Positions 1-64,000 of a stretch of DNA of 64,000 bases are shown here, one piece after another. The translations under genes and the position numbers were made by a program. The notes under the pieces were generated by a model. The model was not told the origin of the DNA. It saw only the letters and a program-made list of their open reading frames with translations, and searched no databases. The DNA comes from Sphyrna mokarran (lineage: Eukaryota). How positions within the stretch are numbered: position 1 is the first letter of the stretch; the number at the start of each line of letters is the position of its first letter. The stretch covers positions 53,382,001-53,446,000 of the forward strand of contig JAGIQG010000012.1 in assembly GCA_024679065.1 (NCBI GenBank), in the 5' to 3' direction.

Positions 1-487
1 CTTTGATGCTGTGGTCTTTTATGCATCTTCTCAGAATGATGACAGAGCCATGAGTTGTTTGGGCCTTGCTTTTGGAAGCCTGCCTAATTCCCCCATTTTC
101 CACCCCCATCCCCCATTCCATCCCTTGCCCCTAACTCCTGTCTTACCACTCCATAATTTTTTTTCTCAAAATCCATCTCTTTTGTTAGACATTCAGTCAT
201 TTCCCATAACTCATCCAGCATGGCCCACCAGTTGTTCATTTATTTATTTGAAATATTTTCTGTAACTTACCCAATCTATTTTAGAATATTTCCTACATTG
301 AAAGTACTGAGTAAAACCCCTTCATTTCTTTTCCCATTCTTCTGAATGAAGTTTGAATGGATCTTTTCCTCCCAAATTCAGAATCAATTATTCCAAAGTG
401 AAATTTCAAAAAAGATCAGCAAGTTCAGTGGTGTAATATCTTTATTGATATGATCTCTCAAAATCTCTTCAAAACAGCTATTAATTT

Positions 488-801
488 GGGTGGCACAGTA
501 GCACAGTAGTTAGCACTACTGCCTCACAGCACTAGGAACCTGGGTTTGATGCCAGCCTTGGGTCACTGTCTGTATGGAGTCTGCACATCTTCCCCATGTC
601 TGTGTGGGTTTCCTCCAGGTTGTCCGTTTCCTCCTACAATCCAAAAGATGTGCTGGTTAGGTGCATTGGCCATGCTAAATTCTTCTTCAGTGTACCCAAA
701 CAGGCACCAGAATGTGGCAACTAGGGGATTTTCACAGCAACTTCATTATAGCATTAATGTAAGCCTACTTGTGACACTAATAAACCTTTAAAAAAACTTT
801 A
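488..801 (+). mobile_element. tRNA-derived V-SINE (HE1-like head) with tail type A
   Basis: A/B-box head, V-domain-like GGGTTTCCTCCAGGT, tail GGGGATTTTCACAG...CTACTTGTGACACTAATAAAC; TAATTT direct repeat at 482-487 and 802-807 as a candidate TSD. Confidence 0.85.
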
Positions 802-1125
802 TAATTTGTCTCAATTGTTAACCAAGCACATTAGGCACAGAATTTTTCCAATCCTATTTCATTTATTGCTTTAGTCCATTTTTGTAAACCTTTTGCAGTT
901 GTTACAATTTCACTGATGACAGTGCTCACAGTGCCAATTGAACTTTCTCGGTTGCATTGACCTTAATAAGCCAATGTTGAAAGCTTCATATTAACATTGC
1001 TTTATGCCACAGAGCATAACTTTCACTTTAATAAAATGCTGGCTTCTGTCCTATTATCAGACCAACAACTGCTGGCTACAGTTTATCTGAAATTGACTGA
1101 TTACTATTCTTTTAATGATGTTTAG

Positions 1126-1268
1126 GAGAGAGTCCTGATAAAGAATATTTAGACTGGTACAAACCTGCTGTATGGTTCTGGATCCTAGTAGGACTTGCTT
1201 ACTTTGCTGCAGTTCTGAGTATGATTGGAGATTGGCTTCGTGTCATATCAAGGAAAACAAAAGAAGAG
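1126..1268 (+). CDS. KCNK2: KCNK2 (TREK-1) penultimate coding exon: end of pore-2 loop, M4 helix, start of proximal C-terminus
   Basis: AG acceptor 1124-1125 and GT donor 1269-1270. The 143 nt exon (phase 1 to 0) reads (G)[47 protein letters not shown], the TREK-family M4 sequence. Confidence 0.96.
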
Positions 1269-1594
1269 GTATGTTGCTCTTAACCATTTACATCTATTTC
1301 TTTAATATGACCTGTTTTTTTAAGAAGTAAAAACTTCGCTTACTGTTGAGTCTTGTCCATTGATCATCCCTCTAAATTGGTGTCCCTTGCTAGTCACCTG
1401 ATCTCCCCCATCCCTCCGTACAAGTCTTGATTTAAAAGCAATGTTTAGTACTCTCTATATATTTTGTTCCATTAGTTTGATTTTGATTTTCAATGAAATT
1501 GATCTTTTTAAAAATCTTAGTCCACATTTGTAAAGCATCTAAACACATTTTGCATGTGGCATTTTTGTAGTTTACACATTATCACCTATACTCT

Positions 1595-1725
1595 TGTGGT
1601 CTGGGATTGTGTTGTTAAATTATGTTCCCACATTACAGTGGCTACACTTCAAAAATACTTAATTGACAATAAAATGCTTTGGAATGTCCTGAGGTCATAA
1701 GAGATGATTTATAAATGCAAGCTTT
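1595..1725 (+). mobile_element. 3' tail of a DeuSINE/L2-type element
   Basis: GCTTTGGAATGTCCTGAGGTCATAAGAG...ATAAATGCAAGC, a typical L2-type terminus. Confidence 0.6.
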
Positions 1726-1799
1726 TTTTTAAATTGGTTCTTTTATCACAAGGGCAGCATAGAAAACAATGTCAGAGAATAGAAATTGTAAATGGATAA

Positions 1800-2110
1800 A
1801 GGAGTAAGTCAATTGCCTTTTTTCCATGCGCGGGTGAGTCCAGAGCAAGGTGACAAAGACAAGTTAGCTTATAACAGATCAAATTAAAATAAATTTACCT
1901 AAAGGATGATGAGAATGTGGAATTTCCTGACATATTCAGTGGCTGAAAGATTTATGCTGAGGTTTGATGCACCACTGAGGGATTGGATAATAGAGAGATG
2001 GCGGAAAGGATGAGAAGAGAACTGAGAGAGGCTCATGTGGAGAACAATCATTGGCACAGAGTAGTTGGAGTGAATGGCCTTTTTTTTAATATCTATTCTT
2101 GTGATTTATT
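1800..2110 (+). mobile_element. Degenerate CR1 LINE 3' end
   Basis: GAGAATGTGGAATTTCCT (WN.LP motif) followed by a CR1-type tail with GAGTGAATGGCCT. Confidence 0.55.
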
Positions 2111-2149
2111 TCTTATGACATGAGCGCCACTGGCAAAACCAGAAATGAT

Positions 2150-2925
2150 CAACTATCTCTAATTGTACTTGAGCAGATGATGATGAGCCACCTTCTTGAA
2201 CTGCTGCATCTGTGTGGTGGTGTAGGTAAGCCCACACTGCTGTTGGGGAAGGTGTTCCAATATTTTGACGATGAAGGAACTGCAATTTTTTTCAGGATAG
2301 TGTGTGGCTTGGCACTGAATTTGTAAGTGGTGGTGTTCCCATGCATTTGCTCTTGATGCTGTAGATTATGATGTTGAATGTTAGATAGATACTGTCTAAG
2401 GAAGTTGTGAGTCACTGCTGTGCATCCTGTACATGGCACAAACTGCAGCCAAAGCATGCTGGTGTAGAGGGAGTGAACATTTAAAGTTATAGATGGATAT
2501 CAATTAAGCAAGCTGCTTTGTCCAGGATGACATCGAACCTCTTGAGTGTTTATGGAGTACATCTAAACATGTGAGAATAGCCTGTCATACACCTGTCATA
2601 TAGATGGTGGCCAAGTTTGGGGCTCAAGACATGAGTTACTGGTAAAAGGATTCCTAACAATCAGAGTGCTCTTTTGGCCACAATATTTATATGACTGGTC
2701 CACTTAAATTATTGGTTAATGGTAACACGCAAGATGTTGTTGGTGCTGGATTCAGTGATGGCCGTACCATTGAATCCAAGAGAAGATTCTTAAGTTCTTA
2801 AGTGATAAAAATGTTATATGCCACTCAGCCTGAATGTTGACTGGGACTTTGTGCTTATGGATATAGACTGTTTCATGGCCTGAGGTGTTGCAAATCACAT
2901 TGAGCTTTGTGCATTCCCACTTCTG
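2150..2925 (-). mobile_element. Old CR1-clade LINE ORF2 C-terminal fragment
   Basis: Minus ORF 2149-2457 contains HGNTTTYKF...WNTFPNSSVGLPTP, resembling the WNSLP C-terminal motif of CR1-group ORF2. Confidence 0.6.
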
Positions 2926-3302
2926 TAGTCAGGGAAGATGGGTTGGAGAGATGGTTCGGTTGATAGTCAGGAGAGTACAGGGGTAGCTTGATGGTCAGGG
3001 GTGATTGTTAGGGGGGAAGGTATAGGTGGGGGATGTCAGGGAGATATCAGAGGGGTGCCAAGGTTTGGGGTGTAGGCAAGTTTGGGGGTTGTCAATGTTT
3101 GATGTTTCAGGGGATTGGTTGAGGAAGGTAGTTGGGGAGGGGGTGGTGGATGGTAGAGGAGCAGAGAAATGCTGGGAGTGTTAAGCCAGGGATCTAATGG
3201 GGAATCTGTATTGTAGTTTCCCAGTTGTTGGAGTTGGTTTTAATTCTTCTTAACTTTGCTGGGGTAAAAGAGTTCTATTAAAGGAGTTGGAACCATTCAT
3301 AT

Positions 3303-3425
3303 GCTGGAATTTTATCGCCTCACTCGCCTGATGCTTGTTAGGTCCTGTTTGCGGCCAATTGAGAATGCCATTCTACAAACCTCGCCCACCCCAATTCCGG
3401 TGCGGGCATGCTGTAAAATTCCGGC
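3303..3425. mobile_element. ~120 bp MITE (Harbinger-like)
   Basis: 13 bp imperfect TIRs GCTGGAATTTTAT / GTAAAATTCCGGC. Confidence 0.65.
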
Positions 3426-3914
3426 CATTGTCTCCAAGTTAAATGGGAATACCCGAGGGTTCCAGGTGCAAGATAATTCCCATCTGAACCTTAAACTTCA
3501 CAGGTAATTGTCGTATAATCCTTACATAATACATTGGGCGGTTCCTCTGTGCAACTTCTGGGGTAAGACTCCCCCTCACCCCACCCTCCCCCATATTGGG
3601 AAACAGATTCTGGGCTAACAATGTGTGGAAGAAGAACAGACCAGCTGTTGAGAAGAATTTTGTACACTTTCTCGATAATTTATCTCAGTAGGAATGTTAC
3701 TGATAACAAGCATTCCCATTCTCTCTCCACCAGGCACTTCTCACTGTTATTGCTAAACTGGGGATTGAGACAGTTATCATCCTGACTGCTCCAGGAAGAG
3801 AAAGACTGATGCATTTAAAATGTATACAGTATCTCAGATTCTTCACAAATAATGAAATTAGTTTGAGGCATAGCGTTATTTTTGTAGGTGAACAAGGCAG
3901 CTAAAGTGCTATAA

Positions 3915-4238
3915 GGTGACACGGTGGCACAGTGGTTAGCACTGCTCCTCACAGCGCCAGGGACCCGGGTTCAATTCCCAGGTTGGGTCACTGTTGATAT
4001 GGAGTTTGTACATTCTCCCTGACTGCATGGGTTTCCTCTGGGTTCTCCGGTTTCCACCCACAGTCCAAAGATGTGTGGGTTAGGTGGATTAGCCATGCTA
4101 AGTTGCCCCTTAATGTTAGGGGGATTAGCGAGGATAAATGCATAGGGTTATGGGGATAGGGCCTGGATGGGATTGTAGTGGGTGAAGACTTGATGGGCCA
4201 AATGACTTCCTTCTGCACTGTAGGATTCTATGAATCTA
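3915..4238 (+). mobile_element. HE1-like V-SINE with CR1-type tail (tail type B), full length
   Basis: A box TGGCACAGTGG, B box GGTTCAATTCC, V domain, tail GATGGGCCAAATGACTTCCTTCTGCACTGTAGGATTCTATG. Confidence 0.9.
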
Positions 4239-4331
4239 ACTGCATATAACAAGAATTACAAATTGTTAATGTGATCAAGTACAAAGAATGATTGAGGGAA
4301 AAATCTTAGATACATGAATGGTCTGCTCTTC

Positions 4332-4592
4332 AAGTAAAGTTTATTTAATAGTCACAAGTCAGCTTACATTAACACTGCTATTAAGTTACTGTGAAATTCC
4401 CCTAGTCGTCACACTCCAGTGCCTATTTGGTCAATGCTCCTAATCTGCATATCTTTGGACTGTAGAAGAAAACCAGAGCACCTGGAGGAAACCCACATAG
4501 ACACAGAGAAAACATGTCAACTCCACACAGACAGTAACCTAGGCTGAGAACCAAACCCAGGTCCCTGGTGCTGTGAGGCCCTGTGCCACTCC
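4332..4592 (-). mobile_element. V-SINE, tail type A
   Basis: Reverse complement of the 488-801 family. Confidence 0.85.
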
Positions 4593-4644
4593 TATAGTGC
4601 TACATTTAGGTGGAAATTGTTCCCCTGAAACTTTACTTCCAACT

Positions 4645-4836
4645 TGCCTGCAGCAGTTGTGGATGCGCCAAGTTTGGTGGCGTTTAAGAGGTTAGTTGAT
4701 AAGTATATGGAAGAGAAGGGAATGGTTTAGTTTGGAGGGGCATTGCTTTTTATATTGGTCGGCGCAACATCGAAGGCCGAAGGGCCTGTTCTGTGCTGTA
4801 GTGTTCTATGTTCTATGTTCTATGTTCTATGTTCTA
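4645..4836 (+). mobile_element. Young 5'-truncated CR1 LINE 3' end
   Basis: Nearly identical to the 3' end of 28014-29080; ends in (TTCTATG)n. Confidence 0.9.
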
Positions 4837-5689
4837 ATAGTGCAGCACAATATTCCATCTACATTATTTATCCTCCTTCCGGAGTGAACCTTGAACCTAC
4901 AACTTTCTAACTTGAAAGCAATAACTAAGTCAAGCTGGAACTGAAGTGGGCTGATTAATGCCCTGATTCTTTTAGATAGAAATGTGTTTGATTTCAGTGC
5001 ATTCTCTGGCTTCTCTGGATTAGAATCAATTTCATGGGCTGCATACATATTCCTGATCAATGAGATGGCCTTGCCCAGCTACAGCTGAATCTGCTTCTTC
5101 AAAGCTATACAATTTAAATGACTCCCTGCCAACTTCTGTGCAGGCTTCTGTTGTCAATTTAAAATATTCTTTCACTTCATCAGCCTTGCTGGCCTCAGCT
5201 ACAGAAATTTGAATGTGGGAAAATCATTTTTCACATCACAGCATATTAATACGTTCTACTTCTAGCAATACGGCTGACCAGAAAATGAAGGAACAGCATT
5301 CAGTAACACAAATAGGGACATCAGGAATCGAGTCACTCTTAAGTAGACCAGTTCACCAAATTGCTCACTTTTGGTGATCATTGAGGTTGGTTAACTTTGT
5401 GTTTTTTTCACTGTAGCAAAGCCATGTGCTTTTCTCCATGGGTTCCAGCAGAATCATTGGCCAGGAGTTTAGGATGGTGCAGTTTTCTGTCCCATCTAAG
5501 TCATAGAGAACACATGCAAGACTATGTTGACTGCCCCAGAATGATTTAACATTCCGAGGAGCGACAGCTTGGCTGGAACCAGGACTTCCAACCCCTCACT
5601 TGGGAAGGAGACCTGTTTTATACAACTGCAGTGCCAGAAGTGGTAATGGCCACTGCTGGCATTGTAAACAATCCCCACAGTCTAAGACC

Positions 5690-7165
5690 TGAGCCAGGAT
5701 TCTCCATCCTTGTTTTCAATGATTGTGGAGAATTCACAGCCCCTAAACGGCCTTTTTGTCAGCAGGGTGGCCTTTCCAATTCCTTCCCTCCCCCCACCAA
5801 TGACAAAAAGGGGTTCTCACTATGAAAGGTCGGGAATCCCATTATCATATATTTACATATAACTAACTAACTTCTCACCCCCTCCCAACACATAGAAAAC
5901 TGCTCCCCATGCTGGCGTGACATCACGGTGGCAGCATTTACAGCAGGTCCTGACAAATTGAGAACTGGCAAGGAGAATCCACCGGCAGTGCGCAAATAAG
6001 TCCATTCCCCAAGGGAGAGAAGGTCATGTTTGAGAGCTGCCCTGTCATTGCCCATGGGGCCCTTCCCTTGGAGGCTCTGTCAGTGAGCAGTGCCATGTAG
6101 CACTGCTGGGGAAGAGGGAGCTTCTGTTGGGGAGGTCCAAGTGCATTATTCCACATGTCCATGGAGAGGAGGGGGATCCTCATGCCCATAGCAGAGGTTT
6201 CCTGGTGATGTACAGGGATAGAGGTGGGGGTTCTCTCTGTCTGTGGAGGGGATGGGGCGGGGGGGGGGAGGGGGGGTGAGTACTTTTTAGGTCACACCCT
6301 AAAAAAGCTGAGGTGGCTGGCATTGCACACTCATTCGGAGTCCAACCCCCAATGTGACATCATGGGATCCAGTTCCTGAATATTTCTTAACTAAAGTGTC
6401 AAAAAACATGGTGGGAAAAACAAACAGTGGAGCTGCCATCTCAGGCACGAACCACTGTTAGGCCATTTAGGCCACGATTCTCCCGATCTGGGACTCAGTG
6501 CCCAGAGTGGAAAAACAGGAATGTTTCCCATTCGCATTGCCATCATCTGTCAGGCGAAATTCACCCACCTGAAAAATGCTTATGAGGCAATTTCGAGGAA
6601 CCTGCCAGCTAGTCCCGCTGTTCCGAGATCAGGGTATCATTTTTAAAGAGCACAATCATCACAGTCAGAGACAGGACCCCCTCCCCCAGGGGAGCACCAC
6701 CAACCCCTCACCAAAAAAGGAGCATCCTCCCTCCCCATTCACAAATAACAGGTAAACCATCTCACTACACCACGCAGGAGGGTGACCTCCACTGAGCCCT
6801 GCCTTTAGACTCCCACTCAGCCCTCTTCAGGCCACATGCCTTGGCAATGCCTACATTGCACTGCCCCCAACACCCTGCCTTTGTGTCTTGGACCCTGAAG
6901 GGAGGGATCAAGGAGACAGATCCAGTGGCCAATTGTCCCTTTGCCACTGCCAAGCTGCAGAGGAAGTCCCTCAAAGGTGCTGGGGTTAGGTGAATTCATG
7001 ATGAAGTTAAGGGGTTGTCTTCACCACACTCCTCCATGATGGGGGTCTCGTGGATGGATTCCCCTTTCTAGCCCTGACAGACCTGAAAATGGCATGATGA
7101 TTTCAGGCAGCCCAGTGATCAACATCTGCATCCCTGCCTGTCAGCCATGCAAATTTCAAAGTGGC
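5690..7165. mobile_element. GC-rich non-autonomous DNA transposon relics (probably Harbinger-derived)
   Basis: TIR-like starts GCCAGGATTCTCC (5693) and GGCCACGATTCTCCC (6469) resemble the MITE termini elsewhere in the window. Confidence 0.4.
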
Positions 7166-7166
7166 C

Positions 7167-7573
7167 ATGCCACACAACAGCGCAGAGTCGCTGAGCAGAG
7201 ACTGATAGCCAAGTTCTGCACCCATGAGGATGGCCTCAACCGGGATCTTGGGTTCATGTCACACTATCCGTAATCCCCATGACTTACCTGGACTTGCAAA
7301 ATCTCACTAACTGTCCTGTACAGAGACAATACACATTTCTTTAACCTGTGCTTAAAGCTTTCTCCACTCACATTGTTTGCACCTTTAAAACTTGATTAGC
7401 TGTAAAAGCTCGCATTCCAATCATTATTCATGTAAATTGAGTTTATGTCTTTATATGCTCTCTTTGTGTTAAGAACTCCCAATCACCTGACGAAGGAGCA
7501 GCGCTCCAAAAGCTAGTGGTGTTTGCTACCAAATAAATCTGTTGGACTTTAACCTGGTATTGATGGACTTCTT
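7167..7573 (+). mobile_element. Penelope-like element 3' end (end of GIY-YIG region plus pseudo-LTR)
   Basis: Collinear with 31830-31995 plus 33582-33851; includes the hammerhead-like motif and the AATAAATCTGTTGGACTTTAACCTGGT terminus. Confidence 0.85.
7484..7518 (+). ncRNA. Minimal hammerhead ribozyme motif, probably inactive (G12 to A)
   Basis: CAC-CTGACGA-A-GGAGC agc GCTCC-AAAA-GCTA-GTG; the GAAA core reads AAAA. Confidence 0.7.
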
Positions 7574-7878
7574 CTATGAAATCTGGTAGCAACTATGGAG
7601 ATAGAAACAGAGTTGACATTTTGAGCCTGTGTCTCTCTTCCTCAGATCTGAAGAGGGTGAAATGTAATTAATTATATAGTTGGAGTGGGGAGGTGGTGAT
7701 GAGAAGGTGGTGCAGAACAGATGGCCGGAGCTAAGGGGAGAATAACAAAAAACTCTTAACAAAGGGAGTGTTAATGGTAGTATTAAGGACTAAATAAAGT
7801 ACTGATAGTGATATAAAGGTAAATAGTAAGCTGCTGTAAGACCTGCTGAGTTTATCCAACATTCTCTGCTCTTTTTAA
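7574..7878 (-). mobile_element. Second Penelope pseudo-LTR family, inverted arrangement
   Basis: Same family as 25840-26070. The minus strand has a degenerate CTGAGGA-A-GAG...CTC-AAAA motif, and an opposite-orientation terminus GACCTGCTGAGTTTATCCAACATT lies at ~7840. Confidence 0.55.
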
Positions 7879-9464
7879 GCTAGATGAACATCATATTTCA
7901 ATGAAGATTTCAGGTGGAGTGCCTAACATATCCATAAATTAAGTGTCAACCCTGTGAAGCTGTTGCACAGGTCTATTTGCATGTTAAAAAGATAAAAAGG
8001 TGTGTGATGGATCAGAGTAAGCAATCTCACACTAATAGATCAGAATACAGTGATAATGAATACAGTGATGAATAGGGATGGACAATTAAGCAACAAATTG
8101 TGGGGAAGAAGCTCCATCATCATCCCCATCTCCAAACATTGCAGAGCCCAGTGTTTCCCAGGAACATTCAAGCAATACCGAAGGGTTAAAATTTGCCAGA
8201 TGTATTCCTCAAGCTAGCAAGTATATTTTGGCTTCACCCTTAACCTTCGATCTATACTTTACTCCAAACTAAAATAGATGCCCTGGTTTTTAACTGGTAG
8301 AAATTCACAGAGTTTCAGAGTTCAGGCTTTCATTTCCAAGTTCCAGCTTTAGGTAATGTCACCCTGCCTCTAGCCCTTTTCAGCACTTCAACAAAACAAT
8401 ACCCATTGCATTCTGAGAAGACCAGCCTTTTTTTAATTCCCGTTACTTCTTCAGGTATATTGTATACAATGGGTTGTATTTTCTTCTCAGCAGCAATAAA
8501 TGCCTTGCACCATTTACCTTGTCAGTGGAGTTGCAACTATTTGGCATTTGCTTCATGGGACACCCTGTACATTATTGTTTGTGATGATAATGAACAGGGA
8601 AAATGTGAAAGAGCGTCACATCTTCCCCAGCTACCAACAAGCATATTGAACTTTTCAAGAAAGACCTGTGTTTTTTAAAGAAATAAGTAAAGACATTGAC
8701 CAAAGATGGCTGATACTCCAAAGTGACCACTTCCTGAAAAACTCCAATGTAGACTATACTGACAGATCTTCCTGGGAGGATATGGAATTTCACACTGAGG
8801 AAATGTCAAGCCCCACTTCAAACAGAAACAGTTTTGAAAGGAAGATAAGGAAAATGCAAAAGGCTGGACTAATCTCCTGGTTTAATCAGGACAATGGAGA
8901 CTGATGACTACATCTCATCAGATACCGAAAAACACCCGTCTCCTGTTGATTTACATCTCAGAATGTGTAACAAGTTCTGAGATGAATACAACACATGACT
9001 GTTTCATTCCCATGGATCACACAGGAATAATGGGTTACAAACTGGCTGTCAACCAATGAATAGCATGAGCAGAAGAACAATGAAGCAAGAAGGATCTCTC
9101 GATCTGCTCTTTTGCTGGAGACAAGTTGTAACCATGTATAGGCAGAGAGGAGGAAGACAGATTTTTCAGTTAACACTTGCGGAAAAAAAAACAAATAATC
9201 GCCCCACCCTCTCCCATTCTTGGGACAAACTAACAAGTGTTCCCAATGAACTGCAAATCTGCCAAAGTCAGTAAAAACTCCTAAAATCTTAATGTTTATC
9301 TTTCTTAACACATCAACCCTTAATGCTAAGGGAATGATACTTCTGAATTATAAAATTACTTTTATAGGGTAGGCTGTTCAGCATTAATTATCATTTATGA
9401 TTATCAAAATCTCATTTACTCATAAATATATCAATCAATATTTTCAACATTTTTCTTTTTTTTT

Positions 9465-9795
9465 GATGGAATCTGGGCATCGCTGTCAAGCCCAGCATTT
9501 ATTGACCATCCCTAACGGCCTCTGAACTAGAGACTTGCTAGACAACTTTAAAAGGCAGATAGGAGTCAACCACATTGCTTTGAGTCTGGAGTCACATGTA
9601 GGCCAGACCAGATAAGCATGGCAGATTTTCTTTTCTAAAAAGCTTTAATGAACCAAATGGCTTTTATGACAACAATGATAGTCTCATAATCACTATTACT
9701 GAGGTGAGCTTTCAATTCCATCACCTGTCATGATGAAAACCTGTCCACTGTGATAGGCTGGGCCTCTAGATTATGAGTTTACAACGTTATCACCC
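9465..9795 (-). mobile_element. tRNA-derived SINE with CR1-type GATGGGCAATAAATGCTGG-like tail (SlmI/Meta-like body)
   Basis: GAGTCAACCACATTGCT...GGCAGATTTTCTTTTCTAAAAAG...GAACCAAATGG; related copies at 22548-22775 and 47385-47710. Confidence 0.65.
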
Positions 9796-10699
9796 CTTTT
9801 GGATGCATACTACACATCCACAGATTTTTGCCATTACTTGTATGTGTGCAAACATAGAATTTGCTGTCAGATTCACTGTGATAAATTCAGTGTTATTATT
9901 ATGGCAAAATTCACGATATTACCTTGATGGCATATATTATACCTGATGCAGTATGACATTTAAAAGTGGCTTGTGATCAGTCCAACAGCTAATTCTACAA
10001 AGTAGTACAGTAATTGCATTTCGTACCTTGTTCTGATCGGTCTGGGTTTCATTATTTTCTTACTCTATCCAGTGCACCTCTACAATTTTCTTTCGTCATG
10101 CAATTTCGACATTGTACCTGATTTACTACATGAGACCTTTGCTATGTGGAGGCTTTGCTGATTTGTTTTTCTGTTGCTTAACAGAAATAAGAGTGAGTTA
10201 GGGATCTTTTTGTTCAGTGAACCATTAGTCTCTTCCAGTGTTATACTAAGCGTTAGCTGGAGCTTGCTTCAGCATAGCCGCTTCCCAATTGTCAATTTCA
10301 ATTATTTATTGCAGCGTTCTGGCTGGCATATCAACAGGAATTTTGAAGTCTGACTTTGTTTCAATCCAGTATATAGTTCATTTTCATATACTGAGATCAA
10401 GAAACGCTGTGCGTAAATTGCTTACACAGCTTCCTAAAATTCAAAAATCACATGGAAAAATGTTCATTAGATACTAGTTGAATTTTCAGAGTATCTGACA
10501 ATTTTCTACAATTAAAATGAATTTCATAATCAGTTCTTTTGGGCATTTCCACAGTAAATCATAAAAATTGCAGCATGAACAAAAGCAATTTCACCCATCA
10601 CACTTGTGCCTTGGAAACTCCTTAACATTGCATTATTTGATCTGTTCCCCATGTTCATCTAAATGCTTTCTTTAACAAATTCTTATCTAATACCTATTA

Positions 10700-11192
10700 T
10701 ATAGAATCCCTACAGTCTAGAAGGAGGCCATTCAGCCTATTGAATCTGCACCAACTCTGACAGAATGTCTAGGGGCAGCACAATGTTTTGCACTTCTACA
10801 TCACAGTGCCAGGGACACGGGTTCGATTCCCGTCTTGGATCATTGTCTTTGCAATGTCTGCACATTGTATATGAGTGGGTTTCCTCTGTGTGCTCCAGTT
10901 TCCTCCTACAATCCAAAAGAAGCTGGCTAAAAGCTAAATTCTCCTTCAGTATATCCAAACAGGTGCCAGGAGTGTAGCGACTAGAGGATTTTCACAGTAA
11001 CTTCATTACAATATTAGTGTAAGTCTACTTATGTTATTAGTAAATAAACATTAAACTCTTACCCAGCCTCTCCCCCCTGTGTTTTACTACAATGCTCTAC
11101 ATTCACCATGGCTAATCCATCTAACCTACACATCATGGAATATGAAGCAGCAGTTTAGCATGGCCATCCATCTAACCTGCACATCTTTGGAA
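10700..11192 (-). mobile_element. HE1-like SINE (tail B) interrupted by an opposite-orientation SINE
   Basis: Tail at 10700-10769; body resumes at ~11056. Confidence 0.7.
10771..11055 (+). mobile_element. V-SINE, tail type A, nested
   Basis: B box GGTTCGATTCC and type A tail. Confidence 0.85.
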
Positions 11193-11274
11193 TATGATAT
11201 ATCTTTCAGCCTAATAGTCACTCATTGTTCAGCTTTCCGTGCTTCCTTCCAATGTCCCTTCCCATAGTTAAATA

Positions 11275-11418
11275 ATGACAAGGGAATTAAGGGTTATGGG
11301 GAGAAAGCAGGAAAGTGGAACTGATCCACTTCAGATCAGTCATGATCTTGTTGAAGGGTGGGGCAGGCTTGAAGGGCCAGATGGCCTACTCCTGCTCCTA
11401 TCTCTTATGTTCTTATGT
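11275..11418 (+). mobile_element. CR1 LINE 3' tail
   Basis: GGCTTGAAGGGCCAGATGGCCTACTCCTGCTCCTATCTCTTATGTTCTTATG terminus. Confidence 0.8.
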
Positions 11419-11470
11419 AAATTGGAAATTGAAAGATATTTATTGACGTATATTTTGTTTTTACATTTAG

Positions 11471-11785
11471 GTCGGAGAGATGAGAGCTCATGCTGCCGAA
11501 TGGACGGCCAATGTCACAGCAGATTTAAAAGAGACTCGTAGAAGATTGAGTGTGGAAATTTATGACAAGTTCCAAAGAGCTGCGTCCATTAAAAGGAAAT
11601 TGTCCTCAGAACTAGGAGGGCAGCAAATGCAAGAGTTAACTCCAGGCAAAAGAACATTGTCAGTTAATCTGGCTGATGAAAAAGATACTCTGCCAACATT
11701 GTCAAAAAATGGTAGCCTCTATCTTAATGGCTTAAGTTCTCAGTACGCCAGTGGAGAGATCTCAGTAATTGAAGCCATCAAGTAG
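11471..11785 (+). CDS. KCNK2: KCNK2 (TREK-1) final coding exon, cytoplasmic C-terminus
   Basis: Pyrimidine tract plus TTTAG acceptor ending at 11470, in frame with the previous exon. Reads [48 protein letters not shown]...LYLNGL...ISVIEAIK*. The [15 protein letters not shown] segment and short tail match TREK-1 rather than TREK-2 or TRAAK. Confidence 0.96.
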
Positions 11786-12870
11786 CAAGCATGAACAGAG
11801 ATGAAATTAATTCATAGTATTCAAAGCCAAAAAAACCCAAACTTTTTTTGAAGAACAAAAGACAATATCCCTCAGAGAAGCCATTGCTGGATAAAATCAT
11901 CATTAAATTCACAAGGTCGCAAGATCATGCTGCTGTGAGAACATGTAGTTTGGAGTTCATTCACTTCAATTTATATTTGATCTGATTTCAATATTGATCT
12001 GTAACATTGCTTTATACCTACAGAAATTCTAATCAGTGCCTTAGCTCTTGGCAAACGCAGAACCTAACATTTATACCCTTTGCATGTCTGAATGGGTATT
12101 TTGGTTTAGTGTAAATTTCTACCCAAGGCTTGTATTGTTGTGATGATACCTGAAGGTGCCAGACTGAAGTTGAACACAAAGAACATCAAAACAATGCTTA
12201 TAACCTGAGTTTGGATACACTGCAGTTACAAGAATTGGAAAAAAAACATTCTTTGTTAAGAAGGACAAATATAATGTTCTTTCAGAATCTTGCAAGCCAA
12301 GATGTGAAAAGTTCAGAACAAGGTATGGGATTTGCAGGCCTCATGTTAAAATGGCTTAAGTGTGAGCATTGTTGAGAAACGTTACATTTGAAAAGCATTT
12401 GAAACACATTGTCACATATTTCAGCATTTTAACTAGAAAATGTATGCTGTAATATCATTTTTTCCTTACCATTCACAATGAAATCAAAATCCATCAACAT
12501 TTTGGCATATAGAATATGCCACTATACCCTATTAAATCATACCTGCTTGTATCTTAATTATATTCTCCTCTAAGTACGATCTTCACAGGCCATATATTGT
12601 ATATATGGCAAAGATAATTGTTAACGACAGGTGCAAAAAGGTTTCTGAGAACTCCTTTCCCAAACAAGGCACAGGATAATACCTTTAATTGAGGCTATTC
12701 CCATTACTATATATACAAATTGAATAAGCAAGTCATTGAATGTCTATTTTATTATTGAATGCACCATGATTTTCACCAATACTCCATTTCCCCCTTGGAA
12801 AGAGGGGAATGTTTTCACTGTACCCTTTCTGTTCTTTATTAAAAATTTCATGACTTTGTTACACATAGAA
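11786..12870 (+). other. KCNK2: KCNK2 3' UTR (minimum extent; end uncertain)
   Basis: Repeat-free AT-rich sequence after the stop; ATTAAA at 12531 and 12838 are candidate poly(A) signals. Confidence 0.5.
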
Positions 12871-13984
12871 TACAGAAGAAAACTTTCCCAAATAGTTTAA
12901 AGTTCAGCAAAATGTTGATGGAATTTTATGAGGGAGAGGGAAAGAAATGTCATTGTCTAAGAGATGATGATACAGGAAGGTTTTCTGCTCCTAATTTTAA
13001 CTCCCAGGAAGATTTGGCTTTGGGTTGGATGATTAGCAAAGATTTTTGAAACTTTAACTCTGTCTCTAACTCACAAATGTCAGCTTTTAATGGGGATGGG
13101 CCAGAGAACAGGTGATCCATTCACTCTCAGGAGCTGTGTCAATGAGTAATATCTTTTAGCATTGCTATGTGGCTGCATTTTAACATACATTTAATATTTT
13201 TATCCATTAAGAAAGCCAGGAGGTAAAAGAAGGTGCAGAGGTCCAAATCCATGGGTCCTCCTGTGCAGCACTGCTTGAGGGCCAATAAGAGGAGGTATAC
13301 TTCCTCCGGGCTCTTAAAACTAACCAATTTCCCTCCACATAAATAGACCAACCCTCACCTATTTCCATCATCTCCAACATCATCACCAGAATCTCCCCTA
13401 AAGCCACTATCGTCTTTGATATTGCTCCTGCAAGCTCCAGTCTTTTCCTGACAATTTTACTGCAATTTTCCTGATCCCCACAAGCTCCAACCACCCACCT
13501 AGAAAGTTAGCCCACCTCGCCCCCACTAACTACAATCTCTTCCCTTCCCTGGCCAACCATGATCTTTTGCTCCTGGCCACATTCCTTCTTAACCATGTTC
13601 TCTTCCCAACCCTAATAAACTTCCACCTGACCACAAATTCACACCACCTCCCCGACCCACCTCAAGCACAAGGTACACTTCATATATCTTTTACATACAT
13701 CCTGCCGTTAATGTCAGCAGGACCTGGAAAACTGCACCTCCCTGTTTCCTGTCCAATATTCCTGCCTTTCTCACCTGAATGGTCTGTCTGCCTATGAACG
13801 TCAAAACCTAAGGTTCTCCTCCCTGTTTTAGTATAATTAAGTTATTTAACTTCAAAAATGTTGAAAAGTATTGTATATTAGTAGGAATTTTGGAACACGT
13901 TTAAGTCATTAAGCCAGTTGGCTGTTTAGCCATTCTATCAGATCATGGCTAATCTATAACTTTCTATTTATTTTTTCTACATTT

Positions 13985-14309
13985 ATAGAATCATAGAATC
14001 CATACAGTGCATAAAGAGACCATTTGGCTTATTAAGCCTGTACTGACAAAAAACCCACCCAAGCCCTATTCTGATAACTCTATGAGTCTACCCTGCTAGT
14101 CCCCCTGACTCTAAGAGGCAATTTAGCAAGGCCAAACAGCCTAAACCGCACATCTTTGGAGTGTGGGAGGAAACCGAAGCATGCAGAGTAAACTCACACA
14201 GACATACAGAGGATGTGCAAAATTCACACAGTCACCTGAGGCCAGAATTGAATCTAGGTCTCTCCTGCAGTGAGGTAGCAGTGCTAACCACTGTGCCACC
14301 TAGCCGACC
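13985..14309 (-). mobile_element. HE1-like V-SINE (tail B)
   Basis: ATAGAATCATAGAATC tail and reverse-complement head GCAGTGCTAACCACTGTGCCACC. Confidence 0.85.
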
Positions 14310-14419
14310 TTAATATTCTTAATTAATAAAAACCTGACAATTTCAGTCTTAGAAACTTCAATTAACCCAGCATCCTATTAAGTTTTTGCTTCAGTTCACT
14401 TACTGAATTCACTCGCAGA

Positions 14420-15140
14420 ACAACAACACATCATTTTTATACAGCACCTCTAATGTCCCAAAGTGCGTCACAGAAGCAATACAAAATGAGATATGACACT
14501 GAGTCACATAAGGAGATCTTAGGTCAGGTGGCCAACCATTCACTCAAGGAGCTATGTTTTAGAGATAGCAACTGAAAGCACCAATTGTGGAGAAATCATA
14601 ATTGGAAATGCACAACAGCCCACAATTAGAGGAATGCAGATACTTAGAAGGATTGTGGGGCAGAAAGAGATCACAGAGACAGGAAAGGGCATTGTGGGAT
14701 TTGAAAACAAGGATAAAAATTTTAAAATCAAGGCATTGTTTGACTTGGAGCTGATGTTGATCAGCGAGCCCTGGGGTAAAAGAGAAATTGGACTTGCTAT
14801 GAGTTAAGCAAAGGTTTGGATCATCTCAAGTTTATGGCGGATAGAATATGAAAAACCACCCAGGACTAATAGAGTCTAGATGTAACAAAGATCAGGACTT
14901 GGCAGACAAGCTGAAATGGGGTAGAATCCAGTGATGCTATAGAGAAAGGTATAAGAAACCTTAGCGATGGCAAGAATATGAAGTTGAAAGCTTATCTCGG
15001 GATGAAATATAACATCAAAATTGCAAGCACACTGGGCTATGTTCAGACAGTTGCCAGGGAGAGCAGTGGAGCTGGTAGCAAGGAATGGAATTTGAAATTT
15101 GGACCAAAAATGAAGAGCAATTATTCATTGACAAGGCACT
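14420..15140 (-). mobile_element. L2 LINE 3' fragment
   Basis: L2-type tail (TTTATACAGCACCT) and GATTTGAAAACAAGGATAAAAATTTTAAA, the reverse of an FKI.ILVFKS-type motif. Confidence 0.65.
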
Positions 15141-15156
15141 CAACTGGTTTGGCCTA

Positions 15157-16095
15157 TTACCACACTTCTACTCCCACCTTTACCCTCCCTTCCAGAACCA
15201 TAATAGGGTCTCCCTTGTCTTCATTTTCCATCCCAACAACTTCCACATTCAAAGAATCATCCTCCGTCATTTCCATCAACTCCAACTGCCACTAAATCCA
15301 TTTCCCCTCACTCCATCTGTTAACATTCCAGAGGAATCGCCCTCTGGTCACTCCCCATTATGCCCAACTTCCCATTTCCTTCCCACAGTATTTTTCCTGG
15401 TAAGCGCAGAAGGTGTAACACTTACCCCTTTACCTTCTCCCTCCTCACCATTCAAGGCCCCAAACACTCCTTTCAGATGAAAAATTGTTTCACTCACACT
15501 TCTTTCAATTTGGTCTATTATATTCGCTATTCCCAATGCGATGTCAACTACATTGGTAAGACTAAACACCAACTGACTAGCTGCTTTGCAGAACACCTTT
15601 GTTCAGACTACAAGCATCACCCCAACCTTCCTGTTGCTTGCCATTTTAATTCAGCATCTTCTGTCATGCCCACATGTCTATCCATGGCCTGCTGCAATGC
15701 TCCAGTGAAGCTCAGCGGAAATTGGAGGAGCAGAATCTCATCTTCTGGTTGGACATGAGGCAGCCCTCAGGACTCAATGTTGAGTTTGACATCTTTAGAT
15801 TGTGACTTTTCTCCTCCATCTTAAACTTCCTTTCTATAAGTATCCCATGCATATATTGCCTCAATGTAACAACCCCAGCCAGCACCAGATCATTTGTCTT
15901 TTGTTCTTAAAATTGCTACATTTTGTTGCAATCTCTCACAGCTACACTTTAATGTTAACACATTGTCCCTCAATTAGTTCTGATGAAATGCCAAAAGGAG
16001 TCTAAATGTTTACTCTGCTTTCTCTGCTTAAGGATGTTGCCAATACCTTCTGTTCTTATTGCAAATTCCAGCATCCTGCAGTATTATGTTTATTT
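15157..16095 (+). mobile_element. Penelope-like element 3' fragment with GIY-YIG endonuclease remnant
   Basis: ORF 15360-15758 contains NLVYYIRYSQCDVNYIGKTKHQLTSCFAEHL (GIY-YIG); degenerate hammerhead start CTGATGAA at ~15980 and the family terminus at ~16060-16095. Confidence 0.85.
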
Positions 16096-16344
16096 TAGCA
16101 ATTGTTCATCGATTAGCTGACAAAGACTAAGCAATTGGCCTCTTATAGATCCAAGAATGATTACTTAAGTAATAGAATACTCTTTGGGTTCATTCCTGCT
16201 ACAACCACATTTGTCAGTGTGAAGCATGCTTTTAATTTCTACAGATGCTTAAATGCCAACTTGTATCTGGAGTTAGGGTCCAACCTAGCACTAAAGTAAT
16301 TTGACTGAGACTCACTAGAGAAGGGAGCCATAAATACAATTAAA

Positions 16345-16742
16345 TAAAGAAAGATTGGCACTTTACAATCCCAGGACATCCCAAAGCACTTCATAGCCAA
16401 TGAATTAATTTTTGAAAGTGTAGTCAATGCAATGCAGAAAATGTGACAGTCCCAATTTTCAGACAGCGAGCTGTCACAAGTATCAGTGTGATAATGGCTA
16501 GATAGTCTATTTTAGTGATGCTGACTGAGGGATAAATATTAGTCAGGACAGCAGGGATAACTCACCTGCTCTTATGCAAAATCGTGCCATGGGATGTTTT
16601 ATATCATAAGACAATAGGTCATGTGAAAGACAGCACTCTCTCAGTACTGACTGTAGGGCCAGTCTAAGTCACGTCTCTGGAGAGGTAAATGAATCAGCAA
16701 CCTTCTGACTCAGATGCAGGAGTAATACCAACTGAGCCACAC
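16345..16742 (-). mobile_element. DeuSINE (SacSINE1-like) with L2-type tail
   Basis: Reverse Deu domain TGAGGGATAAATATTAGTCAGGACAGCAGGGATAACTCACCTGCTCTT...GTGCCATGGGAT and tRNA-like head ending AACTGAGCCAC. Confidence 0.75.
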
Positions 16743-17645
16743 CACCATAACTAGCAAGTTGCATTTGTTCAACAAAACATGATCTAGCCGTAACTTTTCT
16801 GTCTATTTCTGCTTTAACATTTGTCTCCTGGATGAGAAGTCTTTAAATCAACCAACTTGTGATATTACTTTTTTTGGTGGCCATTTGCAAACTTTAATAT
16901 TCAGATCCTGAACCACAATGCAACAGAATTCCATCTGAGTCCATCTCAAAGTAAGAAGATGGAAGCTTTCATTCACTCCTTGTCAGCTTTTGAGATCACA
17001 AATAAAATAATTTTTATAAACATGAATTTAATTCTAAATGTTGTGAATCTACAGTACAATGTTAATGTATATATGACACATGAGGGAGCTTGTTTCCAGT
17101 TAATTCTCAGTCACTTGCATGATGCTGGACAAAGTGGCAAATGCAATTAGGATCATAGTTCATCAGCTCACAACTGAAGGAAGTGAAATGGAAATCAAGG
17201 CAACTGTTCAATATTTATCAAATATGCTGTTATACTGATTTTGCAACATATATGTTATGATAAATTCTTCATACTTAAAATTAAGAAAAGCAAATAATAG
17301 ATTCCTGAGGTCTAAAAATGTAGTAGCACTAGATTAGAAACTTATGTATTTATGTCTTTTAATTAACATTCATTTAATACATTCGCCTAGTTTTTGCAAA
17401 TGCCTGCGGGATGTGCGAAATTCAAATGTTGCATTTTGATATCATTGAATGATCCTAGTTAATATTTCATAATGGAGATTGTGATTCAGAAACGGAGGTT
17501 TTGTTTTTCCAAGATGATGCTGAACCTAGGTTCCTGTAAACTAAAGACAAAATAAAACTGGGATCAAAGTGTATAATTTAATAAAGTAATTTTACAGAGT
17601 CTGCTGCTTCTCGGTCTGAACTACGAAAATGTAACAAGAAGCAGT

Positions 17646-17918
17646 GGCGGCATGGCAGCAGAGTGGTCAGGGTTTGATATCCGGCTTGGGTCACTGTCTG
17701 TCTGAAGTTTGCACATTCTCCCTGTGTCTGTTGGGTTTCCTCCAGGTGCTCTGGTTTCCTCCCACAGTCTGAAGATGCGCAGGTTAGGTGAATTGGACAT
17801 GCTAAATTCTCTCACAGTGTACCCAAACAGATACTGGAGTGTGGCGAACAGGGGATATTCACAGTAATTTCATTGCAGTGTAAATGTAAGCCTACTTATG
17901 ACTAATAAATTAACTTTT
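17646..17918 (+). mobile_element. V-SINE, tail type A
   Basis: Same family as 488-801. Confidence 0.85.
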
Positions 17919-19486
17919 TTAAAAAAGAAAATTAAATGTGTCAAGAGTAATTACTTCACTTTTGCCTTGAATGCAAATTTGAAAAGTGAATTGGCAGGGT
18001 CATCTGAGATTAGTTACACAGTGACTGTGCAGAGTAAGTAAATCACATTGCTCATTGCTCTGATGTTTCGTATTAGCTGTACTGTTGACAAAGTTGGAAT
18101 TCATACTATCAACTTAGCTGTGCATATGCATAACTCCCAGCACAAAAAAAAAGCTTGCATTTATGTAGCAGCTTTAAAGGAGAAGATGCAGAGGCACCAT
18201 CAAAAAAGAAATGGTAGCTGAGCCAAAGGAGGAGATATTAACTGGGTAACCAAGGAAACACTCTGGAAGCTGAATCCTCCAGCTAAACTAATTATAGTTT
18301 TGCTCAGCCCTGGCTTAGACAATTGCCTTCTGTGAGCAGAGTATCTATCAGAGTGTTCTATCACCTCCTTGATATAAGGAAGAGAAGACACTGTGATTCA
18401 TGGCCTCATCAGTTAGAAGCACAATCATTAGCTTGAGATGACATTTAGAGAAAACCATTATGAATTTTGAAGTGTATTTGATAATTGCTTCAATATTTCT
18501 ATTCCAGAACATTTCAGTAATCAATTGGCAACTCTCTAACCAAACAGACTTTCACAAACTTGCAAAATGGCTTGGGAAATGTGCTGTGATAGAAAACAAA
18601 TGATTTGAATAGATTTGCAGTCAAGTATCTTTATAATACAAGATGATTAGGCACTATGTTGCCTACATTAAAAAGCGTATTGTTGGTCAACATTTCCTGG
18701 AATTGAACATGATTTTGCGATATAAACTTCAGCCATGTTAATTCATATTACGATGAACTTAAATGAGTTTATAAATTGTCCTCAAGTGACTTGTGCTGTA
18801 ATTGTCAGAGTACAGAATACAATAGCTACAAAGAGGCTTCCATCTGAAAATTTAACTAACTATAAGCATGAAATAAAATATTAAATAAATATTCTGTGAA
18901 TTAAACATTTTATTCTTTCATAAAAGGCAGAGTAATTACATGTGTAAAACTGGCAGAACCACCCAAAGTTAGCAATTTAAATGCCTTTGCCAGATGGTTT
19001 GCAGCCCAATGCAATTGTCCAGGAAAAGTTAACCATTCTGGACAATTGCCATGAAAACTTTTACATGGGAACTTCCAAAAGCACATCTTTGGTGTAATCT
19101 CAAAATCTGATGCTCAGGAGCCGAGAAATTATGACCCTCAGAATGTTTTGTTTTACATTGCTTTTGAGCTTTTTTTTGGTGTCCAAATGAGGCTTAACAA
19201 ATTACTTTAGTGAACACTTGAGTGACATAAAGCATAAAGATCCCCAATCTCTGCAAAACCAGCTGATCACAAAAAATAAGAGCTTAACAATTTGGACTTG
19301 ACATGCTAGAGGGGGGAGGAAACAATTGCTGAGGGTCCCAGTTCTTAATTGCAGTCCAACAACTTCTGCTGGAAATGCACGTGTGTTACAATTAGGATAA
19401 GGTCAAAGATAAACTCACGTGTTTATCTTTCACAAGTGCACTTAATGACTACATGGATCATTACCGTACAAATTTTCCTTAACAAG

Positions 19487-19792
19487 GCCAGGGACCTCAG
19501 TTTGATTCAAGCCTTGAGTGACTGTATGGGCTTTGCACCTTCTCCCCGTGTCTGCATGGGTTTCCTTCGGATACTCCGGTTTTCTCCCACACTCCAAAAA
19601 TGTGCAGGTGAGGTGGCTTGGCCATGCTAAACTGCCTCTTGGTGTCTGAAGACATGGATGTTGAGGAATTAATGGGATGAATGCTTGGGGTTATGGGGAC
19701 AGGAGAGGGCTGGGCCTGGCTAAAATGTTGGTCGAAGAGTCGGTGCAGACTCAGTGGATCAAATGATCTCATTCTGTACTATATGGATTCTA
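19487..19792 (+). mobile_element. HE1-like V-SINE (tail B), 5' clipped
   Basis: V domain and GGTGCAGACTC...GATTCTA tail. Confidence 0.8.
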
Positions 19793-20834
19793 ATTAAAGC
19801 TGCTGGAACTGGAATTGCTCAGGAGACAGAAAATTGATCCACCCACCTACAACAATGAACATAGCCTTCTCCACATATTTGCTATGTACCAATAAATAAC
19901 CTAACGTGTAGATTCAAATATTATGAGGAAATGTTTGCTTATTATTTTGCTTAATGTTTGCTTATTCTTTCTGATTATTTAACAGTATTGAGTATATGTA
20001 CTTGTGCATGCTTTTGATAAGATTTTTAATTTGTAATGGTACATGTTTCTGATTTCTTTGAAATCTACTTAGTAAGAAATCCAAGAGAGATTTTATATTA
20101 TTAGCCAAATATATAAGATCGGGAGACTTTAATCCCCAAGAGTACATTTTACAGCAAAATTTACAACTTCTATCTTTACAGTCCTAAAGGAGATTTGCAA
20201 AAACAAATAATTCAAGACACCAATTCCTTTACCAAGCCACAAAAATCAATCACAGAATGTGGCCTCACTGGAATGCGTGCCTTTATTATTCTGTCATTAT
20301 CTTTTGTTCAGATTTTTAAAATACATTTTCTCCAACTTTGTGAAAGCAGAAAATCAGTCTGTTTTCATCCTGCCACTCAGCTAGCCATCTATTGTAGAAA
20401 GAGTCTGGATTATATTTCCATTGATTTCAATGGAAGTTAGAGTTGGATAGTTTCCTTAAAGGGCACCCATTTTAGAGTGCTAGAATAATAGGAAAAAGTT
20501 GAAAAGGTACCTAATTACTCCTTGGTATGTTTCATCTGATGCTTTTTGCCCTCACACGAATAAGGGAATATCCAAAATCTGTGTTGTTCCTCTGAAATTA
20601 CGGAGCATCAAGACCCACAGCAGAGCATACATCTTATTCCCTAGTATCATGATGCAGTTGCTGCTCTGCCAGCCATCTCTGTCTGTTCTTGCTACTGGAT
20701 GAGCTGCAATAAGCAAAGGAGAACAACTTAGCTCAAATGCTAACCTTGTTTCTCTTATCACACCTGCAAAGGCAAACATCATACCTTCGTCAGCCTATGA
20801 TTTATAAAGACATCAGGTCATTATGAATAAAGAA

Positions 20835-21395
20835 GTTAGAACAATAGAAAAGTTACTGTGCAGAAGGAGGCCAATTTGGCCCATCTTGTCCATGTCATTA
20901 TGCAGACATCCAGATGCCCTTTCTAATCCCATTGTCCTGCATCCAGCCCATAGCCCTGTAGCTTACAGCACATAAGGTGCAGATCCAGGTACCCTTTTTT
21001 TAAAAGATTTTAGCGTCTCTGCTTTAACCACCAACTCAGATAGTGAATTCCAAATACATAGCACCTTTTGCATTAAAAAAGCTCTTTCCTATCTGTTCTC
21101 TACATTTATCATCCCTTATCTTGAATTTATATACTGTGGCTCTTGGTTTCTCCACAAGAGAAACAATTTTGTTTTGCCCACTCTATTTCTTTTCCTTATA
21201 ATTTTGGACGCCTCTATCAAATCATCCCTCAACCTTCTTTGTTACAGGGAAAATAACCCCCAGCCTATCCAATGTCTCCTCATAACTACACTTTTCTAGC
21301 CCTGGCAACAATTTTCTCTGTGTTCTTCCAGAACAATGATGGCCTTTCTGCAATATAGTGACCAGAACTGCAGACACTATTCCACTTGTGGCCCC
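20835..21395 (-). mobile_element. CR1 LINE 3' fragment
   Basis: Minus ORF LLPGLEKCSYEETLDRLG; tail AGAAGGAGGCCAATTTGGCCC. Confidence 0.8.
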
Positions 21396-21451
21396 TGTTA
21401 GCTTTAGCAGCCAGGGGATGATGGCCATTCATGTGTAGAAACAGTGGATTC

Positions 21452-21740
21452 AAAGTAAAGTTAAAATTTATTTATTAGTCACATGTACGCTTATATTAAA
21501 ACTGCAATGAGGTTACTGTGAAAATCCCCTAGACGCTACACTCCGGCACTTGTTCGGGTCACTGAGGGAGAATTTAGCATGGTCAATGCACCTAACCAAC
21601 AGTGGGAAGAAACCAGAGCACATGGAGGAAATACACACAGACATAGGGAGAACGTGCAAACTCCACGTAGAACAGTAACCCAAACCAGATCGCTAAAGCC
21701 GGTGAGGCAGCAGTGCTAACCACTATGCCATTGTGCTACC
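21452..21740 (-). mobile_element. V-SINE, tail type A
   Basis: Reverse complement of the 488-801 family. Confidence 0.85.
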
Positions 21741-21883
21741 AAAGTTCACACAGCTACCCTAGATGATTGAGCAGCTTTATTTAGAGTTGGCCTACTTGCC
21801 CTGTGCAGAGGATGTCCAATAATTGAAGATTAAAAGAAAAGCCTCATTTCAGCTCCTTACATTTCCTGACAAGTATGACTTCA

Positions 21884-23800
21884 CATACTGGAACGTCCCA
21901 CGGACAATTCCAGTCCTTAAAAGATGGGACTCATCAACTATGAGTAGACCCATAAGAATGTTGATTTTGAAACACTGAGTGAAACATAGTTTACAGGAAC
22001 TGCTTCATCCTGTGACTGAGACAATTGATGAACCCGAATGTTGATTCAAAAGTCTCAAGCCAGCATGCGTCCCAATAAATCCAGGTTTTACGATGTTCAT
22101 TAGCGACTTATGCTTCATACAATGTCCAACAAGTTAAAGGGGGAGATTCTTAGATGAATCTGCCTGACTGTTGACAAATGTACCAGAAAGTGATAAGGTA
22201 TTTACTTTAGGAGACTTTAGTGCATAAATTGCAAAAGACTTTGATTCATAGCCATCTGTACTTGGGTGTCATGATATTGAAGATATGAATTCAAATGGAG
22301 ACCTGTTATTTGATCTCTGCAGCAATCACAACTTAGTCATCATCAATACACTGTTTCCTATGAAGGACAGTTGAAAAGTGACATGGCAATACCCCCGTTC
22401 TACACACTGGCATCATATTAATATCATTATTGTCTGATGTTGGAATGTGAAGGATGTCCAGATCTCCAGATCTATATGGAACTGATCGTGCTTTGTGTTG
22501 CCTGTGTCCCATTTCATTCCAGTGGAAAAGAAAGCACAACATAAAGCCAGGGAAGGGTGCCAGATTTCTTTTCCTAAAGGACATTAATGAACCAGATGGG
22601 TTTTAACAACAGTCGATGATAGCTTTATGCTCACTATTACTGAGACTATCTTTCAATCCTAGATTTATTGACTCATTTCAAATTCCAACTTGGCATTTAA
22701 ACACATGCCTTCAGAGCACTAGTCTGGATTTCAGGATTAACTTGTCCAGTGGCGTTACTACTATTATGCCAGTTGTCCCGTTTTTAAAAAATCAGTTGCC
22801 CACCAAAGCTATTCCACATTGTGATATCTTTTCACTGTGAAAAAAAAGATCACCTACTATGGATCTGACTCATGTCCAATACTTTGATGGACTAACAGCT
22901 TTTTCTCCTGCTTTCCATTTTAAAAATTTCAGAAAAGGTGTTTTACTATTCAGATCAGATGGAAGATGTTTGAAAGAACAGTGCATTCCTGTTTGCTGAT
23001 GGTGTAGCTTTTATGGTACATTCAGCTGGAGATCTGTATTCAATTCGAAATGCCCTCTCAACAGCTGAAGAAGAACTTAGGGTCTCCAAAAGGCAGCAAC
23101 AAGAACTCAAGGTGGTTAGCCCAAAGCACATTACAAATAAACAACACTCAACTAAAAATTAAGATAATTTGTGCTGTCTAAAATCAACAGTCTGAAATGA
23201 AATGTAAGACATTAGCTCATATTGATAGTGTTGTTACAGTGCTTGGAAAGTTTCAGGAAAGACTCTGGGGAAAAGGTCCAAACTCACTATTGCCACATAG
23301 CTAAGAATCTGTAATGCCTACAGACTAAGTAGATTGCTGTATGGTGTGGAAAGCTGGAACTTATCTTATGTGTGTTGCTAGAGAAAGAATTTAAAATCCG
23401 TATGCACCATACTGTATCCAACCCAGAAATGCTGCAACTTTTGAACTCAAAGTGTCATGGTGCTGCTCAAGCGACTTCAGCTACAAAGGCTAGCACACAT
23501 CATTAGAATGGATAATGATTATCTATCAAATGGTGTACTGCATGGAAGGCTTGATGATGCCAGTAGAAACATTGGATGGCCAAAGCTAAGATTCAAGGAT
23601 TCATGCAAGTGAGACATCATTTCATGCCAAGTTGACTTCAATAACTGAGAACAGTCTGTAGATGAACAGACACTTGGTGCTGAAGTCTTCAAACTGCAGC
23701 ATAAAAATTTGAAGAACTACGTACCACAGAGAAGTAGCATTGTGGGAAGGAGCACGCAGCAGCAGCTCCCATATCAGTGAATGATGACTTACATGCCCCC
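21884..23800 (+). mobile_element. Highly decayed, internally deleted RTE-clade LINE
   Basis: Ordered remnants: WNV (21888), LSET, LGDF, TWQYPRSTHWH (APE endonuclease), LFADG (RT), LLYGVESW, HIIRMD...PKLRFKDSCK. Confidence 0.75.
22548..22775 (-). mobile_element. SlmI/Meta-like SINE inserted in the RTE relic
   Basis: CAGATTTCTTTTCCTAAAGGACATTAATGAACCAGATGGGTTTT shared with 9465-9795. Confidence 0.65.
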
Positions 23801-24129
23801 ACCTGTAACCAATGACGCCCTAAAACTTTAAATGCAGTCCTACCTGAAGACTTGAAACTACGCCCCAACATACATAACAGCACTTAGCACGGCACATGCA
23901 CAGTTGCTATGTGGGCCCAAACTGCAGCCAACACAAAATTTGGTCTCAGGACCTTGCAAATGAAGGTACTTGCCACAGACAGTTCCCCTAACAGTTGAAT
24001 CAAATTTTCGGCCCCCTGCCTCACAAGTAAGTTCTGAGGGAGGTAAGACAGCAGGTAAGGGGAACTTAGGGCAGATGGTGCTTGAAGAATTGTGTAGATG
24101 GGTTGCTAGGATGTTTGTGCTCTCTCCGA

Positions 24130-24355
24130 CACCTCAACTTTATACTTCTGCGTGTTTCTGATGAAGTGTCTGGGTATGTTGATTGCCTTCCTGAATGAAC
24201 CTTCTCCATTTTGGTTTGTTTCAAAGCAAGGTCCCCCATAGATCACTGGGACGTTTGACCTCTTCAGGAATATGTTAAGGACATCCCTAAAGCTTTCCCG
24301 TTGTCTTCCTGGGAGTCTGAGTTCTGAGTAGAGCATTTGCTCCAGGTGTCAGGCA
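24130..24355 (-). mobile_element. RTE LINE C-terminal fragment
   Basis: Minus ORF MLYSELRLPGRQRESFRDVL resembles the RTE LLYGEL..G.R..GR...RFKD.LK motif. Confidence 0.6.
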
Positions 24356-25064
24356 CACAAACGAAATAATACTTAAGCTGTAATTAAGTCTTACATAATT
24401 TCAACAAAAAAACTTTATTTTTGTATTCAATTCACTTAGGCTTAAAATGGTCATTATTTTGATGTTTATGGGAGTTTATAGTGTGACTGCTGCATTTCCT
24501 ACATTTTAACAGTTGATACTCTTCAAAAATGCTTCAGTGGACTTTGAAACATGTTATGCTTGTCAAAGGTGCTATTGATGCTCGTTTTTCCTTTTTTTCT
24601 TTTTAACCCAGAAACCCAATTGTTTTTGTTATAATATTTTCTATCCTCGTTCTGATCTTTGGAACTTTATATATCAGCAGCCTTGGATCTTTCTGTTGAG
24701 GATCCAAACATACATTTTATGATTCCTTTCAAAATTTTATTCTAACAGGTATTACATTACATTTCTCCACTTTCAAAGGTAATCTTTGCCATGCTTTCTG
24801 ATTTGGTATCAGCATCAAGCTTCAATTTTGTTCCTCTTTTGCTAACCATCAGAGCATTTATGCAATTAGAAAACAAAAAGAGATTGGAATCAACTCCTCA
24901 GCACACATCACTGCCCACATCCTACAATCCTAAAAGTATCAACTTGTCACTCACTCTTCACTTGTTCTCCATCAACACAGTTAAATTCCTATTAAAAACT
25001 CGCACTTACAATTTTTTGACAAGTTACTTATCAAACACTCTTTGAAAATGTGTATCCACAACTG

Positions 25065-25222
25065 ACCATATCCCTCTGTTGACAAGTACATGAATAGGAT
25101 GGGAATAGAGGGATATGGTCCCTGGAAGGGGAGGGGGTTTTCGTTCAGATGGGCAGTGTAATTGGTGCAAAGTTGGAGAGCTGAAAGGCCTATTCTTGTA
25201 CTATAATTTTCTTTGTTCTTTA
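25065..25222 (+). mobile_element. CR1 LINE 3' tail
   Basis: GACAAGTACATGAATAGGATGGGA (DKYMNRMG) followed by the GAGCTGAAAGGCCT tail. Confidence 0.75.
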
Positions 25223-25839
25223 GACATCATTGTTTTTGTTCAGTATGTAATTTCCCCAAAAATACTCAATTAACTTATTCAGTTTTGCCAACCCAAGTGG
25301 ATTATTCTTTTTTAGTGTTCACTCATTTGATCCTGAATTCTGATCTCTACAAATGCTCTCATTATTGGCCACCAAATTCTGCCTCTGGCTATCCCGTACA
25401 CAAATGAGTTGACCTTCTCATGATGCCCCAGGAGATCCACATGACATTTGTTAGGTGCCTTTTAAATGTTATCCTGAGGTGGCCTTGGTTAATTCCGCCA
25501 ACTTTGCTTGAAGATTCCACCTGACTGAGTGAGATCCTTGCTACAGTAGCTGACACCATTGGCTCAAGTCTCCTGCAATTCAAAAACAACTTCTGTTAAT
25601 ATGCTTAGCAGCCTGTTAATCAATTTTAACTTCAGCCCATTATTCAATGGTTAGTTTGGACAAAGACTGCAGACACAGGAATGGGAAAGGTAAAGCTATT
25701 GGAAAGCCAGAAGAATGAGTCTGCAATAGCTTAAAACCTGACATGTATAAAATAGTCACTTAGAAAATTCAAGAGAAAATAAAGCATGAAAAGCCATGTT
25801 TGGACCAATGGTCTATAAAATGCACAGGAGGAAGAAGAG

Positions 25840-26070
25840 ATCAGGAAAGTGCTAGAGAATCTCAGCAGGCCTGACAGCAACTTGAAAGAAAGAATAGAGC
25901 CAACAGTTTGAGTCTAGATGAGCCTTCATCAGAGCTCTGACCATGGGTCATCTAGATTCAAGACATTGGCTCTGCTCTCTCCACAGATTCTATCAAACCT
26001 GCTGAGATTTTCCAGCAATTTTCTGATTTTTGTTTCAGATTCCAACATCTACAGTATTTTGCATTTATTT
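25840..26070. mobile_element. Penelope-derived inverted repeat carrying head-to-head hammerhead-like motifs
   Basis: Imperfect palindrome 25840-26027 centred on TCAGAGCTCTGA (25929-25940). Confidence 0.8.
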
Positions 26071-26443
26071 TAGGAAGAAGAAAGCATTGAAGTAGATTTT
26101 TTTAAAATTTTGTGCTCCAGAGAAGGGGACATGCTCTCTAATAAATGTATATTGCAAATCTGAATGTGTGCTGCACATTTTTTTTATTAATGATGAGCAA
26201 ATGTACTCAGCTCAATTGTATATTGCCAAATGTTCAAACCTCCAAAACTACCTTTCCATTGAGGTTGGCTGGTCCTAGTTTACAAGTGTTCCTTTAAAAA
26301 TCCTTCACACAATAAATATTATCAAAATCTCTAGGTTTTAAGTAATATGCTCCAATTTCTGCTAAATGTTTGTAATAAGGACATTGATAAATCATTGATT
26401 TTAGCTTCTGCAGCATAGGGTTTTACACATCTCGATAATAAAT

Positions 26444-27316
26444 TGTTATAAATATGAATTTTGTTAGATTTTTATGTTTTAGGATTGTTTCTATACTTTA
26501 GAGTAAAATGGAGAAATGTTGGGGGGGGTCATGTGATCTGTTCTGAATTCTGCCTGACAACAAGCCTGGTTTTGGTGTTGAAAGTTAAAATGGACTAAGT
26601 TGTCTAACTGTATGGGAAGAAGATATGAGGATGACTAGGGCAGTTGTGATGGTGATGGATAGACTTTTAGTTTCCAAGTCACAGAGAAGTATTAGAAATG
26701 TCAGTTTTTTTTAAAAAGTTATATTTCTAACTAACTATTTACACCCAGGATAGAATGGAGATAAGGTGTATTTAAGATTGCTCATCAGCATTTCTACCCA
26801 GATACAAGGCCCATGTGGTTCACATTGCTATGGTCTTTGAGAGGAGAATATACAATAGAGAGCAATTGTAGTATTGGCTTGGAGGCTTTGCTAAGTTAAT
26901 ACACTGAAACTCAGGTCAGTCTGCAAGAATCTTAGAGAGCAAGAGAGGGGGAAAAAAGAAGTTAGACCTTTTCCTTCGAGCAGAGAAAATGTTGACTGTG
27001 AAAAGATAACAAAGGGAGCAAACTTGTGGAAGCTAAGAATCACTTTGGGTTGCTTCCTGGAGAATGTTCATTTAAGACATAGCGTACAGTACAGTCATAG
27101 TATGAGAGAAATTTTTCGATGTGTGAATAGTGTAATGGCATAATTCTCTTCTATAAATTAAAATGTAAATTGTCTACAAAATAGTGTTCAGTCAATGTTA
27201 CTTTAAATTAGTTTGTTATAGTAAAAGATAAACAATTTGAAAGCTTACCAAGGGATTTTCTTTTACAGTCTTCAAGTATCTTTTTAATGGTTATAGGTTC
27301 CATGGGGATTGTAACA
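26444..27316 (+). mobile_element. Solo LTR-like element
   Basis: TGTTATAA ... TTGTAACA termini; internal similarity to 45430-46390. Confidence 0.55.
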
Positions 27317-28013
27317 TTATTAAGATTTCAGATACATAGCTGAAATTCTCAACATGAATGACCAATCTACAAATCCCCATGTCAGGAATACTAACGGTAA
27401 AATTATACTCCAGATTGATTTTTAAAATCAAATTTTCCTTCTGATTTAGTCAGTGAATTTACTGTCAACGTTATTTAATTATCAAACAGCATGATTATCA
27501 CATTAGAGTATAACTTTTTTTTATCCCAGATCCATTTTATTGCCAGAATTGTATTTTTGCCCTTTTGGAATAATTTCCACTAATTCTTTATGTGCTCCAT
27601 CCACAGTGTTTGCCAAAATTCCTATTACTTTCACAATCTCATGGAATGATTTCTCAATTTATTTCTTGCCAATCTGTCTTACTCTGCACAAACCTTGGCT
27701 TATCCAAAAGTCAAGTGTGCACAAAAAGTTTATTTGATCCATGTACGCAACAAGCTGCATTGCTTTTGTTTTGCAGCTCGATCTTGCATTTGGATTTCAA
27801 ATAACTCATTCTACATTTTTGTGGTGTGTTGCCTGTGGAGCCTCAACTGGGGAGAAAAGTGCATATTGGGCCTTTCACTTCCCTGCCAATCACCAGAGGT
27901 AGATTTTAGAGAGGGTCAGAGTGGACTACGATAATGGAGGAATCACTGCTCTCCTCCTGACTTCACAGAAAGGTATTCTATTTAACAAAAAAATGAAATG
28001 AACACTTTTTATT

Positions 28014-29080
28014 AGAACATAGAACATAGAACAATACAGCACAGAACAGGCCCTTCGGCCTTCGATGTTGTGCCGACCAAAATAAAAAGCAATGCCCCTC
28101 CTAACTAAACCATTCCCTTCTCATCCATATACTTATCAACTAACCTCTTAACGCCACCAAACTTGGCGCATCTACAACAGCTGCAGGCAGGGCATTCCAC
28201 TCCCTAATCACTCTTTGAGTAAAGAACCTACCTCTGATATCCGTCCTATAACTCATACCCCTTAATTTAAAGCTGTGTCCCCTCGTGCTAGCTTTCTCCA
28301 TCCTAGGAAAAAGGCTATCACTGTCCACCCTATCTAAACCTCTAATCATCTTATATGCTTCAATAAGATCCCCTCTTAGCCGCCTCCTTTCTAACGAAAA
28401 CAACCTCAAATCCTTCAACCTCTCTTCATAGGACCTGCCCTCCATACCAGGCAACATCCTGGTAAACCTCCTCTGTACCCTCTCCAATGCCTCCACATCT
28501 TTCTTATAATGTGGGGACCAGAACTGCACACAATACTCCAAGTGCGGCCGCACTAGAGTTTTGTACAGTTGCAACATGATGCTGCGGCTCCTAAATTCAA
28601 TCCCCCTACCAATAAAAGCTAAGACTCCATATGCCTTCTTAACAACTTTATCCACTTGACTGCCTACTTTCAGGGATCTATTGACACATACACCAAGATC
28701 CTTCTGTTCCTCAACACTATTAAGAGCCCTACCATTAGCCCTATACTCTACACATTTATTGTTCCTGCCAAAGTGCATTACCTCACACTTTTCCACATTA
28801 AACTCCATTTGCCACCTCTCGGCCCAGCTCTGCAACTTGTCCAAGTCACTCTGTAAACTAAAACACCCCTCTTCACTATCTACCACACCACCAACTTTAG
28901 TATCATCTGCAAATTTACTGATCCATCCCTCAATACCCTCATCCAGATCATTTATAAAAATTACAAACAGCAGGGGCCCCAAAACAGACCCCTGAGGCAC
29001 ACCACTCGTCACCGAACTCCACAATGAATATCTCCCATCAACCACCACCCTCTGTCTTCTATCTGCCAGCCAAACAACCA
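28014..29080 (-). mobile_element. Young 5'-truncated CR1 LINE (ORF2 reverse transcriptase C-half)
   Basis: 313 aa uninterrupted frame with SGVPQGSVLGPLLF, KFADDTK, RPHLEYCVQFW and WNALP; (TTCTATG)n tail. Confidence 0.97.
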
Positions 29081-29189
29081 TGGGACTGTCAAAAAATCCT
29101 GATCAGGGTAAGTTCAATGACAACCAGCTAATCAATAATCAAATTTGTAAATAAGTTCTCAATGGGCATTCAATATCTCATAGACATCT

Positions 29190-29865
29190 GCAGCATGGTG
29201 ACATGGTGGTTAGCACTGCTGTCTCACAATGCTAAGGACTTGAGTTCAATTCCATCCTTGGGTAGCTGTATAGGGTATGTACATTCTCCTGGTGTCTATG
29301 TAGGTTTCCTCTGAGTGCTCCGGTTTCCTTCCACATTCCAAGGATGTGGGGTTAGGTGGATTGGTACTAAATTGCCCCTTATTGTTAGAAAGATAAGGGG
29401 CACTGTGCTACCGGGTAGCACGGTAGCACAATGGTTAGCACTGCTGCTTCACAGCTCCAGGGTTTAATTCCCGGCTTGGGTCACTGTCAGTGTGGAGTTT
29501 GCACATTCTCCTTGTGTCTGCATGGTTTCCTTTGGGTGCTCTGGTTTCCTTTTACAGTCCAAAGATGTGCGGGTTAGGTTGATTGGTCATGCTAAAATTG
29601 CCCCTTAGTGTCCTGAGATGTGTAGGTTAGAGGGATTAGTAAGTAAATATGTAGGGATATGGGGGTAGGGCCTGGGTGGGATTGTGGTCAATGCAGACTC
29701 TATGGGCCCAATGGCCTTTTTCTACACTGTAGAGTTTCTATGATTCTGTGAGATGAATTTGGTTAATATGTGGGTTCGGGGAGAGGGCCTGGGTGGGATT
29801 GTTGTCAGGGCAGATTCAATGAGCCAAATGCCCTCTTTCTACACTGTATTCCATGATTCTATGAC
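29190..29865 (+). mobile_element. HE1-like SINE with a second HE1-like SINE (about 29413-29750) nested inside
   Basis: Two heads and two tails in the order head1, head2, tail2, tail1. Confidence 0.85.
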
Positions 29866-30729
29866 ATACTGAAGGAGCTTAATGCTGGTTTTATGTATTT
29901 ACCTGAACTGTATGATTTTAGCAGGGGTCTTACTGCCTAAGCTGATTGGGTAGACTATCCTACCCTTTCACATCCCAAAACATGCACAACCCATATTAAT
30001 GGTAATTTTAATATTGTATTGATTACATTTATCTAATGAGTCCCTAAGCTGCCCTCTTCCCTTTCCATTCTGTGGAGGCTGTAATTTTCAAATACATTAA
30101 AACTCCTAAATTAACTTCAGATTAAGTTTTTCATTCCTGTATTCTAGGCTGCATTTTTGGAATTACCAGGAAACTGTTCACTAACTTGGGTAGAGGACTA
30201 TGGAATAAAATCTTAATGATAATAGAAAGCTGAATGAGAAAGAACAGTCATAGAAAATAAGTTCTTATTGTACCATTGAGAAAGTCTCCATCACAGCACA
30301 AATATAAAGATGATTACTGATGCACGGTAGTGATAACTTGTGGATTATGTGATTAAATATTGGTCTACTTAACTGTAAAACTACAAGGATGGCTGATTAT
30401 TTTTGATCGTACATGTCGATTTCAAAAATATCTTATTTTGGGACAAATGCTGGTTTTATCATCAGAGATTGCAGCTTAACTTTTTCAATCTGTACCCAGC
30501 AGACTCTAAAATGCAATTATTTTTCAATACGTTGAACTGTATCACAGCTTTATGTGACATTTACAATCTCACAATGGCTTCATGGAGAGATTGCCTTGGG
30601 ATAATGTTAAAACTACTTCCAATGTTTAGCATTGTTTCTTTATCACAAAGCCTCACGACAGCGCCACACAAAAATTTAAATCTTCCTTTGCAGTTCTCTG
30701 CCCAAGGGGCCACAATTTCCATCACAGGT

Positions 30730-30831
30730 AGGACAAGGAGACACCCTAGCCAGAATTGGAATTGAACCCTATGCTGTTGGCGCCAATCTCATTAATTGTA
30801 GCCATCTAGACAATTAAGCCAACCAGTCCCC
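30730..30831 (-). mobile_element. tRNA-derived SINE head (LF-SINE-like)
   Basis: Minus strand GGGGACTGGTTGGCTTAATTG...GCCAACAGCATAGGGTTCAATTCC. Confidence 0.5.
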
Positions 30832-30844
30832 TAAGAAGTCATAG

Positions 30845-31995
30845 TTGTTGTGGCAACATACATCAATGACATTCTCTTCCTTTGGACTCATGGTGAATAA
30901 TCACTGAAGCCACTATATAATGACATCAACAAGTTCCAACCCACCATCAGACTCACCATAGACAACTCTCTGGTATTGTTGCATTCTTGGACACAAGCAT
31001 CTCCATTAAGGACAGTTACCTCAGCACCTCACTGTATTGCAAGCCCACAGATAACTTCACGATGCTCCACTTCCCCAGCTTCCACCCTAAACACATTAAG
31101 GAAGCCATCCCTTACAGACAAGCCCTCCATATACACAGGATCTGCTCAGATGAGGAAGATCATAGCAGACACTTCCAGATGCTGAAAGATGCCCTCATAA
31201 GAATAGGATATGGTGCTCGACTTATCAATCGACAGTTACGAACTGCCACAGTGAAAAACCGCACCAACCTCCTTAGAAGATAAACATGGGACATAGCAAA
31301 CAGAGTACCCTGAGTCATCCAGTACTTGCCCAGAGCGGAGAAGCTATGATATCTTCTCCAGAGCCTTCAACATGTCACTGACGAAAATGAACATATCGCC
31401 AAGGCTATTCTCACACCCCCACTTCTTGCCTTCAAACAACCATATAACCTCAAACAGACCATTGTCTGCAGCAAACTACACAGCCTTCAGAGGAACAGTG
31501 ACCACAACATTACACAACCCTGCCACAGCAACCTCTGCAAGACATGCCAGATCATCATCACAAATGCCATCATCTCATGTCAAAATACCATCCGCCAGGT
31601 TCACAGTACATATACTTGCAACTCGGCCAACATTGTCTACCTGATATGCTGAGGGAAAGGATGTTTTGAGGCATGGTGCATTGGGGAGACAATGCAGATC
31701 CTACAACAACGGATGAATGAACACTGCTCGACAATTATCAGGCAAGAGTGTTCTCTTTCTGTTGGGAAACACTTCAGCGGTCATGGGCATTCGGCCTCTG
31801 ATCTTCAGATAAGCATTCTCCAAGGTGGCCTTCACAACACATCTTAGTGCAGAGTCGCTGAGCAGAGACTGATAGTCAAATTCCACACACATGAGGACGG
31901 CCTTAAGCAGGATCTTGGGCTCATATCACACTATCTGTAACTTCAGGACTTGCTTGGGCTTGCAAAATCTTGCTAACTGTCCTGGCTGGAGACAA
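30845..31995 (+). mobile_element. Penelope-like element, decayed RT C-terminus plus GIY-YIG (left part)
   Basis: YINDILFLWTHG (YIDD motif), TSLYCKPTD...HPKHIKEAIPYRQALHIHRICS, TCNSANIVYLI...CIGET; contains stops and frameshifts. Confidence 0.92.
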
Positions 31996-33581
31996 GGTTA
32001 GTTGAAAAAGTCAAGGCTCATGGGAGACAAGAACATGTAGCTAGATGGATAAGTAATTGGCTTAGTAATAGGAGACAGAGAGTAATAGTGGAAGGGTGCT
32101 TTTCTAGCTGGAGCTCGGTCACTAGTGGTGTGCCGCAGGGCTCAGTACTGGGACCTCTTCTATTTGTAATATATATAAATGACTTGGAAGAGGGAATAAA
32201 TGGAGTGATCAGCAAGTTTGCAGACGATACAAAGATGGCTGGACTTGTGGATAGTGAGGAGCATTGTCAGGTGTTGCAGCAGGACATAAATAGGCTGGTA
32301 GCTTGGGCAGATAGATGGCAGATGGAATTCAATCCTGATAAATGCGAGATGATGCATTTCAGGAGAAAGAATGTAGGGAGGAGGTATATGATAAAAGGTA
32401 GACCTATTAAGAGTATAGAAATGCAGAGGGACCAGGAAGTGCAGGTGCACAAATCTCTGAAGGTGGCAGAGCAGGTGGAAAAGGTTGTGAAGAAAGCATG
32501 TGGTATGCTAGCCTTTACAGGAAGTGGTATGGAGTACAAGAGCTGGCCTTTAATGTTGCAGTTGTATAAAATGTTAGTTAGACCTCATTTGGAATACTGT
32601 GTCCAGTTCTAGTTGCCTTACTACCGGAAGGACGTGGAGACTCTGGAGAGAGTGCAGAGGAGGTTTACCAGGATGCTGCCTGGTATGGAAGGTCTGAGTT
32701 ACGAGGAGAGGTTAGACAAACTGGGACTGTTTTCCTTAGAAAGATGTAGACTTAGAGGAGATCTAATAGAGGTGTACAAGATTATGAAGGGTATAGATAG
32801 AGTAAACAGGGTTAAGCTTTTTCCTAGGATGGATTCCAATAGCACGAGGGGTCATAGGCTTAGGGTGAGGGGTGTAAGGTTTAATTTGGGTGCTAGAGGG
32901 AGTTTTTTCACACAGAGGATGGTGGGGGTATGGAATGCGCTGCCAAGTAAAGTGGCAGGCACTCTGGAGTTATTTAAGAAATACTTAGATAGGCACATGA
33001 ACAGAATGGGAATGAAGGGGTATAGAAAACTGATTTAAAATAGGGATCATGAGCCTTGGGAGTCCCTGAGAAGTGTGTAAATAGATGATGATATTGATGT
33101 ATTTGTTTTTATCCTACAGGTGCTTTGGTCTGCCTTGTTGTCTAACAAGGGGCATACACGTGATGGGTTGTGAGAAGGCTGCTCTTGGATTTTGAAAGTA
33201 TCCTAGTGCTTCACGTCGTTAGTGTATGCTTGACCTGGACCATTTGATGGGCAACACGACAGCTCAGTGACTATCGCTGTGCTGTGCAGATACATGGATT
33301 TGGGCCTGTGTCTGTGGGAGTTTGCGCATTCTCCCCGTGCTTGCGTGGGTTTTCTTCGGGTGCTCTGGTTTCCTCCCACATCCCAAAGATGTGCTCTTAG
33401 GCTAATTGGCAAAACAAATTCTCCCTAAATTGTCTCAAATTTGGTTTTTAATCCATAGATCTATAAACATAGACAGGGATCGCGGGTAGAGGTGGGAATA
33501 TCGGGGTGGCGGTGCGGGCTCATTGGGCTGAAGGGCCTGTTTCCCGTGCTGTTTTGTTCTTTGTTCTTTTTGTTCTTTTTT
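31996..33581 (+). mobile_element. 5'-truncated CR1 LINE with long SINE-containing 3' UTR, inserted into the Penelope element
   Basis: RT motifs SGVPQGSVLGP and FADDTK; one in-frame TAG at 32610; stop at 33036-33038; (TTCTTTG)n tail; Penelope sequence resumes at 33582. Confidence 0.93.
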
Positions 33582-33851
33582 AATACACATCTCTTTAATC
33601 TGTCTTAACCCTTTCTCCACTCACATTGTCTGTACCTTTAATACTTGATTCCTCTAAAGAGTCACATTCCAACCATTATTTTGTAAGTAATGATTGAAAT
33701 GATGATGGAATAACGATGGCATTATATGCTCTGTTTGTGAACTGAAATCCCATTCACCTGATGAAGGAGGAGCGAGCACTCCGAAAGCTAGTGGGTTTTG
33801 CTATCAAATAAACCTGTTGGACTCTAACCTGGTGTAATGAGATCTCTTACT
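33582..33851 (+). mobile_element. Penelope pseudo-LTR (right part of the 30845 element)
   Basis: Collinear with 7328-7573. Confidence 0.88.
33755..33793 (+). ncRNA. Minimal type I hammerhead ribozyme, core intact
   Basis: CAC-CTGATGA-A-GGAG(9 nt)CTCC-GAAA-GC-TA-GTG; predicted cleavage 3' of 33790. Confidence 0.8.
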
Positions 33852-33966
33852 GAATATACACTTCAACAATGCCGTCTGGAACTATGAATACCGATGGTAA
33901 AGGCTCCAGTTTCCTTTGCATCACAGAGCAGTAATCTCTCCTGCTCTTACCACCTAGCCATTGGGG

Positions 33967-33981
33967 TGTGTGTGTGTGTGT
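33967..33981. repeat. (GT)n microsatellite
   Basis: Short TG dinucleotide run. Confidence 0.7.
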
Positions 33982-35544
33982 TGTGAGGATTTGCAAATTG
34001 ATACTCAAATCTGTTACTGGTGTCAACTCACCTTCCTTGGCAATGATGCCAATGTTAGGCTTCCAATGAATATCACTTCAACTCTGATAAGTGTAAGATC
34101 ATGTACTTAGGGAGGTCAAACAGTAAAACGGGAAACACAATAAAAAGGAATGTGCTGACAGGGGCAAAGAAAATTCAGGACCTGTGCTAATATTAAGGGT
34201 TGGATTGAATGGATATATAATGGAAAAGGGAGTGAAGGAATAGAGGAACAAGATAGGTAAATATGATTAGAACTACTTGCTTACATGGGTATTAAATACT
34301 TGCATAAGTGGGTTAGGCCCTATGATCAGTTTCGTATGATAAAGCCATAAGATGAAGGAGAAGAAGTAGACCATTAAACCCATTGAGTTTGCTTTACCAT
34401 TCAATATGATTGTAACTAACCTCAACTCCACTTTCCTACCTTATCCCTAGAACCATTTATTTCCTTACTGTTTAAAAATTTGACTGCTTCAACCTTGAAC
34501 ATACTTAATGACCCAATCTCTATAGTCCTCTGTGGTAAAGAATTCAACAGAGTCACTAGCTCTGAGAGAAGAAATTCCTCCTCATCTTTGTCTTAAAAGG
34601 TAACTCCTTGTTCTGCAATAATGCCCTCTGATCCTAGACTCTCCCACAAGGGGAAATGACTGCTCAGCATCTATCCCGTAAGCCTCCTGTGAATCTTATA
34701 TACCTCACTAAGATCACCTCTCATTTTTCTGAGCTCCAATGCGGCCCAATCTACTTAACATCTTCTCATAAGATAATCTGTCCACACCTGGGATCAACCT
34801 AGTGAACTTTCTCTGAACGGTCTCCAATGCAAGTAAACATTTCCTTAAATAAGGGGATCAAAACTGTTTGCTGTATTCCAAGGATGGTCTAACTGGTGCC
34901 TAACATAGTTTTTAACAAGACTTCCCTCTTTTTATATTCTACTCCCTTTGAAATAAAGGCCAAAATTTCTAATTACCTACTTAACTTACATGTTAATTTT
35001 TTTGTGATTTATATATGAGGACTCTCCAAATCTCTCTGTGCTTCAGCTTTTTGAAGTCTTATTCCATTTAAATAATATTCAGCATCTTTATTCTTCCTAC
35101 CAAAGTACATAACTTCACATTTTCCTACATTATATTCCATCTACAATGTTTTGGCCCACATATAACCCTGTCTATATATCCTCCTATAGATTCTTTGTTG
35201 CCTTTCTATCTATTTTTGTGTTGTCTGCAAATTTGGCAACAATATATTGTCCAGTTTATTAATATATGTTGTAAATAATTATGGTTCCATCACTGATCCT
35301 TGTGATGCTCCACTAATTACAGGTTGCCATCCTGAAAATGCCCCTCGTATTCCAACTTTCTGTCTTCTATCAGTCTTCTATCAGTTAGTCAATCCTTTAT
35401 CCATGCTGATACATTGGCCCAAAACCATGAGTTCTTATCTTATGAAGTAACTTTTTGTGTGGTACCTTTTTTTAGGAACCTAAGTATGTTACATCTATCA
35501 GTTCACTTTATCTATCTTTTTGTTACCACTTCAGAGAATTCTAA

Positions 35545-35905
35545 GAATTCTTATAAAATTCTAACAGAATAAGACATGGTAGATTCAGAATGAATGTTTC
35601 TGATGATCGGATGTTCGGAACTAGGAGACATAATTTGGGGATAAGGTGTAAAATCTTTTACGATTGAGAAATTTCTTACGCAGAGAGCGGTGAATTTGTG
35701 GATTCAGAAAGTGGTTGAGGCCAAACCATTGTGTGATTTCAAGAAGGTATTAGATATAACTCTTGGGGCTGATGGGATCAAGGGATGGGGGAGGGGAAGC
35801 TGGGATCAGGATATTGAATTTGATGATCAGCCATGATCAAAATGAATGGCAGAACAGGCTCAGAGGGTGAATGGCCCACTCCGGCTTCTATTTTCTATGT
35901 TTTTA
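35545..35905 (+). mobile_element. CR1 3' end nested in the opposite-strand CR1
   Basis: YKIL...QRAVNLW motif remnants and the GAATGGCCCACTCCGGCTTCTATTTTCTATG tail. Confidence 0.8.
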
Positions 35906-36341
35906 TAGAAATTTTTCAGGCATGTTTTCCCCAACATGAAGCCATGCTGGCTCTGTTCTATTTTGTATTTCTAAATGCTCTGCTAACTGCCTTATAGTTA
36001 GGTCATTTTTGTCTCACTCCCTTTTTGAATAAAAGTGTCACATTGGCAGTTTTCCAATCCTATGGGATTTTTTTTCAGAATTTAAGGATTCTTGGAAGAT
36101 TACCACCAGTGCATCTATTATTTCTACTACTTCCTTTGTACTCTGCAATGCATGTTCAGGAGACTTATCGGTCTTTAGCCCCATTAGTTTCCTTAATACT
36201 TTTTCCTTAGTGATATTTATTGTATTTATTTCATCCCCTCTTCTGCCCCTTGAATATTTAGCATTTTTGGGAACGTTATTAGTGTCTTCAACTGCAAAAA
36301 CTGATGCAAATACTTGTTTAACTCCTCTGCCATTTCCTGGT

Positions 36342-36479
36342 AGTAAATGCCAATAGCTTTCTGGGTTTGCTCTCACCTGATGAAAGGGCAAAACCTGAAA
36401 GCTAGTGGTGTTTGCTACCAAATAAACCTGTTGGACTTTAACCTGGTGTTGTGAGACTTCTTACTGTGTTTACCCCACA
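36342..36479 (+). mobile_element. Solo Penelope pseudo-LTR unit with hammerhead motif (36374-36407)
   Basis: CAC-CTGATGA-A-AGG gcaaaa CCT-GAAA-GCTA-GTG followed by the family terminus; interrupts the CR1. Confidence 0.8.
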
Positions 36480-37819
36480 TCCCATTATTATTTTCTCAGT
36501 CTCATTCTCTAAGGGGAAGTTCTTGCTGTCCATTTTTATATTATTTCTTAGTTTACTCTTATAGCTTATCTTCTCCCTCTTTATTGTCTTTTTTGTAACC
36601 TATTATTGGTTTAAGATTGTAAGAGTGAGGGCTGTGATGGTAGGGAAAGGAAGAAGTGCATTCTTACGCCATTCCAAAAAGTTTGGCACCATCTCCTCTT
36701 ATCAACTTCAGGATGTGCAGTTGAGTCTGTCCCCTTCTGGTTAGCATCTGTTCCATTTGATTATATGTTACTTGTTTCTGCAAGAGAAAGGGAAGTATGC
36801 CAATGAGTGTGTTGCATATTACTTGGCTGATTGGCTGTCCAAAAATCTCGTAACCCATGCTCACCCATGTTGTGCAATTATTCTGTATTGCTTCCTGGTT
36901 GAATTCAGCACATTGCAGACTTTTAGAAATTGCTCCAGTCACAATGGCCTCTTCTCTAAGTGGTGCTGGCTGGCTGTTCAGGTATGCAGTCAAGCAACAG
37001 CAGTCTCAGTCTGTGCTGGCTAGAATTTGCAATTTTGTAAAACAGCAGGTAGCATGAATTTTTGCATGGAGTCACCTCAATCTCCATAACTTTATGCACT
37101 TAAATTTTGAACACATTTATTTTGATGTAACACATTAGTTTCACGTTCATATGGAAATTGTGCAAAACATAAGTCTGAGGACGACTATAACTGTGCTTAT
37201 CACGAGCTCTGTTCGACAGGGTAATGTTTCCGTTGAAACAGAGGAAATAATGTGATCTGTTATAGATTCACTATGCAGACAGTAATTATAAGGCATATAT
37301 TTTCTCTCTTTTTAAAATTGCTTCTTTACATAGGTTAATTAAAACTTGTTATTATGGCTCATATACTAACCATCAGTTTCTGTTTAACTTCTTGGATCTA
37401 ATTCCAGCAGTATTGCTGATGAATTTGTACCAAAATATGACCTGATTTTATTCCTTAAAACTCTGACATGGAGACATTCCCCATTTTAATTTAAGTCTCC
37501 TACTTTGAAATGCACTGTTACATTCACGGTGACGACTCTTTTAGATATTTTATATCATAAATGCTTAAATATTTGTTGACATACAGTGGCTTGATTTAAC
37601 AAAAAGGACATTAGCTCTGCAGCTTCCAGCGAAGCAAACTCAAATATAAATGTGAATAAATCTCTTCATAGAATGTATGACATGGAGACAGGCCTTTCGG
37701 CCCAAACTGATCCATCTGACTAAACAATCCATCTAAACTAACCTCATTTGATAGAATCATAAAATGTATGGCAAGGAGGCAGGCCCTTGTCTGATTTTAA
37801 CTCACTTGTTCCCTAATAA

Positions 37820-37961
37820 TTCTCTTTAACTGACATTGGATGGGATTTTCCGGCTAGTCCCAAAAGTGGAAAATCCTGCCTGAAATCAACAGATCTTTGT
37901 ATAATCTGGCCGCTGCCCAATATGATTCTTGTGGCAGGCAAGATGAGAAAATTCCCCCCCC
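37820..37961. mobile_element. ~140 bp MITE
   Basis: GGATGGGATTTTCC ... GAAAATTCCCCCC TIRs; related to 45035-45159. Confidence 0.6.
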
Positions 37962-38251
37962 CATTAGTTTTCAAGATTACACACATATGCAACTTTTAAG
38001 GAAGAAAATCTTAAAAATCAGCCAAGTCCCTCTCTAATATTGATTTCCCTTGAGACAACCAAGTTTGTACTGCACTCATTAAAACCAGAGTTTGGGATTA
38101 TCAGTCACCTGAAAGATACCTTTTAGAAAATTCCTCCTAGTCTCAACCAGAGTAAAGATAGGAGGCTGGGTAAGAGCAAAGAGAGAGACAATTGATGCAT
38201 CTCCATTTCCCCTCAGCTGTTCTGTCCAACCTGGCTCCCTGTCTCCCTCAC

Positions 38252-38819
38252 TGTAATAATTCCCGTTCACCAATTTAGTAAATAACAGCTGCAATGTTTA
38301 TTAGCATATAACTATAATGCAGAGGCTTGTTAGCTTCGCAATTGCCAGTCTGCTTCTGAGAAGATTCAGAAAGAGAAACTCGAGCTCAACCTGCTCCTCG
38401 ACTGGTACCCTGGGTCACTTGAACCCTTACTCTGCAGATAGATCCTTAAAGGAACAATCACCACATTCCCCCTCTCTCCAAATCCTTTTATACAAATGTT
38501 AATACTCAATTTACACAAATAAAGATAATAACACATTTAGTACATGAATTAAGTCAATTATTAAATAAGTCTTCTGGGGGTTCCCAAATCCTTGTGGAGT
38601 GGTGTAACTCCTCTGTCTGGGGCATTTGTACCAGTTAGGAAAATAATAACTGCAATGTTGATTTAGATATGACTATAACAGAGAGCTTGCAGTCTCATGG
38701 CTGCCAGTCAGCTGCTGAGAAGGTTCTGAAACAGAAACCTGTGCTCACCAGTGCGATTTCCCCACCCTGCTCCCTGACTCTTACTCTTCAGATGGATCCT
38801 TAAAGGGACAATCATCACA
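38252..38819 (-). mobile_element. Miniature LTR element: two ~215 bp diverged LTRs with a polypurine tract
   Basis: Direct repeats 38252-38465 and 38603-38819, each TG...CA; GGAGAGAGGGGGAA on the minus strand abuts the 3' LTR. Confidence 0.65.
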
Positions 38820-39127
38820 CACGTGGCAGCCTTTCTCCCAACCTTTGGTTTATGTATCTAAAGGCCAGTATTAGTAGCTCAATCTTGGATTTTTTCCTAA
38901 TTTGTTGGCTGTTCCTGCTGTGCTAGTTCCATTAAAATGAGTCTTTGAGACTTCTTTGAGACTTCTTTCTTCTTTAAGTATGAGGCCTAATACATGGCTG
39001 ACATGCTTTTCACTATTAAAGTATAGAGAATTTACCTAATGACCCTCCACATGTGCACACATTCCTGAATTTCTATCCAATTGTTGGAACTGCTTCATTG
39101 TTGTTGCTGTTCTGCTAACTTTACTAT

Positions 39128-39212
39128 AGTAAGAAGTCTCACAACACAATGGTATTGTGAGACTTTTTACTGTGCTTACCTCAGTCCAACACTGGCATCT
39201 CCACATCATGAC
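39128..39212 (+). mobile_element. Penelope terminal fragment with fold-back
   Basis: AGTAAGAAGTCTCACAACAC-aatg-GTATTGTGAGACTTTTTACT; arms match the terminus of 36342-36479. Confidence 0.75.
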
Positions 39213-39379
39213 AATCTTACTTTTCCAGAGGTATAGCAGTAACATAAGGTGGTTAAAGAATTTCCAGTGAAGTAACACTGGTAAAAAATAGAGTTCAATA
39301 GAGTTCACCATTAGCACCAGAATAAACAAAAAAAGATAGGCTGATCTGGTTTTCTGAAAGTAGGCGTGTCAAAGTAGCA

Positions 39380-40110
39380 CAATAACATTTTTTCACATTG
39401 TCACAAGTGATGGCTGAAACATGGTCAATTGATGCAATGCAGATAATATTTCAGGAGATAATCACATAAATTATTGCTAAAACTTGAGATTCATGGAATT
39501 GGAGACAGTCCTATGACTTTGACAGGAAATTGGTTAGGAGATGGAAGATAGAAAGTTGAAATAGAAAATGCCATTCTCAAAATGATGATGCATGACAATT
39601 GGAGCCTTTTAGTTTTTAGCACTGGGCTCAATCTCTTACTTTCACTCTCAGTATAAACTTGAGCATAGAGGGCATTATATCAAATTATTTAGACAACATT
39701 AAGCTTGGAGATATATAATGGATTGTGAAAAATAGAGCGCAAAATTGCAAATGAGGCTAGATTAAGTGAGTGAGCTAAAGAAGAACAAATGCATTTTGAC
39801 ATAACAAAGCATGATTGAGTACACTTTGGATCTAAAAATGGCAAATGGGAATGCAGTGCAAATAAGGAAAATAAATGAACAAAGGAAATCAGAGATCTAG
39901 GCACATAAGTCATTAAATGTTCATGCAACTAATAGTTAGAATGGCTAATGGGCTTTATCACAAGGAGAATGGGGATAGACTTTATGAGTTAACATTAATT
40001 AATGCCACAATTAAAACACATGAAAGCTACAATTTTGCATCAATAATACATGAAACTGAGAACATGAATTCACACAATGTGAAGGAAAGAAGAACAAAGT
40101 ACTCCCACAA
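39380..40110 (+). mobile_element. Very decayed CR1 RT fragment
   Basis: Ordered remnants (HGI, GNWL, LG, QMHF, HFG) of the CR1 RT. Confidence 0.5.
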
Positions 40111-40427
40111 TTTCACTAGGTGCTAATCAGACCTCATTCTGGAATATTGGGCAGAATTTTCAAATCTACAGAGTCATTCCTAATGGTTTTGTTTGAGGCG
40201 CTACAGCTCAAACAATTGGCAAAAATGGTATGTGGCTTCATTTTGGAAGTCAACAACTGAAAAGGAGGAGGAAGGTCCCCTAGTGAAATCATTGTAATAA
40301 ATGAAAAAAAATGCATTTATTCCATCCTCAGTTAGTGTTCACAATAGTATTATACCAGAAAGAGTAATTTCTTTCAGTTATTCCTGAATGTGATGAAGTA
40401 GTTATATTTTGGGCAATAATAGAAAGA

Positions 40428-41070
40428 TAATCACAGAGTCCTTACGGTGGAGAAGGAGGCCATTCAACCCATCAAGTCTGCACCCAGGCCTTATTCCCAT
40501 AATCCCACCTATTCACCCTGCTAATCTCCTTTACACTAGGGTTAATTTAGCATTACCGATCAAACTAACACACACATCTTTGAACTGTGGGAAGGAAAAG
40601 CACACAGACACAGGAGAATCATAGAAACCATAGAAATCCTACAGTGCAGAAAGAGGCCATTGGGCCCATCGTGTCTGCAGCAACCACAATCTCACCCAGG
40701 TCCTACCCCCACATCCTTACACATTTGCTCACTAATCCTTCTAACCTACGCATCTCAGGATACTAAGGGGCAACTTTAGTATGGCCAATCAATCTAACCA
40801 GCATATCTTTGGACTGTGGGAGGAAACCGGCGCACCCAGAGAAAACCCACACAGACACAAGGAGAATGTGCAAATTCCACGCATACAGCAACCCAAGCTG
40901 GGAATCGAACCCAAGTCCCTGGAGCTCTGAAGCAGCAGTACAACCACTGTTCCACCGTGCCACCCCTAAATGTGCAAACTCCACATAGACAGTGACTTGA
41001 GGCCTGAAGTGAATCTGAGTCCCTAATGCTATGAGGTAGCAGTACTAATCACTGTGCCACCGTGCCATCC
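40428..41070 (-). mobile_element. HE1-like SINE with a second HE1-like SINE (about 40617-40966) nested inside
   Basis: The outer element is split at GGAGAAT / AATGTGCAAACT. Confidence 0.85.
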
Positions 41071-41166
41071 TACATCTAATAAATAGTTCACAATTCTAAA
41101 ACTATAATCAGCTTTTGTAGGTATTTTTAGTTCCTTCTTTTAAACATTGTGGGAGTTGTCTGTTGT

Positions 41167-41492
41167 ATTTGATGGGCAACACGACAGCTCAGTGACTATC
41201 GCTGTGCTGTGCAGATACATGGATTTGGGTCTGTGTCTGTGGGAGTTTGCGCAATCTCCCTGTGCTTGTGTGGGTTTTCTCTGGGTGCTCCGGTTTCCTC
41301 CCTCGCCCCAAAGGTGTGCTCTTAGGCTGATTGGCAGAACAAATTCTCCCTAAATTGTCACAAATTTGGTTCCAATGCATAGATCTATAAATATAGACAG
41401 GATCATGGGTAGAAGCAGGAACATCGAGGTGGCGGCGCAGGCTTGTTGGGCCGAAGGGCTTGTTTCCTGTGCTGTTTTGTTCTTTGTTCTTT
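41167..41492 (+). mobile_element. Copy of the SINE-derived CR1 3' UTR seen at 33242-33581
   Basis: Shares the decayed head GGGCAACACGACAGCTCAGTGACTATCGCTGTGCTGTGCAGATACATGG and the (TTCTTTG)n tail. Confidence 0.9.
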
Positions 41493-42089
41493 ATTATAAT
41501 CTCTTCAATCAGACAATCTATTGGTTGAAGATAAAATTCAAAAATTTGGGAAAGGATACAGTGCTGACCCTCTGATGCATTAACAATAATTTATTAAAGA
41601 AACTAAGTGCCTGAACCATATAAAAGGAAGCCAATCAGATATAATTTTGAACAAACGCTTTACAGATTTAACTTTTATTGAATGCCTTGGCTCCACCCTC
41701 GAACAAGTTTTCTGGAGACTAATCAACTAGGCCCCATAACAGTTACTCATTATAAACTTGGATCTGATTTCCAGAAATGAAGCCGGTTTCTCATCTTTCA
41801 GATAATGACCATCATCACACACATGACTGAGGAAGCCAGCAGCAAGTTAATGCTTTGGAATAAATGACCTTATTTTTGGCCTCAGCCATTTTACTTGCTG
41901 TTAAAATGTCTGCTAAATTTATACATTTAACTTGTGGTTCATGAAAGATCACACCCATTACCTTGTTTGCAGAATAAAATGACATGACCGACCACTATGT
42001 TGGCCTGAATTTTCACTCCTGAGTTGGGAAGTTCTTGATCCCTCAGAGCCGCTGTTTGAAAAACTACCCCAGATAGTCAGGTTTGCACT

Positions 42090-42197
42090 CAAAGAACAAA
42101 CAAAGAAGAAAGAACAAAACAGCACAGGAAACAGGCCCTTCGGCCCAACAAGCCCATGCCACCACCTCGATGTTCCCACTTCTGCCCACGATCCCGG
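42090..42197 (-). mobile_element. Short 3' tail of the same family as 41167-41492
   Basis: AAAACAGCACAGGAAACAGGCCCTTCGGCCCAACAAGCC. Confidence 0.85.
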
Positions 42198-42298
42198 TCT
42201 CCTGACAGTTGGGTCCATTCATTGGGTCTGCAAAAGAAAAGGTGAAACCAGTCAACTCCTTTAGAGAAACCACAGCTGTCAATCAGGCTTAGAGTCTA

Positions 42299-42570
42299 TG
42301 GGTCTGAATTTACCATTTTGTATCGTTTTCGGGTGCATTCGTGCTGGAGATGTGGGTGAACAGCAGGGGATTGGTGAATGGGCTGTCAAACCTGCTAGTT
42401 GTATCACAACTAGTGGATTTGCATAATTATCGGGTTGCCACCTACTGTGGGAGGGAACCCGACTGGGTGCGCTGGGAGAATCGTGATGGGTTTGGAGCTC
42501 CATTTCATGACTAATTCTCTGAGCCATCACTATTCTAGCCAGCAGCGAGCAGGTTGGGAGAATCCCTCCC
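42299..42570. mobile_element. MITE (Harbinger-like)
   Basis: GGGTCTGAATTTACC ... GGAGAATCCCTCCC imperfect TIRs. Confidence 0.5.
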
Positions 42571-42764
42571 TGTCAATCAAACTGTGAAGTAAGAGGCATC
42601 CACTGTGACAAGTTGTGAAATGAATCTTGCAGCACTAATCATATAATGGCAATCCTTAGTCTTCCATCAACTAGGTGAAACAGCAAGCACTTTTTTTAAA
42701 GCATGCAATTAGGTTTAATTTCAAAGATTTATAGGGTTTGGGGATTTAAAACCTTATTCTTTTG

Positions 42765-42935
42765 ATAACTTCCTTCAAAGCTTCTTTGACAGTTCCCTTC
42801 ACAGTTCTCATGACAGTTCCTCCGACAGCCCCCTTGATGTTTCCGTTGACATTTGCACTGACAGATCTCTTCATTGCTACCTTGACAGTTCATTTGACAA
42901 CTCCCTTTATATTTCATTGACAACTCTCTTGAACA
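42765..42935. repeat. Degenerate 12 bp minisatellite, consensus about TTGACAGTTCCC
   Basis: TGACA recurs with ~12 nt period, roughly 14 units. Confidence 0.8.
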
Positions 42936-43381
42936 TGAAAGCTCCAATAAGCTTGGCAGTTCTGATGATCTTATCCACTTTTTTTCTCTGATATTGTAGA
43001 CCCTCCTCCAGAATTATGAAGCAAAGAGATGTTATCAATGCGATAACTCATTGGGCCTATTGATATTACAGATGTCACAGCTAAAACCTACTGTCATCAT
43101 GTTTTTAAGGAAGGGAATGGTTGCCACAATGAAAACAAATGGTACAATGACATTTATTATGCAACTAATTGATGCAAGTCTTTTAAAGGACAAGAACTGA
43201 CATTCAACATTCATTTCATGTGGGTATTGAATTCCAGCAATCCAGTTTGATGCTTAGATCACAGGACAATCATCCACTTTCCCAGGATACATGCAATGGC
43301 TGTACAGCAGGCCTGAGGCCCCAAATTCCTGATGAAGATCCATACTATAGCAGCTAAGTGTTGTATACTAGCCACATAATT

Positions 43382-43647
43382 AGGTGGTACAGTGGCATAG
43401 TGGTTAGCACCGCTGCCTCACAGCACTAGGGACCCAGGTTCTATTCTAACCTTCGATATCTGTCTGTGCGGAGCTTGCATGTTCTCTCTGATTCTGTGTG
43501 GGTTTCTTCCGATTTCCTCCCAGTGTCTGAAAGATGTGCTGGTTAGGTGCATTGACCTAAACAGGCACAGAAGTGTGATGACTAAGATAACTTCATTGCA
43601 GTGTTAATGTAAGCTGTATTTGTGACTAATAAATAAACTTTACTTTA
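43382..43647 (+). mobile_element. V-SINE, tail type A (internally shortened)
   Basis: Head and type A tail. Confidence 0.85.
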
Positions 43648-44152
43648 TAATTCTGCTGAAAAGCTGTTGTACCATTTAGATGTCATCTAATGAGCTATGC
43701 ACAAGCAACATTTTTGAGATGAAATGTTGTTTTTCATTCTGATTGAAGTTTTTGCTGATGTACTAGGTTATATTAAATACTTCATTGGTCTCCTTCATAA
43801 GTGTAATATTAGTCAGGTACAGCACCCAAATCACCATAATTAGATTAGGAAACATGGACTGACATATTGCTCACCTGACTGAAGTATTTTTTTTATGACT
43901 GTAAATTGTTCTGTAGGAGTTACATTAACCCCACATTTAAAGTTCCTTTGTCCATTATTTTAGCAGAGGTATGAACTAATTTAATAAATTTGATGTTCTT
44001 TATGAGGTAACAGACAAAAATCCAAATTCATGAAAATTCTTTAGTATTTTGATCGTATTATTACACATTATCTCGAGGCAGGTATGTTGCAGGAAGTTGA
44101 ACAGTGGAACTTTTCTTGAAACCTCAAATAGTTTTGTTCTCAGGTTTTATCA

Positions 44153-44445
44153 CAAGATCCCAATGGTGCAGATGAAGGCCTTTCAGTTCATTGAGCCTGT
44201 ACTGACAGTAATCCACTCAGGCCCTATCCCCGTAATCCCATGTATTTACCTTGTTAATGCCCTCACATTAAGGGATAATTTAGCATGGCCAATCCACTTA
44301 ACCTGCACATCTTTGGAGTATGAAAGGAAGTCAGAGCATCCGGAAATACGGGGAGAACTTGCAAACTCCATCCAGTCACCCGAGGCTGAAATTGAACCTA
44401 TGTCCCTGGTGCTGTGAAGCAGCAATGCTTACCACTGTGTCACCT
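44153..44445 (-). mobile_element. HE1-like V-SINE (tail B)
   Basis: Reverse head and tail. Confidence 0.8.
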
Positions 44446-45034
44446 TGCATGTTTGGTAGATAGCCAGCAGGAAGTTTATTTATAAGTGTTAATGCAAGAA
44501 ACCTGGAAACAATTCCCAATGTCTAAAGTAGTGTGGGTTAGAAGTTTCAAGTTGAACAATAAAAGATATGACAGAAAGATATTTGCTTTAATTAACAACA
44601 TGCATTTTACAGAAATATTTAATAATATACATAGAATTCAGGAGCAAATGATTGTATTGCACAAGGATCGCTAGAAGCACATTACTCATGTATTACAATT
44701 TTAAACATTTGACTGGTCCTTATTTAAAATTCTTCACAATATTTATAAAACCACAACTACAGAATTTATAGCTTTTTTCTACAAATGCTGCATCACACAC
44801 CTAGAATTTTTAATTCTCTATTTAAAGTAAAATTATTAGGCTGGGAATATAAATGTTTACTTCTTGTTTTAATCAAACTCTTGTGACTAATGAGCGTGTA
44901 GAAAGTACATATTAATAAAGCATTGCCTTTATCATGGACTTCATTACTTAACACCCAGTTTTCCTCAACATAGGCAATAAAATCCAGCTCCATAATGCTA
45001 GGCACTATGACAGCCAGTTGATGTGAAAAACCCA

Positions 45035-45159
45035 GGGCAAATTTTATTATCCTGCCTGCCACAGGAATTGGAGTGGGCAAGGGAAGTACCATGGAAAATT
45101 CCATTGACCTCGAGTGGGATTTTCTGGTTTCGTGGCAAGAGAGGCTGGAAAATCTCTCC
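45035..45159. mobile_element. ~125 bp MITE
   Basis: GGGCAAATTTTA ... GGAAAATCTCTCC; related to 37820-37961. Confidence 0.55.
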
Positions 45160-45429
45160 TGGTAGGTGTCTTGGCCACTTTTTGCTCAGAATGCATTCAT
45201 CAACATACTTTTTACGGGAGATAGTAGGGATGTGTCTCAGAATTATGCAGATAAAACAGATTCCAATGTCAGTCAATGCCTAATGTGATTTAATGCTTGA
45301 CCTGCCATTTTGGACCTCACTGCCCAAGGTAAAGCTCTTGCTTAAATTGTGCAGCTGAATATAATTCTACTGCGTGAGGGATCCTCACCAGCACTATTCA
45401 AAGACAGCAGTATCTCGTTGGCAATTTAG

Positions 45430-46390
45430 TTGTGTTGTTAATTTTTGGGACAGTCTTTTTAATTTAAGGTAAAATGGAGGAATGAAGAAGTCATGTGACC
45501 TGTCTTGGATTTTGTTTGACAACAAGCTCGATTGAATTGGTTGTTATGGGGAGAATGGGGCCCAGATCAAGAGACTTGATGAGGAGGTGCATGATTTTCA
45601 GCTGTATTGACTTGGATAGGCTGCTATTTCCCATGTCTCCCAGGTATGTATTAGGAATGTCAGATTTTGTAAATGGTTATGCTTTAAACTTCAAGTTATT
45701 TAATTCCAAGATAGAATGAAGTTGGGGTGTTTAATGGATAGCTGATTAGCTTTTCTACACAGATCCAAGGCCCAGGTGATTCACGTTGCCAAAAAGATAT
45801 GCTTTTGGAAAAGAAATGTCCACAGAAAGCCATTGTGATATTGGGTTGCAGGTTTTTCAAAGATATGTATAAACTGTGCAGACATATGTTAGTCTGCAAG
45901 AATCTGAGAGACAATGAGTGTAGTCTGCACCAGAAATAATGAAAATGCTGACTTTCTTGTTCACCGTGCAGAATGTGGGAGGGAGCATTTGTTCAGATTG
46001 TAAAGATCAAAGTAGGACTGAAAGATTCAACTAGCTTTGACTGAGAGAAGGAATTTCCAGTGTAACTCTTGCTGTGAAAGAAAGTTCTGGAATTAGAAGC
46101 TAACCAGATAGGAAAGTAAAACAGAAGAAAGCCTTTGAAAGTGAAGAATAGCTTTGAATGGTACCTATGAGAATATATTATCCATTTAAGTGACAGTGTG
46201 AAGTATAACTGATAGTGGATTTTAAAAAATTAACCAGTGAAGCTTTTCTCTAGTTTAAAGCATGTTACCAAATAAGTAGTGGTTATTGCAGTAGAAGTCT
46301 TAGAACTTGAAATCTTGTCATGTGATCCTTCCAGTTAATTATTGGAAAATCAGATCTCTTTTTAGAAGTAATTAGTTTCTACAGGGATTG
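45430..46390 (+). mobile_element. Solo LTR-like element related to 26444-27316
   Basis: Shared blocks GTCATGTGA, GACAACAAGC, GTATTAG.AATGTCAG, GATAGAATG, CAAGGCCCA, GTCTGCAAGAATCT.AGAGA. Confidence 0.55.
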
Positions 46391-47234
46391 AGGTAGTTAT
46401 TTTTGACTATCCAGTTGCTGCTGTGGAATTAGCAGAAATACTAGGCTGGAGCAGATTTTTCAAGCTGCTTCAGCCAACTGGGAATGTGCTGGATATTGTG
46501 AAGAGATTGTGTGCTTCTGAATACACCACCTGCTCCCTGTTAGGGGGCTATAGTCGTTGTTCCTCTCAGGTTGCAACTGCAGAGCAGAGCAAAATAAACC
46601 ATGGCCAGAAGTGAAGATATGTTGCTTACAGATAGAGGAGCAGGAAGACGGATTCAGGAGGAGATCTTACACACTAAGGAGCATTTTCTGAACTGCATTT
46701 AAACCAGGGATAATGGGCAGAATTTTAATCACCAAGGGGAGGTGGGCTTGGCTACTGGTGCAATGTTAATTGTCCGATGATTGGAAATGAGTCACAAATT
46801 TAAGGTGATCCCAACAACTTCTGGGTTTGCAGATGAAAGGGGCAATTGTGGGGAACGGCATTATAAGGAGCAAACAGAGAATCAACTTTAAGTTTGACCC
46901 AGAATTCTGATGTTAATAGAAAATATCTGAGTTCCCTGAGCTCTCTGCATCTTGTTGGAGTCACTGAGGCATGTATACAATACAGTGTTTGAAAATGCTG
47001 CAATGGAAAGATTGTAAAAAATGAAGTTATTACATTGGTGGCCAGCTCCTTCGGAAAGTCTTTGCTTGCAGGATTCATACAGAGTGCTTGAAATTACTCC
47101 ACTGAGTATCAATGTCAACTTTTTGAAAATATTTGAAATACCTGAAAGTATATTCACTTTCATCTTGGTTACTTTAGCTGTCAGCCTTCACTGCAGCATG
47201 GGAGCAGTTTATAAAGCTTGCAGCATTTTGGACT

Positions 47235-47350
47235 GAAATGAGGAGAAATGTCTTCATTCAGAGCGTGGACAGCCTATGGAATCAGTTGCCACAGAAAGCA
47301 GTTGAGGCCAAAACATTGCATTTTTCAAGGAGTTGGATATAGCTCCTGGG
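47235..47350 (+). mobile_element. CR1 ORF2 C-terminal fragment
   Basis: EMRRNVFIQSVDSLWNQLPQKAVEA. Confidence 0.7.
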
Positions 47351-47384
47351 TGAGCCTCATCAACAGCTGCAGCAACAACAGCAG

Positions 47385-47710
47385 CGTGGGCATTACCGGC
47401 TGGCAAGAATTTATTGCCCATCCCTAGTTGCCTGAGAGCAGTTTAGAGTCAACCACATTGCTGTGGTTCTGGAGCTACGTGTAAACCAAACCTGGTAAGG
47501 ATAGCAGATTCCCTTCCCCAAAGGACTAGAATTAAATGTTTTCTTCTGACAATGGACAATGGTTTTGTGGTCATCATTACATTTTTAATTCTAGATTTTT
47601 TTAATTCAAATTGCACTATCTGCAGTGGCAGCTTAGAACCCAGGTCCCCAGAACATTAGCTGACTTTCTGGATTAATAACTTAGTGCTAAGATGACAAGC
47701 CAATAGCCTC
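47385..47710 (-). mobile_element. SlmI/Meta-like SINE
   Basis: TTTATTGCCCATCCCTAGTTGCC tail and a body shared with 9465-9795. Confidence 0.65.
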
Positions 47711-48234
47711 CCTCAGGAGAAGGGGTGTCTTTTCAATGTTTCTGTTCAACTCCTGTGGTTGCTGATCCCTTTAAACAGAAATCTTTCCTTTGACAAATAC
47801 AGTGTGATATTCTGCCTGCCCTCTCCAATTAGCCAAGAATCTAAGAAGCAGGAGGTGAATGCCTTGGCTGCCATAAAGAACCAGTCAAAGCATGCTACTC
47901 TATCAAATTGGTTCATGAGCCCCTACCAGCCTCCCTTCTATGTGTGAATTGTTCTATCAAGATCTTGCTCTGTATGTTCAGTGGCTGTGCTTCACCATAA
48001 TGATGCCATGTTCAGCATCATCCCTTGGAATTGGACCTGCCGCCTCACTGTAGCGTGAAGGCAGTGCTGCCAGTGAATGTAATCCTGAATTTTTCATCAG
48101 CAAATACTTCAAGTTGAAACATCTCATCATCCATCACTATATCTGACAGTAACTGAAATTCTGTACGCTAGGGGAGGAGGCTTCTTGATTATCTCCTTTC
48201 TAAACAGGAGGAGCAGTCATGTAGCTTTTCCAGA

Positions 48235-48332
48235 GTAAGAAGTCTCACAACACCAGGTTAAAGTCCAACAGGTTTATTTGGTAGCAAAAGCCACTAACTT
48301 TCGGAACACAAGCTGCCCCTTCATCATGTGAG
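48235..48332 (-). mobile_element. Solo Penelope pseudo-LTR unit with degenerate hammerhead (48292-48330)
   Basis: Minus strand CAC-ATGATGA-A-GGGGCA gcttg TGTTCC-GAAA-GTTA-GTG; TCCAGA flanks both sides (48229 and 48333). Confidence 0.8.
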
Positions 48333-48339
48333 TCCAGAT

Positions 48340-49265
48340 CACCAGGTTTCCACATACTGTAGGCAGCCAGCAACTCCATGTTCATGGCATTGAAGGCAAC
48401 ACATCTCAATGAGGTGAGGTACCAAAGTTGCAGGATTATCACTCACTCAATGTGCAGTTGACATACAACCATACTCGGAAGATTAAGATGGAGAATGCTT
48501 ACTATCCTGACAGCAGACATGAAATTTCCATCTTGCACAAGTCCACAGATCTTTCACCATTGCTTTGAATCACTGGATGGTTGCTTGGCAACAAGAGCTA
48601 CCAGCTGTACATGTGACCGATGACTACTATAATCCCATTACTTTTGGCCAGTGCTCGTTCGTTGAGAGTCATGCTGAAACGAGGAATGTTGTTGAGCAGA
48701 CCATCGGCAAGTTGAAGTAACTGTTCCGCTGCCTGGACCATTTTGTTAATGGGGGAACCCACCAGAGGTGTACTGTAACCAAATGGGATTCCACTTCCTG
48801 AAGTGCCCAGCTGGCGTGCAATTGTATATCCGCCAACATTTGATATCCTGGCAACAGTCATGATGTCTCCATTTTACAGTCCACTGTACAATCTGCACTG
48901 AAGCCATCACAATAAGCCAAATGGTTGTTTCTAGGCAACAAAGGTTATCTGCTGGTCACATGGTTGATAACTTCAATGGGCTGCCCACGTATATGTGAAC
49001 AACAGGCATACAAAGAAAGCCTGATTGCCTGCCACATGAAAATATTATAACGCAGAGCAGGTGTCAAGATTCATGATTATGCAGCATATAGCAGACCATC
49101 TCATTTGCATGAGGACACATCCCTTTGCTAGCAGCTTTTCAATAGTAGTTGAAGAGCAGAGAGAGGAGCAGGAGGAAGAGCAGGTAGAAGAACAAGAAAA
49201 AGTAGAGGGAGAAACATTTTGGCTGGGGGCTGGCCATAAACAACTCATCCGACTGCAATAGCAGT
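48340..49265 (+). pseudogene. PIF/Harbinger (HARBI1-like) transposase relics, two partial copies in tandem
   Basis: YHSLNVQL, YPDSRHE, GWLLGNKSY, ESHAETRNVVEQTIGKLK*LFRCLD; then again GFH.L, YPGNSHDVSIL, LGNKGY. Confidence 0.85.
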
Positions 49266-49357
49266 GAATGCAATATCCAATGCAGCACTGGGAAATCTTG
49301 GTGATCACTTCTTCCTATATAGTGTCATTATTGAATGTTTCCAAATTTAGAATTAGT

Positions 49358-49486
49358 GGCTAGAATCTTATCACCGTTCAGGATTTTCCCAGCCCGCTGC
49401 AGTGAACAGATATTTGGCCAATCACCAAATTCTCAGATGTCACTGCAGCACAAGCATGGTGTGAATGGCAGGTAAGGTTGCACCCA
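49358..49486. mobile_element. ~130 bp MITE
   Basis: GGCTAGAATCTTA ... GTAAGGTTGCACCC; reverse-related to 56250-56381. Confidence 0.55.
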
Positions 49487-51429
49487 GCATCTGATCCAGA
49501 CATAATACTTTCACTTTAAAAGGTGCAGACTGACTTTAACTGGTGCTGGCCTGTCATGATTTTGAGCCCCTGGCTGAGATGTGCAGCCACTCAACACTAT
49601 CTGAGAAACAGCTACATGCTACAATAATGATAATTAGTAGGCAGCACAAAGATGGCATGTTGACTACTCAGAAGCAATGGGCCTGCTTTATTCCCATATT
49701 GCTTTCTCCGTGCTCTTTATCGAGACTATTAAGGTTTGTCCCCATCCTATAATTGATTCTTTCACACTGGAAAAAGCTTCTGACTATACACTTTGTCCAT
49801 GTCCTCATAATCTTGTAAGTTTCTCATTAACATTCACACATACGACTTTTAGAGTACACAAAGTTCCTCATTTTGTTTTTATTTCTCCACTTGTTTTGCA
49901 TCAGAATAATAATCACAGTGCCAAATGGCTTCTTCTGCAATATATAACAAATATTGGAGAATTTGGCCGGGCTTGTAACTGCTGGATGACTCAACTGAAA
50001 TACAAGGTATTGCAGCAAATTGCAATTCTAAGTTACAAGTTGGATTCTACAATGACGACCGTATCTTTTGATGTGACACTTTACAATTACACTGAAGATC
50101 ATACTTCACAATTACCGTGAAGGTTACCTACCTATTTAATGTATTAAAAATATTGCATTCATGGCCCCATCCTATCTGCATTGCTTTCTGCAACACCAAC
50201 CTTTGTCACTATTGAGCACAAGCACTTTTCAACAAAGGTATTTCTCTGATGAGCTTGATTTGTTGTTAATTTTCAAGTTCTTGTCATACTAATGTTCTAA
50301 AATTTTCAGTATAAATTCCTACGTTCAGAATTGTATTGGAGCTGCATTTGTAAACTTATAGATTGTTTAACAATCAGTTGCTTGTGAAGAAACTTTCTAA
50401 ACTGGCCACATCTTGATTTTTGTTTAAGCATGTTTTATTTTTCAATTGCACTTATTTTTGTCACAAATTGCAATTTGCAATCAAATGTTGGTGGGAAAAA
50501 AAATCCTACTGCTCATCCACTTCCTCCAGTCTGTTGACTGAAAATATTACTTTGCCTTCCAGGAACATCCATGATGCAAACAAGAACATGTAATAAATAC
50601 CAAGTGAAGATCAAATCTGGATATTCAGAAAGAATGGTGATGTTTGGCACAGCACACAGATGAAATATTGTTATTCTATTTATGTCTTGTAGAAAGTCCA
50701 CTCCAAAACATTGTACCTGCCTTCTATAATAAATCAAAGGAAGAAACTTGTGTCTGTTCTTTGTAGATCAGAGACTGTTTTCATCATTTACTCTTCATGT
50801 GGGCTTGTACTGCAATCTAGTTACAGTACTAGTTAATATTCTGTTGTATACATTTAATAAAGCACTTTTGGTAAGTAAATCGTTCAGTCAAACACACAAT
50901 TTTAACATTAACTCCAATAATTATTCTCTGTTTTGAGATATACTGCTTCATCACAACGAACATTAATATTCCTGTCAAATAAAGTGGAAGTCAAGGACCA
51001 TTTATTTTGAAAACAGGAGCAAATTGAAAACTAAAATGACGGCTGAATAACCAGATTTATAGAGTGTTTGTAAATTATGATTATGTAATTTCAAGTTAAT
51101 TTGCACCTAACGTCTCTTTGTCTTGTAAAGAATAATCAGTTTGTTGTGTCCATTTGAAGTGGGGGTAGTAAGATTAGTGAGATTTTCAAATCAGTACACA
51201 ATAAGGTACTGACAGAACTAGCAGCATTCAGTTAAATGACTTAAATATAAGCTAACATGAAGCAATTTACACAAATGAGATGCAGTCTAGATATTTCAAG
51301 CAGTATTGTTCACTTTGTTCAAAAAGCATTTTACCATGTGACATCATGGTAAAAATCATTAGGGCATAGCCATATTTCAAGACAATATTTGAGTCTTGGA
51401 AAAATGCAAGTTTTAGCCAAAATTTCAGA

Positions 51430-51740
51430 CAGGAGAACAGTTAGAACACTTAATCACATTTGATGGATAGGGCTTATTTGCTGTCCAGATAGACTGGTGC
51501 CCAGATGCGGGGTCACGAATTTGTGTAGTTAGACAGTGAGCTTTAAGGGAATCAAAGGCGCGTGGGTCAAATGCATTGGGCATGTAAGGTGCATTGTCCC
51601 TTAGTATCTCGGGATGCATAGGTTAGAGGGTTTAGCAGGTTAAAAATGTGGGGTTACGGAGATGGGGTCTCGCTGAGATTATCGTTGGTGTAGACTCAAC
51701 GGGCCAAATAGCTTCTATTTGCACTGTAGGGATTTGATAA
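51430..51740 (+). mobile_element. Non-LTR 3' fragment ending in an HE1-type tail
   Basis: GGTTAGAGGGTTTAGCAGG...GGGCCAAATAGCTTCTATTTGCACTGTAGGGATT. Confidence 0.6.
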
Positions 51741-53079
51741 CCCGTGAGAACGTTAATTTGAACTCTGGGCAGAATGTCGTATGTTTTAGGCAAGAGGGTA
51801 TGGAAGATGGCAAAGACAGGGGTTAGCTTCCAGATTTCATGGACTAATAAAATACTGTTATGCTGAGGAGTGGAAGCAATTGGCCAGCATATTTGACAGG
51901 TATTATTACTGATTTGTGTATTTGTAGATGATAATTAATTTAAAGTTATTGTAAAGCAGGAATGATTGATAGGAAAAATCTATAGTTGATCTGTTTTTTG
52001 ATTGTATTGTTGAATCATCAGAAAGGTTTTGATGCTCTATGTTAGAGCTGCTTAAGCGTCTTGATAATTTCCTGTGGCCACTGGTTTAAATAATGTTATA
52101 TCTTTATAAAGAAAAAAAGACATTGACTTTGTGAGTCTTGCATTGTCTGAGTTTTCCTGACAGTATTGATCATCTTGGTACCCTATCAACACCATTGTAT
52201 TTATTCTCCCACTGAACAATCACATTCTATATCATGCTAATGTAGTTTTTACCATTTAGTGACATCCTTATGGAAACATAACATGCACTTCATATTATGA
52301 TACATTGTTACCTGACTTGCCAGTCTATGTGCTTAATCTTCAAAATATTTCCAGAGATCAAAACAACCATAATATAAAACATCAAGTTCAATTTGATATT
52401 TTAATTCCCTTATATTTCATCAAGCAGGTGTTGTTGGGCATGTGAGACATTGTGCAGTAAGCGATAATTACAGATATAATGATGCACAGTCAAACAACTG
52501 GGACTTTCAGAAGTCAATTCTTTCAAAGATCATGCTTTCTGGAGAACATGGCATTGAACAGTACTATCCTGAGGTTACAACAAACTTTGACAAACGTGGT
52601 CTGGGTTTTGCCTTAAAGACTCTTTTGTTGCCTGTGAAAAGCTCCAACTAATCTCTCACGTACTGTCACATCATTTTCTGTACTTGTATCCAGCTTGCAG
52701 TGTATAAAGTCAGCTGGGTATATAGCCTCTGAAATTAATTTAACAAGAGTTTCTACCATCTAAAGCACAGCAATGCAACATAGCTAATAAAGCATTGAGC
52801 AAAGCTCTGTATTGTGCTTATTTACATTACCACAGAACAATCAAAGGTGATTTAATTTTATATGCTGAAATATGTAACTCAAAATAAAACTACTTTTGTG
52901 AAAAGCTTTATGTATGTAAATAGCATCCCATTCCCATTTTTATTTACATGTCTTTGCTTTGAGGTAAACCTACAACTTTTAACCTAAGTCCTGAAGTTTA
53001 CAAGGACATCCTCAGGGACAGGAATAATGACTACCATTTTCCAGTCAACATTTCCCACTTGTGTTGGTGGTTCTCACAT

Positions 53080-53760
53080 GGGTGGAATTTATTTCCTTCC
53101 CAGAGATGGGTTTGGAGGTGGTGTGGAGAGTGGGGGAGGGGAGGGTGGTGAGTGTTTAATTTGGTGGGAGTCTGCCAGGTAGATCTCCCACACACTTCCT
53201 CTCTCAACCCCAATTAAATTTGGGGCAGGAAGGCTTATAGATGGCCTTCACTTCCTGTCACAAACTGAAATAATTAATGCCCACCTGAAGGCATCAGCCA
53301 CTGCTGCAATATTCAACCAACGGTGAATGGGGCAGTCAGCATGCAGGAAACCCAAGGAGCAAAGTCTATCTTGCAGACTTCCAGGGAGGTCCATTATTCA
53401 ATGCTGGATTGAGGGACTTTGCATCAGGAATGATAGGAGTCCACTGCGAGCCAGTTTCTACCCTTGCTCACACCTGCTACCTCTTTCCCTCTTGGAATCC
53501 TCACCCCATGATTCACAATTTACCCTCACTTTTCAGTGGCCTGATCCCTTGATGATCCAAAGCCTCCTCATGTGCATTGCTGGCAGTTGTCAGTTCCTGC
53601 TGGTTCTGCCTGCAATGGTCAACTACAGGCCACTGATTGACCAGCGGCTGTTGGAGTGAAAGGGGGTGAGATTTCCACTCTTGGGGTTCTTAATCCACTG
53701 TTGGACACACAAGAGCAAATTCAGCACTTAGTTTAACAGGTCCTCCCAAAGGAGGTGATG
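53080..53760. mobile_element. Non-autonomous DNA transposon relic (Harbinger-like)
   Basis: Begins GGGTGGAATTT like the MITE TIRs; GC-rich body similar in character to 13010-13800. Confidence 0.35.
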
Positions 53761-54599
53761 CAGAGCTCTCACTAACTCTTCAGCCAATGAACAAGACCCC
53801 AATGTCATGATCAAACACCTCTCTATGTGTGAAAGCTTTAGTAGCCATGAACACCTCAACAAAATGTAAGCACTGCTAAATTTCCTCCATTTTCTCAGCT
53901 TCAGGCAGAAATCCAATACACTCTATTGTTTTCTTTTCCTATTCATTCACTGGATCTGAACATCACTAGCAATTAGAATACCTACAGTGCAGAAGAAGGC
54001 TATTTGGCCCATAGTGCCTGCACCAAGAACATAAGGTATCATGCAGCTGCAAAATACATGAGTACTGCAAAATTTCAAGAGCAAAGTTCCTCTTTTCACA
54101 TAAACAAAGGGAGGTGTAGTTGTGAGGTCACCAAAAAGCTGGAAGTTTTGTGGCCTCACAACTATACAACAGTTTTTGAAAATAGAGCTTACAGCATGTA
54201 TATATTGGACAGGGAGTTGCTATAGAAATCTGCTGAGTTGCATCACCTTGCCATTCTTTATCAAATCTGGTATCCTATTTCATATTTTCAGCTAGGTCCT
54301 TGGGATGTTGCAGAGTGCAATTATCTTGTCAACTATGTCCTTCTTCTCTTTAGATAATTCTTCTGTGGAAAAAAAATGTCCTTGAAGTCCAATAGGAGCA
54401 AACCACCTTTCCTCAATATGCCTAAAAATATCATTGTGCATCTCAAGGAACTCTTGGTGAGGAATATCATAATTCAAATGATTTTTTTTTACACTTCTGC
54501 AAGCCTCACAATCACATCTCACACCTTATATATGCTGCCAGCTATTTAATCATGACTAATATATCAGGCCAAAATACCACACTCATTCACACACTTCCC

Positions 54600-55620
54600 T
54601 CATCTCATGCAAGACAAGGTAGTTTACTACCAAAGGCAGCCACTGCCAGCCAGTGAGGAATGTGCACAAACTTTATGTTATCATCCCAATGGAGGAGATA
54701 GTGCTTGCCATCGTTGGAGACTGAGGCTGTTGTCGGTGTTTGGGCTAAAATCATAGAAGATTTTATGATTCATATTCATAGTCAGGTTCATATTTAATCC
54801 TCCTCCTACTCACTTGCCTCCATCATATAATCTCTTCTGATTTACAGGTTGCAGATGGTTTGGAACAGAATGTTCGCTTACCCACCACCCCACATCTTCC
54901 CAACAACTACCCATCACACTCAACATCTCCCCCCCACCACCCACCACCCCCATCACCATCACCTCCACCACACCACAACCCAATCCTTGTGCTTTTCTCC
55001 TTCCAAATACCGAAGAACAGCCTCCTGGCTAGGCAATGGTGCAAGAGCAAGAAGTCAGAGAGAAGACAAGACTCAATATTAAGGAACTCTGTCAATTGCT
55101 TTGATGCACACAACCACCAGCCCAGATACTGACATGTGCATACTTAGAGAGTGACTTACAGACAGTATCAGTATGTGATGAGACAGAGGGTAAGTTCTGC
55201 TCAAGAAAACTCAAATGAAGAATTCAGCAGTGTCACATACAGAAAAGGCTGAAAGATATGCAACACTGAAATGCTTGGGACATCAGCAAACCAGAAAACC
55301 TCAATCATTGTTGAGAAACACGGAACCAATCTTGCAGAGTTTTATGCAGAGCTAATAGCTCAAGTTGGAAATAGTGAACCATCTCCTGGACTAAACCATT
55401 GTGAAGTGTCCGATGTCTTAGCTCCCATTGCAACATGAATTGAAGTCACTCAACATTTGAGTGCTGTCGTGGAGCCTCAGACTTCTGTCATGTGAGCACA
55501 TCATACTGCCTTGCATATTCAAACTGCAATTATCACTGCTGTGGAAATTAGTGTTCCCAAGGGCTTTCAGACTCTTCCAGTAGCTCAGCAACATGTGCTG
55601 CAGCAGATTATTGGGGTTCA
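54600..55620 (+). pseudogene. Possible Harbinger ORF2 (Myb/SANT-type) relic
   Basis: IIPMEEIVLAIVG at ~54680 resembles the LTP.EE..L.I.G segment of Harbinger DNA-binding ORFs. Weak. Confidence 0.3.
54880..54982. repeat. CCA/CAC-rich low-complexity tract
   Basis: CCACCACCCACCACCCCCATCACCATCACCTCCACCACACCAC. Confidence 0.75.
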
Positions 55621-56249
55621 GACTGAGGGAACTGGCAATTCTCTGCAGAGAAAGAATTTGTGAGGCTAAGAGAGGTTATTAGATGGAGCAGTAAGGTGGA
55701 AAATTGCACTGTCACAGTCAAATCAGCATTCCACGCTGACTGGTGTCACAAACTGCCAAATGGTGCGTTCTTCTGGCATACATTCCCATCACTTATGACC
55801 CACTTGAAACAACATTTGTCATGGCCAGCACCTGGAAAGGTACCAAAGCTCCTAAAAAGACAGGCACTATGCATCTGAAATTTTTAGCCTTTTGATTAAA
55901 AAGATTCCTAAGCATTTTATTTTCCAAGCAGAATGTTAACATTTGGTATAGTTCAGTTATAAAAAAAATCTTTTCACACTTCAGTGGTGTGGTGCTTTAA
56001 GCAGTTAGAACTCTGTGAGTGAATTTCCAATGGCACGATCACAAAATATTTAATGAAAGACAAATCCAGAAGTTCAGTTGAAATTTGTTATGTGCAATGC
56101 TTAGAATAGATACTTTGTTGAGCATAGTTCTTTGCTTGGGCATAGCAATCTCAAGAGTTTCATTCCTATAGAAAATGAATTAAAATTAGCAATCAGTAAC
56201 AATATATTGGTTATATTTTGTGTGTTTGGTTTAGTTATTTTATTTTTCA

Positions 56250-56381
56250 TTGGGATTCTCCGATCTCGTTCACCATGCCACCACTGTCAGCGAGAATGGA
56301 CAATTTGGCACTCAGCCGAAACTCCATTCACTGCAGCAGGACTGGAGAATCCCACCCATAGGCGAGGTCAGAGATTTCTGG
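56250..56381. mobile_element. ~130 bp MITE
   Basis: GGGATTCTCC start, internal GGAGAATCCC, end GAGATTTCTGGC. Confidence 0.55.
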
Positions 56382-56811
56382 CTTTTATGTTCTTGCCCAT
56401 TCAGTAGCTATCACCAAAACTGGGCATCCTTATTACAGATGGTACCATGAATATAACGATTCAAATTCCTTTCAATTAGCAATTAGAATCTGGAGAATAT
56501 TATTGAGTATGATTTCAAATTGCAAATAGTAGCACATCATGATGAATTGATTGTGTGCTAGCCCTGAGAATGTGATATATAAATGTAAAAATTCCTGTGA
56601 TTAATACATGCTATCAGTTTGACAGACAATGCCCAAGTAGCTGGATGAAAAGCTTCTGACTTGCAGAAATCTGGAAAAGCTGACAAAGAAATAACACTTT
56701 TGATGCTTGATAAACTGTCTCTGGGGAATGTTGAAAAATATGGATGAACTGACCAACCACCAATTTGAAACAATGCATCAACAACTCACTAAATTCAAGT
56801 CAACATCAAAA

Positions 56812-57600
56812 TAGGCCCAGAAATAGTAGATCCATTGCTGGTCATTTTCTAAAATTCTTTGGACTGTGGGATGGTTTCTACAGATTGGATGGTAGTTAAT
56901 GTGAGGCTGTTATGCAAAGTGGGAAGTAGAGAGAAGCAGGAAACTGTTGGGAACTATAGACCAATGAGTCTAATGTCAATAGTAGAGAAGTTGCTAGAGT
57001 TCATTATCAAGGATTTCATAGCACAGCATTTGAAAAGCAATGGTATAATCAAACAAAGTCAGCATAGATTTATGAAAATGAAATCATATTCAACAACTCT
57101 ACCGGAATCCTTTGAGAATGTAACTAGTAGAGTTAAAAGAAATTATTTATTAATCACAGATTCACACTGCAATAAGTTGCTATGAAAATCCCCTAGTCGC
57201 CACATTCCAGTACTGTTCAGGTACACTAAGGGAGAATGGCATTACCAATTCATCTCACCTGCATATCTTTGGACTGTGAGAGAAAACTGGAGTACCCGGA
57301 GGAAACCCATGCAGACACAGGGAGAATGTGTGAACTCCACACAGACAGTGACCCAAGCTGGGTATCAAACTCAGGTCCCTGACACTGTGAGGCAGCAGTG
57401 CTAAGCACTGTGCCACTGTGCCATCCCAATTGACCAGGGACAACCAGTGCATGTGGTTTATTTAGACCTTCAAGGTCTCAGAATGACAAATTATTATGTA
57501 ATGTTAAAGCCCATGGGATTGTGGTTGTGAATTGAGATGGATAGAAAGCAGATAGGGAGAAAAGGGGTAGAATAAATGGGTCTTTTTCTGACCATCAGAC
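56812..57600 (+). mobile_element. CR1 RT N-terminal fragment split by a SINE
   Basis: GNYRPMSLMSIVEKLLE...SQHRFMK; resumes with VVYLD after 57427. Confidence 0.85.
57143..57427 (-). mobile_element. V-SINE, tail type A
   Basis: Reverse head GCAGCAGTGCTAAGCACTGTGCCACTGTGCCATCCC. Confidence 0.85.
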
Positions 57601-57629
57601 CTGGATTCATGGAAACAATTAATGACATC

Positions 57630-58775
57630 TGTAGCTATTGTCAGGAAAACAAAGTTTTGTGTTTGTATTGTCAAGTATTAACAATAAGATATAATTTCAA
57701 GTGGTTTTAATTTAATGTATCTGTGTAAGGGAGGATAGATCTATAGATTCATGCTGGAGAAAGGCGTTTATATGAGTGAGAGTTAGTCGAGTTCAATCTG
57801 AGCTTCTATGGTACTTACAGAGGGTTATGGCATAAAATTAAATAAATTAGCAGAAGCATGTGGTTGTTGCTTAGCAATTGGGACCCTTTTAAGATAGAAA
57901 GACTTTTTGAATTTAGTTTTAGCTGAATTTGTTTGGAGTTAGAAATAGCACATCAAGAAGTGAAAGTTTTCAACCCTGTTAGGAAAAGACAAGCTGGATA
58001 TGTTCTATGTTCTCAAAGAACCAGATGCAGTCCATAGGACAAATATAATGTCTTAAGAAACTGAGGTTAACTGTCCTAAAACAGAGAACTGTTCAGTAAA
58101 GATAGGCCAAGCTGAGAAAAACATTGAGTCAAAGAGAAAGCTTCAGTAAGCAGATTTAAAGTGAGAAAGTAGACTTCAAAGATGAATCAAAAGTTTGCTA
58201 TCATTTTAAGCAGTTGTGAGCAGTTTGTACAACTGTCAAGACAAATATATCTTAAATGGGGAGTTATAAAACCTGGATGCTGGATTATTTCTTAAAAATG
58301 GAGTGAAAACTTCATTTGAAAGAATAATTTGGAAAATTCCTCCCCCTTCCAAAATGATTGTCACTTGAGTTTTCAAACACTAATCCCGAAAAATCACACT
58401 TTAAAATCTTCTTTCATAACAATGTTTCCATCTGCAATTTGCATTTGAATCCAGTCCAGGTTTTCCAAATTATTCTTTCAAATGCAGTCTGTGTGCTTTA
58501 AGGGACGCTGTGTTACTGAGACCATTGTATCTTAAGATATGCTTTGTAACCATGCTAACCTTAAAATCTGTGTATATTCATGAAGGGGAAAGTAAAGGAA
58601 TGTTGTATCATAATACAATTTTTCATATTTAATGAAATAAAATTCAAATCTAATTAGCGATACTGTGACCCTGTGCATTCACATTTGCTGAAAATAAGTG
58701 CAAGCTACGGTCTTTTGAACCTGGTTCCATTCTGTGACCTTCCTGTCTAGCCATAACATCAACTGGGATCATAAT
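57630..58775 (+). mobile_element. Possible solo LTR
   Basis: Starts TGTAG and ends CTGGGATCATAA, similar to the GGGATTGTAACA end at 27316. Otherwise weak. Confidence 0.35.
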
Positions 58776-59247
58776 ACTATTATTTCCTGAGAGTTCAAGT
58801 AACATGGATACATGTTAATGCAAGAATCCAGCCATGTCATATTGCTTTGTTGAGAGGAAATTAAAAACAACATTTACAATAAAATCAGATATCTTTTACT
58901 ACTACGTACATTGAGCCTAACTTTGCTGTCAAAATAACAGCAAGACTAATAGCATTCATAAATATTTATGTGTAATTAAGTGCCATAACAATTTCAGGTC
59001 AGGATAGATTTGTGACTGAAGATGGGAATCCAGACGTTTTTATTGGAGATGTATCACTCTATTGTTAGCTTTGCAAAAATGCTGTCTTGCTGTCTGGCTT
59101 TTCTTTCAAATGCATAGAGTAGCCTGAAGTTCCTGCACATGCATTGTATATCTGAAAAGTTGAGACATGTCAAGACTCAATATTCATTTAACACGGTATT
59201 AAGTGTTAATTGCTGCCGGTTAACTTTTCCGGCTCTGAAAGTTAAAA

Positions 59248-61815
59248 TGGAAGGAAACCATTTGGTCATTGAGTCTGTGCTGGTTCTCCATGGAGCCATC
59301 CAATCAGTGCCATTACCTTACTCTATCTGCACATCCCCACAAGTTTATTCCTTTTAAATGCCCATCTCATGTTTAATCGCTGAAGCTCAGAGGAATGAGG
59401 GGGATCTGATTGTGGTATATAAAATGCTAAAGGGGATTGATAAGATGGATGCTGAAGTGATGAAACTACTTCTCTCAGAGGGTTATGAATCTGTGGAACT
59501 CAATTCTCCAGGGTGCAGAGGAGGCAGAATCAATCAACAGATTCAAGAAAGAAATAGATATGTTTCTGCTGAAAAGTGGAATAAAAAGCAATGGGGAAAA
59601 GGCAGGAAAGTGGAGTTGAGACCAGAATAAAATCAGCCATGACTGTGTTAAATGGCAGAGTGGGCCTGGAGGACTGAATTGCCTACTACTGCTCTTGATT
59701 CCTATGTTCCAATTCCCTTTTGAAATCATTGATCATCTCTGCTTTCTCCATTCTCACTGGCAATGAGTTCCAGGCCATTACCAGTTGCTGCATAAATAAG
59801 TTTTCCCTTGTATTCCCTTGCATCTCTTGTCCAAAAACATATGACTATGTCTTCTAGTCATTGTGTCATCAGCCAATGGCAACACTTTCTCATTGCCTAT
59901 CTTGTCTAAACCCGTCACAATCTTGTACACCTCCATTAAATTTCCTCTCAACTTCCTTTGCCCCAAGGAGAACAACACCAGCTTCTACAATCTAATCTTG
60001 TAGGTAAAATCCCTCATACTTAGAAACTTTATGGGAAAACTGTTGTGTATCCTTTCAAGGATGCTGATGTCCTTTCTGAAGTGTGGTGACCAAACTGGCT
60101 GCAATACACCAGTAAGCTTCTAAGCACAGTTTCATAAAAGTTCTGCCTAACTTCCCTGCTTTTCTACTCAACATGGCTATTTCTGAAGCCCAAAATCCCA
60201 TATGCTTTGCTAACCATTTTCTCAATATGACCTGCCATCTTCAAATATCAACATACATGCATCCACATCCCCCTGTTCCTGCACACTCTTTAGAAGTGTG
60301 CCATTGAGTCTATATTCCTCTCCCTCTCTTCTGCCAAAATGCATCACTTCACTTTTTACTGCATTAAAATCCATCTGCCACTTGCCTGCTGCCATCCTAT
60401 CTATTTCCTGTCACATTTGATTAATATTATCCTCATTATTTGTCTCTCCTCCAAGTTTGCTATTATTGGAAAGTTTCAACTTTAACTTAGTATTCTAATA
60501 TCTAAGTTATTTATATGCAGCAAAAAATGGTAGTGATCCTAACACTGATCTTGGGGAATATTACTGCCAAGCACCCTCCAGTCTGAAAAATATCCATTTA
60601 CTATGTTGCTTTCTGTGCTTTTACTAATCTTTAATTTATATCTAACTAAACTGACAATGACCTTTTTATTTCATGATCATTAGTTTTGTTAAAGCAGCCT
60701 TTGTCAAGCACCTTCTTAGAATCCAAAACTGACAACATCAGTTGCATTCCCTTAATTAAATTTCTCTGGTAGTTCGTCAAAAGAAACAAATCAGTCAAGT
60801 ATGAAATGTCTTTTACAAATCTGCGTTGGCTATTTTTAATTAGCTCAAACCTCTCCAAGCAGTTGATTTTTTTTTCGCTTGATTGTTGTTTCTAATACTT
60901 TGCAGAAAACTAATATTGAGCTATCTTGCATGTCGTTATTAGAACTATTAGAACTATAGAATCCTTACAGTGCAGAATGAGGCAATTTGACCCATCAAGT
61001 GCATTGACACCCTCTGAAAGAACATCTTACCCAGGTCACCACAGCCCTATCCCCATAACCCTTGCAAATACCATGGCTAATCCCTCTAAGTTTCACACCT
61101 TTGGATATTAAGAGTCAATTTAGTGTGGGCAATTCACCTAAACTGCACATCTTTGAACTGTGGGCGGAAGCTGGAGCACCCAAAGGAAACCCAAGCAGAT
61201 ATGGTGAGAATGTGCAAAATCCAAACATTTTCTTATATCCTTTCTTGAATAAGGATGTCACATTTACCGCTGTCCAATTGTGGGGCATATCCTCATTTCC
61301 AGGGGAGATAGGAAGATTGTGGCAAACCCTACTGCTAGCTTCACCTCCTTTAGCAATCTGGCATCCAGAGTAGATGAATTATGCATTCTAATCATAGACA
61401 GGTCTTCTTGTACCCCATTCTCTCTATTTTCATCCCATACATTACCGCTACTATCTCATTCTATTGATATTTTCAGATTTCTCTTCCTTAGTAAATTCCA
61501 ATGCAGAGAACTTATTATGTATTCTAGCCATGTTCTGTGTCACTAAGCATATTTTTTTCCCAACAGACCCACTGTAACTTTTACTGCCCTCTTACTATTT
61601 ATATACCAGAAGAAGATTTTTGCATTCTCTTTTAGATTAACTGCCATCATATTCTCTCTTATTTTCTTCCTTATTTTTCTTCTCAGCCTATTTTATTTGA
61701 CTAGGTTCTCACTTATGAACTTATCTGACATGCATCACACACCCTCTTACTTTGTTTCTTTATAGTCTCTGCCTCCTTTGACATCCAAGGAGTCCAAGGT
61801 TTGGCTTGCCCATTT
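59248..61815 (-). mobile_element. Decayed CR1 LINE with a nested + strand CR1 tail (about 59370-59710) and a nested SINE
   Basis: LFSLGQRKLRGNLMEVYKIVTGLD and LIKNSQRRFVK in minus ORFs. Confidence 0.85.
60940..61220 (-). mobile_element. HE1-like V-SINE (tail B), 5' truncated
   Basis: ATAGAATCCTTACAGTGCAGAATGAGGC tail and V domain. Confidence 0.8.
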
Positions 61816-62104
61816 CTCAAGTTTTAGGTGTTGGGGAATTCTGCAAAATATTTTACAAACAAACTTTTACTTTATGGGTACAATTTTACTGGCACACACG
61901 CCCAAGGTTCATACAATCCTATCTGAGGCCAATGGAAAATGCTATTCTCCAAGCCTCACCTGTCCCCGGAATTGAAAATTCTGGTACATCTCTCTTTGGC
62001 AATTGTTTGAAGTTGAACCAGTATGGTGAAAAAACTTGGTGCTATCTTTGACCCTAAGACAAAACTTTGACCTTACATCTACACTAACGCAAAGGTAACC
62101 TCGT

Positions 62105-62378
62105 AGATCATAAATCATAGATCATAGAACCCTACAGTGCAGAAGGAGGTCCTTTGGCCCATCAAGTCTGCACCGAACACAATCCCACCCAAGCCCTACC
62201 CCTTTATCCCTACATATTATACCCACTAATCCCTCTAACCTATACATCCCTGGATACTAAGGGACAATTTCTTAACATGGTCAATCAACCTAACCTGCAT
62301 ATCTTTGGATTGTAGGAGGAAACCAGAGTACCTGGAGGAAACCCACTCAGACACGAGGAGAATGTGCAAACTCCACAC
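62105..62378 (-). mobile_element. HE1-like V-SINE (tail B), 5' truncated
   Basis: ATCATAGAACCCTACAGTGCAGAAGGAGG tail and V domain. Confidence 0.85.
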
Positions 62379-62584
62379 CTTATTCCACTTTGTAACATCA
62401 CCCAATTCCATTTCTATCTCAACTGATCCGCTGCTGAAACTTTCGTCTTTGACTTTGTTACCTCAATGTTTAACTTTTAAAAATAGACTCCTGGCTGTGC
62501 TCTTTAATTCTATCCTCCACAAACTTCTGCTGCCCACACCCTAATTCACACCAAGTCCTGTCCTTCTGCTTCTTCAGTGCTTTT

Positions 62585-62747
62585 TTGATTTGATTTGATT
62601 GATTATTGCCACATGTATTAGTGTACAGTGAAAAGTATTGTTTCTATACAGACAAAGTTTACTGTTCATAGGGAAGGAAAGAAGATGGTGCGGAATGTAG
62701 TGTAGTCATAGCTAGGGTGCAGAGAAAGATCAACTTAATATGAGGTC
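62585..62747 (-). mobile_element. Rex1/Babar-like LINE 3' end
   Basis: Minus strand TTTTCACTGTACACTAATACATGTGGCAATAATC plus an (AAATC)n tail. Confidence 0.55.
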
Positions 62748-64000
62748 TTACACTCTATTAAGCTATCCCTCAATTTTAATATTCTCATCCTCATTTTCAA
62801 ATCTCCCATGACATCACTATCTCTGCCTCCATGATCTCCAACCTTACAGCTCCCCAGGATGTCAGCGGCCCACCATTTCTGACTTTTCAAACATCCCCAA
62901 TTTTAAGCACACCACTACTGGCAGCAATGCATTCCCCAAAACCTTGAATCACCTTCCCAAACCTTTTTGCCTCTCAAGCTCTCTTTCATATTTTAAGACA
63001 CTCCTTAAATCCTCTCTGACCAAGCTTTTGATCATTTAATATTTCATTCTGTGGTTCAATTTCGAATTTTGTTTAATAGCATTTTTGCTGAGTTTCATTA
63101 TGTTAGGTAATAAAATATACATGTAAAGGCAAGTTGTTTTTATTGTTGCTATCTTTCTATGACTTTTTTCTGTCTTTCTTCATCCAATCTTTCTTTTCTC
63201 TTTTCTTTATCTACACCTGATGTTACTTTGTGCTATTAACTTTGCAATCCTTCAATCTGATTAGTTAAGGACATACACAGCCACTTACACAGGTTCCAGA
63301 TGCCCTGTGGAGGGCACCATGGTATCTCCATCTCACAATTTCAGTAACTTGCTACACAAAATATCATGGGTCTTAAACAGGCAAAGGACGTCTAACCAAT
63401 GTTGGGCAGTCAACTGTTGACCAATTATGCAAACTTCAGGCCATCAGTCCATGCGGGGGTGTGGGGTGGGGGGCAGGGATGCTCAGTGGAAGACTATGCT
63501 TTGTTGGGTTACATAGTGACACATTCTGTTGAAACAGCTGAGCATTTCAGTTGATATTTAGCTAAGTTTAAAAGAAAACTATACATTAGACAATATCCCA
63601 GTGGTATTAAATGCCTACTTGACTTTATGGAGATTGACATCTCACGCTACAAAGGAAGCATGCATCTCCTCATAACAGCAATTAAAGTTGAACATTGACT
63701 TGTCGATTGACAGCCCTTGTAGACTTATGTTGAATCTTTCATGACTGGGAAAGGAATGAAAGACTTCCCTTTTTGATGATTGCAGTACAGGAAAATATTT
63801 TTGGACAAGATGAGAATATATTATTCTTTCATTTTCATATGCGCTTATTTTGTTAATAAACTCATCTTGCAGTTTTTACATCAGCTTTTGGTTTCTTCGC
63901 ATAACAATGGTTTGAATTCCCTCCAAAATGAAAAGAATATCAAACAAAATAAGCAGCAGTATGTCAAGGTTCCTCTGACATATATGCAGATTAGATAGCA

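Follow-up and report, generated by a model that had tools for sequence, protein, structure and literature searches.

Many tRNA-headed SINEs that have a common central domain lie in the window, the 64,000-nt stretch of the Sphyrna mokarran genome (2.77 Gb) that was analysed here, and one of them appears in an unusual place, downstream of the ORF2 of a CR1 LINE. The question raised by this locus is whether the decayed SINE lies beside the LINE by chance, became its 3′-end, or was taken up into its 3′ UTR and retained there. The reading favored here, as fairly probable on the sequence comparisons below, is that in an abundant CR1 a promoter-dead V-SINE head and V domain entered the UTR once, before the LINE's own tail, and was selected as a cis module that aids copying of the LINE RNA. 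Other repeats of the window include an imperfect, MITE-like palindrome of 190 nt with 74% arms at 25840–26027, and V-SINEs at 29405–29867 and 40431–41070 in which the 3′ half is duplicated and the heads are stacked.

Anatomy of the Insertion in the Window

The element starts within a 5′-truncated ORF2 of a CR1 family designated A (31996..33038, plus strand), which covers the reverse transcriptase and the C-terminal region (RVT_1, E 1.7e-16) and carries an in-frame stop at 32610–32612, so the window copy is dead. As the preliminary description had reported, neither a stem-loop nor a microsatellite follows the ORF2 stop (33038) in the window sequence. A freely evolving start of the 3′ UTR, recognized by comparing family lengths (33039..33099, plus), leads to a pyrimidine tract with CAG that resembles a splice acceptor and is aligned among families A–D (33100..33119, plus); the distance from the ORF2 stop to this site is 81 nt in A, 168 nt in C, 20 nt in B and 21 nt in D. 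Then follows a conserved linker with a predicted three-way RNA fold (33120..33248, plus; fold z −2.3 for the window copy). The ∼200-nt stretch after the stop that had been called unique proved to be a high-copy, conserved part of the element.

A tRNA-type V-SINE head remnant occupies 33249..33308 (plus), where the eroded A box (33260–33270) and the absence of the B box claimed earlier were both found, the B-box region being deleted near 33297 by 18 nt relative to family C. Homology of the UTR head with intact V-SINE heads was supported by shuffling, as shuffles aligned equally well in 20 of 10,000 trials for family A and 4 of 10,000 for family B. The V domain and an adjoining conserved stretch (33309..33427, plus) align with 79–81% identity to the central domain of the window's intact V-SINEs, which were used for this comparison instead of the published V consensus; the intact V-SINEs of this genome are presumably of the HE1 type of sharks and rays. 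A free spacer (33428..33507, plus), 80 nt long in A, 75 nt in B, 135 nt in C and 34 nt in D, and identical at just 23 of 70 positions between A and B, separates the V domain from a CR1 tail (33508..33581, plus) that tail alignments assign to the type of a sister family, S. The tail has a stem-loop around 33525–33556 and a (TTCTTTG)n microsatellite running to 33581, and so both signals stand at the far end of the element only, in agreement with the preliminary description.

Both parts of the interrupted host repeat (30924..31995 and 33582..33852, both plus) were recognized by alignment to other host copies. Over 31821–31995 and 33582–33833, the flanks follow an unsplit copy of the host repeat (7157–7558) collinearly, and the junction implies a 2-bp (AA) target duplication, which bears out the clean split noticed before. 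By its motifs the host repeat may be Penelope-like; a Pfam scan of its two broken pieces gave no match, whether to the RT or to the GIY-YIG endonuclease of Penelope elements. Further pieces of this repeat lie at 7157–7573, 36373–36468 and 48231–48331. The block recurs, as had also been noticed, at 41167..41492 (plus, 90%), truncated 7 nt upstream of the head, and at 42091..42200 (minus, 85%), with the spacer end and tail only, both being further family A copies. Altogether, there is very little doubt that the element is a truncated CR1 copy with a V-SINE head and V domain in its 3′ UTR.

Block-Carrying CR1 Families and a Short-Tailed Sister Family

Three further families with the same UTR plan, B, C and D, were recovered from unselected DNA and flanks. 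Their 3′ UTRs are 466, 700 and 431 nt long, respectively, and that of family A is 545 nt, compared with about 70 nt in the short-tailed family S. Family B is young (1.3% from its majority), and near-full-length copies of B and D carry ORF2 and an esterase-like ORF1 that scores under the Pfam cut-off (Lipase_GDSL_2, E 1.1e-4, in the family D copy L299). No full-length copy of family A was found, the longest reaching ∼3.1 kb above the head. Family C is older, and among its 29 loci of 30 that could be oriented, 14 reach well into ORF2 and 15 are truncated at scattered points. In 18 of 30 young family B copies (L161–L190) the end is an A run, unusual for a CR1, and the rest end in varied short repeats. 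In two loci (L170 and L334) the linker agrees poorly with each of the four majorities, and more subfamilies probably exist beyond A–D. A coding role for the SINE block was rejected, as its reading frames differ between families.

Assignment to CR1 rests on a 3′ stem-loop with microsatellite, scattered 5′ truncation, a short or absent target duplication, and the nesting of ORF2 among the short-tailed CR1-type elements of the genome in a tree that holds no named reference CR1. The tree comprised about 530 columns of ORF2 ends in 69 rows and was midpoint-rooted; five long-branch rows and poorly covered or unclassified singletons were left out, 6 of 30 S copies were used, and two rows were labelled by cluster, one of them without a UTR check. 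All block-carrying rows formed one clade (99/96, by branch support and not by a formal one-clade test) with C basal, and family S was its sister (100/100) among 41 other short-tailed rows. None of the 30 S loci carries the linker, a count that establishes the existence of the family and not its abundance, because the query included the short tail. At four-fold sites, family C is identical to S in 93 of 108 cases. A single origin of the block in this LINE lineage is likely from these alignments and the tree. A different CR1 family, which is 69% identical to the ORF2 described here and ends in the usual short tail, is present in the window at 28013–29062 (minus) and 4645–4831.

The internal promoter is damaged: the A box is eroded, and the B-box region, degenerate but alignable without gaps to an intact head in family C, shows a common 18-nt deletion in A, B and D. 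Family C thus bridges to the intact head, which establishes that the direction was from SINE to LINE and that promoter decay came first and the deletion later.

Origin of the Block and of the Tail

The preliminary description proposed that the SINE had become the 3′-end of the LINE. This part was not supported in the form given, as the stem-loop and microsatellite at the end of the element resemble those of S more closely than those of the V-SINE tail: in family C, tail identity is 50/56 to S vs. 35/54 to the V-SINE tail of this genome (p 0.002), and the LINE tail agrees with the local V-SINE tail at 35–36 of 53–54 positions. Further, in family C the stop codon is succeeded by the opening nucleotides of the S UTR, the remainder of the S UTR begins the tail, and a 9-nt S-UTR piece stands directly before the head, with a chance of 4e-5 at that boundary and 0.002 anywhere in the insert. 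In C, S-UTR sequence thus borders the SINE block at either end, which is most simply explained by insertion within the UTR of the LINE itself. On this alignment evidence, it is quite likely that the SINE piece was inserted upstream of the tail that the LINE already had and did not become a new 3′-end, and insertion within the UTR probably happened twice.

The alternative proposed earlier, that a whole V-SINE with a borrowed S-type tail landed in the UTR and that its tail became the priming end, is the rival that survives best, although we consider it rather unlikely. SINEs borrow LINE tails, according to the available text of PMC3747384, so an S partner SINE would share the tail, and a partner with an S-derived tail would leave nearly the same picture. 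A plain insertion should also have left a second tail, and no SINE-type tail was found in the spacer of C (646 of 2000 shuffles equally good), nor did an old tail remnant stand out from shuffles in its linker or spacer. Against this capture, besides the S-UTR letters on both sides of the block, stands that no possible donor appeared among the V copies surveyed: of 486 distinct V copies, 100 have both boxes intact, and none of these ends in an S-type tail, 43 having the V-SINE type and 57 an unrecognized one, so this donor census is weak.

Of 30 loci with the C spacer, only one (L411, minus strand) has an intact head. It begins as a V-SINE with an intact head, continues from a point within the V domain as family C with the C spacer and tail, and lies itself within another V-SINE. 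Its layout is exactly that expected from capture of a whole SINE, but the switch from V-SINE to C type occurs within the V domain. Most simply, L411 is a recombinant, and it could be a relic of the donor; either way, such a layout represents a route by which a new SINE with a new tail may arise.

Conservation of the Head, V Domain and Tail

Sequence conservation within the UTR was measured among the families of this one genome. In the five distant family pairs, where four-fold sites are 60–67% identical, the head is 90–98%, the V domain 90–94%, the tail 91–98% and the linker 74–89% identical; over all pairs of families A–D the V domain is 90–97% identical, and its excess over four-fold sites in the distant pairs is significant at p of at most 7e-6. 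In detail, A and B agree at 63/101 four-fold sites, 38/41 head positions and 93/102 V positions, and A and C at 66/98, 40/41 and 95/103, respectively. Free UTR sites of A and C agree at 110/140, a value inflated by liberal gaps, and are still exceeded by the head (p 0.002) and the V domain (p 0.003). Compared with four-fold sites or free UTR, the rate of change in head, V domain and tail is hence 3–17 times lower, while the stretches that precede the acceptor-like site and follow the V domain vary four- to eight-fold in length. In the close pair B–D, only the V domain (p 0.03) and tail (p 0.01) were above four-fold sites, with no excess for the head (p 0.4) or the linker (82% vs. 90% at four-fold sites).

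Selection is indicated by the 90–98% identity of head and V domain where four-fold sites retain 60–67%, and we hold with considerable confidence that these two pieces would have been kept by it. Neither of them folds better than shuffles (z −1.9 to 0.05 for the head, and −0.9 to −0.2 for the V domain), so that a DNA-level or protein-binding role fits as well.

It is improbable that the block is instead a neutral passenger whose identity was maintained by exchange, through recombination or conversion, with V-SINEs or between the families. One model for such domains, given in the available part of PMC5499810, sees them as recombination hot spots, and the crossover of L411 falls inside the V domain. 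By contrast, the informative UTR sites, 13 for AC|BD and none for AB|CD or AD|BC, agree with the ORF2 tree, and eight V-domain columns common to A–D differ from the V-SINE majority, hence swapping or conversion is disfavored as the cause. Moreover, conservation is as high in the head, a part diverged from intact V-SINE heads, as in the V domain, and deletions that took both flanks and the B box spared head and V domain.

Predicted Linker Fold and Splice-Like Sites

The family majorities of the linker gave fold z values of −3.4, −4.0, −1.8 and −4.4 for A–D, respectively. In the four-family alignment from the acceptor-like site to the end of the V domain, 5 predicted pairs have two-sided changes, 14 have one-sided changes and 16 are broken somewhere, so covariation lends modest support to the predicted three-way junction. 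A search of the linker against Rfam returned only a chance match for the window (E 8.4) and none for the family C locus L232.

The pyrimidine tract and CAG stand just before the linker in all four families, through separate deletions, and a donor-like GT site occurs 50–70 nt before the ORF1 start in B and D (L286:3234–3240, and L299), present in 23 of 30 family B leaders. The retention of the one and the matching position of the other would suit splicing from a 5′ UTR donor to the acceptor after ORF2, yielding a non-coding leader–linker–head–V–tail RNA without both ORFs, although the donor sites were compared among leaders of block-carrying families only. This is improbable, as none of the 30 B leaders is joined to the 3′ block, the B/D junction motif has no genome match with one mismatch allowed, and no recurring upstream partner was seen in 30 examined of the 179 acceptor-less family A starts; that is, spliced retrocopies were found neither among the B leaders nor by the junction search nor among the sampled A starts. 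Many acceptor-less family A starts end in AG, which short microhomology explains equally well. In L329, the ORF2 of another CR1 is joined at a donor-like position to the family A acceptor-like site, by splicing or by microhomology.

Copy Number and Linkage of the Block to ORF2

A 29-mer of the head has 15,699 exact genome matches (reversed control, 0), and the copy number of the head was estimated as roughly 28,000, from 6 heads per 600 kb of unselected DNA, to 56,000. The linker search gave 3,058 candidates, and in all 30 fetched loci, the window's own copy included, ORF2 is followed by the linker, the block and the tail. Similarly, when anchored at the ORF2 end, 30 of 30 loci continue into linker and head and none ends in the ordinary short tail, and all family B (30/30) and family D (25/25) loci reach ORF2.

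Among head-anchored loci, 58 of 60 extend upstream. After removal of the query copy and three duplicates, only one of 56 begins within 33230–33260, that is, at the head, without any pile-up of starts there, and 12 of 56 reach the 5′ limit of the window copy (31996). Because 30 of 30 ORF2-anchored copies carry the block and the starts do not cluster at the head, the block is no independent SINE. An independent SINE subfamily lying beside CR1 fragments by chance has next to no probability, for although the 41167 copy and L050 begin near the head, the start rate there (0.0006 per nt) is inside that of the other bins (0.0003–0.0027), the B box is deleted, and of the 10 3′-ends of family type that 600 kb of unselected DNA contained, none begins at the head; barring a rare subfamily, it is refuted by these counts.

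The caveat attached earlier to the 41167 copy is thus answered by ordinary truncation, and the two central claims of the preliminary description stand: a LINE carries SINE-derived sequence, as the complete linkage and the dispersed truncations demonstrate, and the block was amplified after the death of its Pol III promoter, being copied with the A box eroded and the B box deleted. Consequently, what look like V-SINE fragments in this genome are, in tens of thousands of cases, the ends of LINEs. The pairs L068/L069 and L077/L078 (C1, near 0.81 and 1.64 Mb) show the same pair of copies in opposite orientation, which suggests a segmental duplication. In a sequencing-run search, 20 of 22 listed runs, from several organisms, hold 7–48% of the sampled words, which says nothing on expression or range.

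Discussion

The history most consistent with these data starts from a short-tailed CR1 like family S, the sister of the four block-carrying families. An S-type UTR would have gained about 620 nt, probably through two insertions: the SINE head, V domain and spacer came with one, and the acceptor-like site and folded linker with the other. The B box then degenerated, as seen in C, and was lost by deletion in A, B and D. The degraded B box and the scattered 5′ truncation of copies show that the block travels on the LINE's own transcript, and priming takes place at the CR1 tail region at its end, as for other 5′-truncated copies. Given their slow evolution relative to four-fold sites and free UTR, head and V domain may act in the RNA, in 3′-end stability or in assembly of the ORF2p–RNA particle, without Pol III, and it is likely that the V-SINE core is of use to its carrier RNA. 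The wider proposition, that a CR1 lineage domesticated its parasite's head and V domain as a Pol III-independent cis element, retained by four successive families, of which one is young, while deletions recurred in its neighborhood, is evenly balanced on present comparisons.

SINE central domains such as V are conserved for hundreds of millions of years, and the reason is stated as open in the available texts of PMC4824008, PMC5499810 and PMC6887750. In SINEs, the V domain always comes together with Pol III transcription and dependence on a partner, from which it is inseparable, while here it stands promoterless in a self-sufficient LINE. The series of no insert (S), degenerate B box (C) and deleted B box (A, B and D) makes the question directly testable. 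If the present reading is true, the V domain has stayed conserved because it serves the retrotransposing RNA, and the short-tailed family S is a natural control.

Canonical vertebrate CR1 elements have an esterase-type ORF1, an endonuclease–RT ORF2, a tail of stem-loop and microsatellite, and frequent 5′ truncation (PMC13343379, available text). The block-carrying families follow this plan, with an ORF1 that is putatively of the esterase type, but have 3′ UTRs of 431–700 nt with a SINE module, and family B often ends in an A run; no such UTR is mentioned in the available text of that 2026 survey. Stringent LINEs require their 3′ stem-loop, and the HE1 V-SINE of sharks and rays has the CR1-type LINE HER1 as partner (PMC3747384, available text). 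HE1/HER1 resembles the present element in its tRNA-type head, V domain and CR1-type tail. However, HE1 is a separate, Pol III-driven SINE that shares only the tail with HER1, whereas here head and V domain lie inside the 3′ UTR of an autonomous LINE. Exchange of modules is also known from SINE bodies derived from the 5′ UTRs of RTE and Vingi LINEs, with the flow from LINE to SINE, the reverse of the flow that the block-carrying families demonstrate; a LINE whose 3′ UTR carries a SINE head and conserved domain is not named in the available part of that source (PMC5786205). As far as its text was available, the literature yielded no account of a V-SINE inside the 3′ UTR of a CR1, and Repbase or Dfam may hold such a consensus.

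The nearest precedent for a V-SINE inside another mobile element, by the available account in PMC6887750, is MER6/MER6A, a Tc1/Mariner MITE with a nearly full-length Ac1-like V-SINE. As in the present case, a V-SINE within another mobile element spreads there without its own machinery. In contrast, MER6 is non-autonomous, long extinct and copied as DNA, while the element described here is an autonomous, RNA-copied LINE with young copies, for which, unlike MER6, a sister family without the insert exists and constraint is measurable. The present element belongs to the chimeric retroelements, a known kind, and comes with a no-insert sister family, an intermediate and a measured constraint.
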